Origin: Eubacteriales bacterium | GTDB taxonomy: Bacteria > Bacillota > Clostridia > Oscillospirales > SIG627 | Length of the DNA: 64,000 nt | NCBI GenBank assembly: GCA_045594565.1 | Contig: JAZNYT010000054.1 | Location: 734 to 64,733, forward strand | Direction: 5' to 3' | Shown: piece after piece, positions 1 through 64,000 of the stretch | Layout: each line of letters opens with the position of its first letter | Position numbering within the stretch: position 1 is the stretch's first letter | Translations under genes and position numbers: made by a program | The notes under the pieces: model-generated | Told to the model about the DNA's origin: nothing | Seen by the model: only the letters and a program-made list of their open reading frames with translations | Database searches by the model: none

Positions 1-602
1 CAATTTTCAAAAAAGAGTCGGCAAAAAGTCTTATGAGGAAGCTTGACCATGATGCAGCGGAGGAGTCGGGATACGGTGAGTATGAGGACCTGACCGATCT
101 GCTTTATGTGGATATTACTGTTAAAGAAGGGGACGTTATAAGAGCAGGAGACCACGAGTTTCGTGTTATAGCGCTTCCCGGTCATACCAAATGCTCTATC
201 GCTTTCTACCTTGAAGAAAAGAAGCTTCTTCTGGGATGCGAGACCATGGGAGTATATAACGGCGAGGACAACGTTCTGCCATTCTATCTTGTGAGCTACA
301 AAATGACTCTTGATTCACTCGAAAAGGCGAAGAGTCTTGATATAAAGAACGTGCTTGTACCACACGTAGGCTATCTTACCGAGGAGGAAACGGAGTTTTA
401 TATAAAGAGAGGCAGTGAGAATGCCGTGTCCGAGGCAGAGCATATTGCAAAAATGCTGAAGGAAGGTAAGGACACAGAGGAAATATTCGAGGACTTCAAG
501 AGAAGATTTTACAAGGGAAAGATGGTGGAAATGTATCCCCTTCAGGCAATGATACTCAACACACACATAATAATAGACGTAATAAAAAGAGAGCTTTTAT
601 AA
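1..602 (+). CDS. MBL-fold metallo-hydrolase, C-terminal part (5' end outside the window)
   Basis: ORF 33..602 stays open in the same frame back to nt 3, so the gene is cut by the window edge. The ALPGHTKCSIAFY segment resembles the GHTxG region of metallo-beta-lactamase-fold proteins. A hairpin terminator follows. Confidence 0.55.
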   Translation, partial: IFKKESAKSLMRKLDHDAAEESGYGEYEDLTDLLYVDITVKEGDVIRAGDHEFRVIALPGHTKCSIAFYLEEKKLLLGCETMGVYNGEDNVLPFYLVSYKMTLDSLEKAKSLDIKNVLVPHVGYLTEEETEFYIKRGSENAVSEAEHIAKMLKEGKDTEEIFEDFKRRFYKGKMVEMYPLQAMILNTHIIIDVIKRELL

Positions 603-625
603 AATCTGAATGGATGAAAAAAATA

Positions 626-652
626 AGAGAGTGAGCGTAATGCTCACTCTCT
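626..652. terminator. bidirectional intrinsic terminator between convergent genes
   Basis: 11-bp perfect stem agagagtgagc/gctcactctct with a 5-nt loop. An A-run lies upstream (a T-run for the minus-strand antiporter transcript) and ttgagttt lies downstream. Confidence 0.6.
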
Positions 653-673
653 TTGAGTTTGAAGAAATGTTTT

Positions 674-1945
674 TTACTGTTTGTTGTCGGGGACTCTTGC
701 GCTTGTTCTGCCCTCCGGAGTTATTTCTCCTGCCTTGGTAAGAGCAATCTTTGTAAGGAGGGGACCCACAAGCTCATAAATAAGCACTGCAAAGAGTGTA
801 ATGTTTGCAACCACCGCACCCTCGGGTCCGAGTGTTTCTGCCTTTATTGCCATACCGAGTGCTACACCTGCCTGAGGAAGAAGGGTAACACCGAGGTATT
901 TTACGATGGTGTCTTCGCACTTAACTGCCTTTGCGGAAGCATATGCTCCGAAGTACTTGCCGAGTGATCTTGCAAGTATGTAGATAACGCCGACTGCAAC
1001 GATTGCGAAATCCGAGAATACAGAAAGCTCAAGCTCTGCACCGCTGAGTACGAAGAAGAGTATGAAGAGAGGCGCTGTCCAACGGTCAAGCCTGTCCATT
1101 AGCTCTTCGGAGAAGTCGCAGAAGTTGCAGAATACTGTACCGAGCATCATACATACGAGAAGCGAGGAGAATGCTACGTGGATTCCGAACACCTCGAATT
1201 TGAGCATCGAGAGACCTACTGTCAGAAGCACGAAGGCAACCGACATAGAAAGACGCTTGGAGCGAGAATGGAAGAACTTTTCAAAATAAGTGATGAGAAG
1301 TCCCATAACAAAGCCAAGCACGAGAGAAAGCACAACCTCGACGATAGGCTCAATTACAACCGAAATAATATCAACGCTTCCCGACATAAGAGCTTTTGCA
1401 ACACCGAAGGAGGTAGCGAAGAGCATAAGACCTACAGCGTCGTCAAGGGCAACGATGGGAAGAAGGATATCGGTAAGGGGACCCTTTGCCTTGTACTGAC
1501 GTACTACCATAAGGGTAGCGGCGGGAGCGGTAGCGGCAGCTACTGCACCAAGCACGATAGCGGAGGGAAGGGGAAGCTTATCGGGCATAAGGAAATGGAG
1601 TCCGATGAGCACTGCGTCAACGAGAAGAGTGGTTATTACCGCCTGAAAGATACCAATGATGGTTGCCTGCTTACCCGTAGTTTTGAGAGTTGAAAGTCTG
1701 AACTCGTTACCAATGGAAAAAGCAATAAAGCCGAGTGCTATATCAGAGAGAAGCGCATAGGATTTAACGTCGGCGTGACTGATAAATCCGAGTCCCTTTA
1801 TTCCGAAGGAGCCGAGGAGATAGGGACCGATAATTATACCTGCTACAAGGTACGCCGTAACTGCAGGAAGTGAAAGCTTCTTCGCAACTCGGGAAAGCAT
1901 AAGTCCCACGAAGAGAGCTGTTGAAAGTGAAAATAGTATATTCAT
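674..1945 (-). CDS. cation:proton antiporter (Na+/H+ exchanger, CPA family)
   Basis: From ORF 674..1981. Start moved to ATG 1945 (MNILFSLSTALFVGLML...), which has a GAGG upstream. Polytopic membrane protein; LPAVTAYLVAGIIIGPYLLG is a typical N-terminal CPA motif. Confidence 0.8.
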   Translation of the reverse strand: MNILFSLSTALFVGLMLSRVAKKLSLPAVTAYLVAGIIIGPYLLGSFGIKGLGFISHADVKSYALLSDIALGFIAFSIGNEFRLSTLKTTGKQATIIGIFQAVITTLLVDAVLIGLHFLMPDKLPLPSAIVLGAVAAATAPAATLMVVRQYKAKGPLTDILLPIVALDDAVGLMLFATSFGVAKALMSGSVDIISVVIEPIVEVVLSLVLGFVMGLLITYFEKFFHSRSKRLSMSVAFVLLTVGLSMLKFEVFGIHVAFSSLLVCMMLGTVFCNFCDFSEELMDRLDRWTAPLFILFFVLSGAELELSVFSDFAIVAVGVIYILARSLGKYFGAYASAKAVKCEDTIVKYLGVTLLPQAGVALGMAIKAETLGPEGAVVANITLFAVLIYELVGPLLTKIALTKAGEITPEGRTSARVPDNKQ

Positions 1946-2010
1946 ATCAAACCTCTGAAAAAATAAATTCCAAGGTAGCATTATAGCACTTTTTTATAAA
2001 AAGTCAAGTG

Positions 2011-2661
2011 CTATTTTAATTTAGTTAACGACTCGGTATTTGCAATAACGACAAGAGAGGAGCTTTTTTCGAGAGGGGCTGTGGGGTCAATGTTTACGTT
2101 TACGTCCTCACCTTTTACCACAGCAACTACGTTAACCGAGTATTTACTGCGGAGTCCAAGCTCAGAGAGACTGTATCCTACCCATTCATCTTTAACGTCA
2201 AGCTCAACGAGTGATACGTCGCGTGCAAGCTCGACTACGTCAACGAAGCCCGATGAAAGAAGATTTTTAGCAAGACGTACTCCTGATTCATGCTCGGGTA
2301 TAACCACCTTGTCTGCACCTACACGGGTAAGTATTTTCCCCTGCATTTCATCAGCACATTTAACTATTACCGTTTTTATACCAGACTCCTTGAGAAGAAG
2401 AGTTGACATAACGCTCGACTCAAGACTTCCTGCCATTGCCACAATTGCCACGTCAACGTTCTCAACGCCAAGTTCCTCAAGAACGCCCTTTTCAGTTATA
2501 TCTGCACATTTTGCGAATGGAATATCCTCTATTACTGCATTTACTATATCCTCGTTTTTGTCAACGGCAAGTACTTCTACTCCGTTGCGTACAAGCTCTC
2601 TTGCTATTGATGACCCATAGCGTCCAAGCCCGAATACTGCATAAACTTTATTTATTGCCAT
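2011..2661 (-). CDS. ktrA: TrkA/KtrA-type potassium uptake regulatory subunit (RCK domain)
   Basis: 216 aa. Has an N-terminal Rossmann glycine motif (VFGLGRYG) and a TrkA-C-like C-terminus. Starts 3 nt after the KtrB-like gene. Confidence 0.8.
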   Translation of the reverse strand: MAINKVYAVFGLGRYGSSIARELVRNGVEVLAVDKNEDIVNAVIEDIPFAKCADITEKGVLEELGVENVDVAIVAMAGSLESSVMSTLLLKESGIKTVIVKCADEMQGKILTRVGADKVVIPEHESGVRLAKNLLSSGFVDVVELARDVSLVELDVKDEWVGYSLSELGLRSKYSVNVVAVVKGEDVNVNIDPTAPLEKSSSLVVIANTESLTKLK

Positions 2662-2664
2662 AAT

Positions 2665-3996
2665 TTACCCCACACTTATTTTCTCGCTCGGGAATTTTAC
2701 CGAGCGTATTTTTTGTTTTTTCGTTTTGAAGGCGAGTGCCAATGAAATAGGACCTATTCGCCCAATATACATTGTAAAAATTATTATTACTTTACCCCAA
2801 AGACCGAGTGTCGGGGTAAGGTTTCTCGTAAGACCTACCGTAGCCGTCGCACTTACTGTCTCATAAATTACGTCAAGAAGCTGTGCGTCGGTAAAGGTGA
2901 GAAGAAGGAGTGTTGAAATGAAAACGGTGGAAAGCGACATGAGTGTTACGGCTATCGCTTTTTTTACTGTTTCTGAGGGTACAGTTCGTGAAAACACGGT
3001 AGTTGACTCCTCGTTTTTTACGGCTGAAAGTCCCGCAAACACAAGCACCGCAAGAGTTACCGTTTTAATACCTCCCGCAGTACCTACGGGAGAGCCTCCC
3101 ACAAGCATGAGAAAGAGCGAGAGAAAAGCCGACGAGTCGGTAATGAGGGTTTGGTCAACGGTAGCAAAGCCTGCCGTTCTTGTGGTTACCGATTGAAAGA
3201 AGCACGCTTGGAGCTTTTCAAAAAAGTCAAGACCTTTTAACGCTGTGCCGTTATACTCGAAAATAAAGAAAAGAACGGTGCTGAAAAGAAGCAGAATTGC
3301 GGTTGTTGAAAGGGCAATTTTTGAATGAAGGGTGAGATATCTCACCCCTCTTTTTTTCTTGAAGGTGTCGTAAATATCAAACCATACCGTATAGCCGATG
3401 CCTCCCGCTACAATGAGAATAGAGGTAGTAAGATTTATCACGGGGTCGGTTAAGTAATTCATGAGACTGTTTTCACCTATAACGTCAAGCCCTGCATTGC
3501 AGAATGCCGAAACCGAGTTAAAAAGAGAATACCATATACCACGTACACCAAATTCAGGAACGAATACCGTCAGGTAGACAAGCATACCTGCACCCTCAAA
3601 GAAAAGAGTAAAAAGAACCACCTTTTTTACAAAGCGTGAAATTCCCGACAGGGTATTGAGGTTGAAGGAGTCCTTTATAATAACAGAGTCCCCAAGTCCC
3701 AGCCTCTTTTTTAGCGTAAGCATGATTGCCGACATTACGGTGATAATACCAAGTCCTCCTATTTGTATAAGAAAAAGTATTACCGTCTGTCCGAAAAAAG
3801 ACCAGTGCGAAAAGGTCGGGAGTACCACGAGACCCGTAACGCAGGTAGAGGTGGTAGCGGTAAAGAGTGCATCCTCAAAAGATGTTACGACTCCGCTTTT
3901 AGTGCTTATTGGAAGCATTAAAAGACAAGTACCCACTATAATAGCAAGGGCAAAGGTAAGCATTACGAGCTGTGTCGTACTTAATTTAAGCTTCAT
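2665..3996 (-). CDS. ktrB: TrkH/KtrB-type potassium transporter membrane subunit
   Basis: 443 aa polytopic protein with repeated pore-loop-like glycine motifs (IQIGGLGI, VGGSPVGTAGGIK). Size and pairing with the RCK subunit fit KtrAB. Confidence 0.8.
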   Translation of the reverse strand: MKLKLSTTQLVMLTFALAIIVGTCLLMLPISTKSGVVTSFEDALFTATTSTCVTGLVVLPTFSHWSFFGQTVILFLIQIGGLGIITVMSAIMLTLKKRLGLGDSVIIKDSFNLNTLSGISRFVKKVVLFTLFFEGAGMLVYLTVFVPEFGVRGIWYSLFNSVSAFCNAGLDVIGENSLMNYLTDPVINLTTSILIVAGGIGYTVWFDIYDTFKKKRGVRYLTLHSKIALSTTAILLLFSTVLFFIFEYNGTALKGLDFFEKLQACFFQSVTTRTAGFATVDQTLITDSSAFLSLFLMLVGGSPVGTAGGIKTVTLAVLVFAGLSAVKNEESTTVFSRTVPSETVKKAIAVTLMSLSTVFISTLLLLTFTDAQLLDVIYETVSATATVGLTRNLTPTLGLWGKVIIIFTMYIGRIGPISLALAFKTKKQKIRSVKFPSEKISVG

Positions 3997-4294
3997 TTTC
4001 CGCCTCCAGAAGAAAGCTCACGGGACGGAAGCCGTCGTTACAGGATATCATGGCAGACATTGGGTTCTTCATCCAGCCGTCGAAGAAGTTTCCCTCTCCA
4101 AGGGATAGCTTTTTTACAAAGTACTCCATGCTTTGCCATGCACTCTCACAAAGTCCCTCGGGTATCTCTCCGTTTACCGATATAAAAACGTCGCCCTCTT
4201 TGAGGTCACAGGCGTGTTCTATGGGGTTTTCATATAATTCTATAAGCTCTCGGTGGAGCGTTTTTTTCATAACTGTAATTTTTACATTCTTCAA
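3986..4294 (-). CDS. TIGR04076-family small protein
   Basis: From ORF 3986..4303. NVKITVMKKTLHRELIELY...EGDVF...PEGLC...ISCNDGFRPVSFLLE matches my recollection of the TIGR04076 pattern. The likely start is TTG 4294, 6 nt after GAGGTG; GTG 4303 is the alternative. Overlaps the ktrB start by 11 nt. Confidence 0.6.
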   Translation of the reverse strand: MKNVKITVMKKTLHRELIELYENPIEHACDLKEGDVFISVNGEIPEGLCESAWQSMEYFVKKLSLGEGNFFDGWMKNPMSAMISCNDGFRPVSFLLEAENEA

Positions 4295-4360
4295 ATCAGT
4301 CACCTCACATAGAATTGTATCATAAAACTCAAAAGTGTCAAGCTTTTTGCGCTTTTTGTG

Positions 4361-4388
4361 TTGACTTTTCGTATTAAAAATGTATAAT
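4361..4388 (+). promoter_or_regulatory. sigma-A-type promoter with extended -10
   Basis: TTGACT (4361-4366), 16-nt spacer ending in TG, TATAAT (4383-4388). Lies about 40 nt upstream of the DUF1538 gene. Confidence 0.6.
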
Positions 4389-4426
4389 TTAATATGTAGA
4401 TTTTGAAAAAGGAGGAGAAGTGTCTT

Positions 4427-5938
4427 ATGAACGGTAAACTCAAAGAGAAAATCAACGAGTCGGTATCCAGTGTTTTGCCTATTACACTCATAGTACTTCT
4501 TCTCAGTATCACCTTCGTTCCCATGGATATTGGTACTCTCGCACTCTTCGTGGTGGGGGCGGTGCTTCTTATCGTGGGAATGGGTTTTTTCCAGCTTGGT
4601 GCAGAGATGTCCATTTCTCCTCTGGGCAGAAGCATTGGTACGAATATTATAAAAACGGGTAAGCTAGGGCTTATCCTTATAATATGTCTCTTTATGGGAA
4701 TAATCATAACGGTTGCAGAGCCTGACCTTATGGTACTTGCAAATCAGATTGCAACACTCTCTAACGCTACCATAATTTATACCGTTGCTATCGGAGTAGG
4801 TATTTTCCTTCTTATAGCATTTCTCAGAATTTATTTCAAGATAAGTCTCGCAAAGCTACTCACCGTATTTTACGTTATAGTATTTGTGGTATCCTTCTTT
4901 GCACCTGCCGATTTCCGTCCCGTTGCCTTTGATTCGGGCGGTGTTACCACAGGTCCTATGACAGTACCCTTTATTATGACTCTCGGTATAGGCTTTTCGG
5001 CAGTAAGAACAGATAAGGAGGGAACGGGCGACAGCTTCGGTCTCATCGCTCTTTGCAGTGTAGGCCCTATTCTGTCGGTACTGGTACTGGGACTCCTCTT
5101 TAACGTTACAGAGCTTGCCCCCAATACCTCCGAGCTTGCTCCCGTAATTTATTCAACCACCGACGTTACAAAATATTTTTACACAGCATTTCCTCATTAT
5201 GCAAAGGAAGTATTCATAAGTATGCTTCCAGTTGTGGCGGTATTCTTGGTGTTTGAGCTTATTACCCGCACCTACAGGCTTCACCAGATGCTTCGTATCT
5301 CGGTAGGCTTCGTATATACAGTTATCGGACTTGTGCTATTTCTTACAGGCGTAAACGTTGGATTTGCTCCTGTGGGAAACCTTCTCGGAAGTGAGCTTGG
5401 CGCAGGGGAGTTCAAATGGCTTCTTATACCCGTTGGTGCACTTGTAGGTTACTTTATAGTAAAAGCCGAGCCTGCGGTACAGGTGCTCAATGCACAGGTT
5501 GACGAAATAACGGGCGGTATGGTATCTCATAATATGATGAACACCGCCCTTTCAATCGGCGTTGCCAGCGCAGTTGTGCTTTCTATGGTAAGAGTCATTA
5601 CGGGCATCAATATATATTTTATTCTTATCCCCGGTTATATAATTGCTCTTGTTATGGCAAAGTTTGTTCCGTCGGTTTTCGTAGGTATTGCTTTTGACTC
5701 AGGCGGAGTTGCCAGCGGACCTATGACCTCTACCTTCCTTCTCCCCCTTGCAATGGGTGCTTGTGCGGGAGTTGGAGGAAACGTCGTTACAGACGCCTTC
5801 GGTGTAGTTGCTCTTGTTGCGCTTTCTCCCCTCATTACTATTCAGCTTATGGGGCTTGTATTTGCATACAAGTCAAGAGCAGTAGCGACTGCCGAGGATA
5901 CTCTTCCCGACGAAATCGTTGAGTTTGAGGAGGACTAA
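4427..5938 (+). CDS. DUF1538-family membrane protein
   Basis: From ORF 4403..5938. Start moved to ATG 4427, downstream of AAGGAGGAG. Two internal repeats each carry FDSGGV(T/A)(T/S)GPMT, the hallmark I associate with DUF1538. Confidence 0.7.
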   Translation: MNGKLKEKINESVSSVLPITLIVLLLSITFVPMDIGTLALFVVGAVLLIVGMGFFQLGAEMSISPLGRSIGTNIIKTGKLGLILIICLFMGIIITVAEPDLMVLANQIATLSNATIIYTVAIGVGIFLLIAFLRIYFKISLAKLLTVFYVIVFVVSFFAPADFRPVAFDSGGVTTGPMTVPFIMTLGIGFSAVRTDKEGTGDSFGLIALCSVGPILSVLVLGLLFNVTELAPNTSELAPVIYSTTDVTKYFYTAFPHYAKEVFISMLPVVAVFLVFELITRTYRLHQMLRISVGFVYTVIGLVLFLTGVNVGFAPVGNLLGSELGAGEFKWLLIPVGALVGYFIVKAEPAVQVLNAQVDEITGGMVSHNMMNTALSIGVASAVVLSMVRVITGINIYFILIPGYIIALVMAKFVPSVFVGIAFDSGGVASGPMTSTFLLPLAMGACAGVGGNVVTDAFGVVALVALSPLITIQLMGLVFAYKSRAVATAEDTLPDEIVEFEED

Positions 5939-5941
5939 CAA

Positions 5942-6616
5942 ATGGAAAACACTATAAAGCCCCGTATTCTTATAACTGTTTCAAACGTGGGCGATGAAAA
6001 GAAAATTAAAGAAATATTCGATACTACCGGAGTACCTATGGCTTTTGCCTGTCCCGCGCAGGGCACCGCCCCTTCTGCAATTATGGATATCTTCGGACTT
6101 AGCGGAAGAAGTAAGATAATTACCGGAGGACTTACCCTTAAAGGACGTGTAAAAGAAATTTTCTCCCGCCTTTCCTCAGACCTTTCCTTTGCGGAAAAGG
6201 GTAAGGGAATAGCGTTTACCGTACCCTTAACGGGACTTCAAAGCCACGTGCTTTCTTCTCTCGAAAGGGAAAACCAGAACATATCCGAAGGAGATGACGT
6301 AAAAGTGAGTGAAAAGACGTATTCCGCAATATTTGCTTCCTGCACTGCAGGCTACAGTGAGGACGTGTTTGAAGTGGCTCGAAAAGCAGGAGCGGCAGGC
6401 GGTACTATAATCAAGGGAATGAGAGAGACCAGCGAAAATCTTTCGGAAAATCTCGGACTTCCACGTCTTGAAGAGCAGGATTTGATACTCATCGTCACCA
6501 CAAAGGAACAAAAAAAGGACATAATGACGGCTATTATAAATGAGTGTGGCACATCTACCGAGGCTCATACGACGGTTTTGTCCTTCCCTATAGAAGAAGT
6601 ACTCGGACTCAGATAG
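5942..6616 (+). CDS. tandem P-II-like (GlnB-fold) signal-transduction protein
   Basis: 224 aa that read as two halves of about 100 aa, each with a P-II-like beta-alpha-beta pattern. Starts 3 nt after the DUF1538 gene, which is the usual pairing for this family. Confidence 0.55.
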   Translation: MENTIKPRILITVSNVGDEKKIKEIFDTTGVPMAFACPAQGTAPSAIMDIFGLSGRSKIITGGLTLKGRVKEIFSRLSSDLSFAEKGKGIAFTVPLTGLQSHVLSSLERENQNISEGDDVKVSEKTYSAIFASCTAGYSEDVFEVARKAGAAGGTIIKGMRETSENLSENLGLPRLEEQDLILIVTTKEQKKDIMTAIINECGTSTEAHTTVLSFPIEEVLGLR

Positions 6617-6651
6617 AAAAATTGTATTTAGACGATAAAATTTAAAGAGAA

Positions 6652-6690
6652 AGAAGTAAGCATACCCTGTGTATACTTACTTCTTTTTTG
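6652..6690. terminator. bidirectional intrinsic terminator
   Basis: 14-bp stem agaagtaagcatac/gtatacttacttct with one mismatch and a 5-nt loop, followed by TTTTT. Lies between the convergent P-II-like and hydrolase genes. Confidence 0.65.
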
Positions 6691-6752
6691 TTTCTTTGAA
6701 AAGCAAAAATCAAAACTGTCTTTTCTGTGATTATTTATCATTTAATAGCCTA

Positions 6753-7682
6753 TTATACCGAAATAACTTTTATATCCTCTTCATTTTTCATATCATAAAG
6801 AGTAAGACTTTCGCCGTCGGTGTTCTTGAATGGTATTTCGGTTATACGGCGGTTTGTGTAGGTAGTGTAGTAAAGAGAAAGGCTCTCTCTTGAATAAGCC
6901 GAGGAGTAGAGGGTCATCTCATTTTCTCCCTCTCTCACCTCTGCCGCGCCGTCAATTTGCTCAACCGACGAGAGCAGGTGGAAAAACTGCGATATAGTGT
7001 CTCTTTTTGAGTTTTCTTTCATAAAGGAAGCTCTCACAAAGCGTGAGGCGGAAGAAAGGTCTCCGGGAAGTCCTATTCCTCCCATACCTCTTGAAAAAGG
7101 GGTAATATCAAGTCTTTTCGAAAATCTGTTTTGAGGAGTACTGCTTGTTATATTGAGATAAAAGCGGAGAAAAGAAAGCTGATGGGGGAAGGGGGGATTG
7201 TTTGCAAGGACTCCTACGGGGTTATCGAAAAGTGTGAGTCCCTCTTTGGTCGATTCTACAACGAGGCTTCCTTTTGCATCCGACACTATCCAGTGAAGTG
7301 GAGAGGGCGACAGCTCTTTGCTGAAAGGCGCATTGGTTATAACTGCGTTTTCGAGAAGGCTTTTAGCCTCTTTGACGCTCGTCACCTGTGACAGAACGAA
7401 GGGGATTACGTCAAAGGAGGAAATGCATTTTTTATCATTGTCACATTCAAAATAGTGGGCGTTTTCAGGAAAGTTAAGCCCTGCCATTCCCACTCCTTTT
7501 TCATTCATTGCATCAAAATAGAGGGGATAATTCATATTTATTCCGATACCGATCATAGCATAGTGCATATTCGAAAAAGAAAAGGGATATCGGCGTGGAG
7601 TCAAGATGACCTTTTCACCGAATCCGTGCTCAAAATCAAGATTTCTGCCAAAGAAATTTTTGGTATTTATAGCGGTACACAT
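6753..7682 (-). CDS. choloylglycine hydrolase / penicillin V acylase family Ntn-hydrolase (bile-salt-hydrolase-like)
   Basis: From ORF 6753..7979. Start moved to ATG 7682, giving Met-Cys2 (MCTAINTKNFFGRNLDFE...); Cys2 is the family nucleophile. AAGGAG lies 7 nt upstream. The longer ORF would run across the divergent promoter and the reductase gene. Confidence 0.8.
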   Translation of the reverse strand: MCTAINTKNFFGRNLDFEHGFGEKVILTPRRYPFSFSNMHYAMIGIGINMNYPLYFDAMNEKGVGMAGLNFPENAHYFECDNDKKCISSFDVIPFVLSQVTSVKEAKSLLENAVITNAPFSKELSPSPLHWIVSDAKGSLVVESTKEGLTLFDNPVGVLANNPPFPHQLSFLRFYLNITSSTPQNRFSKRLDITPFSRGMGGIGLPGDLSSASRFVRASFMKENSKRDTISQFFHLLSSVEQIDGAAEVREGENEMTLYSSAYSRESLSLYYTTYTNRRITEIPFKNTDGESLTLYDMKNEEDIKVISV

Positions 7683-7730
7683 AAAAACACTCCTTTTTTC
7701 ATAGTATTGACCTTTGAATAAAATTGATAC

Positions 7731-7759
7731 TTGAAAAGGGTACGTGTATCTGCTATAAT
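7731..7759 (+). promoter_or_regulatory. sigma-A-type promoter
   Basis: TTGAAA (7731-7736), 17-nt spacer, TATAAT (7754-7759). Lies 27 nt upstream of the reductase start codon. Confidence 0.55.
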
Positions 7760-7785
7760 TAACTAAAAAATATAAGGAGTTTTTT

Positions 7786-8778
7786 ATGAAATATACAGTT
7801 GCTCCCGACAGATACGAAAACGTAGAATACAGAAAATGCGGCGAAAGCGGTCTGAAGCTTCCTCCCGTGTCCCTCGGCCTCTGGCATAACTTCGGTGACA
7901 ATGCGGATTTTGACAATATGTGCAAAATGTGCTTTACTGCCTTTGATAAGGGAATTACACATTTTGACCTTGCCAACAACTACGGGCCCAAGCCCGGCAG
8001 TGCCGAAAGGAATTTCGGTAAAATACTTCGTGACCACCTCTCTCCTTACCGAGATGAAATGGTAATCAGCACGAAGGCGGGTTATTATATGTGGGAGGGT
8101 CCTTACGGAGATTTCGGCAGTAAGAAATATATAGTAGCAAGTCTTGACCAGAGTCTTAAGAGAATGGGTCTTGATTACGTTGATATCTTTTACCATCACA
8201 GAATGGATAAGGACACCCCTCTTTATGAAACCATGTGGGCGCTTGACGGCATTGTAAAGAGTGGAAAGGCTCTCTATATAGGTCTTTCCAACTATGATGG
8301 CGAGACTATGGAAGAGGCGGCGTCGATACTGAGAGAGCTTCACTGTCCTTTCATAATAAATCAGAACAGATATTCCATTCTCGACAGAAACGTTGAAAGA
8401 AACGGAATAATAAAGAGTGCAATAAAGGAAAAGAAGGGGATGATAATTTTCAGTCCTCTCGCCCAAGGACTTTTAACCGAGCGTTATCTTAACGGAATAC
8501 CCTCTGATAGCAGAATAAAGACTGACGGAAGATATCTTAAGGAAAGCTCGGTTACACCTGAAATGCTGGAAAAGATAAAAAGGCTTGATGAAATAGCGGC
8601 GATGCGGGGACAGACTCTTGCACAAATGGCGCTTTCATGGGTTTACAGCAAGGAAGGGGTCACCAGTGTTCTAATCGGCGCTTCAAAGCCCGAGCAGATA
8701 GAGGAAAATCTTAAAATGACGAAAAATATCTACTTTACAAGGGAAGAGCTTGAAATGATAGATTCTGTTGTTTTATAA
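7786..8778 (+). CDS. gpr: aldo/keto reductase, YghZ/Gpr-like (L-glyceraldehyde 3-phosphate reductase family)
   Basis: 330 aa. YRKCGESGLKLPPVSLGLWHNFG, GITHFDLANNYGP and VLIGASKPEQIEENL closely parallel E. coli YghZ as I remember it. Confidence 0.75.
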   Translation: MKYTVAPDRYENVEYRKCGESGLKLPPVSLGLWHNFGDNADFDNMCKMCFTAFDKGITHFDLANNYGPKPGSAERNFGKILRDHLSPYRDEMVISTKAGYYMWEGPYGDFGSKKYIVASLDQSLKRMGLDYVDIFYHHRMDKDTPLYETMWALDGIVKSGKALYIGLSNYDGETMEEAASILRELHCPFIINQNRYSILDRNVERNGIIKSAIKEKKGMIIFSPLAQGLLTERYLNGIPSDSRIKTDGRYLKESSVTPEMLEKIKRLDEIAAMRGQTLAQMALSWVYSKEGVTSVLIGASKPEQIEENLKMTKNIYFTREELEMIDSVVL

Positions 8779-8804
8779 AAGTTTAACAAAAAGGAAGTAC
8801 AAAA

Positions 8805-9686
8805 ATGGAAAAAGTAATATCAAAGGAAGCTATTTCTATAATCAAGAAAATGCAGCAAAACGAGCTTACCGAAAGCGTAATTTACCGTGAGATTGCAAAA
8901 TTCGCCAAAGGAGAAGAAAACCGCGCAACACTCCTTCGGCTTTCTGCCGAGGAGAAGGCACACTATGAAATATGGAAGAAGTACACGGGTGCTGAGCTTA
9001 AGGTACAAAAGGGAAAGGTCATGAAGTACAAGCTTCTCGCAAGGCTTCTCGGATTTACCTTTGCGGTAAAGCTTATGGAAAAGGGTGAGTCTCTTGCACA
9101 AAAGGAATATGAGATAATCACATCCGAGGTAGAGGAAAGCGTACATATTAAAGAGCAGGAGGAGGAGCATGAGGCGGCACTCCTTGAATTGCTTGATGAG
9201 GAAAGACTTCAGTACGTGGGAAGCATGGTGCTTGGTATGAACGATGCTCTCGTTGAGCTCACAGGCTCTCTTGCAGGCTTCACCTTCGCTATGCAGAATA
9301 CAAGACTTATAGCTCTGTCGGGTCTCATTATGGGAATTTCCGCAACCTTTTCCATGGCATCCAGTGAGTTCCTTGCGGCAAAGAGCGAGGGTAGAAAGGA
9401 CGCATTCAAGTCCTGTGCATATACGGGAATCGCATATCTTATTACGGTAGCGCTTCTTATTTTACCTTATCTTCTTCTCGACAACTCACAGTATATGACC
9501 GCTCTTTTCTCGATGATAGGAGTAGTTATTCTCATAATTGCAGGCTTTACCTACTATATTTCGGTAGCCAAGGGCGAAAGATTCAAGCCGAGATTTCTTG
9601 AAATGACTCTTATCAGCGTTGGCGTTGCAGTGGTTTCATTCTTTGTTGGAATTCTTGCAAAAGAGTTCCTTGGTGTAGATTTATAA
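8805..9686 (+). CDS. ferritin-like domain fused to VIT1/CCC1-family iron/manganese transporter
   Basis: The N-terminal roughly 140 aa is a rubrerythrin/ferritin-like four-helix region with ExxH-type pairs (EEKAHYEIW, EEEHEAAL). The C-terminal membrane half has the VIT1 motif GMNDALVELTGSLAG. Confidence 0.7.
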   Translation: MEKVISKEAISIIKKMQQNELTESVIYREIAKFAKGEENRATLLRLSAEEKAHYEIWKKYTGAELKVQKGKVMKYKLLARLLGFTFAVKLMEKGESLAQKEYEIITSEVEESVHIKEQEEEHEAALLELLDEERLQYVGSMVLGMNDALVELTGSLAGFTFAMQNTRLIALSGLIMGISATFSMASSEFLAAKSEGRKDAFKSCAYTGIAYLITVALLILPYLLLDNSQYMTALFSMIGVVILIIAGFTYYISVAKGERFKPRFLEMTLISVGVAVVSFFVGILAKEFLGVDL

Positions 9687-9687
9687 T

Positions 9688-10209
9688 ATGTTTATTATAA
9701 TCAGAATACTCGGAATGGTGGGACTTGCACTCGGACTTCTTGCCTTTCTGTTCAGACATCATAAGCAGATTGTAATGTGTAAGATGTTTTCGGTGCTTTC
9801 CTTTTCTATGCAATATTTTCTTATAGGTCCTTCTGCATATACTGCGGCGCTTCTTGACCTGTTTTCAGCTATTCGTAATTTTTTCTTCTATAGGCTTGTT
9901 GAAAAGAAAAAATCCACAACACCTATTATAATTATTTCATCCGTGGTTATGGCGACACTCGGCATCGTTTCCTGGGCAGGCCCCATAACGCTTCTTGCGA
10001 CGATACCGAAGATTATGACCTCCGTTTCCTACGGGCTGAAAAACGAAAAGCTGTTAAGACTCATAACCCTGCCGTCCTGTGTTTGCTGGATTGCCTACAA
10101 TCTTATTGTGAAAAACTATGAGGCGGCAATAGGAGATTTTGTAAACTTCTCCACAATCATTTTTGCAATAATCAAATACGACGTAATAGAAAGAAGAGAG
10201 AAAGCGTAA
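9688..10209 (+). CDS. YgjV-like inner membrane protein
   Basis: 173 aa with about five TM helices. The overall pattern resembles YgjV-family proteins. Starts 1 nt after the upstream gene. Confidence 0.5.
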   Translation: MFIIIRILGMVGLALGLLAFLFRHHKQIVMCKMFSVLSFSMQYFLIGPSAYTAALLDLFSAIRNFFFYRLVEKKKSTTPIIIISSVVMATLGIVSWAGPITLLATIPKIMTSVSYGLKNEKLLRLITLPSCVCWIAYNLIVKNYEAAIGDFVNFSTIIFAIIKYDVIERREKA

Positions 10210-10223
10210 GCCTTCTCTCTTCT
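10192..10223. terminator. hairpin between convergent genes (possible bidirectional terminator)
   Basis: Perfect 11-bp stem agaagagagaa/ttctctcttct with a 10-nt loop spanning the YgjV-like stop codon. There is no clean U-tract on either side. Confidence 0.35.
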
Positions 10224-10234
10224 TCCCATATATA

Positions 10235-11263
10235 CTATAAAATTTCTGCCATATCAAGTATGAGTCTTTCGGTCTTTTCCCAGCCGAGACATGGGTCGGT
10301 TATGGATTTCCCCCATACGTTTTCACCTATCTTCTGTGCTCCGTCCTCAATGTAGCTTTCAATCATAAAGCCCTTTACCAGCTTCTTTATATCACTGTTG
10401 TGACGGCAGGAGTGGAGCACCTCCTTTGCGATACGTGTCTGTTCGAGATACTTTTTTCCTGAATTTGAGTGGTTCGTATCGACGATGAGGGCGGGATTCT
10501 GAAGTCCCGATGCGGCATATGTTTCGGACAGATGCAGAAGGTCCTCGTAGTGATAGTTGGGAATCGCTTCACCGTGACGGTTGACATATCCTCGGAGTAT
10601 GGCGTGAGCGTGGGGGTTACCCTCGGAGTTTACCTCCCAACCTCGATAGATGAAGGTGTGCTTATGCTGTGCGGCGGTAATGGAGTTCATCATAACCGAA
10701 ATATCTCCGCTTGTAGGATTTTTCATACCGACGGGCACGTCGATTCCGCTGGATACAAGGCGGTGCTGTTGGTTTTCTACCGATCTTGCACCGATTGCAA
10801 CGTATCCGAGCACGTCGCTGAGGTATCTGTAGTTTTCGGGATAGAGCATTTCGTCGGCACAGGAAAAGCCTGTTTCGGCAAGTGCTCTCATATGGAGCTC
10901 GCGGATGGCAACGATGCCTTTATACATATCGGGTTTGGAATTGGGGTCGGGCTGATGAAGCATTCCCTTATAGCCGTCTCCTGTTGTACGTGGCTTGTTG
11001 GTGTAGATTCTTGGCACAATGAAAATCTTGTCCTTTACTTTTTCCTGCACCTCGCGTAGTCTTGAAATGTAATCGATAACGCTATCCTCGTTGTCGGCAG
11101 AGCAAGGACCGATAATAAGGACAAGTCTGTCATTTTTTCCTTCAAAAATCTGCTTTAATTCTATTTTACGCTTTTCAACCAAATTCTCAAGCTCAAGGGA
11201 AAGGGGATAAAGCTCCTTTACCTCCTGCGGAATGGGAAGCTTTCTTTCAAAAATCATACTCAT
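10235..11263 (-). CDS. 3-deoxy-7-phosphoheptulonate (DAHP) synthase, class I
   Basis: 342 aa. IIGPCSADNE, KPRTTGDGYKGML and the overall length match AroF/G/H-type DAHP synthases. GAAGGA lies 7 nt upstream of ATG 11263. Confidence 0.85.
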   Translation of the reverse strand: MSMIFERKLPIPQEVKELYPLSLELENLVEKRKIELKQIFEGKNDRLVLIIGPCSADNEDSVIDYISRLREVQEKVKDKIFIVPRIYTNKPRTTGDGYKGMLHQPDPNSKPDMYKGIVAIRELHMRALAETGFSCADEMLYPENYRYLSDVLGYVAIGARSVENQQHRLVSSGIDVPVGMKNPTSGDISVMMNSITAAQHKHTFIYRGWEVNSEGNPHAHAILRGYVNRHGEAIPNYHYEDLLHLSETYAASGLQNPALIVDTNHSNSGKKYLEQTRIAKEVLHSCRHNSDIKKLVKGFMIESYIEDGAQKIGENVWGKSITDPCLGWEKTERLILDMAEIL

Positions 11264-11286
11264 CTTAAAATCCTTCTTTCTTTATC

Positions 11287-11322
11287 AAAAAAATAAACCT
11301 CACTCCGTTACGAGTGAGGTTT
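11287..11322 (-). terminator. intrinsic terminator acting as attenuator in the DAHP synthase leader
   Basis: On the minus strand: 11-bp stem AAACCUCACUC/GAGUGAGGUUU, 6-nt loop, then A-UUUUUUU. It ends about 24 nt before the DAHP synthase start codon. Confidence 0.7.
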
Positions 11323-11344
11323 TTGTTTTCAAAAACTAATATTT

Positions 11345-11440
11345 CTATCTCACAGGTAACTTTTGCACGACGGAATAAGCACAGTAAAAAAATACTGCGC
11401 TAAAATAAAAAAAGAAGCCTGCAAAAATGTTTGTGAACAT
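11345..11440 (-). CDS. candidate Phe/Tyr-rich leader peptide (31 aa)
   Basis: Not in the supplied ORF track because it is too short. ATG 11440 lies 8 nt after AAGGA. It encodes MFTNIFAGFFFYFSAVFFYCAYSVVQKLPVR, with 8 Phe and 3 Tyr in 31 residues. It sits between a consensus promoter and the terminator above. Confidence 0.5.
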   Translation of the reverse strand: MFTNIFAGFFFYFSAVFFYCAYSVVQKLPVR

Positions 11441-11474
11441 AGTTTATTTCCTTTATCGGTTTTTGTTGTGGATG

Positions 11475-11503
11475 ATTATACTCTTAAAATTTTCATTTGT
11501 CAA
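11475..11503 (-). promoter_or_regulatory. consensus sigma-A promoter of the DAHP synthase leader
   Basis: On the minus strand: TTGACA (11503-11498), 17-nt spacer, TATAAT (11480-11475). Confidence 0.7.
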
Positions 11504-11520
11504 TAGCTTTTTTAAAAATT

Positions 11521-13149
11521 TTAAAGTTTTATATTTCTGACTTTTTCACGCAGCCTCAGAACGTGGGGAGGTGATACCGAGAGTTCGTCTATTCCCATTT
11601 CAAGAAAGTCCTTTGTAAGAGAAAGGTCAGCGGCAAGTTCACCGCAGATACCTATCCACGCACCATGGCGGTGGGCATTATCCGACGCCGTACGAATAAG
11701 CCTCATCACTGCCTCGTGATGAGGATTTGAGAATTCCTCAAGCTTCGGGTTCTGTCTGTCACAGGCGAGGGTATACTGGATAAGGTCGTTTGTTCCAACG
11801 CTGAAAAAGTCGAAAAGGGGCGCCAGTCTGTCGCTTATAATTGCGGCGGCAGGTGTCTCTATCATTATTCCAAGCTCAATATCACGGCTATATGCCGTGC
11901 CCTTAGCATCAAGCTCCTTCTTTACATCACCGCATATTTCAAGTATTTTTTCCGCCTCCCATACACTTGCAATCATAGGAAACATTATACCGAGCTTTCC
12001 GAAGGAGGAGGCGGCAAAAAGAGCGCGGAGCTGAGTCCTAAAGATTTCGGGGCGTGTGAGGCAGAGTCTTATGGCACGCAGTCCCAGCGCGGGATTTTCC
12101 TCGTTGTCGAGATTGAAGTATGACACTCTCTTGTCTGCACCAATATCAAGTGTTCTTATTATCACTCTTTTTCCGGGCATTGCAAGAAGCACCTTTTTGT
12201 ATATCTCAAACTGCTCCTCCTCGGTGGGAAAGTCATCCCTTTCCAGATATAAAAACTCGCTTCTGAAAAGTCCTATTCCGCCTGCATCGCTCGCAAGGGC
12301 TGACCCTATATCCTCGGCAGAGCCAATGTTGGCATAAATGTTTATTCTTCTGCCGTCAAGAGTGACGTTTTCCTTTCCTCGAAGGTTCTTTAAAAGCTCC
12401 TTTTTCTCGCGACACGCTTTTTCTTTTTCAAGAAGGCGCATCTTCGTTTCGGCGTCGGGGGATATGAAGATTTCTCCCGTACCCCCGTCCACCGCAACTA
12501 CGTCTCCCTCCTTCACGTTGAGAAGGAAGGAGTCGCCAACTCCGATTACCGCAGGAATATTCATACTTCTCGCTAAAATTGCGGTGTGTGAATTAGAGGA
12601 GCCGTGCGCCGTAATGAAGCCGAGTATCTTGCTTTTGTCAAAAAGCACCGTTTCTGAGGGCGTCAGGTCGTAGGCGCATATTATGGAGGGCTGCGATAGA
12701 TTACTCATACCGTTTGTGTCCTCTGTCATACAAGCGATAAGTCTGTCTGAAACGTCCTTTACGTCAATGGCGCGTGATTTCATATAATGGTCGTCCATAG
12801 AAGAGAACATTTCGGAAAAATTGCTCGACGTGATAGATACGGCGTATTCGGCGTTTACCTTCTGATACTCTATAATGCTCTTTATCGACTCCGAAAAGTC
12901 CTCGTCGTCAAGCATCATTATATGAATCTGGAAAATTTCAGCCCCTGTTTCACCAACCTCGCGAAGCGCTTTCTCATAGATTTCGGATAGTATGGCTTTG
13001 GCTTTCTCACGCGCTTTTTCGAATCGTTTTATTTCCGCTTCTGCATCCTCTATCCCTTTACGGCGTATCTTCGTTTCCTTTTTTTTGAAAACGGTAACGG
13101 GGCCTTGTGCTATAGCACCCGAGATGCCTTTTCCTATAAATTTAAGCAT
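11521..13149 (-). CDS. ptsI: phosphoenolpyruvate-protein phosphotransferase (PTS enzyme I)
   Basis: 542 aa. Has the active-site region GFITAHGSSNSHTAILARSMNIPAV and the C-terminal PEP-utilizer motif FFSVGTNDLIQYTLA. Follows ptsH. Confidence 0.95.
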   Translation of the reverse strand: MLKFIGKGISGAIAQGPVTVFKKKETKIRRKGIEDAEAEIKRFEKAREKAKAILSEIYEKALREVGETGAEIFQIHIMMLDDEDFSESIKSIIEYQKVNAEYAVSITSSNFSEMFSSMDDHYMKSRAIDVKDVSDRLIACMTEDTNGMSNLSQPSIICAYDLTPSETVLFDKSKILGFITAHGSSNSHTAILARSMNIPAVIGVGDSFLLNVKEGDVVAVDGGTGEIFISPDAETKMRLLEKEKACREKKELLKNLRGKENVTLDGRRINIYANIGSAEDIGSALASDAGGIGLFRSEFLYLERDDFPTEEEQFEIYKKVLLAMPGKRVIIRTLDIGADKRVSYFNLDNEENPALGLRAIRLCLTRPEIFRTQLRALFAASSFGKLGIMFPMIASVWEAEKILEICGDVKKELDAKGTAYSRDIELGIMIETPAAAIISDRLAPLFDFFSVGTNDLIQYTLACDRQNPKLEEFSNPHHEAVMRLIRTASDNAHRHGAWIGICGELAADLSLTKDFLEMGIDELSVSPPHVLRLREKVRNIKL

Positions 13150-13157
13150 AAATCACC

Positions 13158-13415
13158 TCAAAGATTTTTTTCAAAAAAGTCCTTTATTGCTACCGCCGCT
13201 TCCTCCTCGTCCTCACCGAGAATACTTATATCGATAACGTCCCCGTTTTTAATACCGAGGGACATGAGCGCCATAAGCTTTGTGGCATCCACTTCTTTCC
13301 CCGCCTTTTTTATAAGCACCTTGCTTTTACACGCCCTTGCGGTTTTGGAAAGAAGACCTGCAGGACGGGCGTGAAGTCCTATTTCGTCTTTTACTTTGTA
13401 TTCAAAGGTTATCAT
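13158..13415 (-). CDS. ptsH: phosphocarrier protein HPr (His15 present; Lys at the Ser46 position)
   Basis: 85 aa with the GLHARPAG His15 motif. In the stretch aligned to B. subtilis KSIMGVMSLG it reads TKLMALMSLG, which puts Lys where Ser46 would be. Confidence 0.9.
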   Translation of the reverse strand: MITFEYKVKDEIGLHARPAGLLSKTARACKSKVLIKKAGKEVDATKLMALMSLGIKNGDVIDISILGEDEEEAAVAIKDFFEKNL

Positions 13416-15454
13416 TATTTCCTCCCGAGCTCACCTATTTCGTCACCAACGGATACCTCTCCCGTCTTTTTTGACTCAAAGGTAAATTCGTCCGAATTTG
13501 TCACTACCATAGGTGTTGTAAGCTTGTATCCGCTTTTACTGATGCCGTTTATATCAAAGGTAATAAGAAGGTCGCCGCGCTTTACCTCCGCCCCTTCCTT
13601 TACCGCTACCTTAAAGTGAAGTCCTTTGAGCTTTACGGTATCAAGACCTACGTGGAGAAGTATTTCGCCGCCATTATCTGTCTTGATATTTATAGCGTGA
13701 GAGGTGTCGAAGACGCTTTCCACCTTGCCGTCGCAGGGGGAAAAGAGCTTGCCCTCTGTGGGAAGAAAGGCGATACCTTCGCCGAGAATACCCTTGGAAA
13801 AGGCTTCATCCTCTACCTTGTCGAGAGGAATTATTTTACCCTTTACAGGAGAGAAAAGGGAAGTGGCTTCATTTTCCTTGTGGGATGAGTCCATATAGGC
13901 TTCGAGCTTTGATTTTACCACCGATACGTGAGGACCGTATATAACCTGAATACCGGTGCCCTTCTTAATTACCCCCGACGCTCCGCTCTTTTTAAGGGCG
14001 CTTTCATCGGCTTTATCGGGATTTTTGAGGGTGACTCTCAGTCTTGTGGCACAGCTATCAAGGTCGGCAATATTATCTTTTCCGCCAAGTCCTTGAAGGA
14101 TAAGAGCGCTCACGTCGTCGCCCTCATGGCGACGCGTCAGATAGTCCTCTTTCGTGTAAAGCTTTGATTCCTCGCCTTCTGCCTCACGACCCGGTGTTTT
14201 AAAGTCGAATTTCTTTATAAGGAAATAGAAAACGAAGTAGTAAATAACTGCATAAACAAGACCTACAAGCACTATCCATATCCAGTTGGTTTTGGAATTG
14301 CCCTGTAGTATACCGAAAAGGGTCAAGTCGATAACCCCTCCCGAAAATGTCATGCCTACGCCGACGTTCAGAATGTGCATCAGCATATAAGAAAGACCTG
14401 CAAGTATACAGTGCACGATATACATAAGAGGGGCAACGAAAAGGAAGGTGAACTCTATCGGCTCTGTAATACCCGTAAGAATTGAGGTGAGAGATGCGGA
14501 GAGAAGAAGTCCTCCCACAAGCTTTTTCTTTTCGGGCTTTGCCGTTTTATACATAGCAAGGGCGGCGGCAGGAAGACCGAAAATCATAAAGGGGAACTTA
14601 CCCGACATAAAACGTGTTGCAGATACCGAGAACACCTCGGTTGCCTTTGAGGCAAGCTCGGCGAAGAAGATGTTTTGCGCACCCTGAACGAGATTACCGT
14701 CGACAAAGACAGCCCCGCCAAGCTCTGTCTGCCAAAAGGGCATATAGAATACGTGGTGAAGTCCGAAGGGAATGAGGGCACGTTCGATGATTCCATATAT
14801 CCAGGTGCCGATATATCCCGAATTCAGAACAAGGTTTCCGAGAGTGGCGATTCCAGTCTGTATAGGCTGCCATATATAGAACATCAGAATTCCGACAACA
14901 AGGTAGGTAAGCGCCGAAATGATAGGTACGAATCTGGTACCGCCGAAGAATGAAAGCACCTGTGGAAGCTTTATGGTATAGAAGCGGTTGTGAAGCGCCG
15001 CAACGCCGAGACCTACGATAATACCGCCGAAAACACCCATCTGAAGCGTTGTGATGCCAAGCACCGAGGCGGTAGTGTTTTCACCGAGTGCTGTCACTCC
15101 GCCGTTTATATTTATAAGGGCGGAAATGGCGGCGTTCATAACGAGAAAGGCGATAGCACCCGACAGAGCGGCAACCTCCTTCTCCTTTTTAGCCATACCG
15201 ATGGCAACGCCGACGGCAAAAAGAAGGGCGAGATTGTCGAAAATGACACTGCCCGTTTTTGCCATAATGTCAAGAATAGAATAAAGTATACTGCCCTGAC
15301 TTATGAGTCCTGTCAGTCCGTATTCCTCAAGAGTTGTGGGATTGGTAAAGGATGATCCTATACCGAGAAGAAGTCCTGCAACGGGAAGGAGCGCTATGGG
15401 GAGCATAAACGATCTGCCTACTCTTTGCAGTACAGAAAAGAATTTGTCCTTCAA
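13415..15454 (-). CDS. PTS glucose/N-acetylglucosamine-family transporter, fused EIICBA
   Basis: 679 aa. N-terminal EIIC (LQRVGRSFMLPIALLPVAGLLLGIG), EIIB cysteine motif (DSCATRLRV), and a C-terminal EIIA-Glc domain (HAINIKTDNGGEILLHVGLDTV). TTG start 9 nt after GGAGG. Confidence 0.9.
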   Translation of the reverse strand: MKDKFFSVLQRVGRSFMLPIALLPVAGLLLGIGSSFTNPTTLEEYGLTGLISQGSILYSILDIMAKTGSVIFDNLALLFAVGVAIGMAKKEKEVAALSGAIAFLVMNAAISALININGGVTALGENTTASVLGITTLQMGVFGGIIVGLGVAALHNRFYTIKLPQVLSFFGGTRFVPIISALTYLVVGILMFYIWQPIQTGIATLGNLVLNSGYIGTWIYGIIERALIPFGLHHVFYMPFWQTELGGAVFVDGNLVQGAQNIFFAELASKATEVFSVSATRFMSGKFPFMIFGLPAAALAMYKTAKPEKKKLVGGLLLSASLTSILTGITEPIEFTFLFVAPLMYIVHCILAGLSYMLMHILNVGVGMTFSGGVIDLTLFGILQGNSKTNWIWIVLVGLVYAVIYYFVFYFLIKKFDFKTPGREAEGEESKLYTKEDYLTRRHEGDDVSALILQGLGGKDNIADLDSCATRLRVTLKNPDKADESALKKSGASGVIKKGTGIQVIYGPHVSVVKSKLEAYMDSSHKENEATSLFSPVKGKIIPLDKVEDEAFSKGILGEGIAFLPTEGKLFSPCDGKVESVFDTSHAINIKTDNGGEILLHVGLDTVKLKGLHFKVAVKEGAEVKRGDLLITFDINGISKSGYKLTTPMVVTNSDEFTFESKKTGEVSVGDEIGELGRK

Positions 15455-15513
15455 TGTTTTTTACCTCCGTAATTGATTACCTATAGTTTTCCTGTAATTC
15501 CACAAATATATAC

Positions 15514-15546
15514 AAAAAAAGTTGCAGTTTTCACTGCAACTTTTTT
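15514..15546 (-). terminator. intrinsic terminator of the GntR-ABC operon
   Basis: Stem gttgcag/ctgcaac with a 6-nt loop, flanked by an A-run and a T-run. Starts 4 nt downstream of the permease stop on the minus strand. Confidence 0.65.
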
Positions 15547-15549
15547 GTT

Positions 15550-17175
15550 TTACTTTATAACCTCTACGTTTTCGCCCTCGCCTGTTTCGTAGCTTGAGGT
15601 CCAGAGGTTGTGGGAGTAGCTGTCGATGAGGTCTTGGATCAGGCTTTCGAGTTCCTCGTAGCCGTCATTTCCCTCGCCGATATATATATGCTCGTAAAAC
15701 TTACTGAAATCGTTTTTGCATTTGACGTTTATAGAGACGGAAATGGTTTCAAGGAAGCTCTCTGTATCGGGGTACTTCTCGTAAATCTCCACTGTACCGC
15801 CGACGTTCACGTCAGCTTTTTCCTTTTCCTTGATGAAATTCCACATGTCGATAATATCTTTTTTCGACTCACTCGAGATACTCTCTACCGTCTCGGAATA
15901 CCAGTCCTCCTCTTCCTCTTCGAAGTTGAAGTCATAGCTTGAATGTCCGTTTTCACGATTTATATTCACGTAGATAGAGGCGCTTTCGATATTCTTTACG
16001 TCAATCTTCGGCTCTTTATACATTCCGAATACGTCGGCAACGAAAACTACACCCAAAAGGATAGTGAGAATAAGGATATACGCCATATGACGGCTTTTCT
16101 TCAGTACTCCCGTAAAGGTCTTGTCGAAGAAGGCGTTGGTGAAAATGAAGGTAAAGAGAAGTGCTATTACGCCACCCACGAAGCACCAGATAATAGAGTC
16201 TGTTATTGCCTCAAAGAAGGTAGCCCCGAGAAGTATCACGTCAAAAGCTAAAAGATACTGTAAAGGTCTTTTCAGAACAGAAAAGGCGATAGGCTTTGAA
16301 GAATTCTCGTTTTTCTTTTTGGTGTAGCATAGGATACCAAGTCCTATCATAAAGAGCGTGCCGAGGGCAAGAAGAACGAAGGATGTCACAGTAAAGGGAA
16401 GCTCGTCTCCTGCTGTTCCCACGATATAGCGTATATAGGGGGATGAGTAGAAATAGACGTGGGGTCTGTGGTCGAGGTAGTCCATAAGACTTGAATTAAA
16501 GAGGACGTTTCCCGAAGCAGCTGTGGCAAGAACGGTTGCGGGAATATAGAAGTTTATAAAGGCAAAGGAGATAAGGGTCGAGAAGATAGTACCCGAAAGG
16601 ATAGCTGCGAGCATTGCAACGGCAATGAAAAGTGCCAGATATAAAAGTGCCGTTCCGAGAGCAGGCAGCTGCATTAAAAGTGTCTTTCCAAAGGTGTAGG
16701 TGGGATATTTTGCGAGAAGGTTTAGGAAGAAAAGACCTATTACCTGAGAAATAAGGACGGTCGCTGCCGTGTTTATAAACGCCGTCAGGTAATTCGCAAT
16801 ATAAATCTCACCTCTTGTCACCGCCATCGAGTGATAAAAGTCGTTACCGCTTTTTTCTCTCATGTAGCCTGTAAGTGCAATTACCGAGAAGAAGGCGAGG
16901 GCGAACACTACCACCATATACATAATGGAGAATACACCGTCCATGCCGAGCATTTCGTCGAAAAGCTGTCTGACGTTTGCGTGATAGTCCTCGTAGGTGG
17001 CAAAGCCTGCTTCAAGCCTCATGGCATAGCGTGCTTCAAGGTCGGATATGGGCATAGCACCTACGATACCGCCGAGAATGGCAATGGCAAGTGCCAGTAT
17101 CATGGGGAGGGAGCGGTTGACGGAGTAGTTATTCCTTATAAGTAAAAGTATTTTCTTAAAGCTTATTTTTTTCAT
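15550..17175 (-). CDS. ABC-2-type transporter permease-like membrane protein with large C-terminal extracytoplasmic domain
   Basis: 541 aa with many TM helices in the first roughly 380 aa and an acidic soluble tail. Overlaps the upstream ATPase gene by 4 nt. Confidence 0.6.
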   Translation of the reverse strand: MKKISFKKILLLIRNNYSVNRSLPMILALAIAILGGIVGAMPISDLEARYAMRLEAGFATYEDYHANVRQLFDEMLGMDGVFSIMYMVVVFALAFFSVIALTGYMREKSGNDFYHSMAVTRGEIYIANYLTAFINTAATVLISQVIGLFFLNLLAKYPTYTFGKTLLMQLPALGTALLYLALFIAVAMLAAILSGTIFSTLISFAFINFYIPATVLATAASGNVLFNSSLMDYLDHRPHVYFYSSPYIRYIVGTAGDELPFTVTSFVLLALGTLFMIGLGILCYTKKKNENSSKPIAFSVLKRPLQYLLAFDVILLGATFFEAITDSIIWCFVGGVIALLFTFIFTNAFFDKTFTGVLKKSRHMAYILILTILLGVVFVADVFGMYKEPKIDVKNIESASIYVNINRENGHSSYDFNFEEEEEDWYSETVESISSESKKDIIDMWNFIKEKEKADVNVGGTVEIYEKYPDTESFLETISVSINVKCKNDFSKFYEHIYIGEGNDGYEELESLIQDLIDSYSHNLWTSSYETGEGENVEVIK

Positions 17176-18077
17176 TTTGTTTCCCCTCCTTTAACACGGC
17201 TTACTTCAAGAGTGAATATTTCGTCAAGAGTGAGGTCAACGCATTCGGAATAAACGAGAGTTACGTCACCGAGAGCGGAGAAAATTCTCTTTTGCACCTC
17301 GTTTTCGTCAAGGGCGGAAATAAAGGTGATAAGCTTTCCGCTGACGTGAGGAAGGGTAGCAAAGCTTGAAATAAAGGATATGTCCGATATAGGCTCGGAG
17401 AATATCATCTGGTATTTGTGCCATCCTTGAACGATATCGTCGATAGTCTTGTGAAGGATGAGCTCACCGCCGTCAATAAGTGCTACGCTGTCGCACACCG
17501 TTTCAATATCCGAAAGATTGTGAGAAGAAAGAACGACAGTTCTGTTATCCTCGGCAACCGACTCGGAAATCATTTTCTTTGCGAAGTCACGGGCTATGGG
17601 GTCAAGTCCGTCGAAGGTCTCGTCAAAGAAAAGGTAATCGGAGCCTGTGGCAATAGAGAGAATAACCTCTCCTTGTCTTTTCATACCCTTAGAGAAGGTG
17701 GAAATTTTTCTCGTTCTTGAAAGTCCTATTTCATCGCACATTTCTTCAAATTTTTCAAATGAGAATTTCGCGAAGAATCTCTTATAGAGCTTTGCCATAT
17801 CGTTCAGTGTGAAGTGGGGGATAAGATACTGCTCATCGGATACGAAGGAAATTCTTTCTTTTATTCTGTCATTCTCAAAAACGTTTTCACCGTCAATGAA
17901 TACGCCACCTCTGTCTGACTTGTATATGCCCGACATTATTCGAAGAAGTGTGGATTTACCCGCGCCGTTGGTACCTATAAGTCCAAGTACCGAGCCTTTG
18001 TTTATGTTCATAGAGATGTCCGAAAGAGAGGTGACGTTGTTGTCATATCTCTTTGTAACAGAGTCGATTTTTATCAT
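17172..18077 (-). CDS. ABC transporter ATP-binding protein
   Basis: Walker A GTNGAGKST, signature-like FSKGMKRQ, Walker B LFFDETFDGLD. Confidence 0.9.
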   Translation of the reverse strand: MIKIDSVTKRYDNNVTSLSDISMNINKGSVLGLIGTNGAGKSTLLRIMSGIYKSDRGGVFIDGENVFENDRIKERISFVSDEQYLIPHFTLNDMAKLYKRFFAKFSFEKFEEMCDEIGLSRTRKISTFSKGMKRQGEVILSIATGSDYLFFDETFDGLDPIARDFAKKMISESVAEDNRTVVLSSHNLSDIETVCDSVALIDGGELILHKTIDDIVQGWHKYQMIFSEPISDISFISSFATLPHVSGKLITFISALDENEVQKRIFSALGDVTLVYSECVDLTLDEIFTLEVSRVKGGETK

Positions 18078-18448
18078 ACGTTGTCCTTTCCGTAAACCTC
18101 GTTTACTTTATTTATAACTGTTTCAAGCTCAACCTCGGCAAGCTTTAATTCAATAAGCGCCTTCTGAAGCTTTTCTATGGCTTCGGTCTTTCTTTTAAGG
18201 CTTATGAGCGAGAGGTCCTCCTCAACGAAGGCGCCCTTTCCCGCTACTGTGTAGATGAGACCTTCTCTTTCAAGCTCACTTATGGCTCTGGCAATGGTAT
18301 TGGGATTTATTCCGAGCTCTGAGGCAAGGGCACGTACCGACGGTATCTGCTCTCCTGCCGACCATACACCGAGAAGTATCTGATTCTTTATCGAGTCTTT
18401 TATCTGCTCCCATATAGGCTTATTGCTTCTGGGGTTTATGGTTATCAT
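18074..18448 (-). CDS. GntR-family transcriptional regulator, short YtrA-like subfamily
   Basis: 124 aa with a winged HTH (IPSVRALASELGINPNTIARAISELEREGLI) and a short coiled C-terminus. It is the first gene of an operon with ABC ATPase and permease, as in ytrA-type loci. Confidence 0.85.
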   Translation of the reverse strand: MITINPRSNKPIWEQIKDSIKNQILLGVWSAGEQIPSVRALASELGINPNTIARAISELEREGLIYTVAGKGAFVEEDLSLISLKRKTEAIEKLQKALIELKLAEVELETVINKVNEVYGKDNV

Positions 18449-18467
18449 TTTCTCCCTCCTTTGTATG

Positions 18468-18494
18468 AAGTGTATTAAGTGACCTAGTACACTT
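18468..18494. promoter_or_regulatory. palindromic operator candidate for the YtrA-like repressor
   Basis: AAGTGTATTAAGT-G-ACCTAGTACACTT is an inverted repeat matching at 11 of 13 positions per arm. It sits between the -10 box (18497-18502) and the regulator RBS, and it contains GT...AC cores typical of GntR operators. Confidence 0.5.
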
Positions 18495-18496
18495 GT

Positions 18497-18525
18497 ATAT
18501 TAACACAACAAAAATCATTTGTCAA
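18497..18525 (-). promoter_or_regulatory. sigma-A promoter of the GntR-ABC operon
   Basis: On the minus strand: TTGACA (18525-18520), 17-nt spacer, TAATAT (18502-18497). Confidence 0.6.
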
Positions 18526-18648
18526 TACCCTATTAAAAATTTTTATAAAAGAGTTTTTAGTGGGTCTTAAAGTTGTCATATACATGTCATTGTATGGCAG
18601 TCCGTGTCATGATACAGTAAGGTTGTCAGAAGAAGGGAGGTGATAAAA

Positions 18649-18849
18649 ATGACATTCTTTATTGTAACCGTGACGATGCTTCTGCTGCTTGAGGTCATGG
18701 TTTTTGTGGGGGTAATAAAGCTTGTGTCAGAGCTTTCCGGAAGCTACGAGGAAAGTGACACTCCCAAAGTCCCCCGAGCCGAGGGACAGGACTTCTGGCA
18801 AAACATAATTTCCTACGACCATAAAAAGAAAGGAGGCGATAAGGATTGA
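18649..18849 (+). CDS. small single-pass membrane protein (holin-like or unknown), first gene of the phage-like operon
   Basis: From ORF 18640..18849. ATG 18649 lies 9 nt after GGGAGG. Has an N-terminal TM helix (FFIVTVTMLLLLEVMVFVGVIKLV) and a charged tail. Its stop overlaps the portal start. Confidence 0.5.
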   Translation: MTFFIVTVTMLLLLEVMVFVGVIKLVSELSGSYEESDTPKVPRAEGQDFWQNIISYDHKKKGGDKD

Positions 18850-20423
18850 AAAACAGAAGAAAGGAAGAGATTTCAGAGGATTTTGAGCTTCTTGAAAAGG
18901 GACGTGAATATAACCGTTCGGTAAACTTTTACGACACCGTAAACAAAAATGAACGCTTCTGGCGAGGCGACCAGTGGAACGGAGTTGTAAGCGGAGGGCT
19001 TCCCACCCCTGTGTTTAACATCTTCAAAAGAGTAATCGGCTATTTCGTATCGAATATTATGTCGGCAAAGATTGCTTTGAAGATAGATGCGGAGAGTGCG
19101 GGCGTCATTTACAAAAAAGAAGTGAGAGAGGATCTTGTGAAGGTTTGTGAGCTTATTTCCTCATACCTTAACTACCGCTTTGAAAAGGATAATATGACCT
19201 CACTCCTTTATGACGGAGTGAAGGATGCAACCCTCAGCGGAGATATGTTTCTTTACGTGTACTGGGACAGAAAAAAACGTACTGCTCAGCAGTATACGGG
19301 AGATTTTGCAACGAAGCTTCTTGATGCCACTAACGTTTTCTTCGGTGACGTAAACACGAGCGACGTACAGAGTCAGCCTTATATTCTCATATCGGGCAGA
19401 GGTCTTGTAGAGGAGCTGAGGGAGGAAGCGAGAAGCTACGGAATTCCCGAAAGTGACGTTATGCGTATCGTATCTGACAGCGATACTACCGACGAGGCGG
19501 GAGACAGAGCGAAGAGTGAGCTTCGTGATACGAAGTGTACCTACGTTATAAAGCTTTACCGCAAAAACGGTACCATTCACTACCGCAAGAGCGTAAGAGG
19601 TACTGTTATAACAAGTGAGATAGACACAAAGCTTACCCTTTATCCCTTGGTGCTTATGAACTGGGATAAGACGAAAAACTCCTATCACGGCACTGCCGCC
19701 GCAACGGGACTTATTGAAAATCAGATATACATCAATAAAGCCTTTGCCATGGTAATGAAGCATATGATAAACGTATCCTTCTCAAAGGTAGTGTATAACC
19801 AGAACGTCATTGACGAATGGACAAACGAGGTAGGAGAGGCGATAGGCGTTAACGGTCCTGTTGACAGTGTGGCAGAGGTGCTTTCTCCCGGTGTTATGCA
19901 GTCGGGATTCCTCGATGTCATTAACCTCACCATGTCACTTACCCGTGAGCTTATGGGAGCAACGGATGCGGCTCTCGGTAACGTTGAGCCCACCAACACC
20001 TCGGCAATAATTGCTCTTCAGGAGTCTTCCTCGGTACCTCTTGAAATTCAGAAGAGGGCGCTTTATATGGCTATTGAGGAGCTTGGACTTATATGGATTG
20101 ACTATATTCTCCATTATTATGACAGGCACCGAATGCTTATGTGGCGTGACAAGGGAGAGCTGAGAGGCGATATGATGGAGGTGGAGCGTTACAAGGACGT
20201 AATATTCTCCTGTACGGTATCTGCAGGTATGACGGGATACTGGAGCGAGATAGCAAGTCTTAACACGCTCGAAAATCTTCTTTCATCAGGACTTATTACA
20301 CTTGAGCAGTACCTTGAAAGACTGCCCGAGGGGTACATAACGGCAAAGGAAGCCCTTATCGAGGATTGCAGGAAGGTAAAAGAAAAAGAGGAGGCAGAAA
20401 ATGACGGCAAGACAGGTTTATAA
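18846..20423 (+). CDS. phage portal protein
   Basis: 525 aa with a TTG start 10 nt after AGGAGG. The N-terminal ERFWRGDQWNG resembles the conserved ...QW... motif near the N-terminus of P22-type and other podoviral portals. Size and position at the head of a capsid module fit a portal. Confidence 0.6.
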   Translation: MKNRRKEEISEDFELLEKGREYNRSVNFYDTVNKNERFWRGDQWNGVVSGGLPTPVFNIFKRVIGYFVSNIMSAKIALKIDAESAGVIYKKEVREDLVKVCELISSYLNYRFEKDNMTSLLYDGVKDATLSGDMFLYVYWDRKKRTAQQYTGDFATKLLDATNVFFGDVNTSDVQSQPYILISGRGLVEELREEARSYGIPESDVMRIVSDSDTTDEAGDRAKSELRDTKCTYVIKLYRKNGTIHYRKSVRGTVITSEIDTKLTLYPLVLMNWDKTKNSYHGTAAATGLIENQIYINKAFAMVMKHMINVSFSKVVYNQNVIDEWTNEVGEAIGVNGPVDSVAEVLSPGVMQSGFLDVINLTMSLTRELMGATDAALGNVEPTNTSAIIALQESSSVPLEIQKRALYMAIEELGLIWIDYILHYYDRHRMLMWRDKGELRGDMMEVERYKDVIFSCTVSAGMTGYWSEIASLNTLENLLSSGLITLEQYLERLPEGYITAKEALIEDCRKVKEKEEAENDGKTGL

Positions 20424-20820
20424 CAGAGCGATTGCACTGATAAACGAGCGTAGCAGCGGCGGTGCATACCACGAGGACGTGGAGGATTTCGAAAAGAATG
20501 CGCCTGAGGTAATGAACTCCATTATCACTCTCTTATGGCCAAGTCAGTGCATCATTGAAAAAAAGAAGCTGAAGGCGTTGTCCTGGGACTTTAATCCCAT
20601 CGGCTCGATGGATGACGAGATACCTTTGCATATATCACTTGCATCGGGGCCCTTGCCCTTCGCTCTTGCCTCATTCCTTCTTTTAGAGGAGGATGCACAG
20701 CGCGCTGATTATTTCTATACACTTTTTAAAAAGAGCGAGGAAAGCGTGATGAAAAGCTTTGCTTATGCAACTCACACTAAAATAAGGGATATATATTCAG
20801 GTGATGTAAATGGCGCGTGA
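20401..20820 (+). CDS. hypothetical phage protein (possible head-tail adaptor)
   Basis: 139 aa. ATG lies 6 nt after GAGGAGG. Overlaps the portal gene by 23 nt and the next gene by 11 nt. The function is guessed only from its position between the portal and a large structural protein. Confidence 0.35.
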   Translation: MTARQVYNRAIALINERSSGGAYHEDVEDFEKNAPEVMNSIITLLWPSQCIIEKKKLKALSWDFNPIGSMDDEIPLHISLASGPLPFALASFLLLEEDAQRADYFYTLFKKSEESVMKSFAYATHTKIRDIYSGDVNGA

Positions 20821-22549
20821 TTTCAAGGTACAGATAAACGGATTCCTCGGACTTAACGAAAGCGGACCGAGCGAGGGACGCATAAAATCGGGTGAAAGTC
20901 CCAAAATGAAAAATCTTAAAATTACGCCGTCCTACTCTCTTGCCCTTCGCGAAGGCTATGAGCGCCTTGCGGAATTCGGGGGAGATGGCAGAGGTGTTAC
21001 TGTGTCGGACGGGGTGATTTACGCCGTTTCGGGCAAAACGGTTTTCTCCTTCGATGGTGAAATAAAGGAGGTAGGAGAGCTTGAAAGCGATAGCGGTAGG
21101 GTGTCCTTTCTCCACTTTGGAAAATGTATTTACATCCTTGACGGAGTAAAAATAAAGAAGCTTTCCGAAGGTACACTTTCCGATATTGACCCTTACGTGC
21201 CTCTTATTGCGGTGTCCACCGACGTGAACGGAGGAGGGGTGCCCTTTGAGGATATAAATCTTCTTACTCCGAAAAGACGCCAGTCCTTTACGCTGGACAG
21301 AGACCATACGCGAATAATTCTTGCAGAAAAGAATATCGATTCGGTAATATCTGTAAAGGTACTTGGTGAGGAGCTTCCGAAATCGGCGTACACAGTATAC
21401 CTTGAAGAAGGCGAGATTCAGCTTTCAAGTAACAATCCCTCCACAGAAATAAACGCTTACGAGGTCACTTATTCCAAGGCAATTCCCGAGGAGAATAACC
21501 CTCACAGAATGAGATATGCGGTCCTTTGGGGCGGTGACAACGATACAAGAGTGTTTTTGTGGGGAGATGATGAAAAGCCCGACGTTTACAGATATTCGGG
21601 AGTGCATGACGGCATTTCGGATATGGACTATTTTCCCGAGCTTTCGTTTAATAAAAGCGCGACGGGAAGACCTGTGACCTCTCTTATAAGGCACTATGAC
21701 AGGCTTCTTATATTTACCGACAGGGAGGCTTATTACTCCTATATCGAGAAGAAGAGTGATGCTTCGGGAAATGAGTATCTTTCGTTCCCCGTAAGGACTC
21801 TCTCCTCAGAGGTGGGGTGCGCTTATGCGGGAACTGCGGTGCTTGTGGATAATACACCAATAACTTTTTCGGGTACCTCCCTTTACAGATGGGTGTCTAC
21901 TACCGTAAGAGATGAAAGAAACGCCGAGGAAATAGGCGCAAGAATCAGAAAAGGTCTTATGTTTCTATCGAAGGGACTGTCGGTTTTCGACAGAATGGGA
22001 AGCGGTGAGGTCTACCTCTGGAGAGAGGGAAAAATTTACGTTTATAACTACCGCCTCGACCTTTTCTATTATTATGAGGGCATTGACGCCGCGGCCTTTT
22101 GCGAGGACGGGGAAGGAAATTGCTTCTTTCTCACATCCGGTGGTGATCTTTGCCGTATGACAGAGGAGTCTCGTGACCTGGGACGTCCGGTAAGTTTCGA
22201 ATGGGAGACGGGCTATAGCGAATATGCAGGACTCGATACCAAGAATATACATAGTATTGAGTTCGAGGTAATTCCTAAAAGCTCGGTATCCTTTGACATA
22301 TTTTGGGCATCCGATACTATGACCGGCAAGGGTATTGGTGTTGGTGCCGAATACAAGGTGCTTGACTTTGAGAGTCTTAACTTTTCCCGCTTCAGCTTTA
22401 AGACTGCCATAACCCCTATAAGACTCAGAAAAAGAGTGAAGCTGAAAAGGCAGAAAAGCTTTAAGCTTATTGTGAAAAGCAGCGAAAACAGTCTTGATTT
22501 TCATCTTGTTTCCCTTTGCATCAGGGGAAGAATAACCGATGCAATATAA
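20810..22549 (+). CDS. phage structural protein, beta-rich (possible tail hub/nozzle)
   Basis: 579 aa with no Walker A motif, so it is not a terminase. It has repeated short beta-strand/turn segments suggestive of a propeller. The position after the portal and adaptor-like genes recalls P22 gp4/gp10. Confidence 0.4.
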   Translation: MARDFKVQINGFLGLNESGPSEGRIKSGESPKMKNLKITPSYSLALREGYERLAEFGGDGRGVTVSDGVIYAVSGKTVFSFDGEIKEVGELESDSGRVSFLHFGKCIYILDGVKIKKLSEGTLSDIDPYVPLIAVSTDVNGGGVPFEDINLLTPKRRQSFTLDRDHTRIILAEKNIDSVISVKVLGEELPKSAYTVYLEEGEIQLSSNNPSTEINAYEVTYSKAIPEENNPHRMRYAVLWGGDNDTRVFLWGDDEKPDVYRYSGVHDGISDMDYFPELSFNKSATGRPVTSLIRHYDRLLIFTDREAYYSYIEKKSDASGNEYLSFPVRTLSSEVGCAYAGTAVLVDNTPITFSGTSLYRWVSTTVRDERNAEEIGARIRKGLMFLSKGLSVFDRMGSGEVYLWREGKIYVYNYRLDLFYYYEGIDAAAFCEDGEGNCFFLTSGGDLCRMTEESRDLGRPVSFEWETGYSEYAGLDTKNIHSIEFEVIPKSSVSFDIFWASDTMTGKGIGVGAEYKVLDFESLNFSRFSFKTAITPIRLRKRVKLKRQKSFKLIVKSSENSLDFHLVSLCIRGRITDAI

Positions 22550-22567
22550 AACAGAAAGGAATAAAAA

Positions 22568-22996
22568 ATGAAGAAAAATACAGAAAAGATCCTCCGTGAG
22601 CTTGATGTCGAAAAAGATGGCAACGCTCTCGATATGGAGGAGCTTGAAGCATTCCGTCTCGAAAAGAGAGTCAAGAAGAATCTGGAAGAGGAAATAAAGA
22701 AGCTTTTAGAAATCTTCCCCGACTTTGATACCGAGACGATTCCCGATGAGGTTTTCGATAAGTGCGAGGACGGACGCGGTCTTGCCGCAGAATACGCGCT
22801 TTGGTATCTTACCGAGGAGAAGAGAAAGGGAGAACAGCAGAAAAAGGAAGAAGAGAATGACAAATCTGCTCCTCCTAACGTAAAGGATTCCTCCGAGCCT
22901 CTTTACTTTACACCCGAACAGGTGAGAGCGATGAGCGAGTCGGAGATAAGAAAAAACTATAAAACTATTATGAATTCCATGGAGAAATGGAAGTAA
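22568..22996 (+). CDS. scaffolding-like protein
   Basis: 142 aa, strongly charged and Glu/Lys-rich, predicted helical. Lies immediately upstream of the capsid gene. Confidence 0.5.
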   Translation: MKKNTEKILRELDVEKDGNALDMEELEAFRLEKRVKKNLEEEIKKLLEIFPDFDTETIPDEVFDKCEDGRGLAAEYALWYLTEEKRKGEQQKKEEENDKSAPPNVKDSSEPLYFTPEQVRAMSESEIRKNYKTIMNSMEKWK

Positions 22997-23042
22997 GAAA
23001 ATAAGAAAGGATTGCGGTAAAACCGCAAAAAGGTAAAAAATA

Positions 23043-23864
23043 ATGGCAATTACAAACTTTATTCCCACAGTATGGAGCGAGGCTCTTTACGAGGAGCTTC
23101 AGAAGAACTACGTAGGCGTTAAGCTCTGTTCAAGAGAATTTGAGGGCGATATCAAGACTCAGGGCGACAGAGTAAAAATCAACGGTCTTGGTCCCGTGAC
23201 CGTGTTCAACTACACCAAGAATACAAATATGCCTACCCCCGAGGTGCTTTCCGATAACACAAGAACACTCGTTATCGATCAGGCGAAGGGCTTTAACTTC
23301 TGCATCGACGCTATCGACGACGTGCAGTCATCTCCCAAGCTTGTTCAGGCGGCGATGAAGAGAGCTGCGGAAGCACTCAGCGACGTTGCAGATAAGTATA
23401 TCTACTCTCTTTACGACCCTGAAGTACAGTTCATCGTTGAAGAAAATCTTACCGTTGACAACGTAGTTAAGCTCTTCAGCGATGCAAGACGTATTCTCAT
23501 GGAAAACAACGTGCCCAATTCGGCAAAAATTTCCCTTGAAATTCCCCCTGCGGTAGAGCAGGTGCTCGTTATGGCAAATCTTCTTACCGACACCAACAAC
23601 TCCGAAACACTTTCAAGAGGCTATATCGGTAAGATGCTCGGCTTTGATATCTACGTTACAAATAATATCGAGCGCAACGAATCCGATTTCTTCAGATGCG
23701 TTGCACGTACCGACCGCGCAATCGCATATGCGGAGCAGATAAACTCTATCAAGCCCTATGAGCCTGAACTCAGAAACGGTACTGCTGTAAAGGGTCTTCA
23801 CCTTTACGGTGCAAAGATTGTATATCCTAAGGAAATGGTATTCATCGATATCGGTTCTTGTTAA
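23043..23864 (+). CDS. major capsid protein (HK97-fold, small P22-coat-like type)
   Basis: 273 aa. The N-terminus AITNFIPTVWSEALYEEL...QGDRVKING and the C-terminal ...AVKGLHLYGAKIVYPKEMV resemble the conserved ends of HK97-fold coat proteins. Preceded by a scaffold-like gene and followed by a strong hairpin. Confidence 0.6.
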   Translation: MAITNFIPTVWSEALYEELQKNYVGVKLCSREFEGDIKTQGDRVKINGLGPVTVFNYTKNTNMPTPEVLSDNTRTLVIDQAKGFNFCIDAIDDVQSSPKLVQAAMKRAAEALSDVADKYIYSLYDPEVQFIVEENLTVDNVVKLFSDARRILMENNVPNSAKISLEIPPAVEQVLVMANLLTDTNNSETLSRGYIGKMLGFDIYVTNNIERNESDFFRCVARTDRAIAYAEQINSIKPYEPELRNGTAVKGLHLYGAKIVYPKEMVFIDIGSC

Positions 23865-23873
23865 AAAAGCATA

Positions 23874-23904
23874 TTCCGATACCCCCTTTTTGGGGGTATC
23901 GGAA
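23874..23904 (+). terminator. strong hairpin after the capsid gene (partial terminator or mRNA stabiliser)
   Basis: Perfect 13-bp stem ttccgataccccc/gggggtatcggaa with a ttttt loop. There is no U-tract; the next gene's RBS follows directly. Confidence 0.5.
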
Positions 23905-23923
23905 ATAAAGGAGGATTGAACAT

Positions 23924-24880
23924 ATGAATTTTACAGAGTTTTCCGAAAACGTTAAAAACGTATCGGAACTTCCCGACCGTCCCGATCTTGAAAACGGGTA
24001 TACCTCCGATATGCTCAAAGGGATTTTCGATAAGGCAGGAGAGGATATCAAGAGCTTTATCAACGGTGTTCTTTTGAAGGAGCTTACCTCCGCTGCCGAT
24101 ATCTTCAGCGGTGCCGACAGAATAGGCAGTGGTACAATTGATATTATCGAAGGAAAAACCGTTCAGGAAAAGCTTCAGAGTATTGCGGGGCATATAAAGG
24201 GACTTGCAAACGGAACGCTTCCCGACGGCTCTGTGACTCCCGATAAGTTTTCACCGGAAATAGCAGACTTTCTCACCTCTGCATCTATAAGACGTGAGAT
24301 TTTAACACAGGTAGGTGAAAGTACCTTTGAGGCACCCCGTGACGGCATTTATAAGATAACTATGGTCGGCGGCGGAGCAGGAGGAGGACAGGACCCCGAT
24401 TACGGATACCATTCCTGCGGAGGAGGCTCGGGGGCAGGTGTCATTCTTTGGTGTGAAATGAAAAAGGGAGATATCTGCACCATTCGTATCGGTAAAGGCG
24501 GAAAAGGTTTTGTCTACAGTGACGGGAATATTTCGGTTGCAACCGAGGGAGAGGATACCGAGCTTTATATAAATGATACCCTTCGTGCGAGGGCAAAGGG
24601 AGGAACTCTCGGTCTTAACGTGAGGGCGCTAGGCGAGGGCGGAGACCTGAATTTTTCAGGTGGATTTCCCAAGGTTGGAGACTACTTCAATTCAAGCACA
24701 TCCCCTGCCGTTATATTTTCTATCGGAGGTGACTCCATACTCGGAAACGGTGCCGCCTTCAGAGAAGATTCCGTGGGATACGGCGGAGGAGGCTTTGCCT
24801 CCCGACGCTTCGATTCCCAAAATTACCACAACGGCACAGACGGCGGAAACGGCGCAGCTATTATAGAATATATGAAATAA
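23924..24880 (+). CDS. phage tail fibre / receptor-binding protein with glycine-rich C-terminal domain
   Basis: 318 aa. The N-terminal LPDRPD...YTSDMLKGIFDKAGEDIKSFING is common in Firmicutes prophage fibre proteins. The C-terminal half has GGGAGGG...GGGSGAG...GGGGF glycine-rich beta-domain motifs. Confidence 0.55.
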   Translation: MNFTEFSENVKNVSELPDRPDLENGYTSDMLKGIFDKAGEDIKSFINGVLLKELTSAADIFSGADRIGSGTIDIIEGKTVQEKLQSIAGHIKGLANGTLPDGSVTPDKFSPEIADFLTSASIRREILTQVGESTFEAPRDGIYKITMVGGGAGGGQDPDYGYHSCGGGSGAGVILWCEMKKGDICTIRIGKGGKGFVYSDGNISVATEGEDTELYINDTLRARAKGGTLGLNVRALGEGGDLNFSGGFPKVGDYFNSSTSPAVIFSIGGDSILGNGAAFREDSVGYGGGGFASRRFDSQNYHNGTDGGNGAAIIEYMK

Positions 24881-24892
24881 GAAGGTGAAAAT

Positions 24893-25465
24893 TTGGCAAT
24901 AAAAGAATATTCATACGAAAAAAACGGTAACGACAAGCTCAGTGAGCATTTCAGAGTAAAGGAATTCCGTGCAAGAAGGGGAGGTATCCTCGACGGAGAC
25001 AGAATACTCGTTTCCGACGAGCTTATCATAAAGCTTGAAAAGCTTTCCCGCGCCGTGAAATATAAGCCTGTAGTTGTAACCGACGGCTACAGGACGGAGG
25101 AATACGACAGACTTCTAACGGGAAGGACAGGTCAGCATACCAAAGGACTTGCCGCCGACGTGAGAGTGGAGGGGTATACCTCATATGAGCTTGCGGCTAT
25201 TGCCGAAATGCTGGGCTTTGACGGTATCGGAATTATAAACGGCAGAGCGGTACATCTCGACGTGAGAGGATATAAGAGCTTCTTCGTTGAAAAAAGCGCA
25301 TCTGCAACCGATACCTACAGCGTAAAAACCTTTCTTTGTACAGAAACCTTTATGGCACTTACGAAAAAGCTTTTCGGACTTGGCGACAATACCGTTGAGT
25401 ACATGAGAAAATGGAAGTGGTTCGACCTTCTTTTCGAAAAGCTCGTAAAGGGCGCAGTATACTAA
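24893..25465 (+). CDS. peptidase M15 family (D-alanyl-D-alanine carboxypeptidase-like) cell-wall hydrolase / endolysin
   Basis: 190 aa with a TTG start 6 nt after AAGGTG. SEHFRVKEF..., VTDGYRTEEY and HTKGLAADV match the zinc-ligand His/Asp context of M15A/DUF882-type phage lysins. Confidence 0.65.
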   Translation: MAIKEYSYEKNGNDKLSEHFRVKEFRARRGGILDGDRILVSDELIIKLEKLSRAVKYKPVVVTDGYRTEEYDRLLTGRTGQHTKGLAADVRVEGYTSYELAAIAEMLGFDGIGIINGRAVHLDVRGYKSFFVEKSASATDTYSVKTFLCTETFMALTKKLFGLGDNTVEYMRKWKWFDLLFEKLVKGAVY

Positions 25466-25481
25466 TGAAAGGAGGGATAAA

Positions 25482-26441
25482 ATGGCAAGTACGTTAAAAA
25501 GCCTTTCGAGCTCGGTGCTCAAAAGCTTCGACAATTCTCTCTCAAGGCTCACCGCAAGATATCTTGCAACCATTTCAAATATAGACACATCTCACAATAA
25601 CAGGCTGAAGGAAATTTCGGGAGAGGCGCAGAAAAAGAAAAACTCTGCCGACGCTTCGGCAAAGATTGCTCTTGCAAATACGAAGGCCGGTCTTCTTCAG
25701 AAGGGCCTTTCAAGGTCGGGGGATTCGGTACAGGCGGAGCTTGACAATAATCTTGCAAGAATGTCGGCAATATCCTCCATTGAGGAAGAAGCGGAAAAGT
25801 CTAAAAGGCAGACAGAGGAAAGCAGAAGCGAGGCAAAAAACTCGGCGTTTATCGGTTATCTTAACGACGTGAACGGTCTTGAGAAGGCGAGAAACGAGGC
25901 GTATCGAAATCAGCTTAACCTTGACCGCGACTATGAGGCGGATCGCGATGACGAGATATATGACCGCTTTGCAGATAACCGCGACTACGAGGCGAAGCGT
26001 GATGACGAGATATACGACCGCTTTGCGGACAACCGCGACTACGAGGCGAAGCGTGATGACGAGATATACGACCGTTTTGCGGACAACCGTGACTACGAGG
26101 CGGAGCGTGATGACGAGATATATGACCGCTTTGCAGACAACCGCGACTATGAGGCGGATCGCGATGACGAGATATACGACAGATATAGGGAAAGTCAAAA
26201 GGATGAGGATGGTGATAGCTCAGAGGGAGCAAGCGGAGAGGAAAAGATTGTTCCCAAGTACAGTCCTAAGGTGCTGGTAGACAAGATTTTTTCTAATAAC
26301 AGAACGAAATATTATTCTGATTCCAAAAAGCAGTATTCCGAGACGAAGAAAGCAATAGAGGCTATAATCGAGGATGAAAGTCTGGACTATTCCTATCGCT
26401 ATCAGGTTAAAATATACGCAAAAGCGCTGGGATTTATTTAA
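25482..26441 (+). CDS. phage protein with five 18-aa tandem repeats (possible internal/ejection protein)
   Basis: 319 aa, helical and charged. The central RDYEA(D/K/E)RDDEIYDRFADN unit repeats about 4.8 times. It is the last gene before the operon terminator. Confidence 0.5.
   Translation: MASTLKSLSSSVLKSFDNSLSRLTARYLATISNIDTSHNNRLKEISGEAQKKKNSADASAKIALANTKAGLLQKGLSRSGDSVQAELDNNLARMSAISSIEEEAEKSKRQTEESRSEAKNSAFIGYLNDVNGLEKARNEAYRNQLNLDRDYEADRDDEIYDRFADNRDYEAKRDDEIYDRFADNRDYEAKRDDEIYDRFADNRDYEAERDDEIYDRFADNRDYEADRDDEIYDRYRESQKDEDGDSSEGASGEEKIVPKYSPKVLVDKIFSNNRTKYYSDSKKQYSETKKAIEAIIEDESLDYSYRYQVKIYAKALGFI
25926..26186 (+). repeat. 54-bp in-frame tandem repeat, about 4.8 copies
   Basis: Units start at 25926, 25980, 26034, 26088 and 26142 (cgcgactaYgaggcgRRNcgYgatgacgagatataYgaccgYtttgcRgaNaac). 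The copies differ at a few mostly synonymous positions. Confidence 0.9.
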
Positions 26442-26447
26442 AAATAA

Positions 26448-26478
26448 GGCAAAGGGAATTTCCCTTTGCCGTATTTTT
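26448..26478 (+). terminator. intrinsic terminator closing the phage-like operon
   Basis: 10-11-bp stem ggcaaagggaa/ttccctttgcc followed by gtattttt. Confidence 0.7.
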
Positions 26479-26531
26479 GTATATTTTATCCTTTGGAAGC
26501 CAATACTTTTTTCAGGAAAAGAGGTATAAAA

Positions 26532-29500
26532 ATGGAAAAGAGCAGAATAAAAGAAATACTTATAAAAATGAAAGAAACTGAGGGGTGGAGGGATTTTAAG
26601 TGTGAATCCTTTCGCCGTGCATACCGCACTCTTAAAAAATATACGAAAAAGGTGAAAGAAAGGGAGAGTGTAAACGGACGTTGGCTTTACGAAAACTTCT
26701 ATCTGTTAGAGGAGAGCTATGCTACCGTAAAAGCCGAACACTTCCCCCGCAGTATTCGAGCCGTATCGGCGTTTCTTGTAAAGGCTATGGCGGATTCCTC
26801 GGATATACAGGATGGGATATCGGCTTTCTTCGAAACCCTTTCCGAAGCTTTTTCGGACGAGGAGATAGAAAAGCTTTACCCATCACTTCTTCTTGAGAGT
26901 ATTATCCTTATAAAAAAAGAGCTCCTTTCGGGCGGTGAGGTGAGCCTTTATATAAACCTTATAAGACGGCTTTCGGAGTTTGATTTTTCCCCCTTTTATC
27001 TTGGCTTTTTTTCTTATGAGCAGAGTCTTAGGCGTGACCCTTTGTATCAAAGGCTGGATAGGGAAACGAAGGCGCTTTATAAAGAGAAGATAAAAAAATA
27101 TGCAAAAAAGCGCGGTGTGACCTTCTCCGCCGCCTGTGTTAACCTTTCCGCAGAAGCAGAAGAGAAAAAGTGTCACATAGGTGAGCTTTTGGATTTTTCA
27201 CGTTCAAGGAAGGGATGGCTTTTCCTTTTTGCCGCAGTTTTCGGCATCCTTTTGTATATCTCGTTTAAAACGATTTTTTTCACCTTCGAGCCGTTTTTCG
27301 CCGTTCCTTTGTTTCTTCTTTTTGTCATTCCCATGAAGGAAACCGCCTTTATGCTAACGGTGCCTCTGGTGGCTTTTTTCGAAAAGTCTGAAATCCTTCC
27401 CCGCGTTTCTATAGGAAGGGTAGGAGAGGAGAATGCTACTCTTACCGTCACCGCAACTCTTTTAACGAGCGAGGAGGAGGTAAAAAAAGCATTTCGCCAC
27501 CTTGAAAATTTAAGCCTTAAAACAAGGAGCAGAGGTAAGGATGATGGAGAGGTCTACTACGGAATTCTCTCTGACCTTCCTGAAAGTGATACCAAAAAGA
27601 CAAGAATAGACGACAAGATAAGGGCGGCGGCAAAAAAAGAGGCAGACCGCTTGAATTCTCTTTACGGTAACCGCTTTGTTTTCTTTTCACGAGAGCGCGT
27701 AAAGGATGAAAAAAGCGGAAGGTACGTGGCGTGGGAAAGGAAAAGAGGGGCTATAAACGAGCTTGTAAGACTTCTTTCGGGGCTTTCGTCCCGACTTGAA
27801 GCGTATGGGGCGGTGTTGCCGAAAATCAAATACGTCATTACTCTTGACAGTGATACGGATATGGAGCTTGGTGCGCTGAATAAGATGATAGGCACCATGG
27901 CGCATCCTCTGAATAAACCGCAGATAGAAGAAAAACGCGGAGTAAAAAGAGTGGTGAGGGGATTCGGTATTTTGCAGCCTACGGTGGCGACTTCACTTGA
28001 ATCGGCACACGCCACAGGCTTTTCGTCTCTTATGACGGGGGTGGGAGGGGTTGATTCCTATCACGGTGCGGTATTCAATCTGAACCACGTTTTATTCGGC
28101 AAGGGTATTTTTTGCGGCAAAGGAATTTTTGATGTAGAAGCTTATCGTGAAACGGTGCTTGAAGCTTTTCCGGACGGCATCATTCTCAGTCACGATATTC
28201 TTGAGGGTACAAGACTTTCGGCAGGCCATCTTTCCGACGTTACCGTTTTCGACGGTGTACCCTCGGGAGTAATATCCTATTACAAAAGAGCGCACCGCTG
28301 GGTAAGGGGTGACGTGCAGAGCATGAGGTTTGTAACTCATTTCGTTCCATCACCTGACGGATGGGTAAAAAATCCTATGGAAGCCGACGAAAAATTCGTT
28401 TTTATAAATAATCTATTAAATGTATTTATGCCTGCTTGTCAGATGGCGGGATTGTTTATCTTAATGCTGTGTCAGGGAGAGAGGGCAATTTTTACAGCCT
28501 TTCTATTACTCCTCCCCCTCGTTACCCCTCTTGTTATAGAGGTTTTACGTTCGATTATCTCGGGCAGACTCGAAACTCTTATCAGACGTTTTTTCGGAGA
28601 TACGGTAACTACTCTTTGCCGTGAGCTTGTTATGGTAGGATTCAGGTTTTCGAGCCTTGCTTTTACCGCATATAACAATTTAGACGCAGCTTTTCGCGCT
28701 TTTTGGCGTATGACGGTGTCGAAAAAAAAGCTTCTTGAGTGGACTACGGCAAATTCTCTTGAGGGCAAGAAAAGTCCCTTTATATCGGTGCTTTTTTATA
28801 CCTTTCCCTCTGTTATGGCAGGTGCTTTTGCACTCCTCTTCGCAAGGCTTTCGCTGATCAAGCTTCTTGGTATTCTGTGGTGCCTTTTTCCTCTTTTTTC
28901 GTACTTTCTTTCCAAAAAGAAAACGTCTTACGACAGAAGCCGTCACTACCGTCAGGCGTTTTTGCGTTATGCCGGAGATATATGGCGCTATTTTGAAAAG
29001 TACGTTGATGCATCGGGAAATTTTCTGCCTCCCGACAACGTTTCGGTGTTTCCTTCATCCGAAATTGCTATGCGAACGTCGCCAACCAATATAGGACTCT
29101 ATCTTCTTTCGGTGCTTGCCGCCATGGATTTCGGATTTATTTCGGTGCAATCGGGTGTTGACAGAATTGAGAAGACCACAGACACTATAGAAAAACTTCC
29201 AAAGTACAAGGGGCAGCTTTATAACTGGTACAGCACCGTTACGCTTGAGCCTATAGGGAAAGAATATATTTCAACGGTGGACTGCGGAAACTTTGTAACA
29301 TCCCTTGTGGCTCTTTTTGAGGGACTTTCGGAATATGAGATGGCAGACAGGAGAATAACCGAGCTGAAAAAGAGAATAAAGGCTATAGAGGAAGGGTCTG
29401 AGTTCAGATTTCTGTATAACTCGAAAAGAGAGCTTTTCTCTCTTGGCTTTTTCCCCGACAGAGAGGAGCAGGACGGGATAGTTTACGATATGTATATGAG

Positions 29501-32500
29501 TGAGGCGCGTACCACCGACTACTATGCGATAGCAAGAGGAATAGTCAAGGAGTCTCACTGGTCTATGCTTTCCCGACCTCTCACTACCGCAGGTCACGGA
29601 GTGGGAGCGCTTTCGTGGAGCGGTACCGCCTTCGAATTTTTTATGCCTCATCTTCTGCTTCCTGTCTATAAGAACAGCTTTACCGCCGAAGCCTTGAATT
29701 TTGCTTTTTTTGAGCAGTTCAGCTTCGGGGTCAAGGTGGGACGGGAGAGGGTCTTCGGAATATCCGAAAGCGGATATTTTGCCTTTGATGAATCTCTTTC
29801 ATATCAGTACCGCGCATTTGGGGTTCCCGCCCTTTCGAGAAGCCGAGAAAGTGAGGAGGATAGGGTAATATCTCCGTATTCCTCCTTCCTTATGCTGAAG
29901 AGCAATATTCCGCTGAATATGAGAAATCTCAAGGCGCTTGAGAAGCTCGGAATGTACGGAGAGTGTGGATTCTACGAGGCGATAGATGCTACCGAAAAAA
30001 GAGTGGGGAAAACCGCTTCCACCGTAAAAAGCTTTATGTGTCATCACCTTGGGATGAGTCTTGTTGCTCTTGCAAACGCTTCCTTTGAAAACGTATTTGT
30101 AAGGCGTTTTATAGCAGACCGCGAGATGAAGGCGGTTAGTGAGCTTCTAAAAGAATCCGTTCCCGTAGATGCGGTAAGTGTAAAAAAGGAAAAGGGCAGA
30201 AGAGAGGTATTGAAGGAAGCGCCGAGAAAGGGTAGAGTGAAGGAAAAGAGAATTTTCAAAACCGCACCCTCCACAGGGTTTCTGTCGGGAAGAGACCATA
30301 CGATGATTCTTTCCGAAAGAGGAATAATGGAGGAAAAGGTTAAAATAAGAAACGGGGAATATATTCTTGCAAACAACCCCGTATCAGATTTCAATCCCGT
30401 CAGCACCTTCATATTTTCAACCGACGGTGAGGAGGTAATTTCCCCCTCGGTATCCGGGGACGTCAGTTTTTTCTTTGACAGCGTGTGCGCAGAATATAAA
30501 ATGTCGGGACTTCAAGCTTGTATAAATCTGTCTGCAAAGACCTCTGCCACAAGAATAACTCTTTCGGCAAACGGCAGAGAAGGTGAGGTGGGATTATACT
30601 TCGAGCCTGTTCTGAAAAATGCCTCGGCATATCTTTCGCACCCTGCTTATACGAATCTCTTTTTTACGGCGGAATATGACAGTGAAAACCGTGCGCTGAT
30701 TCTTTCTCTGTCGGGCAGTGAGAGTGTATATCTTGCCCTTACCTGCAGTGAGGAATATTCATTTGAAACCTCGAAGCTGAGGCTTTTCGAGGGAGAGGAA
30801 TACTCGCTTTCGGGACTTTGTGAGGCGGTGAAACGTGAGCTGTCAAATACTGTCCGCGAAAAAAATCCTCTTTCTCCTTGCGTTCTTGCAAAGGTTAAAT
30901 ACAGTGGCAGAACAGACACCACTTTCGTCATCGGTTACGGCAAGACAAGATCGGAGGCGCTCTATTCAGCAAGGGATGAAATTGCAACTTCCTTTTATAA
31001 GAGTGTGGAAAAGAGTCGTGAGCTTTACAACGGTGCCCTTTCGGCATCGGGGGGAGATGGTGACAGGAGTCCGTTTTTCGAGACACTTCTTTCGGTGTTT
31101 GAGGGAGGTACTATATGGAGGATAAAGAGCCAATCAACGCCTGTTTATACCAAAGGAGCTCTTTACAGATACGGAATATCAGGAGAATTTCCTATATTTG
31201 ACGTGAAGTCAGGAGTGAAAAACGACGAGCTTTCCGAGCTTATACGCTGCAAAAAGCTTCTGTATATTATGGGGGCAAGGTTTGACCTTGTAATTGAGGT
31301 TGCGGATATGGGATATTCCAGAGGCGGAAGACACGAAATAGAGAAGATAATCGACAGAGAGGGATGCCGTTTTATGCTCGGAAAAAGCGGAGGCATATTC
31401 CTTGCAGATATAAGTGAGTCGGGAGTAAGTGAGCTTTTTGATGCGGTGGCAAAGGCACACTATCCCGAAAAGGAGAAGCTTACCCGATTTTTAAAAACCG
31501 AAAGGTATACCGCTCGCCGTAAAGCCTTGGACGTTCAAATTGAAGAGGGCATCACCGAGGACGGCTACGTTATAGATTTAAGAGAAAAAACACCTCCTGT
31601 CCTCTGGTCCCACGTTATTGCCCACCCAACCTTCGGCACGGTTTTAAATCACAGAAGCCTTGGCAACACCTGGGTATTCAATTCAAGACTTTCAAGACTC
31701 ACCTATTTTGAAGGAGACCCTGTTGGGGGAGGAGCGTCTGAAAAGCTTATTCTTTCGGAAAAGAATTTCAGCCGAGACCTTCTTGCCACGGCTTCTCTTG
31801 TTAAATTTACCGCAGGCGGTGCAGAGTATATGGGAGATACCTACAGAGTAAGAGTTGCGGTGCATCCAAGCCTTCTTTTCAAGGCTGTAAGTGTGATGGT
31901 TGATTCGGACGAGTTTTCCCTGCGCTATAAGCTTACTCCTGTGCTTGATGACTTCCCACATCCTACCACTACTATAGAGTACTGGCAAGATTTAAAAAAC
32001 CTTTGCTGTTTTAGAAATCTCTTTTCGGACAGCATAAAAAAAGGATTCCTTTATATTTTTGCTCCATTTGAAAAGGAGATGCGCGTGTCTCGCGGTGAAG
32101 TGGAGGTAACGTCTAGCAAGCCGTCCGAGGTGGTTTTCGTTATGGGATATGCAGGAAGCGAGAGGCATCTTGAGAGGGTTAAAGACTACTTTGCAGAGAA
32201 TACCTTCCGCGACCTGTGGAAGCTATCAAAGGCATCACTTGAAGAAAAAATAAAGGGCGCCGCATTCAAATCCTCTCTTGGTGTGTCTCTTAGCGATATG
32301 TGGCTTCCTTACCAGATACTCGTCTCTCGCTTCTATGCAAGGTCCGGCCCTTATCAGTCGGGAGGTGCCTGGGGCTTCAGAGATCAGGCGCAGGATTGTC
32401 TGTCGGTGCTGGATATGGAAAAAGATGCGGTAAGGGCTCATATTTTTCGAATGGCTTACCACCAGTTCCTTGAGGGAGACGTATGTCATTGGTGGCATTT

Positions 32501-33512
32501 TGGCAGAGGAGTAAGAACCAGATGCTCCGACGATTATTTGTGGCTTGTATTCCTTACCTGCTCGTATATTGAGAGGACGGGAGACAAAAAAGTCCTCGGT
32601 AAAGAGGTGGGATATATAACCTCTCCTCCTCTTTCGGCGAGGGAGAAGGACAGATATTCCGAATGTGTGAGAAGCGACGTGAAGGAAAGCTTGAAAAAGC
32701 ATCTTGAAAGGGCACTTGATCTGTTTATCGAAAGAGGTGTGGGGGAGCACGGACTTCCCTTTATCGGTGACGGTGACTGGAATGACGGTCTTAATGGACT
32801 TCCCGAGGAAAGTGAGAGCGTATGGCTTGGATTTTTCGCAAGAATAGTTATTTGCAAATATCTCGAAGTCGTTGAAGATAACAGGAGATACAGAGTATTT
32901 TCCGAAGGGCTTCGCTTGTCAATAGAGAAGCATGCCTTTTTCTCAGACAGATATGCGAGAGCTTTTTCGGGAGACGAGGTGTTTGGAATAAAAGGTGGTA
33001 GGGTGGAGATAGATGCCCTTTCTGCCGCCTTTGCATCTATTTGCCACTTTGTGACGGGCGACGGAAACGTGTCACGCATAACACTTGCTCTTGACAGCTC
33101 CTGGAATGAGCTTTTCGACGAAAAGGCGGGTATCTATAAGCTTTTCACTCCTCCTTTCAGAGAATATGACGAGAAAATAGGATATATTTCGGCATATCCC
33201 GAAGGAATAAGAGAGAATGGAGGTCAGTATACTCACGGTGCGGTGTGGGCGGCCTTGGGCTTTCTTTTGGCTCCTGATAAAAAAGAGGAAAACAGAAAAA
33301 GGGCTATGACTCTTGCAAGACTTCTATCTCCTCTTGAAAGAGGGAAGGAGTACAAGACCGAGCCATACGTTCTGGCAGGTGACGTTTACGCAAATCCCGA
33401 CCACCTTGGTCGTGGAGGATGGAGCTGGTACACCGGGGCTGCAAGCTGGTACAGAAAACTTCTTCTCAGTTTTGAGAAGGAAAACAGGAATAACTTTAAT
33501 CCTTTTTCATAA
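26532..33512 (+). CDS. cyclic beta-1,2-glucan synthase-like multidomain enzyme (TM + GT84-type glycosyltransferase + glucoamylase-like + GH94 phosphorylase-like)
   Basis: From ORF 26466..33512. Start moved to ATG 26532 (AGAGG RBS), because the TTG at 26466 lies inside the upstream terminator. Motifs: ITLDSDTD, ILSHDILEG and HRWVRGD (glycosyltransferase core); TSPTNIGLYLLS ((alpha/alpha)6 region); GDGDWNDGLN, ENGGQYTHGAVW and GGWSWYTGAASWY (GH94-like C-terminus). Several TM segments flank the GT domain. Confidence 0.75.
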   Translation: MEKSRIKEILIKMKETEGWRDFKCESFRRAYRTLKKYTKKVKERESVNGRWLYENFYLLEESYATVKAEHFPRSIRAVSAFLVKAMADSSDIQDGISAFFETLSEAFSDEEIEKLYPSLLLESIILIKKELLSGGEVSLYINLIRRLSEFDFSPFYLGFFSYEQSLRRDPLYQRLDRETKALYKEKIKKYAKKRGVTFSAACVNLSAEAEEKKCHIGELLDFSRSRKGWLFLFAAVFGILLYISFKTIFFTFEPFFAVPLFLLFVIPMKETAFMLTVPLVAFFEKSEILPRVSIGRVGEENATLTVTATLLTSEEEVKKAFRHLENLSLKTRSRGKDDGEVYYGILSDLPESDTKKTRIDDKIRAAAKKEADRLNSLYGNRFVFFSRERVKDEKSGRYVAWERKRGAINELVRLLSGLSSRLEAYGAVLPKIKYVITLDSDTDMELGALNKMIGTMAHPLNKPQIEEKRGVKRVVRGFGILQPTVATSLESAHATGFSSLMTGVGGVDSYHGAVFNLNHVLFGKGIFCGKGIFDVEAYRETVLEAFPDGIILSHDILEGTRLSAGHLSDVTVFDGVPSGVISYYKRAHRWVRGDVQSMRFVTHFVPSPDGWVKNPMEADEKFVFINNLLNVFMPACQMAGLFILMLCQGERAIFTAFLLLLPLVTPLVIEVLRSIISGRLETLIRRFFGDTVTTLCRELVMVGFRFSSLAFTAYNNLDAAFRAFWRMTVSKKKLLEWTTANSLEGKKSPFISVLFYTFPSVMAGAFALLFARLSLIKLLGILWCLFPLFSYFLSKKKTSYDRSRHYRQAFLRYAGDIWRYFEKYVDASGNFLPPDNVSVFPSSEIAMRTSPTNIGLYLLSVLAAMDFGFISVQSGVDRIEKTTDTIEKLPKYKGQLYNWYSTVTLEPIGKEYISTVDCGNFVTSLVALFEGLSEYEMADRRITELKKRIKAIEEGSEFRFLYNSKRELFSLGFFPDREEQDGIVYDMYMSEARTTDYYAIARGIVKESHWSMLSRPLTTAGHGVGALSWSGTAFEFFMPHLLLPVYKNSFTAEALNFAFFEQFSFGVKVGRERVFGISESGYFAFDESLSYQYRAFGVPALSRSRESEEDRVISPYSSFLMLKSNIPLNMRNLKALEKLGMYGECGFYEAIDATEKRVGKTASTVKSFMCHHLGMSLVALANASFENVFVRRFIADREMKAVSELLKESVPVDAVSVKKEKGRREVLKEAPRKGRVKEKRIFKTAPSTGFLSGRDHTMILSERGIMEEKVKIRNGEYILANNPVSDFNPVSTFIFSTDGEEVISPSVSGDVSFFFDSVCAEYKMSGLQACINLSAKTSATRITLSANGREGEVGLYFEPVLKNASAYLSHPAYTNLFFTAEYDSENRALILSLSGSESVYLALTCSEEYSFETSKLRLFEGEEYSLSGLCEAVKRELSNTVREKNPLSPCVLAKVKYSGRTDTTFVIGYGKTRSEALYSARDEIATSFYKSVEKSRELYNGALSASGGDGDRSPFFETLLSVFEGGTIWRIKSQSTPVYTKGALYRYGISGEFPIFDVKSGVKNDELSELIRCKKLLYIMGARFDLVIEVADMGYSRGGRHEIEKIIDREGCRFMLGKSGGIFLADISESGVSELFDAVAKAHYPEKEKLTRFLKTERYTARRKALDVQIEEGITEDGYVIDLREKTPPVLWSHVIAHPTFGTVLNHRSLGNTWVFNSRLSRLTYFEGDPVGGGASEKLILSEKNFSRDLLATASLVKFTAGGAEYMGDTYRVRVAVHPSLLFKAVSVMVDSDEFSLRYKLTPVLDDFPHPTTTIEYWQDLKNLCCFRNLFSDSIKKGFLYIFAPFEKEMRVSRGEVEVTSSKPSEVVFVMGYAGSERHLERVKDYFAENTFRDLWKLSKASLEEKIKGAAFKSSLGVSLSDMWLPYQILVSRFYARSGPYQSGGAWGFRDQAQDCLSVLDMEKDAVRAHIFRMAYHQFLEGDVCHWWHFGRGVRTRCSDDYLWLVFLTCSYIERTGDKKVLGKEVGYITSPPLSAREKDRYSECVRSDVKESLKKHLERALDLFIERGVGEHGLPFIGDGDWNDGLNGLPEESESVWLGFFARIVICKYLEVVEDNRRYRVFSEGLRLSIEKHAFFSDRYARAFSGDEVFGIKGGRVEIDALSAAFASICHFVTGDGNVSRITLALDSSWNELFDEKAGIYKLFTPPFREYDEKIGYISAYPEGIRENGGQYTHGAVWAALGFLLAPDKKEENRKRAMTLARLLSPLERGKEYKTEPYVLAGDVYANPDHLGRGGWSWYTGAASWYRKLLLSFEKENRNNFNPFS

Positions 33513-33544
33513 AATGTAGCAAAAAGAATTAAAGGAGCCTTGAA

Positions 33545-35074
33545 ATGAATAATACCAGTCTCAACAAAAATATGGTGACTCTGACTAAAAACGAAAGAAA
33601 GGTGAGAGTAGAGGAAGAGGTTGTTTTTCCCGACTATTCTTCCGATATCGTAAAGATAATAAGAACCGATGCCGTTCCTTACCTTACCTCCAAAAAAGTG
33701 AGAATAAAGGACGGGAACGCCATTCTTGACCTTTCGGGAAGGGTGGATTTCAACGTTATCTATACGGGGGATGAGGGGAGCGCCGAATCCTATCGGTTTT
33801 CCCGTGATTTTTCCGACAGCGTAAAGGCTCCCGTTGCTCCCGATACCGACGGTGAAAGTGTTGTGGCACAGGTAGCGCTTTCTGCCGATAACGTAAGCTG
33901 CAAGGCGCAGAGTCCGAGAAAGGTCACTGCAAGGTGTGACGTTACAGTACAGGACAGTATAAAGTGCAACTCTGTATTTGAGTCTCTTTCTCCGGAAAAG
34001 GACGAAAACACCGAGAAGCTTTCCTTTGAGAGCACCTCTGCGGAAATCCTTTCGTCTGTTACTCAGGAATTTGATTTCAGCGAGGAAATAAAGCTCCCTG
34101 CATCATATCCTCCTATGGAGAAGATTATCTCTTGCCGTACCGGAATAAGCCTTGACAACACCTCGGTTTCCGACGGTGTGGTAAGATTTTGGGGAACTAT
34201 GTGGGTATTTGCCGTTTATCTACCCGAATACGATGGTGAAAAGAGGCCGCTTCCTCAAAGCTTTTATCAGCCTATCGAGATTTCGGGTAAGCTTGAAGCA
34301 GACGATGCCACCGACCGCTCGGCAGCAGTAGGCAGTCTTATAACCTGTGGAACGACCTTCGAAATCATCACCGATAATATGGGAGAAAACAGAATATTGA
34401 AAATTGACGGCAGCTACCTTGCCGACTTCATCATAATAGAAAATGTACCATGTAATCTTGTAAGAGATGCATATGCGGTGGGATGCAAATCACAGCCCTT
34501 GACAGACACAAAGAGCTTTGTAAAGTACGAGGGAGCGCTTCGTGAAACTCTGCCCTTCCGTGAGAGAATTACCCTGAAGGAAGGGGTGGAAAGTCTTGAA
34601 GATTGCCATGCCGACGTAAAGCTTCGGGGCTTCGGCTTTGAAAATGGAAAAATGTTTGCGGATACACGTCTCGTCTTTAAGGCTATAGGAAGCGGAGATA
34701 CGGGGGAGACGGGAATAAACGAGGTTTTTGACCTTCGCCTTCCTATGAATCTACCATCCGAGCTTGCGGACAAGGGGGAAGATATACTGCCCGAAATTTC
34801 GGTGTATACGGGATATATCGACAGTAAGGTAACCGGAGATGGGGCAGAGATTTCCTTTGATGTTACGATGTCGGTGGAGGTATTTACCGAAGCTGGGGAA
34901 AGCTTCGTTTCGTCGCTTGATGTAACAGAGAGTATAAGCGAGAGAGTCGGAAGCATCTTCTATTATCCCGCTTCCTCCGACAGTATGTGGAGTATAGGAA
35001 AGCGCTACGCGGTATCTCAAAGGGCTCTGACAGACGCTAACGGCGAAATAAAAAGAGTAATGCTTATACCGTAA
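33545..35074 (+). CDS. DUF3794 (SPOCS) repeat protein with C-terminal LysM, SipL/SpoVID-like spore-coat assembly factor
   Basis: 509 aa. The N-terminus (VVFPDYSSDIVKIIRTDAVPYL) is typical of DUF3794. The C-terminal YYPASSDSMWSIGKRYAVSQRALTDANG...MLIP fits the LysM consensus. Size and architecture match my recollection of C. difficile SipL. Confidence 0.55.
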   Translation: MNNTSLNKNMVTLTKNERKVRVEEEVVFPDYSSDIVKIIRTDAVPYLTSKKVRIKDGNAILDLSGRVDFNVIYTGDEGSAESYRFSRDFSDSVKAPVAPDTDGESVVAQVALSADNVSCKAQSPRKVTARCDVTVQDSIKCNSVFESLSPEKDENTEKLSFESTSAEILSSVTQEFDFSEEIKLPASYPPMEKIISCRTGISLDNTSVSDGVVRFWGTMWVFAVYLPEYDGEKRPLPQSFYQPIEISGKLEADDATDRSAAVGSLITCGTTFEIITDNMGENRILKIDGSYLADFIIIENVPCNLVRDAYAVGCKSQPLTDTKSFVKYEGALRETLPFRERITLKEGVESLEDCHADVKLRGFGFENGKMFADTRLVFKAIGSGDTGETGINEVFDLRLPMNLPSELADKGEDILPEISVYTGYIDSKVTGDGAEISFDVTMSVEVFTEAGESFVSSLDVTESISERVGSIFYYPASSDSMWSIGKRYAVSQRALTDANGEIKRVMLIP

Positions 35075-35091
35075 ATTTACGAGGAAAATAT

Positions 35092-35130
35092 AAAAAATAG
35101 CTGTGAAGCAAAGCTTCACAGCTATTTTTT
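35092..35130. terminator. bidirectional intrinsic terminator
   Basis: 13-bp stem atagctgtgaagc/gcttcacagctat with a 3-nt loop, an A-run before and a T-run after. Lies between convergent genes. Confidence 0.75.
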
Positions 35131-36403
35131 ATGTGTTGAGAAGTTTTTCAAGAGTGGCAAGCTTTACACAGAGGCAGAAGACTTCAACTGCATCTGAAAG
35201 CTCCTCAAGGCTCGGATAGGTGGGAGCGATTCTTATGTTACTGTCGTGAGGGTCTTTTCCGTAGGGGAAGGTAGCACCTGCGCCCGTCAGTACAACGCCT
35301 GCCTCGGCACAAAGCTGAACGGTACGCTTTGCACAGCCGTCCATAAGATTTACGCTGATGAAGTAGCCTCCACGGGGATTTGTCCAGTTCATAATTCTGT
35401 TATCGGTAAAATCGCGTTCAAAGGCAGAGATTACAGTTTCAAATTTAGGTCTTATAATATCAGCGTGCTTTTTCATATGCGCTCTTACGCCGTCTGCGTT
35501 CTTGAAGAACTTAACGTGTCTGAGCTGGTTTAGCTTATCGTAGCCGATAGTCTGGGCACCCGAACGGTCGCTGATACGGCGGAGATTGTTCTTACTTGCT
35601 ATTATGAATGCAACACCCGCACCGGGGAAGGTGATTTTTGACGTAGAGCCGAAGATGTAGCAGAGAGAGGGATTTCCTGCCTTCTTACACTCTTCGAAGA
35701 GGTTGAGAAGGTGGTCTGCGTCATCGTACATATCGTGAACTGCATAAGCGTTGTCCCAGAAAATTCTGAAGTCGCTTGCCGCCGGCTTGAGGTTTGCGAA
35801 GCGGCGGACTGTTTCGTCGGAGTAGGTTACGCCTCCGGGATTGGAGTACTTGGGAACACACCAGATACCCTTTATCGTCTCGTCTGTAGAAACGAGTCTT
35901 TCAACTGTATCCATATCAGGACCGTCTTCGGTCATATCGATGTTTATCATCTCGATACCCATTCTCTCACAGATTCTGAAATGTCTGTCATAGCCGGGTA
36001 CGGGGCAGAGAAATTTTACTCTTTCAAGCTTGGACCAAGGGGGACAAGCGGAGTTTACACCGAGAACGAATGAGCGGATAACTGCATCGTACATAATGTT
36101 AAGAGAGGAGTTGCCGAGAATCATTATCTCGTCCTTTTCCGCACCCATAATGTCGCAGAATATTTCCTTTGCTTCGGGAATACCGTCGAATATGCCGTAG
36201 TTACGGTAGTCCATCGCATGATCAACACAATCCTCGTGGGTAAGTATGTTGAGCATTCCGTCGGACAGGTCGAGCTGGTCAGCACCGGGCTTACCTCTTG
36301 ACATATCAAGCTTTAAGTCCTTTTCTCTTATTCTTTCATAGTCCTTACGGCGAAGGTGAAGCTCACGGGAGAGCTGTTCATCGTTTAACTGTAAATAATC
36401 CAT
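35129..36403 (-). CDS. class I/II-fold PLP-dependent aminotransferase (aspartate-aminotransferase-like family)
   Basis: 424 aa. The N-terminal LDMSRGKPGADQLDLS motif and the STSKITFPGAGVAF lysine region are typical of this aminotransferase group. Confidence 0.7.
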   Translation of the reverse strand: MDYLQLNDEQLSRELHLRRKDYERIREKDLKLDMSRGKPGADQLDLSDGMLNILTHEDCVDHAMDYRNYGIFDGIPEAKEIFCDIMGAEKDEIMILGNSSLNIMYDAVIRSFVLGVNSACPPWSKLERVKFLCPVPGYDRHFRICERMGIEMINIDMTEDGPDMDTVERLVSTDETIKGIWCVPKYSNPGGVTYSDETVRRFANLKPAASDFRIFWDNAYAVHDMYDDADHLLNLFEECKKAGNPSLCYIFGSTSKITFPGAGVAFIIASKNNLRRISDRSGAQTIGYDKLNQLRHVKFFKNADGVRAHMKKHADIIRPKFETVISAFERDFTDNRIMNWTNPRGGYFISVNLMDGCAKRTVQLCAEAGVVLTGAGATFPYGKDPHDSNIRIAPTYPSLEELSDAVEVFCLCVKLATLEKLLNT

Positions 36404-36406
36404 AAT

Positions 36407-37834
36407 TTATACCTTTCTGTCTGTATGCAAAATTTCATCTGTTTTAATTATCATATGCGCGAGGATCTCGATTCCGTTAATAAGTCCGTCGATGTCAATA
36501 AGCTCGTCCGGCTGATGTGCATCACCGTGACCATATGGTAAATCCAAGGGAGTTGTTTTCGGTATATAGAGTCCTGTGCTTACAGCGTTTTTGAGGAATC
36601 TTGAATATGTGCCCCCACGACTGAGGTATGGCTTCTTTTCCGTATCCCCTGTAGACTTTTGGAATACCTCCATGATTCCCGCAACAAGAGGATCACTTTC
36701 GGGGATAACGTAGCCTGCAAGGTTATATTTGATTTCAAGCTCTGCACCAATTTTCGAAAGATACTTTTTAAAGCCTTCCAAAAGAGCAGCGCTGTCTATC
36801 TCCATACCGAAGCGGCAGTCAAAGCTGAGTCGCAGCTTTCCGCCTGAGGTCTCTGCTATTCCGTTGACACATGTGGTATCTCCGAAGTCGGAGTCGGTGG
36901 TGTAAAGTCCCACGTCTCTCATAAAGGGGTCGGAAAGGAGAGGGCGTATATTTTTAAGAAGTGTTTTATCTTTATACGATATACTGCATTTTTCAAGTAT
37001 ATCTATTGCAACCATCAGAGCGTTTTTGGATTTTTTGGGGTATGCCGCGTGGGTACTGATACCCTTTGCAGTAAGTGTAATAACACCATCCGCTCTTGAA
37101 ACGGAGGCGTCAGGATCATCCTTTACATTGTGAATAAGCTCTTCGAAAAGCTTGTCGCTGTCCTGAAGCTTTATATCAACGCTTCCGAGAACGATATTGA
37201 AGGCAGAGCCTCCCTTTATTTCCTTTATATCATCGAAGCTCGAATTGAAGCTCGCCCAGAAATTAGCAATGGTCTTTTCTCCTCGGCAAACAGGGTAGTC
37301 GTTGTCGGGGATAATGGAAAAGCTTGGCATCTCCTCATTTTCCGCAAAGGCGGCAATGTCGGACATCCCGCTTTCTTCGTCGGCTCCTGCAAAGATGAGT
37401 ACACGGCTTTTGGGAAGTGCATCCGCTTCGCGCAGTGCCTTCATAGCCCAGAGTGCAGAAACGACACCGGATTTGTTATCGTGTACTCCTCTGCCGATAA
37501 GAAATCCGTCCTTTTCGATTATATCAAAGGGCTTTGTATATATCCAGTCGTTTTCATTTGCAGGTACCACGTCGGCGTGAGTGAATATACCGATAAGCTT
37601 TTCGTCACCGTCGGTTGTGACTTTAAGATATTTGAAATCCTCGCCGTAGGCGACTTCAAAGCCTTCACTGCCGTATATTTCTTTTGTCCTTTCAAGAACT
37701 CTTTTGCATCCTTCACCGAAAGGAGCAGCCTCTGTGGGTACACCCTTTACGGAAGGAATAGAGGCTATGTCCTTCAGCATTTCGACGATATCACCACGAT
37801 GCTCTGTAAGGTAATTTTTTATATAGTTTTCCAT
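36407..37834 (-). CDS. M20-family dipeptidase (PepV/Sapep-like)
   Basis: From ORF 36407..37894. Start moved to ATG 37834 (MENYIKNYLTEHRGDIVEMLKDIASIPSV). Motifs: FTHADVVPA, GRGVHDNKSG, ADEESG. Confidence 0.8.
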   Translation of the reverse strand: MENYIKNYLTEHRGDIVEMLKDIASIPSVKGVPTEAAPFGEGCKRVLERTKEIYGSEGFEVAYGEDFKYLKVTTDGDEKLIGIFTHADVVPANENDWIYTKPFDIIEKDGFLIGRGVHDNKSGVVSALWAMKALREADALPKSRVLIFAGADEESGMSDIAAFAENEEMPSFSIIPDNDYPVCRGEKTIANFWASFNSSFDDIKEIKGGSAFNIVLGSVDIKLQDSDKLFEELIHNVKDDPDASVSRADGVITLTAKGISTHAAYPKKSKNALMVAIDILEKCSISYKDKTLLKNIRPLLSDPFMRDVGLYTTDSDFGDTTCVNGIAETSGGKLRLSFDCRFGMEIDSAALLEGFKKYLSKIGAELEIKYNLAGYVIPESDPLVAGIMEVFQKSTGDTEKKPYLSRGGTYSRFLKNAVSTGLYIPKTTPLDLPYGHGDAHQPDELIDIDGLINGIEILAHMIIKTDEILHTDRKV

Positions 37835-37994
37835 TTTTCGCCTTTCTGCAACTATATTAAGGTAAATGATACCATAAATCCTCAAAATTGTCAATAAAAG
37901 TATTTTGCGTTCAAGGTTATTTTACCCTATTTTTTTGAATAAAACTTTAAATTGATGAAAAAAATAAGAGTGAAGAAAAGAAAGGAGAAAAAAT

Positions 37995-38339
37995 ATGACA
38001 GTTAAAAGAGGAGATATATTTTATGCAGATTTAAGTCCCGTTGTGGGCAGTGAGCAGGGGGGAGTAAGACCTGTGGTGATAGTTCAGAATGACGTAGGTA
38101 ACCGCCACAGTCCAACTGTAATTGCCGCCGCGATAACAAGCCGTACCGAAAAAACAAAGCTCCCCACACATATCGACGTTACCGCCGACCGCTTCGGCCT
38201 GGCAAAGGATTCGGTTATTCTTCTTGAACAAGTACGTACAATAGATAAAAAAAGACTAAAGGAAAAAATGGGACATCTTGAGGATGAAACAATGGAAAGG
38301 GTCAATTCTGCAATTTCCGTAAGCTTCGGACTTGAATGA
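37995..38339 (+). CDS. mazF: MazF/PemK-family endoribonuclease toxin (EndoA-like)
   Basis: 114 aa. [45 protein letters not shown] is nearly the canonical EndoA/MazF N-terminus. Confidence 0.9.
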
Positions 38340-38384
38340 CAGGAGATAGGAAAAACGTTCATAGTCCAAAACATATAAAAATGA

Positions 38385-38422
38385 AAGGAAACTCATTATT
38401 GAGTTTCCTTCCTTGTTTTTTT
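38385..38422 (+). terminator. intrinsic terminator after mazF
   Basis: 10-bp stem aaggaaactc/gagtttcctt with a 6-nt loop, followed by ccttgttttttt. Confidence 0.7.
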
Positions 38423-38483
38423 ATGAAGCAATTTCCAAACCGCAAAACTAAAGTTTTGGCGGTCCGGACGTCTTTAACATATC

Positions 38484-38714
38484 TTACTCTACAATAAGGT
38501 CTTTTACTGCTTCAATTACCTGCTCCTCGTCTACACCCTCTGCGGTAAGTCCGATGGGATGTGCAAGGTCAAGGCTGAATACTCCGATAACCGACTTTGC
38601 ATTTACAACGTACTTACCACTGGTAAGGTCAACGTCGGAAAGGAAACGGCTCATATCGTTTACGAAGCTCTGAATCTGAACGATAGTGTTGAATTTAATA
38701 TTTACTTTTTTCAT
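38484..38714 (-). CDS. HPr-like protein lacking His15 but keeping the Ser46 motif (Crh-like)
   Basis: 76 aa. GKYVVNAKSVIGVFSL aligns with Crh/HPr GKxVNAKSIMGxMSL. The His15 loop (GxHARPA) is replaced by NTIVQIQSF. Lies 28 nt downstream of the PIG-L gene. Confidence 0.65.
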   Translation of the reverse strand: MKKVNIKFNTIVQIQSFVNDMSRFLSDVDLTSGKYVVNAKSVIGVFSLDLAHPIGLTAEGVDEEQVIEAVKDLIVE

Positions 38715-38742
38715 AGTATTTCTCCTTTAGATTATTTATTTG

Positions 38743-39447
38743 TTAGGGAAGAATTCTATAAGGAACAAGTCTGTGAGATACAAGGCAGGGACGGAATGCT
38801 TCTGCATACTGTACCTTGCACTGCATACCGCGGAACTCGGAGAGAAGACGGCACTCGTTAGTGTAGTCTACGTTGTCGTGCTCCTTGAGCCATACTGCCT
38901 GTGACTCGTGACAAAGAAGCATTTCAACCTTCTTTTCATAGTAAGGAGTGATATCAACGTATTCGGTAGGCATAAAGTTTACGCCCGCTGCTGTTTCCAT
39001 ATAGTAGATGGGGCAAATTTTATTTGTAGCAGGATACTTTGTAACATAGTGAGGAACTGTTGCCATGAAAGCCGCGTCAAATGCGAGCTTTGATGCTGCA
39101 ATGTGGTCGCACATATAGTCATCGGGGTCGGGCATAATGATGAGGTCGGGGTCTGCCTGACGTACGATGTCAACTATTATATCCTTCTGCTCACGGCTCT
39201 GATAGTAGGAGCAAAGGTCGCCTATATCTGCAGGAAGGTATGTAAAGCCTGCAAGGTCGCAGGAACGCTGTGCTTCTGCACGTCTTATGTCGCGAAGCTC
39301 GTCCGGCATAATCTCAAGGTGTCCCATATTACCGTTGTTAACTGTACATACGAAAACCTCGTCACCTCTGTCCTTACACTTAAGAAGTGTGCCTGCGCAA
39401 TGAAATTCAATATCATCGGGATGTGCTGCGATAGCTAAAACTCTCAT
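38743..39447 (-). CDS. PIG-L/LmbE-family N-acetylglucosaminyl deacetylase
   Basis: 234 aa. The N-terminal VLAIAAHPDDIEFHCAGTL is the zinc-binding PIG-L signature, and an HxxH-like CDHIAAS motif follows downstream. Confidence 0.8.
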   Translation of the reverse strand: MRVLAIAAHPDDIEFHCAGTLLKCKDRGDEVFVCTVNNGNMGHLEIMPDELRDIRRAEAQRSCDLAGFTYLPADIGDLCSYYQSREQKDIIVDIVRQADPDLIIMPDPDDYMCDHIAASKLAFDAAFMATVPHYVTKYPATNKICPIYYMETAAGVNFMPTEYVDITPYYEKKVEMLLCHESQAVWLKEHDNVDYTNECRLLSEFRGMQCKVQYAEAFRPCLVSHRLVPYRILP

Positions 39448-39487
39448 AAATTACCTCCAAAAAGTTAAAATATCTTCTATCTTTGAA

Positions 39488-39516
39488 ATTATCTCATATT
39501 ATATTTGTTTTGTCAA
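39488..39516 (-). promoter_or_regulatory. sigma-A-type promoter for the PIG-L/HPr-like pair
   Basis: On the minus strand: TTGACA (39516-39511), 17-nt spacer, GATAAT (39493-39488). The -35 box begins 4 nt after the upstream stop codon. Confidence 0.5.
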
Positions 39517-39519
39517 GGC

Positions 39520-41589
39520 TTATTTCAAGTCATTCTTGATAACCTCACGGAATTCTCCAAGGTCGACTTCAATCATAGTCTCAACCTGATTGATTTTCCA
39601 GAGAAGATGCTCCTCGTCGGCAAGGTATTCCATAGAAGGCTCCCAACCGAGACGGGAATTCATTCGAACGAGAGGAATAGCATCCTTTGTGTTCTCTATC
39701 TCTGCCCTTGCGGCGCGCTCCATATTGTCAAGGCGCTCCTTCATCTTCAAAGGCTCGTCCTCTGCATAGAATTTCACCTTTTCTGTATTGAAGGTCTTGA
39801 CGTTGATACAGGTTCTCACACAGCAGAGAATGTATTTACCAAGGTCGATAAGCTCGTTGAGCGCATCGTTTTTCGCAGGCGCTTTTTCGAGTATTTCAAG
39901 ACCTTCAAGGAGAAGTCCTTCCATTATCTTGAAGCAATTCGTTTCATAGGGGATTCTTATCTGTGGCATACTCACGTTGTTGTAGCCCGTTCTGCCGTAG
40001 CCGATATAGTCTACGCGTATAACCGCAGTTGATGACCCAAAGTGAGCGTAAGGCACCGAGGGAGGTACCTGATTTCCCCAAAGACAGATGGGATAACCGG
40101 GACCGATACGAAGACCGCCGTACTGGTCGGCTCCCGTAGCATATATGTGTGTTATAGCTTCACTCCAGAGCTTCAACGCCCCTTCAAGCGATTCCACGTT
40201 CTCCTTGCCAAATTCAGATGCAAGAATATCGGGAAGGGCGTTGTCGTTCTTCTTTGTGGAGGCAATAAAGTTAGCCTTTGCAAATCTGCTGATAAAGGAA
40301 GGATAGAATCCGAAGTGATGAGATTCCATAATTCCGCAGAGTCCGTACTTTTCGTGGCACTCCTTCATATTGTCGTATCTCTTTTTCCACTGATAGGGGA
40401 AGGGCTCATAGGGTATAGTGCCGAAGTCCCAGGTAAGACCGCCTGTGTTTACCATAGAGTAAAGACGTATACCGTTTTTCTTCGCCGCCTTTGCTTCGGA
40501 GAGGAAATAGTAACCGGGGCCTTCGGTTGAAAGAGTGTAGTCTCCGCTTCTTTCGGTAACTCCGTCTCTTACGAAGGTTTCGTCAAGCTCAAAGGTAGCA
40601 AGAAGAGATATATCCTTGGGCATATTCTCGATAAGTCTTACTCTGTATTCCTCAGGTGCCCAACCCCAGTTGTAGCTCCAAAGAACGATGTCAGCCTTAT
40701 CGTTGTACTTGTGGACGGTTTTCTTGATAAGCTCAAGCCATTCGGGATAGTCGGATGCAGGCCAGAAGCTTGACCTTACGTGTCTCTTTTCGAGCTCGGG
40801 GTCACGGCTGGGGAAGCCTACCGACTCGCCGACAAGCACAACGCCTCGAAGCTTGGGACATTTCTTGAAAAGCTCGCCGTAGGTGGATTCGTAGTATTCG
40901 TCAGCTCCCTCGTCGGCGGGGTGGAAATTACTCTTCATATAGCTATATGCGTATACGTCAACACCGTATTTTGCGGCGCGGCAGATAAGCTCGTTGAAGT
41001 CGAGATATCCGCAGGTGGTGGTGTTGACAGCTTTTGTGAAGACGAGAATTGCATCCATTCCGCTGTGTGCAATAGCACGCAGGTGGCAATCGGGGAATTG
41101 GTCGATGCCGTAGCCCGAATGTATCATACGGGGGGAGTACATCGCCTTGTTTTCAACGGTCTCCTTTTTGATAAAGGGAGCAAATCTTACGCTCATCAGG
41201 TCTTCGAGATAGTAGAACGCCTGTGCAATACCTCTTTCGTCGAATGCATCTATCACGATGCCGTCCTCGAAGGAAAGCTTGTATCCCATATAGCCTTTTC
41301 CGAAATCAAGCTTTTCGGGGGCGATGGTTGCAACTATCTTACCCGTACCCTTGGCGTTGCCTTTAACGTCTATCATAGCGGACACTCCCATAGAAATGAG
41401 GAGATAGTCCTGAAGGTCCTTTGCGGCGGTGAGTGTGACGTCTGATACCACCTTCGATATATCAATGACGAAGCCGTTTTCAATTTCGATTTCGTCGGAT
41501 GCAGGGGTGAGCGCTAAATCTCTTAAATCTTTTTTGTGAATCTCAAGCATCTTCTGCCTGAATTCATAGTTAATTTCGGGCTTTCTCAT
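39520..41589 (-). CDS. uncharacterised 689-aa cytoplasmic protein, paralog A (putative glycoside-hydrolase-like)
   Basis: No signal peptide. GYMGYKLSFEDGIVIDAFDERGIAQAFYYLEDLM resembles the EGYxL...GxFYGxQTLxQL module of GH20b/GH84/GH67 N-terminal domains and is followed by a barrel-sized domain. The family assignment is tentative. Confidence 0.35.
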   Translation of the reverse strand: MRKPEINYEFRQKMLEIHKKDLRDLALTPASDEIEIENGFVIDISKVVSDVTLTAAKDLQDYLLISMGVSAMIDVKGNAKGTGKIVATIAPEKLDFGKGYMGYKLSFEDGIVIDAFDERGIAQAFYYLEDLMSVRFAPFIKKETVENKAMYSPRMIHSGYGIDQFPDCHLRAIAHSGMDAILVFTKAVNTTTCGYLDFNELICRAAKYGVDVYAYSYMKSNFHPADEGADEYYESTYGELFKKCPKLRGVVLVGESVGFPSRDPELEKRHVRSSFWPASDYPEWLELIKKTVHKYNDKADIVLWSYNWGWAPEEYRVRLIENMPKDISLLATFELDETFVRDGVTERSGDYTLSTEGPGYYFLSEAKAAKKNGIRLYSMVNTGGLTWDFGTIPYEPFPYQWKKRYDNMKECHEKYGLCGIMESHHFGFYPSFISRFAKANFIASTKKNDNALPDILASEFGKENVESLEGALKLWSEAITHIYATGADQYGGLRIGPGYPICLWGNQVPPSVPYAHFGSSTAVIRVDYIGYGRTGYNNVSMPQIRIPYETNCFKIMEGLLLEGLEILEKAPAKNDALNELIDLGKYILCCVRTCINVKTFNTEKVKFYAEDEPLKMKERLDNMERAARAEIENTKDAIPLVRMNSRLGWEPSMEYLADEEHLLWKINQVETMIEVDLGEFREVIKNDLK

Positions 41590-41697
41590 ATTCGCTCTCC
41601 AAAATTCAATATTTGCATTTTTAAAATTATTTCACATATTCGTGAAATTTACAAGAAATATTTTATAAAAAATGGACAAAAATTAACTTCAAAAGGC

Positions 41698-43767
41698 TTA
41701 TTTCAAGTCGTTCTTGATAACCTCACGGAATTCTCCGAGGTCGATGGTTATCATATGTTCAACCTGATTTATCTTCCAGAGAAGATGCTCCTCGTCGGCA
41801 AGGTATTCCATAGAAGGCTCCCAACCGAGACGGGAATTCATACGAACAAGAGGGATGGCATCCTTTGTGTTCTCTATCTCCGCTCTTGCGGCGCGCTCCA
41901 TATTGTCAAGGCGCGCCTTCATCTTCAAAGGCTCGTCCTCTGCATAGAACTTAACTTTTTCTGTATTGAAGGTCTTGACGTTGATACAGGTTCTGACACA
42001 GCAGAGAATGTATTTACCAAGGTCGATAAGCTCGTCGAGGGCATCGTTTTTCACGGGTGCTTTTTCGAGGATTTCGATACCCGCCCCGAGAAGCTCCTCC
42101 ATCTTCTTGAAGCACTTTGTCTCGTATGGCATTCTTATCTGAGGCATACTCAAGTCATTGTGACCTGTTCTGCCGTAGCCGATGTAGTCAACGCGAAGCA
42201 CACCTGTTCCTGAGCCGAAATGAGCGTATGGCACAGATGGCGGCACTTGATTTCCCCATAAGCAGATGGGGTAGCCGGGACCGATACGAAGTCCGCCGTA
42301 CTGGTCGGAACCCGTTGCATTCATATACGTTATAGCCTCGCTCCAGAGCTTCAGTGCTTCGTCGATAACCTCAACGTTTTCACGTCCGAATTCGGATGTG
42401 AGAATTTCGGAAAGCGCATTATCATTGCTCTTGGTGGACGCTATGAAGTTAGCCTTTGCAAATTTGCTGATAAAAGAAGGATAGAAACCGAAGTGATGAG
42501 ACTCCATAATACCGCATAGTCCATACTTTTCGTGACATTCCTTCATGTTGTCGTATCTCTTTTTCCACTGATATGGGAAGGGCTCGTAGGGGATAGTACC
42601 GAAGTCCCAGGTAAGACCGCCTGTATTCACCATAGAGTAAAGGCGTATCCCGTTTTCCTTTGCCGCCTTTGCCTCGGAAAGGAAGTAATTACCCGGTCCT
42701 GTAAGGGATAGTGTATAGTCGGCAGTTCTTTCTGTTACCCCTTCTCTTACGTAGCTCTGATGCATCTCAAAGGTGGCAAGGAGGGATACGTCCTTTGGCA
42801 TATTCTCTATGAGCTTCACTCTGTATTCCTCAGGTGCCCAGCCCCAGTTGTAGCTCCAAAGCACGATATCTGCCTTATCGTTGTATTTATGAACGTGCTT
42901 CTTGATGCATTCAAGCCATTCCGGATAGTCGGCAGCCGGCCAAAATCTGGAGGTAACGTTTCTCTTTTCAAGCTCGGGGTCACGGCTGGGGAAGCCTATG
43001 GATTCACCTACAAGTACAACACCTCGAAGCTTCGGGCATTTCTTGAAAAGCTCGCCGTAGGTGGATTCGTAGTATTCGTCAGCTCCCTCGTCGGCAGGGT
43101 GGAAATTACTCTTCATATAGCTGTATGCGTATACGTCAACACCGTATTTTGCGGCACGGCAGATAAGCTCGTTGAAGTCAAGGTATCCGCAGGTGGTGGT
43201 ATTTACCGCCTTTGTGAATACGAGAATGGCATCCATACCGCTGTGAGCTATAGCTCTGAGATGACAGTCGGGGAACTGGTCGATGCCGTAGCCCGAATGT
43301 ATCATACGGGGGGAATACATAGCCTTGTTTTCAACGGTTTCCTTCTTGATGAAGGGTGCGCGTCGTAAGGTCATCATGTCCTCAATATAGTAGAACGCCT
43401 GAGCAATACCACGCTCGTCGAAGGCGTCGATTACGATACCTTCCTCAAAGGAAAGCTTGTAGCCCATATAACCCTTTCCAAAGTCAAGCTTTTCGGGGGC
43501 GATGGTTGCAACTATCTTACCCGTACCCTTGGCGTTGCCTTTAACGTCTATCATAGTGGAAACGCCCATAGAAATGAGGAGATAGTCCTGAAGGTCCTTT
43601 GCGGCGGTGAGGGTAACGTCGGTTACGGCTTTTGAAATATCAATTACAAATCCGTTTTTAATCTCCGTTTCATCAGTTGCGGGGGTGAGGGTCTCGTCTC
43701 TTAAGTCCTTTTTGTGAATTTCAAGCATCTTCTGCCTGAATTCATAGTTTATCTCTGGTGTTCTCAT
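41698..43767 (-). CDS. uncharacterised 689-aa cytoplasmic protein, paralog B (putative glycoside-hydrolase-like)
   Basis: From ORF 41698..43788. Start moved to ATG 43767 (GGAGG 6 nt upstream), so both paralogs begin MR(K/T)PEINYEFRQKMLEIHKK and are 689 aa. Confidence 0.35.
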   Translation of the reverse strand: MRTPEINYEFRQKMLEIHKKDLRDETLTPATDETEIKNGFVIDISKAVTDVTLTAAKDLQDYLLISMGVSTMIDVKGNAKGTGKIVATIAPEKLDFGKGYMGYKLSFEEGIVIDAFDERGIAQAFYYIEDMMTLRRAPFIKKETVENKAMYSPRMIHSGYGIDQFPDCHLRAIAHSGMDAILVFTKAVNTTTCGYLDFNELICRAAKYGVDVYAYSYMKSNFHPADEGADEYYESTYGELFKKCPKLRGVVLVGESIGFPSRDPELEKRNVTSRFWPAADYPEWLECIKKHVHKYNDKADIVLWSYNWGWAPEEYRVKLIENMPKDVSLLATFEMHQSYVREGVTERTADYTLSLTGPGNYFLSEAKAAKENGIRLYSMVNTGGLTWDFGTIPYEPFPYQWKKRYDNMKECHEKYGLCGIMESHHFGFYPSFISKFAKANFIASTKSNDNALSEILTSEFGRENVEVIDEALKLWSEAITYMNATGSDQYGGLRIGPGYPICLWGNQVPPSVPYAHFGSGTGVLRVDYIGYGRTGHNDLSMPQIRMPYETKCFKKMEELLGAGIEILEKAPVKNDALDELIDLGKYILCCVRTCINVKTFNTEKVKFYAEDEPLKMKARLDNMERAARAEIENTKDAIPLVRMNSRLGWEPSMEYLADEEHLLWKINQVEHMITIDLGEFREVIKNDLK

Positions 43768-43817
43768 AATAACCTCCGTTTGTGACAATAATTTGGAAAG
43801 TTCCAGTATATGAGCCT

Positions 43818-43846
43818 ATAATATATCTTTAATTATGAAAAGTCAA
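43818..43846 (-). promoter_or_regulatory. sigma-A-type promoter upstream of paralog B
   Basis: On the minus strand: TTGACT (43846-43841), 17-nt spacer, TATTAT (43823-43818). Confidence 0.5.
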
Positions 43847-43849
43847 TAG

Positions 43850-43882
43850 AAAAAGCTTGAAAAAATTTTTTCAAGCTTTTTT
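43850..43882 (-). terminator. palindromic terminator overlapping the CarD-like stop codon
   Basis: Perfect palindrome aaaaagcttgaaaaaa/ttttttcaagcttttt centred at 43865/43866. On the minus strand it is followed by TTTTTCT. Confidence 0.55.
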
Positions 43883-44371
43883 GTTTGTAAATATATAATT
43901 TTCAACTTCGTTTTTATCAATTTCAAGAACGTAAGCACATTCACCCTCGAAGATATGCTTGGCGGTGCTCAAAAATTGTTCATCTGTATAATTCAACTTT
44001 TTTCCGCATTTAGTAAGTTCAAGATTTCTTGACAAAAGGGCTTTTATGATTCCAACGACAGACTCTCTTTCACCGCTGTCCAGCAGCTCCTTGTATTTTT
44101 CTTGACGCTGCTTATCATTGTCTATCCAAATCGGCTCTATCTCGTGTAATCTGCCGAGTAGGCTCAGTAACTCATTTTTGCTGAAAACGGGTTTTATTTT
44201 TGAAACAAGCCTTTCGTTGAATTCGGGTACGTGAATTGTAGTTCTGCTTTCGTATAAAGGCTTCAGTACGTAATAATTCTTTTTTTCTCCTAAGAAATCT
44301 TCTTCTTTTATGTCTACAATACGGCATATTCCCGAATTACCGTAAATTATAGCGTCGCCTTGTTTTAACAT
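43871..44371 (-). CDS. CarD/CdnL-family transcriptional regulator
   Basis: 166 aa. The N-terminal Tudor-like LKQGDAIIYGNSGICRIVDI...YYVLKP is typical of the CarD_CdnL_TRCF domain. Confidence 0.75.
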   Translation of the reverse strand: MLKQGDAIIYGNSGICRIVDIKEEDFLGEKKNYYVLKPLYESRTTIHVPEFNERLVSKIKPVFSKNELLSLLGRLHEIEPIWIDNDKQRQEKYKELLDSGERESVVGIIKALLSRNLELTKCGKKLNYTDEQFLSTAKHIFEGECAYVLEIDKNEVENYIFTNKKA

Positions 44372-44473
44372 AAAATCCCCTCCTACCTTTTTATTTTACC
44401 ATAAACAAAAATTTAATGTAATAGTTAAAATAACCAAAAGTACAAGGGGATTTCATTGTGCAAAAAAGCGAAA

Positions 44474-45010
44474 TTAAAGAAGCCAAACGTCCATTCGTCC
44501 GTTTGAACGGCGCTTACGGTAAAACTCTGCAAGCTCTTCAAGCTTTTTTTCAAACTCCTCTTTGAGCTCTGTGGGCTCCAGAAGCTTCACCTTGTCACCA
44601 AGGTTGAAAAGTGCCTGGAAAAGCTCGGAGGAAGGAACACCAAGCTCTGACTTAACGTATTCTCCGTCCTCGGTCTCCGTTCCTTTTCCAAAAAATTCTC
44701 GAACAATTTCTGCGTCCTCTTTTTTGAACTCCACGGTGATATGTAAAAGATCAAGAGTGACGGGCTTTGCTTTAGGAGCTTTCTTCTCCTTTTCTTCCTC
44801 CATAAAGTAGCCAAGCTTATTATCGTGGCAAAGAGTTATCTTATATCCGTATTCAGAAAGAGTCTTGATGTCTCGGCAAACGGACTTTCGCTCTGCCGTA
44901 ATGCCCGATTCTTCAAGCTTTTTACAAATACCCACGGCAGTTATGGGGTGGCTCTTGTCGGTGTCGCGAAGAATGTCGAGCACCTTTAATAATTTAAGTT
45001 TTGGTTGCAT
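44474..45010 (-). CDS. HTH transcriptional regulator (YafY/PafC-like wHTH plus C-terminal WCX-like segment, apparently no WYL domain)
   Basis: From ORF 44474..45043. Start moved to ATG 45010 (AGAGGTG RBS). The N-terminal KLLKVLDILRDTDKSHPITAVGICKKLEESGITAERKSVCRDIKTL is a wHTH. The C-terminal ...GDKVKLLEPTELKEEF resembles the end of YafY-type regulators. Confidence 0.45.
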   Translation of the reverse strand: MQPKLKLLKVLDILRDTDKSHPITAVGICKKLEESGITAERKSVCRDIKTLSEYGYKITLCHDNKLGYFMEEEKEKKAPKAKPVTLDLLHITVEFKKEDAEIVREFFGKGTETEDGEYVKSELGVPSSELFQALFNLGDKVKLLEPTELKEEFEKKLEELAEFYRKRRSNGRMDVWLL

Positions 45011-45096
45011 ATTATCACCTCTTGAACGTATTATATCATACAAAGGACAAAAATGGTAGAGGTATTTTTAAAAAAATAAAAATTTTCAAAAAGCTC

Positions 45097-45124
45097 TTGA
45101 TTTTGATGAGGTTTTGACTATAAT
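45097..45124 (+). promoter_or_regulatory. sigma-A-type promoter
   Basis: TTGATT (45097-45102), 16-nt spacer, TATAAT (45119-45124). Lies 37 nt upstream of the oxidoreductase start. Confidence 0.5.
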
Positions 45125-45160
45125 GTTAGGTAGAATTAAACTTGTTTAGGAGCTTTTGAA

Positions 45161-46177
45161 ATGACAAAAATAAGAGCCGCTATTATAGGCTGCGGAACTA
45201 TTTTCCCAATGCACGCTTTAAGCTTGAAGGAGCTTGAAGAGGCAGAGCTTGTTGCAGTATGCGATGAGATAAAGGAAAGAGCCGAGGAAAAGGGTAAGGA
45301 ATTTAACGTGCCCTTTTACACCGACTATAAGGAAATGATAGAAAAAGAGAGGCTTCAGAGTGTACATATATGTCTTCCTCACTACCTTCACGCACCCGTT
45401 TCCCTTTACTGTCTTGAAAAGGGAATAAACGTAATATGCGAAAAGCCCATGGCTACAACCCTCGAGGATGGTGAAAAGCTTCTTGAAGCCGCAAAGAAAA
45501 ACTCCGTAGTTTACGCTTGTATTCTACAGTGCCGCTTCAGAAAATCTTGTATTGAAGTAAAGAAAGCCATAGAAGGCGGAAAGCTTGGGAAGATAAAGGG
45601 TGCAAAGTGCTACGTTACCTGGGACCGCTCACAAGCTTATTACGATGAAGCACCTTGGAGAGGAAAGCTTTATGAGGGTGGTGGCGGTGTACTTCTTAAT
45701 CAGGCTATACACACCGTTGATATGATGTGTTATCTCATAGGGGATAAGGTTAAGAATATTGACGCTACTGTTGCCACAAGGGGCAAGTGCAATATTGAAG
45801 TTGAGGATACGGTTGAAGGAATTATTGAATTTGAAAACGGCGTTCTTGCAAACTTTCACGCTATCAATTACTATTCCTCAAACTCATCTATATACATAGA
45901 GCTTGACTGCGAAAAGGGTACGGCTAAAATCTTCGCCTCCTCCGCCGTTATCGAGTATAAGGACGGTACAGTTGAAGCTATCGATGAGTCGGGTGAGCGC
46001 CAATATAAGTATAAAGGCGTTAAAAATTATTGGGGTACCTGCCACGGAAGTCAGATTGCCGATTTCTATAATCACATAATAACGGGCGCTCCTATGTATA
46101 TTCCTGCTGAAGCCGCACTTGAAACACATAAAATTGTTTGTGGAATCTATTCAAGCGGAAGAGCAAAAAATAAATAA
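45161..46177 (+). CDS. Gfo/Idh/MocA-family NAD(P)-dependent oxidoreductase
   Basis: 338 aa. Has an N-terminal Rossmann motif (IRAAIIGCGTI), the EKP motif (VICEKPMA) and a C-terminal alpha/beta domain. Confidence 0.85.
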   Translation: MTKIRAAIIGCGTIFPMHALSLKELEEAELVAVCDEIKERAEEKGKEFNVPFYTDYKEMIEKERLQSVHICLPHYLHAPVSLYCLEKGINVICEKPMATTLEDGEKLLEAAKKNSVVYACILQCRFRKSCIEVKKAIEGGKLGKIKGAKCYVTWDRSQAYYDEAPWRGKLYEGGGGVLLNQAIHTVDMMCYLIGDKVKNIDATVATRGKCNIEVEDTVEGIIEFENGVLANFHAINYYSSNSSIYIELDCEKGTAKIFASSAVIEYKDGTVEAIDESGERQYKYKGVKNYWGTCHGSQIADFYNHIITGAPMYIPAEAALETHKIVCGIYSSGRAKNK

Positions 46178-46189
46178 AAATAAAAAAGA

Positions 46190-46224
46190 CTGTAAAAACT
46201 CAAATCGAGTTTTTACAGTTTTTT
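46190..46224 (+). terminator. intrinsic terminator
   Basis: 12-bp stem ctgtaaaaactc/gagtttttacag with a 5-nt loop, then TTTTTT. Confidence 0.75.
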
Positions 46225-46350
46225 ACTTTGCAGGAAATTACAACTTTTAATGTAATGTTTTATTGAATGATTTCGGTAAATTTTCCTCAATATTCTCATT
46301 TTTATTTTAATAAAATCAAAGATGCTTTGATGTAAAAGTTTAGAGCTTAG

Positions 46351-46475
46351 AGTTATGAGAAAGCCTCCCGCTTTCGTTATGATATGATTGCTATTTAATT
46401 TCAGTGTTGCTTTGTCAACTAATAATTGTGCGAAGCACATCATAACTCATAACTTGCTGAACGGCAATCATAACT
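46351..46475. repeat. five copies of the 8-mer AGTTATGA/TCATAACT in a non-coding AT-rich gap
   Basis: Forward copies at 46351-46358 and (G)TTATGA at 46376-46382. Reverse copies at 46440-46447, 46447-46454 and 46468-46475. Confidence 0.6.
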
Positions 46476-46497
46476 AAAAAAGCACCAAAGTGCTTTT
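46476..46497 (-). terminator. intrinsic terminator of the ComEC-like/nitroreductase operon
   Basis: On the minus strand, directly after the stop codon: AGCAC-UUUG-GUGCU followed by UUUUUU. Confidence 0.6.
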
Positions 46498-47529
46498 TTA
46501 TGGTTTACACCTTGAACAAGCGCTGTAACCTGCCGCTTTTGCTTCAGCCTTTGTATCGAAGTATATTCTGTTATATTCCGCGGGAAGCGACGAGCAGGTC
46601 TCGCTGTGAAAGATATTGGATTTTACATTTCCGATGTATACGCCTTTTTCTTCCTTGTCGGGGACGGTGACACTCTTGTCGCTCGACCACTTTATTTCTT
46701 TTTTGTCGCTTGTGATGGTAATATCGCCCAGAAGGTCTGTGCGGAGTATCGTTGACTCAGCATCCTCGAAACGACTTATTACCTCCTCGTGAGGATGTCC
46801 GTAGCTATTGTCCGTTCCAACCGAAATCACTGCAACGGAGGGCATTGCCTCTCGGATAAATCTGTAGGAGGAGGATGTTTCGCTTCCGTGATGTCCCACC
46901 TTTAAAACGTCACAGGATAAGTCGGCAGAGGCATCGAGTAGGTCTCCTTCAACCACTCTTTCTGCATCTCCCATAAAGAGAAAGGAGTTTTCCCCGTGGG
47001 AAATCTTCACAACCACCGAGGTATTATTGGTGTCCTCGTATTCCAACATAGGCGAGAGTATCTCTACCTCTGCATCTCCCACGAGGAAGGTTTCTCCCGC
47101 AACGGGAAGGGTGAGCCCTCCTCCCTTCTCTTCGGCATATTTTTTGAAGCTTTCGAATGCCTTTGAGTCATATTCAAGTGTGGGAGATATGACTCTTCCC
47201 GCACTTGCCACATTCAAAGCGCCCGCGAGTCCGCCGATATGGTCTTCGTGGGCGTGGGTTCCTACTATAACGTCAATGAAATCTATTTCACGAGCCATAA
47301 GAATAGATGCGATTCTGCTTGAATCCTCCACGTTTCCGCCGTCGATGAGCATATAGTGTCCGTCGCAGGAAATCAGCGCCGAATCCGCCTGACCTACGTC
47401 GATAAACAGAACCTCAAGCGTAGATTCGGCTTCGGGTGGCGTGGGATTTTCTTTTTGAGGCACTTCCTTCTTACAGCCGGTCAGAATAAGAAGTACTGTG
47501 AGGATAAGTAAAAATATTCTTTTAGACAT
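46498..47529 (-). CDS. ComEC/Rec2-related MBL-fold hydrolase lipoprotein with C-terminal Ada-type zinc-binding motif
   Basis: 343 aa. Has a lipobox (LLILTGC), MBL motifs (HAHEDHIGG, VGHHGS) and a C-terminal FHSETCSS...YSACSRCKP cysteine cluster. Confidence 0.65.
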   Translation of the reverse strand: MSKRIFLLILTVLLILTGCKKEVPQKENPTPPEAESTLEVLFIDVGQADSALISCDGHYMLIDGGNVEDSSRIASILMAREIDFIDVIVGTHAHEDHIGGLAGALNVASAGRVISPTLEYDSKAFESFKKYAEEKGGGLTLPVAGETFLVGDAEVEILSPMLEYEDTNNTSVVVKISHGENSFLFMGDAERVVEGDLLDASADLSCDVLKVGHHGSETSSSYRFIREAMPSVAVISVGTDNSYGHPHEEVISRFEDAESTILRTDLLGDITITSDKKEIKWSSDKSVTVPDKEEKGVYIGNVKSNIFHSETCSSLPAEYNRIYFDTKAEAKAAGYSACSRCKP

Positions 47530-48041
47530 TAAATAAACTCCGCAAAGCTTTCAATTGCATTTCTTTCAAAATGACGGGGATTAGGCTCGCATTCGTCACT
47601 CTTGTAGCCGATGGGAAGAAGGCAGTAGGGCACGATGTTTTCGGGAAGTGAAAATGCCTTTTGTACTTTTTCTTTGTTGAAGGCGCATACCCATACCGAA
47701 TTTACTCCGAGACTTTCCGCTTCAAGCATCATATGGCAGGTAACGATAGCCGCATCAACGGGACCTGCGTGCCAGCCGTCGTTGTTTCTCGTCCATGCAA
47801 CGTTTTTGTCAGCACAAATCATTATTACCTGAGGCGCATTGTAGGCGCTGGGGGTAATTTCACGTATCTTTCCGATGCTTTCCTCCGATTCGAGAACGAA
47901 TATTCTTTGAGGCTGCATATTCTTGGCGGTAGGCGCAACGCGAGCTGCCTCAAGTATCTTTTCTATCTTTTCCTTTTCAACCGGTGTGGATTTAAAATCT
48001 CTCACCGAATATCTTTCCTTCAAAAGCGGTAAAATATCCAT
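47529..48041 (-). CDS. nitroreductase-family protein
   Basis: 170 aa. RYSVRDFKSTPV...ILEAARVAPTAKNMQPQRI is the classic FMN-nitroreductase N-terminus. Confidence 0.85.
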   Translation of the reverse strand: MDILPLLKERYSVRDFKSTPVEKEKIEKILEAARVAPTAKNMQPQRIFVLESEESIGKIREITPSAYNAPQVIMICADKNVAWTRNNDGWHAGPVDAAIVTCHMMLEAESLGVNSVWVCAFNKEKVQKAFSLPENIVPYCLLPIGYKSDECEPNPRHFERNAIESFAEFI

Positions 48042-48132
48042 AAAAGCTCTCCTTGTATCTTGTTTTTTATTTAAATTATTCTAGCATATTTTCCTTTTCT
48101 TGTCAAACTGTAAAAAAGTTCACACAATGTAC

Positions 48133-48161
48133 TTGTAAAGATGAAAAAAATATATTATAAT
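48133..48161 (+). promoter_or_regulatory. sigma-A-type promoter
   Basis: TTGTAA (48133-48138), 17-nt spacer, TATAAT (48156-48161). Lies about 30 nt upstream of the TIGR01440 gene. Confidence 0.5.
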
Positions 48162-48192
48162 ATGTATAACTATTTTCTGAAAGAAGGACAGT

Positions 48193-48747
48193 ATGATGAT
48201 AGAACAGATTAAAAAAGAAGCGAGAACGGCACTTGAAGAGCTTTTTCAGGTAGCGGCTCTCGAAAAGGACGATATAGTTGTTATAGGATGTTCCACAAGT
48301 GAGGTTATGGGAGAAAAGGTAGGTACCTTTTCCTCTCTCGACGTTGGACGAGCCCTTGTTGATACTCTTTACCCTATGATAAAGGAGAGAGGTCTCTATA
48401 TGGCGGCGCAGTGTTGTGAGCACCTTAATCGCTCTGTAATTATTGAGAAGAGCGCGGTAAGACTCTGGGGGCTTGAAAGAGTGAACGTTAAGCCTCAGCT
48501 TCATGCAGGAGGCGCTTTCGCCATGTCTCTCTGGGATACTCTTGATGAGCCTGTTGCAGTAGAAAAGGTATCTGCGGCGGCAGGTATTGACATCGGCTCT
48601 GTGCTTATCGGTATGCAGCTGCGTCCCGTTGCCGTGCCTGTAAGAATGAGTATTAACACCATTGGTAAGGCAAGACTTACTGCGGCACGTACACGCCCCA
48701 GATTTGTTGGAGGAGAACGTGCACTTTACGTTGACGAATTGAGGTAA
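48193..48747 (+). CDS. TIGR01440 (DUF436) family protein
   Basis: 184 aa. IVVIGCSTSEVMGEKVGT...AAQCCEHLNR is the pattern I associate with TIGR01440. Confidence 0.65.
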   Translation: MMIEQIKKEARTALEELFQVAALEKDDIVVIGCSTSEVMGEKVGTFSSLDVGRALVDTLYPMIKERGLYMAAQCCEHLNRSVIIEKSAVRLWGLERVNVKPQLHAGGAFAMSLWDTLDEPVAVEKVSAAAGIDIGSVLIGMQLRPVAVPVRMSINTIGKARLTAARTRPRFVGGERALYVDELR

Positions 48748-48751
48748 ATAA

Positions 48752-49714
48752 ATGAAAATTTCAGTACTTGGTTCAGGAAGATGGGGTACCTTCATTGCTT
48801 GGTATCTTTCTCTTATGGACGAGACTGTTCTTTGGGGCAGAGAAAGCTCAAAAGGCTTTCAGGCTCTGAAGAACGAGCGCACCAACGGAACGGTTACCCT
48901 TGGGGAGCGCACTATTTTGACTTCTGATATAAACGAAGCGCTTAAAAACGATACTATCGTTATATCTATTCCCAGCCAGGAGCTTCGCGGCTTTGCCACA
49001 GAGCTTTCCGAAATTGCGGGCGACAGACACCGCCGCTTTATCCTTTGCATGAAGGGACTTGAGGATGGTACGGGCAAAAGACTTACAGAGGTCTTCCGAG
49101 AATCCTATAAGAACAGTTACGACGTGGCAGTCTGGGTAGGTCCCGGACACGCGGAGGACTTTGTTCAGGCTATCCCAAACTGTATGCTTATCGACTCCGA
49201 AAACAAAAGCTTCAAGGAGGGACTGGCTTCGGTATTGTCAAGCTCTCTTATTCGCTTTTACTACGGAAACGACCTTGTAGGCACAGAGGTGGGAGCAGCC
49301 TCCAAGAACGTTATAGGAATTGCTGCGGGAATGCTTGACGGACTGGGCATATCCTCCCTCAAGGGTGCTCTTATGGCGAGAGGTGCGGGAGAGATATCAA
49401 GGCTCATCGACGCTATGGGAGGGGACAGGCTCTCCGCCTACGGACTCTCTCATCTGGGCGACTATGAAGCCACTGTCTTTTCAAAGCATTCTCATAACAG
49501 AGCCTTCGGTGAAAGTCTCGTCAGAGGTGAAAAATTTGAAAAGCTTGCAGAGGGAGTATCTACCTGCCGTGCCATAATGAAGCTTTCGGAAGATTATAAC
49601 GTTGAGCTTCCCATATGCCGCGCGGTATATCAGGTGATTTTTGAAAATGCAGACCCCCAGAAAACTTTGAATTCACTGTTTTCAAGGGATATAAAAAGTG
49701 AATTTAACGGCTGA
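48752..49714 (+). CDS. gpsA: NAD(P)H-dependent glycerol-3-phosphate dehydrogenase
   Basis: 320 aa. Motifs: [13 protein letters not shown] Rossmann motif, [26 protein letters not shown]. Confidence 0.85.
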
Positions 49715-49725
49715 AAGGACTAAAA

Positions 49726-52482
49726 ATGGGACTTATTACAAAGATATTCGGCACACACAGCGACCGTGAAATAAAGAGAATTATGTCGACCGTTGACAGA
49801 ATCGAGGCTATGGCAGAAAAGTATTCTGCCATGACCGACGATGAGCTGAAGTCGCAGACAGAGGTACTGAAAAAGAGACTTGCCGACGGCGAAACTCTTG
49901 ACGATATACTTCCCGAAGCCTTTGCGACGGTGAGGGAGGCGTCAACGAGAGTGCTTGGTAAACGCCACTACAGAGTTCAGCTTATAGGCGGTATAATTAT
50001 CCATCAAGGCAGAATTGCCGAAATGAGAACGGGTGAAGGTAAGACTCTTGTGGCAACACTCCCCGCATACCTCAACGCCCTTTCGGGCAAGGGTGTTCAT
50101 ATCGTTACCGTCAACGACTATCTTGCAAAGCGTGACAGTGAGTGGATGGGTAAGATATATAACTTTCTCGGACTTTCTGTCGGACTTGTAGTTCACGGAC
50201 AGGAGTCGGAGGAGAAGCACAAGGCATACAATGCCGACATAACTTATGGTACAAATAACGAGTTCGGCTTCGACTACCTTCGTGATAATCTTGTTATTTA
50301 CAAGGAGGACAAGGTACAGAGAGGTCATAACTTCGCCATTGTGGACGAGGTTGACTCTATACTTATAGACGAGGCAAGAACGCCTCTTATCATTTCGGGT
50401 CAGGGCGAGAAGTCCACAGAGCTTTACGCCGTTGTCAACGCCTTTGCAAAGACTCTCAAATCCTTTAAGATAAAAGAGGCAAACGACAAGGAGATTGACG
50501 AAAATCTTGATAATAACTACGACTATATAATCGACGAAAAGGCGAATAACGCCACCCTTACCGCAAGAGGTGTCAGACGTGTTGAGGAGCAGTTTGGTAT
50601 AGAAAACTTTGCCGACCCCGAAAACGCATCCCTTGCCCACCACGTAAATCAGGCCATCCGTGCCCTCGGCACCATGAAGCGTGACGTTGACTACGTGGTA
50701 AAGGACAATCAGGTCATAATCGTCGATGCATTTACCGGAAGACTTATGCCGGGCAGACGTTATTCCGACGGTCTTCATCAGGCGATAGAAGCAAAGGAAA
50801 ACGTAAAGGTAGAGCACGAGTCAAAGACTCTTGCAACCATAACCTTCCAGAATTTTTTCAGGCTCTACTCAAAGCTTTCGGGTATGACGGGTACAGCGCT
50901 CACCGAAGAAGCGGAGTTCCGCGAGATATACAATCTTGACGTTATCGTAATCCCTACGAATAAGCCTATGATAAGACAGGATGCCGAGGACAGAGTATTT
51001 AAAAATTCGAAGGGCAAGATCGAGGCGATAGTAAAACAGATTGAAGAGTGTCACAAGAAGGGCCAGCCCGTTCTTGTGGGTACTGTTTCCATCGATAAAT
51101 CCGAGGAGCTCTCCAAGATACTTTCAAAGAGAGGTATTCCTCACAGCGTCCTCAATGCCAAATTCCACGAAAAGGAAGCGGAGATAATAGCGCAGGCAGG
51201 TAAGTTCGGTGCAGTCACCATTTCCACCAATATGGCTGGACGAGGTACCGATATTATGCTTGGCGGTAACCCTGAATTTCTTGCAAAGAACAAGCTTCGT
51301 CTTGAGGGCGTTTCGGAGGAGCTTATCGTGCTTGCGGATACAGTTACCGATACCGATAACTCCGAAATAATCGAGGTAAGACGACGTTATAACGAGCTTG
51401 TTGCCGAGTATGAGAAGGAGATACTTCCCGAAAGAGAAAAGGTAGTTGAGGCGGGAGGACTTTATATTCTCGGCACAGAGCGACACGAGTCGAGAAGAAT
51501 AGACAATCAGCTTCGAGGCCGTGCAGGACGACAGGGTGACAGAGGTGCATCTGCATTCTATCTTTCCCTTGACGATGACCTTATGCGTCTTTTCGGAGGC
51601 GACAGAATAGTTGGCGTTGTAGACAGACTCGGACTTCCCGATGATGAGCCGATAGATGCTAAAATTTTATCAAACACAATAGAAAATGCACAGAAGCGAC
51701 TTGAAGGACAGAACTTTGCAAGACGCCGTAACGTGCTTATGTACGATAACGTAATGAGTGAACAGAGAAGCGTTATCTACAAGGAAAGAGGCGAGGTGCT
51801 TGACGGTCTTGACCTTACCGATAAGATAAGGTCTATGATGCACTCTATGATAAAAACAAAGGTTCATGAGTGTATGGCAGCTGACTCTCCCGATGATTGG
51901 AATCTGGACGAGCTTCGCCGCACCTTCTTCGGACTCTTCACAAAGGATGACGACTTCCGTGAAACGGGAGACGCCCTTGATGAGCTTTCGGCGGACAAGG
52001 TAACGGCAATGCTTACCGAGCGCGCAGACAAGCTCTATGCAGAAAAGACCGAAATGATGGGCGAGGAGGTTATGCGCGAAGCAGAGCGTGTAATTCTTCT
52101 CCGTAACGTTGACCGCAAGTGGATGGCACACATCGATGCAATGGATGCTTTACAGAGCACCATAAGACTTCAGGCGTACGGTCAGCGTGACCCTGTAAGA
52201 GAATATAAAATCGTTGGCTCGGATATGTTTGACGAGATGACCGACGAAATAAGATGCGATACCGTTAGAGCGCTTCTGTCCCTACAGCCCAGAGCCGAGA
52301 TAAAGCGTGAAAATCAAGTGAAGATTACAGGTGCATCCCATGGCGGTGATGCATCCCCTGTAAGACGTGCGCCTGTCAGAAAGACCGAAAGTGAAAAGGT
52401 TGGCAGAAACGATACCTGTTCCTGCGGAAGCGGACTGAAGTATAAAAAATGCTGCGGTAAGAACGAGTCTTCTGCCGAGTGA
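49726..52482 (+). CDS. secA: preprotein translocase ATPase SecA
   Basis: 918 aa. Motifs: [14 protein letters not shown] Walker [30 protein letters not shown]. Has the C-terminal zinc finger [14 protein letters not shown]. Confidence 0.97.
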
Positions 52483-52493
52483 AAGGAGTAAAA

Positions 52494-53741
52494 ATGCGTT
52501 TTCCACTGATACTGTGCGGATTTATATTTATAGTATCTCCCGATATCAGTATTTTCGATTTTCTCCCCGACGTAATAGGCTGGTTTCTTATCGTACTTGG
52601 AATTACCCCTCTTGCAGATATTGAAATGAGGGCAGAGGACGCTAAGGTCCTTGCCCTCAGAATGATGCTTTTTTCAGCGGTGAAAACGGTGCTTTCGTTA
52701 TTTACCTTCCGCTTTGGCACCGCCGATATGCTCCTTGTGACCTTTTCTTATTCACTTGTTGAGCTTATAACGGTAATTCCATTTACCACAAACCTTTATA
52801 CTGCCATCGACTTTTCGTCGATGCGCCTTGGTGTGAAGCTTGACTCCGATAAGATAAACTCAGTCAGATGGTTTACCTACGTGTTCTTCTTCTTAAAGAA
52901 TGCATTTGCCTTTTTGCCTGCCACCGTTGCCTTTTTTGATACCGAATCAACGGGTGAACTTTCGGCAACTACCTGGTTTATAGATTTCGAGGCGGCAATG
53001 AGAGTACTTATGGTTCTTGCATTCTTCCTGTCCGTCGTCCTGTCGGTTGCAGGAATATGCTATATAAGTCCCTTCTTTGCAAGGCTTAACAAAAACAAAG
53101 AGCTGATTATTGCTATGCGACAGTGCAGAGAGGAAACGGTTCTTTCAAAGCCAAACGTTATGATAAAGAAGAATACCGGCTTCGTGCTTACTTATTTTTC
53201 CTTTGCACTTCTCTTCTTTTTCGATTTTTATCTTGATTCTATCGACGTGCTTCCCACGTTTGTAGGGTTCTTTTTGGTGATGATAGCGGCATTCTTCATG
53301 AAAAAGCGAATGGGAGTGAAAGCCACCGCTCTTACGGTTGTATCTCTAACGGGCTTTGCCGTATCACTTCTTACCGCCGTCTATAAATACTATCACAGCG
53401 CAAGGGTTAAGTTCGTTGTGGATTACGCTTTCACGTCAAAAACCTTTACTGTTCCCTTATCCCTCATTACTGCAATCTTTACGGCGGCTGTGATATTTCT
53501 TATTTTCAGGACCGCAGGAGAATTCAATAAGGAATACACCAAGACGAAGCTTGACGAGAGTATATCTCTCTTTATGGTAGGCGGTGTGGTAGAGTCATTT
53601 TTCGGATTTGTGCTTTACGCCTTTCCCAAGCTTAATACCACCTTCGTTTTTCCGTCTCTCATTTTCGGAGCATTCTTTTTACCAATGTCTATGGGATATA
53701 TTTTAAAGTTAAAAAAACAGATTTCTAAAGATAACAGATAG
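52494..53741 (+). CDS. polytopic membrane protein of unknown function
   Basis: From ORF 52479..53741. ATG 52494 lies 6 nt after AAAGGAG, which overlaps the secA stop. There are at least 10 hydrophobic segments, and I recognise no motif. Confidence 0.5.
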   Translation: MRFPLILCGFIFIVSPDISIFDFLPDVIGWFLIVLGITPLADIEMRAEDAKVLALRMMLFSAVKTVLSLFTFRFGTADMLLVTFSYSLVELITVIPFTTNLYTAIDFSSMRLGVKLDSDKINSVRWFTYVFFFLKNAFAFLPATVAFFDTESTGELSATTWFIDFEAAMRVLMVLAFFLSVVLSVAGICYISPFFARLNKNKELIIAMRQCREETVLSKPNVMIKKNTGFVLTYFSFALLFFFDFYLDSIDVLPTFVGFFLVMIAAFFMKKRMGVKATALTVVSLTGFAVSLLTAVYKYYHSARVKFVVDYAFTSKTFTVPLSLITAIFTAAVIFLIFRTAGEFNKEYTKTKLDESISLFMVGGVVESFFGFVLYAFPKLNTTFVFPSLIFGAFFLPMSMGYILKLKKQISKDNR

Positions 53742-53752
53742 GAGACAATACC

Positions 53753-55603
53753 GTGTGCGGCTTTGTTGGAATGTTTAAAAATACTCCTCTCGACGAGGAG
53801 TCGATAAAACTTGTTGAAAAAATGTCGGAGACCATCGACTACAGAGGTCCCGACGAGGGCAAAATGCTTTTCTTCGAAAAGCTTGCCATTGCTTTCAGAA
53901 GACTCAGTATCATCGATCTTGAAAAGGGAAGTCAGCCCTTCGAATACGGTGAACGCTTCGTCGGACTTTTCAACGGCGAAATATATAACTACCGAGAGCT
54001 CCGTGCAGAGCTTCAGAAAAAAGGCTTTGAGTTCAAAACCAATTCTGAAATTGAGGTAATGCTTACCCTTTACAGCGTTGAGGGGGAAGGGTTTATAAAT
54101 AAGCTTCGCGGAATGTTTGCATTTTCTTTTTACGATAAGGAAAAGAACACACTTATGCTTGGGCGCGACCCCTTCGGTATAAAGCCTCTTTACTATATCG
54201 AGCGTGAGGGACAGATTCTCTTCTCATCCGAGTCAAAGGCTTTTTACAACGACCCTGCCCTTGACACAACGCTCATCGATGAAGAAAAGCTTCAGCACTA
54301 CTTTACTTATCAGTATATTCCCGAGCCATCAACTCTCCATCCCGAAATTAAGATACTTCCTGCAGGCTCTTTTGCTTTTATTGATTTTGAATCACAAAAG
54401 CCGTTGAGAATAGAAAAATATTATACCCCCATGTTCACGCCAAGGAAAGCCGATGACTTTGAAAAGAGAGCGGCAGAGCTTCGTGAGGTGGTTGAAACAA
54501 GCGTTAAATATCATATGATAAGCGACGTTGACGTGGGTACCTTCCTGTCGGGTGGTATCGACTCCGCAGTCATCACCGCAACCGCAAGTAAGCTCAACCC
54601 GGGCATCAAAGCCTTTACCGTTGCATTTGGTGAAAAGGAATACTCAGAAATAAACGAGGCAGAGGGCATTGCAAAGCATCTTGACGTTGAGCATATAAAG
54701 CTTGTGGCGGGGCTTGAAGATTTCAAACGTGCCTTTGACAAGGTGGTATATCACCTTGATTTTCCCGTTGCCGACCCTTCTACTATGGCTATCTACCTCA
54801 TCTGCGAGGAAGCGGCAAGACATCTTAAGGTTGTGCTTTCGGGAGAAGGCTCGGATGAACTTTTCGGAGGCTATAAGGTGTACGGCGAGACCGTTACCTC
54901 CGATAAGATAAACGCACTCCCGAGCTTTATAAAAGCGCCTCTTTCGGGAATTTCCAAAATTATGCCCGAGGGTATGAAGGGTAAGGCACTCCTTTACAGA
55001 GGAACAACTCCTCTTGAGAAGAGATACGTTGGTAACGCCTTTATCTTTGATGAAAAATCTAAAAAGAAGATTCTCAAGACCGCATCGGATAGTGTCCATT
55101 TTTCCGATTTGACACAGGATATTTACAGCGACGTTGCGGGACTTCCGGGCATTACCAAGATGCAGTACGTGGATATGAACACTTGGCTGAGAGGTGATAT
55201 TCTCGTTAAGGGCGACAGACTCAGTATGGCGCACTCGCTTGAGGTGAGAGTGCCCTTCCTCGATAAAGAGGTATTCAGCCTTGCAAGCCAGCTTGCTACC
55301 GAGGAGAAGCTTTCACACGGTACGACAAAATACATCTTCCGTCACGCCTTCCGTGACCTTGTAAATCCCGAAACCGTAATGCGCCCCAAGCTCGGTTATC
55401 CTGTACCCGTCCGTAAATGGCTTAAAAATGAGCTTTACGACTGGGCAAAGGACATAATCGTAAATTCTACCGCTACCGATTATATAGACACCGCAGAAGC
55501 GCTCCGCCTTCTTGATGCACACAGAGAGGGCAGGGAGGACAACTACCGCAAGCTGTGGGTAGTGCTTGTGTTTATCAAGTGGTACAGTTTATTTGTTGGA
55601 TGA
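53753..55603 (+). CDS. asnB: asparagine synthase (glutamine-hydrolysing)
   Basis: 616 aa. GTG start giving Met-Cys2 (MCGFVGMF), the Ntn amidotransferase nucleophile. SGGIDS PP-loop motif at FLSGGIDSAV. Confidence 0.9.
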   Translation: MCGFVGMFKNTPLDEESIKLVEKMSETIDYRGPDEGKMLFFEKLAIAFRRLSIIDLEKGSQPFEYGERFVGLFNGEIYNYRELRAELQKKGFEFKTNSEIEVMLTLYSVEGEGFINKLRGMFAFSFYDKEKNTLMLGRDPFGIKPLYYIEREGQILFSSESKAFYNDPALDTTLIDEEKLQHYFTYQYIPEPSTLHPEIKILPAGSFAFIDFESQKPLRIEKYYTPMFTPRKADDFEKRAAELREVVETSVKYHMISDVDVGTFLSGGIDSAVITATASKLNPGIKAFTVAFGEKEYSEINEAEGIAKHLDVEHIKLVAGLEDFKRAFDKVVYHLDFPVADPSTMAIYLICEEAARHLKVVLSGEGSDELFGGYKVYGETVTSDKINALPSFIKAPLSGISKIMPEGMKGKALLYRGTTPLEKRYVGNAFIFDEKSKKKILKTASDSVHFSDLTQDIYSDVAGLPGITKMQYVDMNTWLRGDILVKGDRLSMAHSLEVRVPFLDKEVFSLASQLATEEKLSHGTTKYIFRHAFRDLVNPETVMRPKLGYPVPVRKWLKNELYDWAKDIIVNSTATDYIDTAEALRLLDAHREGREDNYRKLWVVLVFIKWYSLFVG

Positions 55604-55663
55604 TTTAATATTGAATAATTGAGGAAAATTTGCCTTTTTTGAAATTTATAATTGATTATATTT

Positions 55664-55698
55664 AAGGGGGAGTGCTTTTCATAAAAGCACTCCCCCTT
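55664..55698. terminator. strong hairpin between convergent genes
   Basis: Perfect 16-bp stem aagggggagtgctttt/aaaagcactccccctt with a 3-nt loop. There is no clear external U-tract. Confidence 0.5.
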
Positions 55699-55724
55699 AA
55701 AAATTTGGGAAAACTAAAATCAAC

Positions 55725-57653
55725 TTATTTTTTTACCCACGTTTCGGGCATTTTGTATTTATGCTCAAGTCCCAAAAATTCCACGCCCTTTTTGAATTTA
55801 TCAACCTTTTCGGGGTTGTCTGATTTACCGCTTGACAGCGACCACCAGCCGATGTCCTTGAAGTGATAGGATTCACCGCCGCTGCATCCGCCGTCAAAGG
55901 CATCGGGGCTGTCAACGCCTTTCTCCATAAGCTCTATCAGCTCGTCGAGATGCTCGGTGTAAACCTGTCTTGGAGTACAGCCATGGTTTTTGCAAACAAG
56001 ACTTGCAAGTCCCACTACCTCACCAAGCTCTCCGAGAGTTCTCATAACTCGGATAGCCGAGAAAGCAACGTGGCTTGCGCTTACTATTCTGCCACCGATG
56101 AACAGGTTACGGACGTCTCTTGCATAAAGACATCTGTAAGGAACGGGGTAGGGATATTCGATTCCTCTGTGATAAGCAAAGGAGCGGAAAGCCTCACCGA
56201 ACTGCTCTAAATTTGTGGGCTCGGGGAAATGCATATCAATGCTCCAGGTGATTGAAGCGGTTTTATCCTTATGCTCAATTTTTTCCTCTAAATCATGTTG
56301 GGTGACAACGTAGTCTCCCACAACTCTGTAGCCCTCTCTCTTTCCTCCAAAGGGAGAAACCCATTTCAATTTGAGTTTTGCAAATTTCTCCTTATCCTTG
56401 AAGGCATGCTTTTGGTAAGACCAGTTTGAATATATGGCTCTGAGCCCGAAGTCGCGGATGTATTCAACGTCACGCACCATATCTCTCGAAAAGCCCGTTT
56501 CCTGTTCCCAGTCACCTGACGTACAGTTGAGACAAGACTCGTCATCGAGCTTCAAATTCCAATCAATTTCAGGAAAGCTTGAAAAATCCTCTGTCCTTTC
56601 GGTATACCAGCGTATAGATTGACCCATTACAAGATTTTGATGCTCATTCGGTGCAAGGGACTCACCGAAAACGCTTTTTGCTTCTCTGCCGTACATAGTC
56701 TCACAACCGACGCGGCGCGCTATTATACCGTCACCGCTGCAATCCGAAAAGAGAGTACCCTTAATTCGCATCTTTTTGCCTGTCAGGGTATTTGTGCAAA
56801 TAAGTGCCGTTATAGTCTTTTCGTCATACTCAACGTCGGTGACCGCATAATTCAAAAAGAGCTTGTAGCTTGCCTTGTTAGCCTCTGCTACGTTAAAGGC
56901 AAATACTTTTCTGTTATCCTCAAAGCATTCCTTTTCGTATACACTGGGGTATCCTAAAACGGGAGCGATTTCCTTAACTATATTGCCCAGCTTGGGGTAG
57001 GGGGGGATATGTATCATACCGCCTTGACAAACCCTTATCTCACTGCTGTTGCAACCGCCGAGAATTCCCCTGTCATTGATAAGAGCCACCGATACACCGC
57101 TTCGGACAGCCGATATAGCGGTGCATATTCCGGCAATTCCGCCCCCCGCAACCACTAAATCGAAAACGCCTTCATAATCGGTTATTTCTTTCCAGCTATA
57201 GTCCTTCCGCATCTTATCAATATCGTCAATAGTGCTGCTTGGTATATGGGAGGATTTTGTCAAGTATATCGCATCACATCTGCCGTTAAAGCCTGTAAGG
57301 TCGTGAAGCGCTATTTTGTGCACACCACTGCTTAAAACTACTTTACCCGCAAGCTGCCACGCCCATTCTTTTCCGTTGGTACCGAGAACGCTTTCAAGCT
57401 CTATGCCGTCGATTTTTACAGTGTATTTTCCTGCAGAGTCCTTCACGTCCCAAACAGATGTCCAATCTCGTGTCAACGCCCAGACGCAGTATTCGCCGTC
57501 CTCTTCAACGTCAAAATCTGAGGTAGCATCGGCTACGGGAACACCCATACCGTGCGCCATAAGATACGCCGAATGGATTATTTCCATTGATGCGCTGTCT
57601 ACTACCCAGCCGCCTTTATTTTTGAAGCTTTCCGCCTCAATGAATATATTCAT
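55725..57653 (-). CDS. FAD-dependent oxidoreductase with N-terminal beta-sandwich (carbohydrate-binding-like) domain
   Basis: 642 aa. The dinucleotide motif DLVVAGGGIAGICTAISAVRSG begins around residue 165. The N-terminal roughly 150 aa is beta-rich. Confidence 0.65.
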   Translation of the reverse strand: MNIFIEAESFKNKGGWVVDSASMEIIHSAYLMAHGMGVPVADATSDFDVEEDGEYCVWALTRDWTSVWDVKDSAGKYTVKIDGIELESVLGTNGKEWAWQLAGKVVLSSGVHKIALHDLTGFNGRCDAIYLTKSSHIPSSTIDDIDKMRKDYSWKEITDYEGVFDLVVAGGGIAGICTAISAVRSGVSVALINDRGILGGCNSSEIRVCQGGMIHIPPYPKLGNIVKEIAPVLGYPSVYEKECFEDNRKVFAFNVAEANKASYKLFLNYAVTDVEYDEKTITALICTNTLTGKKMRIKGTLFSDCSGDGIIARRVGCETMYGREAKSVFGESLAPNEHQNLVMGQSIRWYTERTEDFSSFPEIDWNLKLDDESCLNCTSGDWEQETGFSRDMVRDVEYIRDFGLRAIYSNWSYQKHAFKDKEKFAKLKLKWVSPFGGKREGYRVVGDYVVTQHDLEEKIEHKDKTASITWSIDMHFPEPTNLEQFGEAFRSFAYHRGIEYPYPVPYRCLYARDVRNLFIGGRIVSASHVAFSAIRVMRTLGELGEVVGLASLVCKNHGCTPRQVYTEHLDELIELMEKGVDSPDAFDGGCSGGESYHFKDIGWWSLSSGKSDNPEKVDKFKKGVEFLGLEHKYKMPETWVKK

Positions 57654-57666
57654 AGCCTACTCCTTT

Positions 57667-58371
57667 TTACAGGGGATTTACCTCTTTGTCGATTCCCCAT
57701 ACGGTAACGTCCTCTACAACTGCTCTTTGAGGAAGGTTTGCTATATACAATACTGTTTCGGCAATATCCTCGGGCAAAAGCTTGTCTGTGGTTTCACCGA
57801 TACCGCATGCGCTCTGGAAGCCTGTGCTTGCAGAGGAGGGAACAACGCAGGTAACTCTTACGTTGTGGGGCTGCATTTCAAGATACATGCCCTTTGAAAA
57901 GTTGAGAACGCCCGCTTTTGCGGCGGCATATACGCTCCAGGTGGGCCAGCACTGACGTGCGCAAACCGAAGAAATATTTATCATTGTACCGCACTTTTGT
58001 TTTTTCATCATATCCGCAAATGCACGGCAGCCGTAAATTACACTGTTGAGATTTAATTTGATTGTAGCATCTATTTCCTCTATCGAGAATTTGCTCACCT
58101 CTTTGATGGTTATTCCGCCGCCTGCATTGTTTACAAGAATATCCAGTCTGCCGTATTTTTCATTTACTGTTTTTACAGCGTTTTCCCAGTCCTCGGGCTT
58201 TGTAACGTCCATAGAAAATGCCAGGTCTCCTCCGACCTCTTTTCTTGCCGCCTCAAGCTTTTCAATGTTTCTTGCTGTCATGATAACGGTGTCCCCGTTG
58301 TCCTTGAAAGCCTTAGCGCATGCCTTTCCGTAACCGCTTGATGCTCCTGTGATAAGTACGATTCGATTCAT
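57667..58371 (-). CDS. SDR-family oxidoreductase
   Basis: 234 aa. Has TGASSGYG, NNAG and YAAAK catalytic motifs. Confidence 0.9.
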   Translation of the reverse strand: MNRIVLITGASSGYGKACAKAFKDNGDTVIMTARNIEKLEAARKEVGGDLAFSMDVTKPEDWENAVKTVNEKYGRLDILVNNAGGGITIKEVSKFSIEEIDATIKLNLNSVIYGCRAFADMMKKQKCGTMINISSVCARQCWPTWSVYAAAKAGVLNFSKGMYLEMQPHNVRVTCVVPSSASTGFQSACGIGETTDKLLPEDIAETVLYIANLPQRAVVEDVTVWGIDKEVNPL

Positions 58372-58386
58372 AATAATTCTCCTTTT

Positions 58387-59193
58387 TTATTCTATCGGTA
58401 TTCTTATTTCCCACTCAAAGCCATCCTCCGACATATCGAAGGGATAAACCTCAAGGGTGGGGATATTTTCGTTTCTTTTCAGATTTGCCGACGGTAACCA
58501 CTGGTATATGATTTTACTGTAGGCTTCGTTGACAATTTCATCGTCTACCGTGTTCATTGTAAAGGTTGCCCATGCAGAATCGGGTATTTCTTCTCCAATG
58601 TCGCTTTTTTCACCGATACAGCAAATAACGTTTCCTTCGTTATTGCCGTAAGAAACGTAAAGCTTGTCTGTGGAAAGGGACTTGTCAGCCTCACTTTCGT
58701 AAAACGCATTCCATACATCTTCGCAGCAGCAGCTGTCGGTTATGGGAGAAATTCCCTTGAAGCCATTTATACAAAATGCCTTTGTTTTCACGATTTTGAA
58801 GGGCACTGACTCTCTTCCAGAAATACTCACCGAAAATTTAGGTCGGGTAAATAAATTCAATTCGATGCTTTCGCTCATGCAGACAGTAGGGGATACCCCG
58901 TGCTGCTCTGAAAAAGCTCTTGTAAATGCCGACTGATTTGAGTATCCGTATTTCTCGCTTATCTTTTGTATGTTTGCCTTGTCGGAGGTTAAAATCTCAA
59001 TTGCTGCAAGAGACAGTCTGCGCTTTCTTATATATTCCGACACAGGACACCCGACAATAAACGAAAATATACGTCTAAACTCATATACGGACAAATTCAT
59101 TTTTGAAGCCATTGCGTTGCAATCGGGCTCCGACGTAATATTTTCTTCTATATAGTCGATTACCTCTTCGATTTTTTGAATTCCCGAATACAT
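58387..59193 (-). CDS. AraC-family regulator with GyrI-like effector-binding domain
   Basis: From ORF 58387..59292. Start moved to ATG 59193 (AAGGGGTGA RBS), because the alr terminator lies inside the longer ORF. The HTH region is YGYSNQSAFTRAFSEQHGVSP. Confidence 0.8.
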   Translation of the reverse strand: MYSGIQKIEEVIDYIEENITSEPDCNAMASKMNLSVYEFRRIFSFIVGCPVSEYIRKRRLSLAAIEILTSDKANIQKISEKYGYSNQSAFTRAFSEQHGVSPTVCMSESIELNLFTRPKFSVSISGRESVPFKIVKTKAFCINGFKGISPITDSCCCEDVWNAFYESEADKSLSTDKLYVSYGNNEGNVICCIGEKSDIGEEIPDSAWATFTMNTVDDEIVNEAYSKIIYQWLPSANLKRNENIPTLEVYPFDMSEDGFEWEIRIPIE

Positions 59194-59279
59194 TTTTTCA
59201 CCCCTTTTGTTCATTATATCACAGGAAACAGAAAAAGTCTTATCATTTTTTGTATTATAAAGTAAACTTATATTAACAT

Positions 59280-59304
59280 AAAAAAGAGCCATTCGGCTCT
59301 TTTT
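59280..59304 (-). terminator. intrinsic terminator after alr
   Basis: On the minus strand, immediately after the TAA stop: AGAGCC-GAAU-GGCUCU followed by UUUUU. Confidence 0.6.
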
Positions 59305-60432
59305 TTATTCATATATCTTTGTTACTCTTTCGGAAACTCCTGTGTAGAAGGTGTAGTTTATATCACCCGAAACCTCGGCGTATTCGTCAATGGATATTCC
59401 GTCCTCACCCCACAGCACGACCTCATCGCCCGAGCGAATGGAGGATTTAGCGTCGGTTATATCTACCATAAAGAGATCCATACATACGTTTCCGACAATT
59501 TTGAAACGCTCTCCCTTTATCATAACCTCACCCTTGTTTGAAAGGCTTCTGGGTATTCCGTCGGCATAACCTGCGGTGACGGTGGCAAGAGTCATATCAC
59601 GCTCCGCCATAAATGCTCTGCTGTAGCCTACGGTCTCTCCCTTTTTTATGGTGTGTACTTGCCCTACTCTTGCACACATAGTCATAACTTCGCGGAGAGG
59701 GCTTTCAGGATGCTCCTTCAGATATCTTTCCTTAACCTCGCTTGAAGGATAAGCACCGTAGAGGATAATACCCGGTCTTACTGCCATAAGATGAGCATCG
59801 GGGCGGGTAAGAGTTGCACCGGAATTTGCAATATGTAAAACTCCAAGGTCAATACCCTTTGCCTTTATTTTATCGGTAAAACCGAGAAACCTTGAAAGCT
59901 GAGTATCGGTGAAGCTCGACGTGAGTACGTCGGACTCTGCGAGATGGCTGAAGGCACCGCATATTTTAAGACAGGGAATCTTCGAAACTGCTTCTATTTC
60001 ATCTGCCGCAGAGTCGCTTGAGGCATCAAAGCCGTATCGGTGCATACCCGTATCAATTTTCAGATGAATATCAAGAATATCGTCTACGAGATACCTGGAA
60101 AGCTCCTCGGCATAACCCTTGTCGGTAACGGTTTGAGTAATTTTGTTCTTTGCAAGAATAGGCGCAAAATGGGGGTCGGTATATCCGAGAATCAGTATTC
60201 CGTTGTCGATACCGCTATCTCTGAGCTGCAGTGCCTCGTTTATTTCGGCAACTGCAAAGAGTAGAGTCTTGTCCTTTATTTTCTCCGCAACCTTCACTGC
60301 ACCATGGGAGTATGCGTTTGCCTTGACTATCGGGATTATACCGCATCCCTCCGGAAGAAGGGCTGATATGGAGTCAAGATTGTGAAGAAGATTTTTTATT
60401 GAAATTTTTGCGTAGCATCTGGTGTTTTTCAT
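59305..60432 (-). CDS. alr: alanine racemase
   Basis: 375 aa. The PLP-lysine motif is VKANAYSHG. The C-terminal half has VGYSRAF and GNVCMD. Confidence 0.9.
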   Translation of the reverse strand: MKNTRCYAKISIKNLLHNLDSISALLPEGCGIIPIVKANAYSHGAVKVAEKIKDKTLLFAVAEINEALQLRDSGIDNGILILGYTDPHFAPILAKNKITQTVTDKGYAEELSRYLVDDILDIHLKIDTGMHRYGFDASSDSAADEIEAVSKIPCLKICGAFSHLAESDVLTSSFTDTQLSRFLGFTDKIKAKGIDLGVLHIANSGATLTRPDAHLMAVRPGIILYGAYPSSEVKERYLKEHPESPLREVMTMCARVGQVHTIKKGETVGYSRAFMAERDMTLATVTAGYADGIPRSLSNKGEVMIKGERFKIVGNVCMDLFMVDITDAKSSIRSGDEVVLWGEDGISIDEYAEVSGDINYTFYTGVSERVTKIYE

Positions 60433-60827
60433 TTGTTTTCCTCGAATTTAATAGTGGAATTGTCCTTTTTTACAACAAGGGGGTCTTTTGATATTTCACA
60501 TTCTTCTAAATTCATTATCATTTCGTAGAGTGGCAGGAATCTTGATGAGGGAAGCAGATTTTCTGTGAAAATCATACCCTCGTATTCAACCTCGCATCCG
60601 TTTTCGCCTATTCTTATAACGTAGCCCTCGGGGGAGTTGGCAGAAAAGGTCATTACCTTTCCGTCAAAGGAAATTATCCCCTCAAATTCACACTCGCCGT
60701 CAGAGAAGACGGATTCGTAGGAATATGGCGGAGTAAAGCTTTCTTTGATAATGCTTTTCTCTGATGCGCAGGAGGAAAAGAGAAGAATTGAAACAAGACT
60801 AATTAAAATAAACCGCACAAATATCAC
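60429..60827 (-). CDS. small lipoprotein of unknown function
   Basis: 132 aa with a signal peptide and lipobox (LLFSSC). Overlaps the alr start by 4 nt. Confidence 0.5.
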   Translation of the reverse strand: MIFVRFILISLVSILLFSSCASEKSIIKESFTPPYSYESVFSDGECEFEGIISFDGKVMTFSANSPEGYVIRIGENGCEVEYEGMIFTENLLPSSRFLPLYEMIMNLEECEISKDPLVVKKDNSTIKFEENK

Positions 60828-60851
60828 TCCTTTGTACAGTTTATTGTGGCT

Positions 60852-61475
60852 TTACTTTTTTATTACAGTTGCTTTATTATAATAATGAAGCATTTTAAGA
60901 GCTCTTTCGTCTGCATTGAAGACCAGTGCTTCTCTTGAGCCGTTGTCGTTCTGATATATGGCGCAGTAAGCATCCTCGTCGGAGGGGGAGGATACACCGT
61001 AGGTCACCTTAACGCCGTCAAGCTTTGCATCGGCATAGGGAAGGATGGCCTCTGCCACAGGTACCTTGAATTCTGCAATCTGTCGTCTCTTTTTGCTCGC
61101 GTAAATTATGTCCATTGTCATCTCACCCGACACGATGAGATATTCGTATTCTATCTTTGTGTAGCTCCACAACACCTTGCAAACGTAACCGATGAGAAGA
61201 AGAGCTACCGCACCTATCTGAGGGACCTTGATGGGTCCGAACATAAGAAAGCCGAGAACTCCCATAAGAATCAGTCCCACCAATATAATGGCTACTCTCT
61301 GAATAATGGTTTTTGAATCGGCTTTTTTTGTTACAAGATGTTCTGTGTAGTTGAAGGCATAGTCGCTTGACGATTTGATATGTGTATTGTTCATTGCGTT
61401 TCCTTTCTTTTTCCGAACTGTCCAAAGTGCAAATTTCAAGTCCTTGTTATGAACCTGGAATGGTCTCATACTCAT
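60852..61475 (-). CDS. membrane protein of unknown function (two TM helices)
   Basis: From ORF 60852..61526. Start moved to ATG 61475 (AGAGGTG 6 nt upstream). Has a central pair of TM helices (VAIILVGLILMGVLGFLMF, IGAVALLLIGYVCKVLW). Confidence 0.45.
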   Translation of the reverse strand: MSMRPFQVHNKDLKFALWTVRKKKGNAMNNTHIKSSSDYAFNYTEHLVTKKADSKTIIQRVAIILVGLILMGVLGFLMFGPIKVPQIGAVALLLIGYVCKVLWSYTKIEYEYLIVSGEMTMDIIYASKKRRQIAEFKVPVAEAILPYADAKLDGVKVTYGVSSPSDEDAYCAIYQNDNGSREALVFNADERALKMLHYYNKATVIKK

Positions 61476-61537
61476 AGTTAACACCTCTTGTAAAATAATA
61501 TCACAAAACCAAAAGATAATCAACACTTTTTATTATA

Positions 61538-61566
61538 TTGACTTTTTTTCTTCTGTGTAGTATAAT
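61538..61566 (+). promoter_or_regulatory. near-consensus sigma-A promoter of secDF
   Basis: TTGACT (61538-61543), 17-nt spacer, TATAAT (61561-61566). Confidence 0.65.
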
Positions 61567-61603
61567 ACGAAAAGTATATATAAAAACGAAAGGAAATACA
61601 AAA

Positions 61604-62869
61604 ATGGCAAAGAACGTTGTGAAACTTATTTCGGCAATCCTTGTTATAGCGATTGTCTCTTACGTTGCTCTTTGCGGTATAGGAAGCTTTCTTCCCGGTG
61701 TCTTTGATAAAGGCGCTATAAGAAAGGGTCTTGACCTTGCAGGAGGAACACTTCTCGTTTACGAGCCCGACGTTGAGGACCTCGGAAAGGTAAACGATAC
61801 TGATATGGATACGGTAGTGTCCATTATGACAAGACGTCTTTCGGCGGCAGGCTACACAGAAGCCTCCATCACTACAATGAAGGACGACAAGAGAATTCAG
61901 ATTGAAATTCCCGAGGTAAAAGACCTTGACGAAGCAAGAAATCTCCTTGGTAACATAGGTGAGCTTAGCTTTATGGGCTCCGACGGAAAAATCATTATGA
62001 CAGGCAGCGACATCAAGTCCGCTTCTATGCAGTACGGACAGGTAAACGAGCAGTCACTCACTCCCGAATACTTCGTATCCGTAACTCTTAAGGCTGATGC
62101 GGTTGAAAAGTTCGCTACGGCTACAGAGGAAGCAGCAAAGCTTATTGCAGACGGCGGAAACTTTATCGCTATCCTTCTTGATAACGAGCTTGTTTCAATG
62201 CCCTACGTTCAGGAAAAGCTTACTACAGAGGACGTGGTAATCACAGGTAACTTTGATAAGGAAGGCGCAACCTACCTTGCAAGCGTTATCGCTTCAGGTC
62301 AGCTTCCCTTCTCACTCAAGGAACTTCGTGCCGACACAGTAGGTCCTACTCTTGGTGAAAAGGCACTTGAAACCGCAATCTTCGCAGGCGCTCTCGGTAT
62401 CCTCCTCGTTATGCTCTTTATGATAGTTTACTACAGACTTCCCGGTCTTGTTTCTGCTATCGCACTTGTAGCATATATGGCAATCGTAGGTATTGTTCTT
62501 GTAGTAGCAAAGGTTAACCTTTCACTTCCCGGTGTTGCAGGTATCATCCTTTCTATAGGTATGGCGGTTGACGCAAACGTTATTATTATCGAGCGTATCA
62601 AGGAAGAGCTCAGACTCGGTAAGGGTACGGTATCCGCAGTTAAGGCAGGATTCAAGGGTGCTTTCTCCTCTATCATCGACAGTAACGTTACAACAATTAT
62701 TGCATCCGCAGTTCTTTGGTACTTCGGTACGGGTACTGTTCAGGGATTCGCTATTACACTCTTTATCGGTATCGTTGTTTCAATGTTTACCGCTATTATT
62801 GTAACACGCTTCCTTATGAATGCAGTTGTAGGTCTTGGTGCAAAGAAGCCTTGGCTCTACGGAATATAA
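61604..62869 (+). CDS. secD: protein translocase subunit SecD
   Basis: From ORF 61538..62869. Start moved to ATG 61604 (MAKNVVKLISAIL), downstream of the promoter. Motifs: GLDLAGG, LGPTLG, GIILSIGMAVDANVIIIERIKEE. Confidence 0.9.
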   Translation: MAKNVVKLISAILVIAIVSYVALCGIGSFLPGVFDKGAIRKGLDLAGGTLLVYEPDVEDLGKVNDTDMDTVVSIMTRRLSAAGYTEASITTMKDDKRIQIEIPEVKDLDEARNLLGNIGELSFMGSDGKIIMTGSDIKSASMQYGQVNEQSLTPEYFVSVTLKADAVEKFATATEEAAKLIADGGNFIAILLDNELVSMPYVQEKLTTEDVVITGNFDKEGATYLASVIASGQLPFSLKELRADTVGPTLGEKALETAIFAGALGILLVMLFMIVYYRLPGLVSAIALVAYMAIVGIVLVVAKVNLSLPGVAGIILSIGMAVDANVIIIERIKEELRLGKGTVSAVKAGFKGAFSSIIDSNVTTIIASAVLWYFGTGTVQGFAITLFIGIVVSMFTAIIVTRFLMNAVVGLGAKKPWLYGI

Positions 62870-62887
62870 GAAAGGGGGTCACGTATA

Positions 62888-64000
62888 ATGAAATTTATTA
62901 CAAAAGATCAGATGAATATTATCGGACTCCGCAAGGTATGGTTCGGTATTTCTGCAGTAGTTATTGTTGCAGCCCTCCTTGTTATGTTTATCGGAGGCTT
63001 TAACCTTGACACCGACTTCGCAGGCGGTATCACTCTCCAGTACGACCTCCACAAGACTCTCGATAAAGCAGAGCTTGACCACGTTCGTGAGCTTGTTGAT
63101 GCAATCGACGGAATCACTGTAAACACCATTCAGAAGTCGGGCGATAACGCTACCTGCGTTATTATCAAGGCGGCTGATGCTACTCCCGAGGTAATGGAAC
63201 AGGTTTACACAGTTCTCAACGTGGCATACGGCGCACCTCTTATTAAGACAGAGGAAAAAGCAGAAGAAGTAGAAGAAACAGAGGAAGCCACAGAGGAAAC
63301 TGCAGAAGAAACCGCAGAGGAAACTGCAGAGGAAACTGCAGAAGAAACTGCAGAAGAAACTGTAGAAGAAACTGCAGAGGAAACTGTAGAAGCAACAGAG
63401 GAAGCTCCTGAAGCTCCCGCTGAAGTAGAAGAAGCAACAGACGTTGTTTACGGTGGAACAGTTCCCGTTGAGGTTCTTGCAGAGTCAAGAATCGGCGCAT
63501 CTATTTCAGGCGAGATCAAGCGTTCTGCAGTTATCGCAACAATTATAGCGGTAATTCTTATGCTTCTCTATATCACTGTAAGATTTGAGTTCCGTTCAGC
63601 TATCGCTGCAGTTCTTTGCCTTATCCACGATATAATCATAGTGATTGCTATCTACGCGGTATTCGGTATCCCCGTAAGCAGCAACATCATTGCGGTAATG
63701 CTTACAATACTTGGTTATTCTATCAATGCTACTATCGTGCTTTTCGACAGAGTAAGAGAAAATCGCAAAAAGATGGGCAAGACGGATTTCGGTACTGTTA
63801 TCAACATCTCCTCCCGTCAGTCGCTTATGCGTTCGATTAACACTACTATAACAACACTTCTTACCATTGGACTTATATACATTCTCGGTGTACACTCCAT
63901 CAAGGAATTCGCACTTCCTCTTATTGCAGGAATAATTGCAGGTCTTTACTCCTCTGTATTCCTTTCGGGTTCCTTCTGGTACGTACTCACACCTCGCCGT
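62888..64000 (+). CDS. secF: protein translocase subunit SecF (3' end outside the window) with an acidic repeat insertion
   Basis: Not in the supplied ORF track because it runs off the window. ATG 62888 opens a frame that stays open to nt 64000: MKFITKDQMNIIGLRKVWFGISAVV...DFAGGI...YSINATIVLFDRVRENRKK, typical of SecF. Confidence 0.85.
   Translation, partial: MKFITKDQMNIIGLRKVWFGISAVVIVAALLVMFIGGFNLDTDFAGGITLQYDLHKTLDKAELDHVRELVDAIDGITVNTIQKSGDNATCVIIKAADATPEVMEQVYTVLNVAYGAPLIKTEEKAEEVEETEEATEETAEETAEETAEETAEETAEETVEETAEETVEATEEAPEAPAEVEEATDVVYGGTVPVEVLAESRIGASISGEIKRSAVIATIIAVILMLLYITVRFEFRSAIAAVLCLIHDIIIVIAIYAVFGIPVSSNIIAVMLTILGYSINATIVLFDRVRENRKKMGKTDFGTVINISSRQSLMRSINTTITTLLTIGLIYILGVHSIKEFALPLIAGIIAGLYSSVFLSGSFWYVLTPRR
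63293..63388 (+). repeat. 12-bp in-frame tandem repeat, 8 units, encoding (EETA/V)n inside secF
   Basis: Units of gaRgaaacYgYa start at 63293 and recur every 12 nt to 63388. They are embedded in a wider Glu/Thr/Ala-rich segment (about 63250-63445). Confidence 0.9.

What the first reader, a model, noticed from the sequence alone, without database searches (positions are those of the whole stretch)
11287..11503. Phe/Tyr-rich leader peptide plus terminator upstream of DAHP synthase: ribosome-mediated attenuation in a Firmicute
A consensus promoter (TTGACA-17-TATAAT) lies about 210 nt upstream of the DAHP synthase start.
- The transcript would first encode a 31-codon ORF with its own AAGGA RBS: MFTNIFAGFFFYFSAVFFYCAYSVVQKLPVR. 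It has 8 Phe and 3 Tyr, including the runs FFFYF and FFY.
- About 22 nt after that ORF's stop codon comes a canonical intrinsic terminator (11-bp stem and a U7 tract), which ends about 24 nt before the DAHP synthase start codon.
- This is the architecture of pheL/pheA-type attenuators, placed here on the first committed enzyme of aromatic amino-acid synthesis.
- The segment CCUGUGAGAUAG spanning the leader stop codon has limited complementarity (GUGAG/CUCAC) to the 5' arm of the terminator and could be the antiterminator strand.

To my knowledge, leader-peptide attenuation of aromatic pathway genes is described mainly in Proteobacteria, while Firmicutes typically use T-boxes or TRAP. That would make this an unusual regulatory solution if it is real.
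Basis: partly seen in the sequence, partly recalled or inferred. Interest (0 to 1): 0.65.

Follow-up and report, generated by a model that had tools for sequence, protein, structure and literature searches.

The report
Phe/Tyr leader-peptide attenuator of DAHP synthase
A short upstream reading frame packed with phenylalanine and tyrosine codons, followed by a terminator hairpin, most likely lets this gut Clostridia bacterium switch on the first enzyme of aromatic amino-acid synthesis when those two amino acids run short; the mechanism is a known kind, but this sequence family is not catalogued in Rfam.

Summary
There is a 12/12 sigma-70 promoter, an RBS, and a 31-codon ORF with 8 Phe and 3 Tyr. 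An 11-bp terminator with a U7 tract ends 23 nt before the DAHP synthase start.

Comparison with relatives supports ribosome-mediated attenuation. The leader travels with DAHP synthase in 10 related uncultured Clostridia, whatever the upstream gene. A diverged version precedes a pheA-tyrA-DAHP synthase operon in Candidatus Fimenecus-like bacteria.

- The promoter hexamers, RBS, start codon and Phe/Tyr codons are conserved, while the rest of the peptide is free.
- A hairpin inside the ORF covaries at three pairs, and the terminator covaries as well.
- The real antiterminator is GUUAC-NN-GUGAG (the last leader codons) pairing with CUCAC-NN-GUAAC (the terminator's 5' arm plus loop). It is paired in all 15 leaders and shows one compensatory change.
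- A natural frameshift rewrites the peptide's C-terminus but keeps this RNA segment.

There is no significant Rfam match. The kind is already known: E. coli pheL, C. glutamicum aroR-aroF, the predicted uORFC-13-1 of Acholeplasma aroF, and BCAA and His leaders in Firmicutes. It is therefore a new member of a known kind, of moderate interest. No experimental data exist for it.

The parts
11475..11503 (-). Sigma-70-type promoter TTGACA-17-TATAAT. The transcription start is inferred at about 11468.
   Evidence: It matches 12 of 12 positions. Both hexamers are invariant while the spacer sequence varies in 5 aligned orthologous leaders and in further leaders.
11447..11454 (-). Leader RBS AAAGGAAA, 6 nt upstream of the leader ATG
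   Evidence: Read from the sequence. An RBS-like A/G-rich motif is kept in both leader subfamilies.
11345..11440 (-). Leader ORF of 31 codons plus UAG: MFTNIFAGFFFYFSAVFFYCAYSVVQKLPVR
   Evidence: The ORF is intact in all 16 full-length leaders recovered. It has no Pfam match.
11402..11416 (-). Sensor codon cluster 1: codons 9-13, UUC UUU UUU UAU UUU (FFFYF)
   Evidence: Among 9 type-A leaders only Phe-to-Tyr or synonymous changes occur here. The type-B leaders have YFF(N/S)F at the matching place.
11378..11401 (-). Hairpin H inside the ORF: AGCGCAGUA / UACUGUGCU, 9 bp. Its loop UUUUUU is Phe codons 17-18; sensor cluster 2, FFY, spans 11392..11384.
   Evidence: All 15 sequences are fully paired, and 3 pairs change on both sides. 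RNAalifold predicts the hairpin independently.
11417..11442 (-). Segment 1, the 5' strands of the anti-antiterminator. CUAUGUUCACA pairs with UGUGAGAUAG. UUUUUGCAGGC pairs with CCGUCGUGCAAAAG (11374..11360).
   Evidence: Seen in the minimum-free-energy folds. A segment 1:2 pairing appears in all 13 folded leaders, but its sequence differs between subfamilies and it was not tested for covariation.
11349..11360 (-). Segment 2, GUUACCUGUGAG: the 5' strand of the antiterminator. It covers the last base of codon 27 through the second base of codon 31; the stop codon begins 1 nt after its end.
   Evidence: It is invariant apart from the two internal-loop bases and one compensated change in L114. Codons UUA, GUG and AGA are invariant at degenerate positions.
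11307..11318 (-). Segment 3, CUCACUCGUAAC: the upper 5' arm of the terminator plus five of the six loop bases (GUAAC). It pairs with segment 2 (antiterminator) or with segment 4 (terminator).
   Evidence: The segment 2:3 duplex is -13.6 kcal/mol, matched or beaten by 9 of 2000 shuffles. All 150 cells are paired across 15 sequences. The loop bases GUAAC are conserved, unlike the rest of the loop.
11287..11322 (-). Intrinsic terminator AAACCUCACUC-GUAACG-GAGUGAGGUUU, then A and U7
   Evidence: -18.1 kcal/mol. The stem base and the two positions not shared with the antiterminator covary: U-A / U.G / C-G and C-G / U-A.
10235..11263 (-). Regulated gene: 3-deoxy-7-phosphoheptulonate (DAHP) synthase, 342 aa, with its own RBS AAGGA at 11275..11271
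   Evidence: PF00793, E = 3.4e-45. Homologues are named 3-deoxy-7-phosphoheptulonate synthase by their sources.

Best explanation
This is a classical ribosome-mediated (leader-peptide) transcription attenuator. It senses charged tRNA-Phe and tRNA-Tyr and controls a monocistronic DAHP synthase gene.

Transcription starts at the consensus promoter, and a ribosome translates the 31-codon leader.
- When Phe-tRNA and Tyr-tRNA are plentiful, the ribosome runs to the UAG that directly follows segment 2 and covers that segment. Segment 3 then pairs with segment 4, the terminator forms, and transcription stops about 25 nt before the gene.
- When either charged tRNA is scarce, the ribosome stalls at codons 9-13 or 17-19. 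That opens the long leader hairpin (segment 1:2 plus hairpin H) but leaves segment 2 free, 30-60 nt ahead of the ribosome. Segment 2 pairs with segment 3 as soon as segment 3 is transcribed, the terminator cannot form, and RNA polymerase reads into the DAHP synthase gene.
- Without any translation, segment 1:2 holds segment 2 and termination is the default.

What is shown: the elements, their conservation, covariation of hairpin H and of the terminator, conserved complementarity of the antiterminator, and the match between leader codon content and the genes regulated.

What is inferred: the stalling itself, the timing, and any role of hairpin H as a pause or coupling element.
For: 1. The anatomy is as described.

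2. The leader travels with the gene. It lies upstream of DAHP synthase orthologues of 88-97% identity whose upstream neighbour is ptsI, an acyltransferase, divergent SpoIIE, divergent RepA_N, a ribose-phosphate pyrophosphokinase or an unknown gene.

3. A diverged homologue precedes a different aromatic operon. In Candidatus Fimenecus-like contigs (nhmmer E = 4e-12) the downstream genes are CM-PDT-ACT, prephenate dehydrogenase and DAHP synthase. A leader rich in both Phe and Tyr thus controls the Phe branch, the Tyr branch and the common entry enzyme. All 7 extra family members from the metagenome scan precede the same CM-PDT gene.

4. The codon pattern fits. Sensor codons change only between Phe and Tyr or synonymously, and the other residues are free.

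5. The RNA structure is supported.
- Hairpin H is 100% paired with 3 pairs changed on both sides.
- RNAalifold recovers hairpin H and the terminator, with 6 of 17 pairs compensatory.
- The antiterminator is 100% paired in 15 leaders, with one G-C to A-U double change (L114) and one U-A to U.G change (L086).
- Its complementarity beats 1991 of 2000 shuffles in the window.

6. The L085 frameshift changes the peptide's C-terminus but keeps segment 2.

7. The stop codon lies between -4 and +16 nt from the end of segment 2 in all 13 leaders modelled.

8. In nearly every case, RNA 3' of a ribosome stalled at a Phe or Tyr codon folds into the full antiterminator.

9. No T-box or other Rfam family matches here.
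Against: - There is no transcript-end, reporter or starvation data. The only RNA evidence is one low-depth metatranscriptome contig (11539..11299) that ends inside the terminator. It begins upstream of the leader promoter and could be DNA carry-over.
- The antiterminator is short (5+5 bp around a 2x2 internal loop) and almost invariant, so covariation rests on a single sequence. Five of the 15 sequences were retrieved with a pattern that fixes segments 2 and 3.
- If base pairs are allowed to span a stalled ribosome, simple thermodynamic modelling does not always favour the antiterminator in type-A leaders.
- From my own knowledge (Johnson et al. 2020, Nature): in at least B. subtilis, transcription outruns translation. 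Ribosome-mediated attenuation there would need a polymerase pause, which has not been shown here.
- The core peptide FSAVFFYCA is well conserved, so a role for the peptide itself cannot be fully excluded.
Confidence: 0.85

Rival explanations
1. The small ORF encodes a functional hydrophobic (membrane) micropeptide with its own terminator. DAHP synthase is expressed by constitutive leaky read-through.
For: The peptide is hydrophobic, is long enough for one transmembrane helix and ends in basic residues. The core FSAVFFYCA is conserved across type-A leaders.
Against: - Residues 2-8 and 22-27 are free.
- The L085 frameshift replaces the C-terminus while the RNA segment is kept.
- Compensatory changes in hairpin H alter amino acids.
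- Codons 28, 30 and 31 are invariant at degenerate sites.
- The element is always immediately upstream of aromatic biosynthesis genes, and no promoter fits in the 23 nt between the terminator and the gene.
- There is no Pfam match.
Confidence: 0.04
2. The terminator/antiterminator switch is set by a trans-acting factor that binds the conserved hairpin H or the U-rich loop: a protein, uncharged tRNA or a metabolite. The ORF would be incidental or only auxiliary.
For: Hairpin H is the best-supported structure, and the classical model does not strictly require it. Brewer et al. also noted an extra base-paired substructure of unknown role in the aroF uORF motif (PMC8632094).
Against: The RBS, AUG and reading frame are kept in all 16 full-length leaders across two diverged subfamilies. 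The stop codon always lies at or just after segment 2. Sensor positions change only between Phe and Tyr. There is no T-box or other Rfam match.
Confidence: 0.07
3. The hairpin is simply the terminator of the upstream PTS operon (ptsG-ptsH-ptsI). The promoter and ORF are chance features of AT-rich spacer DNA.
For: No terminator lies between the ptsI stop (11521) and the leader promoter. A metatranscriptome contig runs from inside ptsI to the terminator.
Against: The same leader and terminator occur where the upstream gene is divergent or unrelated (L083, L085, L113) and where the upstream gene has its own terminator (L117). The promoter hexamers are invariant. The ORF's Phe/Tyr content is improbable by chance. 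In the window the terminator probably serves both purposes.
Confidence: 0.02

Closest known systems
E. coli pheL-pheA attenuator (Rfam Phe_leader RF01859)
   Same: It has a short leader ORF with runs of Phe codons, an intrinsic terminator before an aromatic biosynthesis gene, and alternative 1:2 / 2:3 / 3:4 pairings. Its U-rich coding run is also slippery (PMC3082878).
   Different: There is no detectable homology: 19.3 bits against a gathering score of 55, E = 0.79. The leader here is about twice as long, senses Tyr as well as Phe, controls DAHP synthase (or pheA-tyrA-aroF), and has a covarying hairpin that presents sensor codons in its loop.
Corynebacterium glutamicum aroR leader peptide upstream of the aroF (DAHP synthase) operon (Neshat et al. 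2014, as summarised in PMC11802643)
   Same: It is a leader peptide with a Phe-Tyr-Phe motif directly upstream of DAHP synthase. Read-through was shown experimentally to rise under Phe limitation.
   Different: It is from an actinobacterium and has a single F-Y-F motif, against 10-11 aromatic codons in two clusters here.
uORFC-13-1 motif upstream of aroF in Acholeplasma and environmental sequences (Brewer et al. 2021, PMC8632094)
   Same: The published description matches closely: -35/-10 boxes, RBS, start codon, a U run encoding Phe, an adjacent intrinsic terminator, an extra base-paired substructure, and a position exclusively upstream of aroF. It may be the same family or a sister family.
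   Different: It is reported only from Acholeplasma and unassigned environmental DNA, with 24 representatives. Its alignment is not held in the paper's supplement as text, and no Rfam model matched, so identity could not be tested.
Leader-peptide attenuators already described in Firmicutes: Leu/phe leader RF01743 of Lactococcus lactis (PMC2864571), His leaders in bacilli (PMC2965389), BCAA leaders in Listeria (PMC5864092) and S. aureus (PMC5794164)
   Same: They use the same mechanism in the same phylum. This shows that ribosome-mediated attenuation is used in Bacillota alongside T-boxes.
   Different: They sense other amino acids or regulate other genes, and they come from Bacilli rather than Clostridia. 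No Rfam match to RF01743 appeared at E <= 10.
T-box leaders (RF00230), the usual Firmicute solution for aromatic amino-acid genes
   Same: They sit in the same regulatory position, use a terminator/antiterminator switch and sense tRNA charging.
   Different: T-boxes bind uncharged tRNA directly and need no translation. No T-box was detected here or upstream of DAHP synthase in the 20 related loci scanned with Rfam.

Membership tests
Ribosome-mediated (leader-peptide) transcription attenuator | A promoter and a short translatable ORF (RBS plus start codon) in the 5' leader of an amino-acid biosynthesis gene | tested here: met
   The features are conserved in orthologues.
Ribosome-mediated (leader-peptide) transcription attenuator | The leader ORF is enriched in, and has tandem runs of, codons for the amino acid(s) made by the regulated pathway | tested here: met
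   There are 11 Phe/Tyr among 31 codons (FFFYF, FFY). The ORF ranks 1 of 349 small ORFs and is matched by 58 of 20,000 shuffles. Sensor codons are conserved as Phe or Tyr only.
Ribosome-mediated (leader-peptide) transcription attenuator | An intrinsic terminator lies between the leader ORF and the structural gene | tested here: met
   An 11-bp stem plus U7. It covaries across 13 sequences.
Ribosome-mediated (leader-peptide) transcription attenuator | A mutually exclusive antiterminator shares a strand with the terminator | tested here: met
   Segment 2:3 pairing is present in all 15 leaders. It beats shuffles, 9 of 2000. There is one compensatory change (L114). Support is mostly conservation rather than covariation.
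Ribosome-mediated (leader-peptide) transcription attenuator | The geometry lets ribosome position decide: a ribosome at the stop codon masks the antiterminator strand, and a ribosome at the sensor codons leaves it free | tested here: met
   The stop codon lies -4 to +16 nt from the end of segment 2. RNA 3' of a ribosome stalled at a Phe or Tyr codon folds into the antiterminator in nearly every case.
Ribosome-mediated (leader-peptide) transcription attenuator | Read-through rises on starvation for the cognate amino acid and depends on translation of the leader | not testable with these tools
   Only one low-depth metatranscriptome contig was found.
Rfam Phe_leader RF01859 | Covariance-model score at or above the gathering score (55 bits) | tested here: not met
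   19.3 bits, E = 0.79.
Rfam Leu/phe leader RF01743 | A covariance-model match | tested here: not met
   No match at the gathering score or at E <= 10.
T-box leader RF00230 | A covariance-model match (specifier loop and T-box sequence) | tested here: not met
   No match. The model did detect a T-box elsewhere, in L076, so the search works.
uORFC-13-1 (aroF uORF motif, Brewer et al. 2021) | Upstream of aroF, with promoter boxes, RBS and start, a U run encoding Phe, an adjacent terminator and an extra stem | tested here: met
   All the described features are present.
uORFC-13-1 (aroF uORF motif, Brewer et al. 2021) | Sequence and structure homology to the published consensus or alignment | not testable with these tools

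The most novel reading that the evidence does not exclude
The covarying hairpin H presents the second Phe/Tyr codon cluster in its loop and sits just after the first cluster. In this reading it is not a passive part of the 1:2 structure. It would act as a dedicated RNA-polymerase pause or coupling device (or a ribosome-slowing element) that makes ribosome-mediated attenuation workable in a phylum where transcription normally outruns translation. This leader would then define a widespread, uncatalogued family in gut Clostridia, possibly the same as uORFC-13-1. An even less likely variant is that the conserved FSAVFFYCA nascent peptide contributes to stalling.
Probability: 0.2. Interest if true: 0.55.

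Novelty: new member of a known kind. Interest (0 to 1): 0.35.

Why it matters
- It adds a well-supported case of leader-peptide attenuation of aromatic amino-acid synthesis in uncultured animal-gut Clostridia. It has two subfamilies with at least 18 representatives. Textbooks assign this kind of control in Firmicutes to T-boxes or TRAP.
- Together with two other, unrelated Phe/Tyr leaders seen in passing upstream of DAHP synthase in other Clostridia, it suggests that ribosome-mediated attenuation arose repeatedly and is commoner in Bacillota than annotation shows. Gene callers and Rfam both miss it.
- In practice it gives a model that could be added to RNA family databases. It also flags small hydrophobic ORFs that should not be annotated as membrane proteins.

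Tried and rejected
- Rfam gave nothing: no match at gathering thresholds on the whole window or on 20 related loci, and only sub-threshold noise at E <= 10 on the leader.
- The ORF-and-terminator scan of 80 GTDB-representative DAHP synthase loci showed that most relatives lack this leader. Many have DAHP synthase as the last gene of a larger aro operon. My home-made terminator finder was too strict, so I dropped it.
- nhmmer profiles of the leader found no further copies in the window or in L001-L080 beyond L011 and L014.
- Most of the 24 hits from the metagenome pattern scan were unrelated long palindromes or coding sequence. Seven were true family members. Because the pattern fixes segments 2 and 3, those seven cannot serve as independent evidence for conservation of the antiterminator.
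- RNA evidence was thin. Only contig-level metatranscriptomes exist, with one uninformative low-depth contig.
- Thermodynamic modelling with a masked ribosome footprint, but with pairs allowed to span the ribosome, gave mixed results in type-A leaders. I replaced it by folding only the RNA 3' of the ribosome.
- The supplement of the uORFC-13-1 paper holds no alignment as text.
- I considered and rejected the membrane micropeptide, the PTS-operon terminator alone and the T-box; see the rival explanations.

Full report
**Observation.** On the minus strand, downstream of the ptsI stop codon (11521), the window carries the following elements in order.
- A perfect TTGACA-17-TATAAT promoter at 11503..11475, the only 12/12 match in 10000..13600.
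- An RBS, AAAGGAAA, at 11454..11447.
- A 31-codon ORF at 11440..11345 encoding MFTNIFAGFFFYFSAVFFYCAYSVVQKLPVR.
- A 22-nt spacer.
- An intrinsic terminator with an 11-bp stem (11322..11295) and a 6-nt loop, followed by A + U7 at 11293..11287.
- After 23 more nt, the ATG of a 342-aa DAHP synthase (PF00793, E = 3e-45).

Every detail in the finding is correct. The features exceed chance. The ORF has the highest Phe+Tyr fraction of 349 small ATG ORFs in the window, and only 58 of 20,000 dinucleotide shuffles reach 11 aromatic codons. The leader RNA folds 5.4 sd better than shuffles.

**Organism and context.** The closest DAHP synthase homologues come from uncultured Clostridia, labelled Oscillospiraceae, Acutalibacteraceae or Ruminococcaceae metagenome-assembled genomes (MAGs). 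The sequence occurs in bovine and other animal gut metagenomes. The gene is monocistronic, because the next gene (a YgjV-like membrane protein) is convergent. Upstream lies a PTS operon (EIICBA, HPr, EI) with no terminator of its own before the leader promoter.

**Comparative evidence: the leader travels with the gene.** I fetched contigs for DAHP synthase orthologues. All those of 88-97% identity carry a homologous leader of about 250 nt. These are L081-L087, L113, L114 and L117.
- Their upstream neighbours differ: ptsI, an acyltransferase, divergent SpoIIE, divergent RepA_N, ribose-phosphate pyrophosphokinase, or an unknown gene.
- In L117 the upstream gene has its own terminator before the leader promoter.
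- Orthologues of 87% identity or less (L001, L088, L115, L116, L002-L007) lack the leader.

A profile of the leader also detected a diverged homologue (type B) in Candidatus Fimenecus MAGs (L011, L014; E = 4e-12). There it precedes an operon encoding chorismate mutase-prephenate dehydratase-ACT, prephenate dehydrogenase and DAHP synthase. A pattern scan of metagenome contigs added seven more type-B leaders, all in front of the same CM-PDT gene. So a leader rich in both Phe and Tyr codons always sits in front of the common entry enzyme alone, or of the Phe branch, the Tyr branch and the entry enzyme together.

**What is conserved and what is free.**
- The -35 and -10 hexamers, the RBS and the AUG are conserved, while the promoter spacer varies.
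- Among nine type-A ORFs, codons 9-13 and 17-19 show only Phe-to-Tyr or synonymous changes.
- Codons 2-8 and 22-27 are free, with residue sets such as KNRT, ACGSY, HLRSY and AGRV.
- Codons 28, 30 and 31 (UUA, GUG, AGA) are invariant even at four- to six-fold degenerate third positions.

In addition there are RNA-level constraints at the 3' end of the ORF.

**RNA structures.** Four elements recur in all 13 leaders that were folded.

1. A long leader hairpin. Its outer strands (segment 1, near the 5' end of the ORF) pair with segment 2 at the 3' end of the ORF.
2. Inside it, hairpin H (window 11401..11378) has 9 bp, and its loop holds the second cluster of Phe/Tyr codons. It is 100% paired in 15 sequences, with three pairs changed on both sides (C-G/U-A, U-A/C-G, and five pair types at the closing pair). 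These compensatory changes alter amino acids (AV to VA, YCA to SYA), so the constraint is on the RNA.
3. The terminator. RNAalifold recovers it and hairpin H independently, with 6 of 17 pairs compensatory. Covariation falls exactly at the stem base and at the two 5'-arm positions that are unpaired in the antiterminator. The part shared with the antiterminator is invariant.
4. The antiterminator. GUUAC-NN-GUGAG (segment 2, 11360..11349) pairs with CUCAC-NN-GUAAC (segment 3, 11318..11307, which is the terminator's 5' arm plus loop).
- It is paired in all 150 cells of 15 sequences.
- L086 has a U-A to U.G change.
- L114 was retrieved by protein and not by pattern. It has G to A in segment 2 (a synonymous AAG to AAA) together with C to U in the terminator loop, giving G-C to A-U.
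- The terminator loop bases GUAAC are conserved while the rest of the loop varies.
- In the window the duplex (-13.6 kcal/mol) is matched or beaten by only 9 of 2000 shuffles of the upstream RNA. For two type-B leaders the count is 0 of 2000.
- L085 is a natural experiment. A 1-nt deletion rewrites the peptide's C-terminus (...CAFSACKCYK* instead of ...QKLPVR*), yet GTTACAAGTGAG is retained and the new stop lies inside it.

**Mechanism.** The geometry is that of a classical attenuator.
- The stop codon lies -4 to +16 nt from the end of segment 2 in every leader. A terminating ribosome therefore covers segment 2 or sits in the antiterminator loop, and the terminator forms.
- A ribosome stalled at a Phe or Tyr codon leaves segment 2 free. 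In nearly every case the RNA between the stalled ribosome and the end of segment 3 then folds into the full antiterminator.
- Without translation, segment 1:2 competes for segment 2.
- The terminator (-11 to -25 kcal/mol) is usually the more stable of the two in type-A leaders, where the antiterminator segment folds at -12 to -14.5; in most type-B leaders the isolated antiterminator segment folds at -14 to -21.5, equal to or below the terminator. As in the trp leader, the choice must be kinetic.
- These last steps are inference. Modelling that lets pairs span the ribosome gave mixed results in type A.

**Comparison with what is known.**
- There is no Rfam match at gathering scores. The best relevant sub-threshold hit is Phe_leader RF01859 at 19.3 bits against 55. 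There is no T-box.
- The mechanism is the classical one of E. coli pheL-pheA.
- The same logic on DAHP synthase is shown experimentally in C. glutamicum, where an aroR leader with an F-Y-F motif is induced by Phe limitation (PMC11802643).
- Brewer et al. 2021 predicted it for aroF in Acholeplasma and unassigned environmental DNA as the uORFC-13-1 motif (PMC8632094). Their description is promoter boxes, RBS, start, a U run encoding Phe, an adjacent terminator and an extra stem. It fits this family closely, but I could not test identity.
- Leader-peptide attenuators are also published for other amino acids in Firmicutes: PMC2965389, PMC5864092, PMC5794164, and RF01743 in PMC2864571.
- The claim that this is an unusual solution for a Firmicute is therefore only partly right. 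I found no report for Clostridia, but my literature searches were limited to the held open-access library.

**Verdict.** This is a real Phe/Tyr leader-peptide attenuator with good comparative support. It is a new sequence family, or an extension of uORFC-13-1, within a well-known kind. It is moderately interesting for annotation and for the question of how ribosome-mediated attenuation works in Bacillota. It is not surprising to a specialist, and experimental confirmation is lacking.

Noticed in passing
L072 2725-2802; L074 about 1958-2020; L076 2685-2765: A second, unrelated family of Phe/Tyr-rich leader peptides lies directly upstream of DAHP synthase in other Clostridia/Lachnospiraceae-labelled MAGs. 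The peptides are MRANKFFYYFYYFAKGCPSSVNSRA, MNNKFFNYFYYFGKGCRHMR and MMKNNTAYFYFYYFDMGCPSFVISEE. Each is followed by a conserved ACGGACAGUCCGCAU... terminator-like hairpin, and L072 has a consensus promoter.
   Followed up: partly
L052 1788-1856: A third leader type, MINKKATNNFFFFFINAMDFKL (five consecutive Phe, no Tyr), is followed by a strong terminator. It sits upstream of a prephenate dehydratase-ACT gene and then DAHP synthase.
   Followed up: partly
window 11299-11539: There is no terminator between the ptsI stop (11521) and the leader promoter, so PTS-operon read-through probably ends at the attenuator terminator. One metatranscriptome contig (run X11, depth about 2) spans 11539..11299 and ends inside the terminator.
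   Followed up: partly
L001, L088, L115, L116 against L081-L087, L113, L114, L117: The leader has a patchy distribution. It is present upstream of DAHP synthase orthologues of 88% identity or more, and absent at 87% or less. There a short promoter region follows the terminator of an upstream MFS transporter gene.
   Followed up: partly
window 11402-11416 and 11387-11392: The long U runs inside the leader ORF (CUUCUUUUUUUAUUUU and UAUUUUUUUAC) are potentially slippery for the ribosome or for RNA polymerase, as reported for E. coli pheL (PMC3082878). The effect on the leader's decoding is unknown.
   Followed up: no
window 11295-11322, + strand: The consensus scan also scores the terminator hairpin on the plus strand, with the tail TTGTTTTCAA. 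No plus-strand gene ends nearby, so this is probably just the symmetry of the hairpin.
   Followed up: no
L010, L039, L063, L064, L078: DAHP synthase genes 71-78% identical to the window's lie on contigs labelled Bacteroidaceae, Treponema or Spirochaetaceae. This could be horizontal transfer or mis-binned contigs.
   Followed up: no
L076 416-665: A bona fide T-box leader (RF00230, 110.6 bits) lies about 2.3 kb upstream of the DAHP synthase leader in the same locus, presumably for another gene.
   Followed up: no

Follow-up and report, generated by a model that had tools for sequence, protein, structure and literature searches.

A block of about 7.8 kb of phage-derived genes in the chromosome of an uncultured clostridium, together with a terminase locus elsewhere in the genome, looks like an apparently new kind of gene transfer agent (GTA) and not a dead prophage, as the cassette has been kept across many species and the packaging enzyme is encoded elsewhere behind the same promoter. 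In our view the block is likely to be the head, tail and lysis operon of a podovirus-like GTA (a viriform) predicted from its genes, one that is spread over several loci and fixed in the chromosome. The cassette encodes a portal, a capsid protein, a tail nozzle, a fibre and an M15 peptidase, and probably also an adaptor and a scaffold; the same promoter element precedes the block and also, at another housekeeping site, TerS and TerL, both intact. GTA-like packaging has been reported in Oscillospiraceae, with the gene cluster unassigned (PMC12946183; bioRxiv 10.64898/2026.07.08.737213).

Gene content and boundaries of the particle operon

The window (the whole 64-kb stretch of DNA that was analysed) carries nine intact, co-directional genes on the + strand (18640-26441), exactly where an initial annotation of the letters had placed nine intact open reading frames (ORFs). 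Their features are as follows:

18574..18618, +, putative cassette promoter/operator (repeats, 14-mer, -35-like and -10 elements)
18640..18849, +, g1, small single-pass membrane protein (ORF with hydrophobic N-terminus)
18846..20423, +, g2, portal of P22/Page type, 525 aa (phrog_156, E = 7e-32; PF16510 P22_portal, E = 4e-11)
20401..20820, +, g3, probable head-to-tail adaptor, Sf6 gp7/P22 gp4-like helical bundle, 139 aa (AF2 fold)
20810..22549, +, g4, predicted tail nozzle/hub of T7 gp12/P22 gp10 class, 579 aa (AF2 and Foldseek)
22568..22996, +, g5, scaffolding protein candidate, 142 aa, acidic (25% D+E) (position and composition)
23043..23864, +, g6, major capsid protein, HK97 fold, P22-coat/PF25209 family, 273 aa (phrog_267, E = 9e-42; PF25209, E = 6e-8)
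23874..23904, +, hairpin after the capsid gene (13 bp, GC-rich, no U-tract on the + strand)
23924..24880, +, g7, tail fibre/receptor-binding protein with Gly-rich C-terminal domain, 318 aa (PF21722 Gly_rich_2, E = 1.5e-7; phrog_14469, E = 3e-7)
24893..25465, +, g8, M15 peptidoglycan peptidase, 190 aa (PF08291, E = 3e-11; phrog_894 endolysin, E = 4e-25)
25482..26441, +, g9, charged repeat protein, 319 aa (tandem repeat; conserved in groups 1 and 2)
26448..26480, +, intrinsic terminator ending the operon (10-bp stem at 26448-26470, T-run after it)

The portal (g2) contains the motif NERFWRGDQW and is 32% identical to the portal of the Bacillus podophage Page over 98% of its length (dN/dS 0.035-0.09). 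The capsid protein (g6) is 37-39% identical to those of phages D6E, AP45 and phiCP34O (dN/dS 0.03-0.10). Between them, g5 matched no family and is a candidate scaffold by position and composition; in each of the three gene orders its immediate downstream neighbour is the capsid gene, and its last 34 aa share 50% identity with the end of the ORF that precedes the capsid gene in L001.

For the tail, the AF2 model of g4 (pLDDT 87, pTM 0.84) identifies the protein as a predicted podovirus nozzle: the best 30 Foldseek matches in the PDB were all nozzles of T7 gp12, P22 gp10 or Sf6 gp8 type (E = 2.5e-19 to 5e-10), with a TMt of 0.72 against P22 gp10, and the protein is 26% identical to the Page virion protein gp15. 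The smaller g3 (pLDDT 80) had no sequence-family match and is intact in all species compared; its best 15 PDB fold matches were all Sf6 gp7/P22 gp4 adaptors, each of them weak (E = 0.07-0.9, TM 0.36-0.52), and on this model it is probably the adaptor. A P22-like tail machine is represented by the PF16510 portal, the hub fold and the adaptor fold, the last consistent but weak. In g7, phrog_14469 (tail fibre) matches the N-terminal part, and of the eight larger genes g7 has the highest dN/dS (0.12-0.25), in keeping with a receptor-binding role. No gp26-type needle was identified, and g9 had no family or PDB match; it contains a tandem repeat with an 18-aa unit (period 54 nt, 4.8 copies, 25924-26180; dN/dS 0.08-0.17) and is a candidate tail plug/needle or ejection protein.

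The M15 peptidase g8 (dN/dS 0.03-0.08) is restricted to group 1 and is a candidate endolysin or virion-associated lysin. Its possible partner g1 is poorly conserved, with tblastn recovering only 5 loci, and has a dN/dS of 0.36 (one informative pair, vs the closest relative); its start is probably the ATG at 18649, giving 66 aa, a minor correction to the initial annotation. Size, membrane segment and co-transcription with the M15 peptidase make g1 a holin candidate. The initial annotation had read a portal, an HK97-type capsid protein, a Gly-rich fibre and an M15 peptidase from the translations, and the family matches bear out all four. Structure prediction agrees with its hub-like 579-aa protein and, consistently though weakly, with its adaptor-like 139-aa protein; the repeats that it saw in the last ORF are real, and the internal-protein role that it gave this ORF still depends on position and composition.

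The block is bounded by housekeeping genes, with a PTS, an ABC transporter and a GntR regulator on one side and a GH94 giant protein, SipL and an aminotransferase on the other; the next gene after the terminator is the GH94 giant protein (start 26532), a host gene. Searches found no att-like repeats flanking the block and no step in base composition between block and flanks, in agreement with the initial annotation, and the clean terminator that it described is also present. Family searches (Pfam and PHROG) of the block found structural and lysis genes only, with no integrase, replication or lysogeny genes. The strong hairpin that had been noticed behind the capsid gene is likewise real (-25.9 kcal/mol, z = -4.67; none of 200 shuffles folded equally well). 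A strong hairpin occupies the same position in 12 of 12 species, with a different sequence, and is conserved as structure rather than sequence; it may terminate transcription in part or stabilise the mRNA, and in this way set the stoichiometry of the capsid protein.

Vertical inheritance of the cassette

In a scan with the major capsid protein, the same nine-gene order was found beside GntR-ABC in 11 other species (L003, L004, L005, L007, L008, L009, L010, L018, L026, L031 and L033), a twelfth, L006, being a 2-kb fragment. The opposite side of the cassette carries the GH94 giant, SipL or both, except in L009 and L026 (the L026 contig ends inside g9), and cassette and promoter are inverted in place in L004 and L005. 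Across the 12 genomes compared, namely the window and 11 species, each of the eight larger ORFs is intact and g1 turned up in 5; every group-1 species recovered has the block. Across eight block genes dN/dS was 0.03-0.25, and block dS equals flank dS (window vs L003: 0.5-1.1 for eight genes, 0.31 for g1 and 0.51-0.68 for the flanks). Head genes, tail genes, TerL and the housekeeping flanks gave strongly correlated distance matrices (r = 0.87-0.96, Mantel P ≤ 0.001). Cassette and flanks have descended together by vertical inheritance in no fewer than 13 uncultured species of Oscillospiraceae-type Clostridia, and purifying selection has acted on the cassette. A domesticated particle-forming module had been preferred in the initial annotation over a decaying prophage, with synteny and dN/dS proposed as checks; both checks, and the intact ORFs, came out on the side of domestication. 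A decaying prophage remnant was rejected, the genes being intact and constrained and showing no patchy distribution in group 1.

The terminase locus and the shared putative promoter element

The initial annotation had described the block as self-contained and lacking any terminase, and had suggested a genome-wide search for one. At this locus the description stands, with no Walker A motif in the block and neither TerS nor TerL in the whole window; genome-wide it does not, as the search located TerS-TerL at a second conserved locus behind the same promoter element. A TerL orthologue lies on another contig in 12 of 12 group-1 and 14 of 15 group-2 metagenome-assembled genomes (MAGs), in a conserved context (GlnA3 [GlnA-III], PGI, TerS, TerL, serine recombinase, PrmA, RsmE) and with a dN/dS of 0.017-0.044. 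The gene after TerL in group 1 is invariably that of a large, intact serine recombinase; group 2 has thiamine genes between TerS and TerL. The window's own species is represented by MAG GCA_017378555.1 (block contig 98.7% identical to the window at nucleotide level), which carries TerS-TerL and the 14-mer motif described below. The link between block and terminase rests on MAG bins, in which mis-binning is unlikely given the conserved synteny and co-divergence. Two further options of the initial annotation, a satellite that depends on a helper for packaging and a capsid serving a purpose other than DNA packaging, are both argued against by this second locus and its shared promoter element, the genomes encoding a TerS-TerL of their own, while its GTA-like option survives.

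The putative promoter or operator upstream of the block consists of phased TGTCA/TGGCA repeats (18574, 18585, 18595 and 18605), a core 14-mer GTCATTGTATGGCA (18586-18599), a -35-like TTGTAT (18590-18595), a 17-nt spacer and an extended -10 element TGATACAGT (18610-18618), and the region is conserved across group-1 species. Every group-1 genome has one copy of the 14-mer GTCATTKNATGKCA upstream of the block and one upstream of TerS, both always on the gene strand; the motif overlaps the -35-like TTGTAT, with a -10 element 17-18 nt further downstream. It was absent from 152 other loci, and the window holds one copy, against 0.14 expected with one mismatch allowed. On gut and rumen metagenome contigs a matching 17-mer precedes HNH, TerS, TerL or ParB genes, and the element fronts packaging operons of several phage types (TerS of PHROG families 51, 309 and 1206, plus HNH and ParB genes). 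These phage contigs carry a DUF1492/Sigma70_r4 gene upstream of the element, adjacent to it in L221 and L223, at 0.3-0.8 kb in most others and at ~4.4 kb in L277. The element also precedes DnaD-like replication genes (L009, L278) and is therefore not strictly a late promoter. By its surroundings, we take the element to be of phage type and linked to DUF1492/sigma-region-4 activators.

If the two loci form a GTA, a dedicated activator would turn both on together, probably a DUF1492/sigma-region-4 late activator like those beside the element in real phages. Portal, scaffold and capsid protein would then assemble into small procapsids, which TerS-TerL would fill with host DNA by headful packaging; adaptor, nozzle, fibre and g9 would close and arm the particle, and release would fall to the M15 peptidase, perhaps aided by g1 as holin. 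With genes at two or more sites and no replication or excision functions, such an agent could not mobilise itself.

No DUF1492/sigma-region-4 activator was found in the 64-kb window or among ~40 loci of these genomes, which makes phage-driven induction possible: the two loci, having no activator of their own, might respond in trans to a late activator supplied by a phage that infects the cell or is induced in it. This is the stronger of the competing explanations, although we think it improbable. It would account for the same element standing before packaging operons of several phage types, with the activator gene upstream in those phages. However, the search covered a small part of each genome, and a domesticated activator at a third locus, comparable to GafA of the alphaproteobacterial agent RcGTA, is equally possible; the element's position before DnaD-like genes also fits poorly with a strictly late signal. 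If interference with the phage were the only function, it would be hard to see why the system keeps a complete tail, a lysis enzyme and a fibre that is under diversifying pressure.

Relation to known particles

The closest analogue of the proposed split GTA is FpGTA of Faecalibacterium prausnitzii, a demonstrated podovirus-like two-operon GTA whose particle production and packaging of ~8.5-kb fragments have been shown experimentally (Borodovich et al., Nat Commun 2026, PMC12946183). Both belong to gut Clostridia (Oscillospirales-type), and both consist of a compact phage-derived set with podovirus-type tail genes at two chromosomal loci, with no replication or integration genes. They differ in capsid family and in how the genes are split: FpGTA operon I holds TerS, TerL, portal, a Prp-like protein and an "N4-gp56 family" capsid protein, and operon II holds tail, fibre and lysis genes (PMC12946183), whereas here a single operon holds head, tail and lysis genes, with TerS-TerL alone placed elsewhere. 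The FpGTA capsid protein (RCH50849.1) is "N4-gp56 family" by its NCBI name and that of the window is PF25209/phrog_267, a separation by family assignment only; the window protein had no NCBIfam match at E ≤ 0.01 and thus does not match the N4-gp56 model. A shared promoter element, present here, is not reported for FpGTA (PMC12946183).

With RcGTA and the other alphaproteobacterial GTAs (Rhodogtaviriformidae) the system shares a multi-locus "genome", vertical inheritance and purifying selection. The dispersed loci of RcGTA are co-regulated by one dedicated activator, GafA; co-regulation is suggested here by the shared promoter element. RcGTA differs in being siphovirus-like, in keeping TerS and TerL within the head-tail cluster, in its unrelated protein families and in its Gram-negative hosts. 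The P22-family portal, gp4/gp7-like adaptor and gp10/gp8-like hub resemble those of P22/Sf6 and Page; these, however, are complete phages of 40 kb that possess replication and lysogeny modules and have TerS-TerL immediately before the portal, whereas here 7.8 kb is left, in the rearranged order portal, adaptor, nozzle, scaffold, capsid. Three traits of a viriform occur together in this system: phage-derived structural genes fixed and vertically inherited (same flanks in 11 other species, matching dS), purifying selection on block genes and TerL, and dispersed genes without replication, integration or lysogeny functions, with the caveat of the serine recombinase after TerL.

PBSX of Bacillus subtilis is likewise a chromosomally fixed, phage-derived particle of a Gram-positive host, but comes from a single contiguous cluster of ~28 kb that includes the terminase, and its particle is contractile-tailed. 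PBSX packages host DNA, lyses its producer and acts as a killing particle (cited in PMC12946183), not a transfer agent. A DNA-containing particle selected to kill competitors or to deliver cargo other than genes is a doubtful explanation here, less probable than phage-driven induction. To our knowledge, killer particles are all contractile or long-tailed, and we know of no killing mechanism for a short podovirus tail with a nozzle, DNA ejection apart. Nonetheless, particle, terminase and lysin content fits PBSX-type elements as well as GTAs, the fibre is the fastest-evolving of the eight larger genes, and the authors of the FpGTA study voice the same caveat (PMC12946183, Discussion); the killer-particle and GTA readings are indistinguishable from sequence alone.

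A capsid-forming satellite or a prophage deletion remnant using the terminase of a helper phage, the latter raised in the initial annotation as a recent deletion and now refuted, is very improbable and already contradicted: such clusters can be satellites (preprint 10.64898/2026.07.08.737213), and a small capsid, portal and connector gene set short of a complete phage, without terminase, integrase or replication genes, recalls the cf-PICI satellites, but those are mobile, with integrase, att sites and replication genes, whereas the block has no integrase, att repeats or pseudogenes and occupies a chromosomal site identical in 11 other species, with dS matching its flanks; the genomes also have a TerS-TerL of their own, which diverges along with the block and lies behind the same promoter at a second, fixed site, where the group-2 thiamine genes between TerS and TerL fit neither a mobile element nor a recent remnant.

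We therefore favour the split GTA. There is a small chance that the phage-triggered explanation holds instead, with cassette and unlinked terminase as immobile, host-owned "late genes" wired to the late-promoter element of the phages that infect this clade, a system comparable to a PICI without mobility. The host would then answer phage late transcription with capsids and a terminase of its own. The outcome would be either interference, the late programme of the phage being diverted into host capsids and terminase, or the release, in particles, of host DNA as an already doomed cell lyses.

A particle cassette among housekeeping genes

Nine tightly packed, co-directional ORFs make up the block, and HMM families together with structure models confirmed the initial annotation's reading of them as particle and lysis genes. 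HMM searches placed four of the proteins and structure prediction two more. The features of the locus are as follows.

Features of the block and its flanks (window positions)
18640-26441, + strand: nine-gene block, g1 to g9
g1, + strand: small membrane protein
g2, + strand: portal; phrog_156 (E=7e-32) and PF16510 P22_portal, HMM search
g3, + strand: adaptor-like protein, 139 aa; helical-bundle model, pLDDT 80
g4, + strand: nozzle/hub protein, 579 aa; confident all-beta model, pLDDT 87
g5, + strand: acidic protein, 142 aa; candidate scaffold
g6, + strand: HK97-type major capsid protein; phrog_267 (E=9e-42) and PF25209, HMM search
g7, + strand: fibre; Gly-rich domain and tail-fibre N-terminus, HMM search
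g8, + strand: M15 peptidase; phrog_894 endolysin (E=4e-25), HMM search
g9, + strand: charged protein, 319 aa; encoded with a 54-nt repeat (4.8 copies)
26448-26470: terminator 3' of the block
Left flank, housekeeping: PTS EI and EIIABC, ABC transporter, YtrA-like GntR regulator
Right flank, housekeeping: 2326-aa GH94 protein, SipL, aminotransferase, M20 peptidase

The best 30 PDB matches of the g4 model were all podovirus nozzle or hub proteins (E 2.5e-19 to 5e-10), T7 gp12, P22 gp10 and Sf6 gp8 among them, in line with the hub-like role first given to this protein; the best 15 matches of the g3 model were all Sf6 gp7 or P22 gp4 adaptors, each individually weak. A sequence-profile search of the PDB returned nothing for g3 or g9 and, for g4, a match to 26fb_K (E=0.0016) that covered the N-terminus only and was not usable, and an NCBIfam search gave no match for eight of the block proteins. 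No family matched g1, g5 or g9, and their putative roles are read from position and composition; the acidic protein encoded directly 5' of the capsid gene would thus be the scaffold. At the end of the adaptor gene (window 20798-20820), the usual stop after ...NVY is lost in the window and in the related locus L003, giving seven extra codons that overlap the start of the nozzle gene; the adaptor is 132 aa in eight other group-1 species (L004, L005, L007, L008, L009, L018, L031 and L033), and the ends in L010 and L026 are unlike the 132-aa form.

The reported hairpin 3' of the capsid gene is genuine (-25.9 kcal/mol, z=-4.7) and is kept as a structure in all 12 species compared, and the terminator and the housekeeping character of the flanks were likewise borne out. 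No Walker A motif was found in the block, and no TerS/TerL, tRNA, att-like repeats or composition step within the 64-kb window; apart from the tRNA, of which it had said nothing, the initial annotation was right on each of these. A sigma-70-like site (TTGACA, 16 nt, TACTAT) at window 22293-22320, inside the end of the nozzle gene and ~250 nt 5' of the scaffold and capsid genes, came from a scan no richer than shuffled sequence; together with the post-capsid hairpin, this putative site could mark a highly expressed sub-operon.

On the - strand (window 18465-18498 and 18497-18525), the neighbouring GntR-ABC operon has a conserved promoter of its own (TTGACA, 17 nt, TAATAT) as well as a conserved palindrome, GTGTATTAA-N6-TTAGTACAC, resembling an autoregulatory operator of the YtrA type. 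Both are apparently unrelated to the cassette. The GntR protein was rejected as cassette regulator, given that the cassette, though inverted away from it in loci L004 and L005 and separated from it in locus L009, retains a promoter of its own. A sporulation link through the neighbouring SipL was also dropped: no sporulation-sigma promoter features were found, and SipL is merely a syntenic host gene.

Fixation of the cassette and its relatives

To define the distribution of the capsid gene, one genome per species was scanned, and the 32 loci recovered were sorted into three groups. Group 1 comprises 12 uncultured Oscillospiraceae/Eubacteriales species of animal-gut origin. The identical nine genes in identical order adjoin GntR-ABC in 11 of these 12, the twelfth locus (L006) being a 2-kb fragment; the initial annotation had held that such synteny would argue for domestication, and the nine-gene block beside GntR-ABC was found in 11 species other than that of the window. 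The far side carries the GH94 giant and/or SipL except in L009 and L026, the contig of the latter stopping within g9. In L004 and L005 (5596-13480) an in-place inversion takes in the entire 7.8-kb cassette and its promoter element, so that both point the other way with respect to the GH94 giant on one flank and GntR-ABC on the other.

Within group 1, dN/dS was low for portal (0.035-0.09), capsid protein (0.03-0.10), peptidase (0.03-0.08) and fibre (0.12-0.25), with values of 0.05-0.20 for the flanking ABC, GntR and membrane genes, and synonymous divergence of the block equalled that of the flanks. Head genes, tail genes and flanks gave strongly correlated distance matrices (r=0.87-0.95, Mantel p<=0.001). 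Every one of the 12 genomes compared (the window plus 11 species) has the eight larger ORFs intact; g1, which is short and divergent, was recovered in five only. The initial annotation had offered two explanations other than domestication. A helper-dependent mobile satellite, which would borrow another phage's packaging machinery, is ruled out by the conserved syntenic position and by co-divergence with the flanks; a recent deletion remnant is ruled out by that same position, by genes that are intact and constrained, and by synonymous divergence equal to that of the flanks. The annotation thus held as an observation, and in part as an interpretation.

Group 2 (15 species) has a 6-7-gene version in host context, ordered as is usual in phages (portal, scaffold, capsid, adaptor, nozzle, sometimes fibre, then g9); these blocks lack the peptidase and an adjacent terminase. 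Group 3 consists of six of the 32 capsid loci plus a very large set from a later terminase scan (at least 584 matching stretches), and most of its members are compact clusters of TerS, TerL, nozzle, portal, scaffold and capsid, the gene order differing in L027 and L028. This very widespread cluster was noted in L027-L032 and L035-L114, with no adaptor, fibre or lysis gene adjoining it; in L030 (3833-10834), the single one examined for context, an XRE-HTH gene precedes the cluster and the host flanks are DUF2344 and Dus. Group 3 may be another GTA-like family. An unannotated 9.6-kb human faecal virome scaffold labelled 'Bacteriophage sp.' (L001, MT836592.1) has genes of the same families, arranged as is ordinary for phages (TerS, TerL, portal, scaffold, capsid, nozzle); it may come from a phage genome or be a packaged fragment.

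A second locus with terminase genes and a shared promoter element

The first TerL profile scan, judged on the best 80 of at least 584 matches, was swamped by group 3 and uninformative on group 1. One group-2 MAG has TerL 6 kb from its block, and searching with this TerL brought up orthologues in further group-2 MAGs and a single group-1 MAG; when the group-1 TerL was used in turn, each of the 12 group-1 MAGs and 14 of the 15 group-2 MAGs proved to have an orthologue. The group-1 gene is never on the same contig as the block and lies in an invariant context (type III glutamine synthetase, hydrolase, phosphoglucose isomerase, TerS, TerL, large serine recombinase, PrmA, RsmE). TerS is 139 aa, with weak GP3_package/phrog_606 similarity, and TerL matches Terminase_3/6N; the dN/dS of TerL is 0.017-0.044, and its divergence tracks that of the block and of housekeeping genes (r=0.89-0.96). 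In MAG GCA_017378555.1, from the window's own species, the block contig is 98.7% identical to the window, and a separate contig carries GlnA3, PGI, TerS and TerL. The absence of terminase reported initially therefore holds for the locus but not for the genome.

The serine recombinase directly 3' of TerL is intact in every group-1 genome, between PGI and PrmA (loci L136-L145 and L185, e.g., L142 11533-12879); it is ~450 aa with Resolvase, Recombinase and Zn_ribbon_recom domains, has dN/dS of 0.03-0.05, and may be either the ancestral phage's integrase, now domesticated, or a protein with its own role. In group 2 (e.g., locus L115 8103-11203), two opposite-strand genes, for thiamine pyrophosphokinase and a YuaJ thiamine transporter, separate TerS from TerL, so that the pair there forms two transcription units, and a QueG-like gene lies 3' of TerL.

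The stretch 5' of the cassette is strongly conserved and includes the 14-mer GTCATTKNATGKCA, present once in the window (18586-18599; 0.14 matches expected with one mismatch). Exactly one copy lies 5' of the cassette in every group-1 locus, inverted ones included, and exactly one 5' of TerS in every group-1 terminase locus; several group-2 loci have it at corresponding places, and none of 152 other loci examined has a copy. Both loci share one layout, in which TGTCA repeats at 10-11 bp phase surround a central TTGTAT at the -35 position, followed after 17-18 nt by an extended or consensus -10. Sharing one private promoter element, the unlinked cassette and TerS-TerL are best explained, on this sequence evidence, as a single regulon.

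An exact 17-mer scan of metagenome contigs gave 94 matches, mostly chance or a eukaryote-like repeat, and ~15 informative gut or rumen phage contigs with the same promoter layout. About 20 matches (among L187-L280, JAABUP01 contigs) fall in a dispersed repeat, ATGTCATTGTATGTCAGAACATTTCAGTGAGTGTTG..., that is apparently eukaryotic and has no relation to the promoter element. On the phage contigs the 17-mer precedes HNH endonuclease, TerS (three PHROG families), TerL or ParB-like nuclease genes, with which packaging operons usually begin, and in two cases a DnaD-like gene. A small DUF1492/sigma-70-region-4 protein, of a family resembling late activators of Gram-positive phages, is encoded 5' of the element, directly so in contigs L221 and L223, mostly at 0.3-0.8 kb, and at ~4.4 kb in L277. 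As judged from these contigs, the promoter element is phage-derived. Searches by tblastn and local HMM found no DUF1492-type activator in the window or in the group-1 and group-2 loci examined, and the cassette may be served by a domesticated activator encoded at a third locus or by one that a phage supplies. Readings of the TGTCA repeats as Pho, WalR or Spo0A boxes were resemblances only and were dropped for the observed DUF1492/sigma-region-4 link. In L009 a third copy of the element (13795-13808) lies just 3' of g9, and behind it is a 213-aa DnaD-like replication-organiser homologue (13854-14492, phrog_2514 E=2e-27); L278 has the same arrangement, and no such homologue was found in the other loci examined.

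A proposed split gene transfer agent

A full podovirus head and tail part set with a lysin, fixed and conserved, is in hand, as is an unlinked, conserved TerS-TerL pair with a shared promoter element. In our reading, the feature is most probably the structural locus of a new GTA variant with split gene content. In the mechanism we propose, both loci would be activated together, procapsids would assemble from portal, scaffold and capsid protein, and host DNA would be packaged by headful via TerS-TerL, after which adaptor, nozzle, fibre and g9 would complete the particle. The post-capsid hairpin would raise capsid mRNA relative to the tail genes, and particle release would fall to the M15 peptidase, possibly with g1 acting as holin. 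Being spread over two or more sites and having no replication or excision function, the element could not transmit itself, and inability to do so is what defines a GTA.

Of the systems described so far, FpGTA from Faecalibacterium prausnitzii comes nearest, a podovirus-like GTA with two operons and 40-nm particles that package ~8.5-kb DNA (PMC12946183). Packaged lengths of 4.6-8.9 kb are reported in that paper, and by analogy particles of the present system would be expected to hold a few kb. Compared by description and family names, the present system works alike and is of a different family. FpGTA operon I encodes a capsid protein named N4-gp56 family with a Prp-like protein, portal and TerL, whereas the capsid protein of the window has no NCBIfam match and the gene split here sets packaging apart from all the rest. 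Among true phages, portal and nozzle are closest to those of Page-like Bacillus podophages, and the capsid protein to those of D6E, AP45 and phiCP34O; in all of these phages, terminase genes adjoin head genes. GTA-like packaging of host DNA has been described in gut Oscillospiraceae (Onthomonas, Pelethomonas) with the genes not found, the searches in both studies having been for prophage-like clusters containing a terminase (PMC12946183; 10.64898/2026.07.08.737213). A terminase-less head-tail-lysis operon and an orphan TerS-TerL pair among housekeeping genes, tied only by a shared 14-nt promoter element, would escape both sets of search criteria.

If active, the system would be the second podovirus-type GTA of gut Clostridia, domesticated independently of the first. 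The motif combined with co-divergence with the host offers a search key for dispersed GTA regulons, and the DUF1492-type activator a handle on their regulation. Since related compact clusters occur in many further species-level genomes (groups 2 and 3), capsid-mediated gene flow may be much commoner in the gut and rumen than annotated prophages imply.
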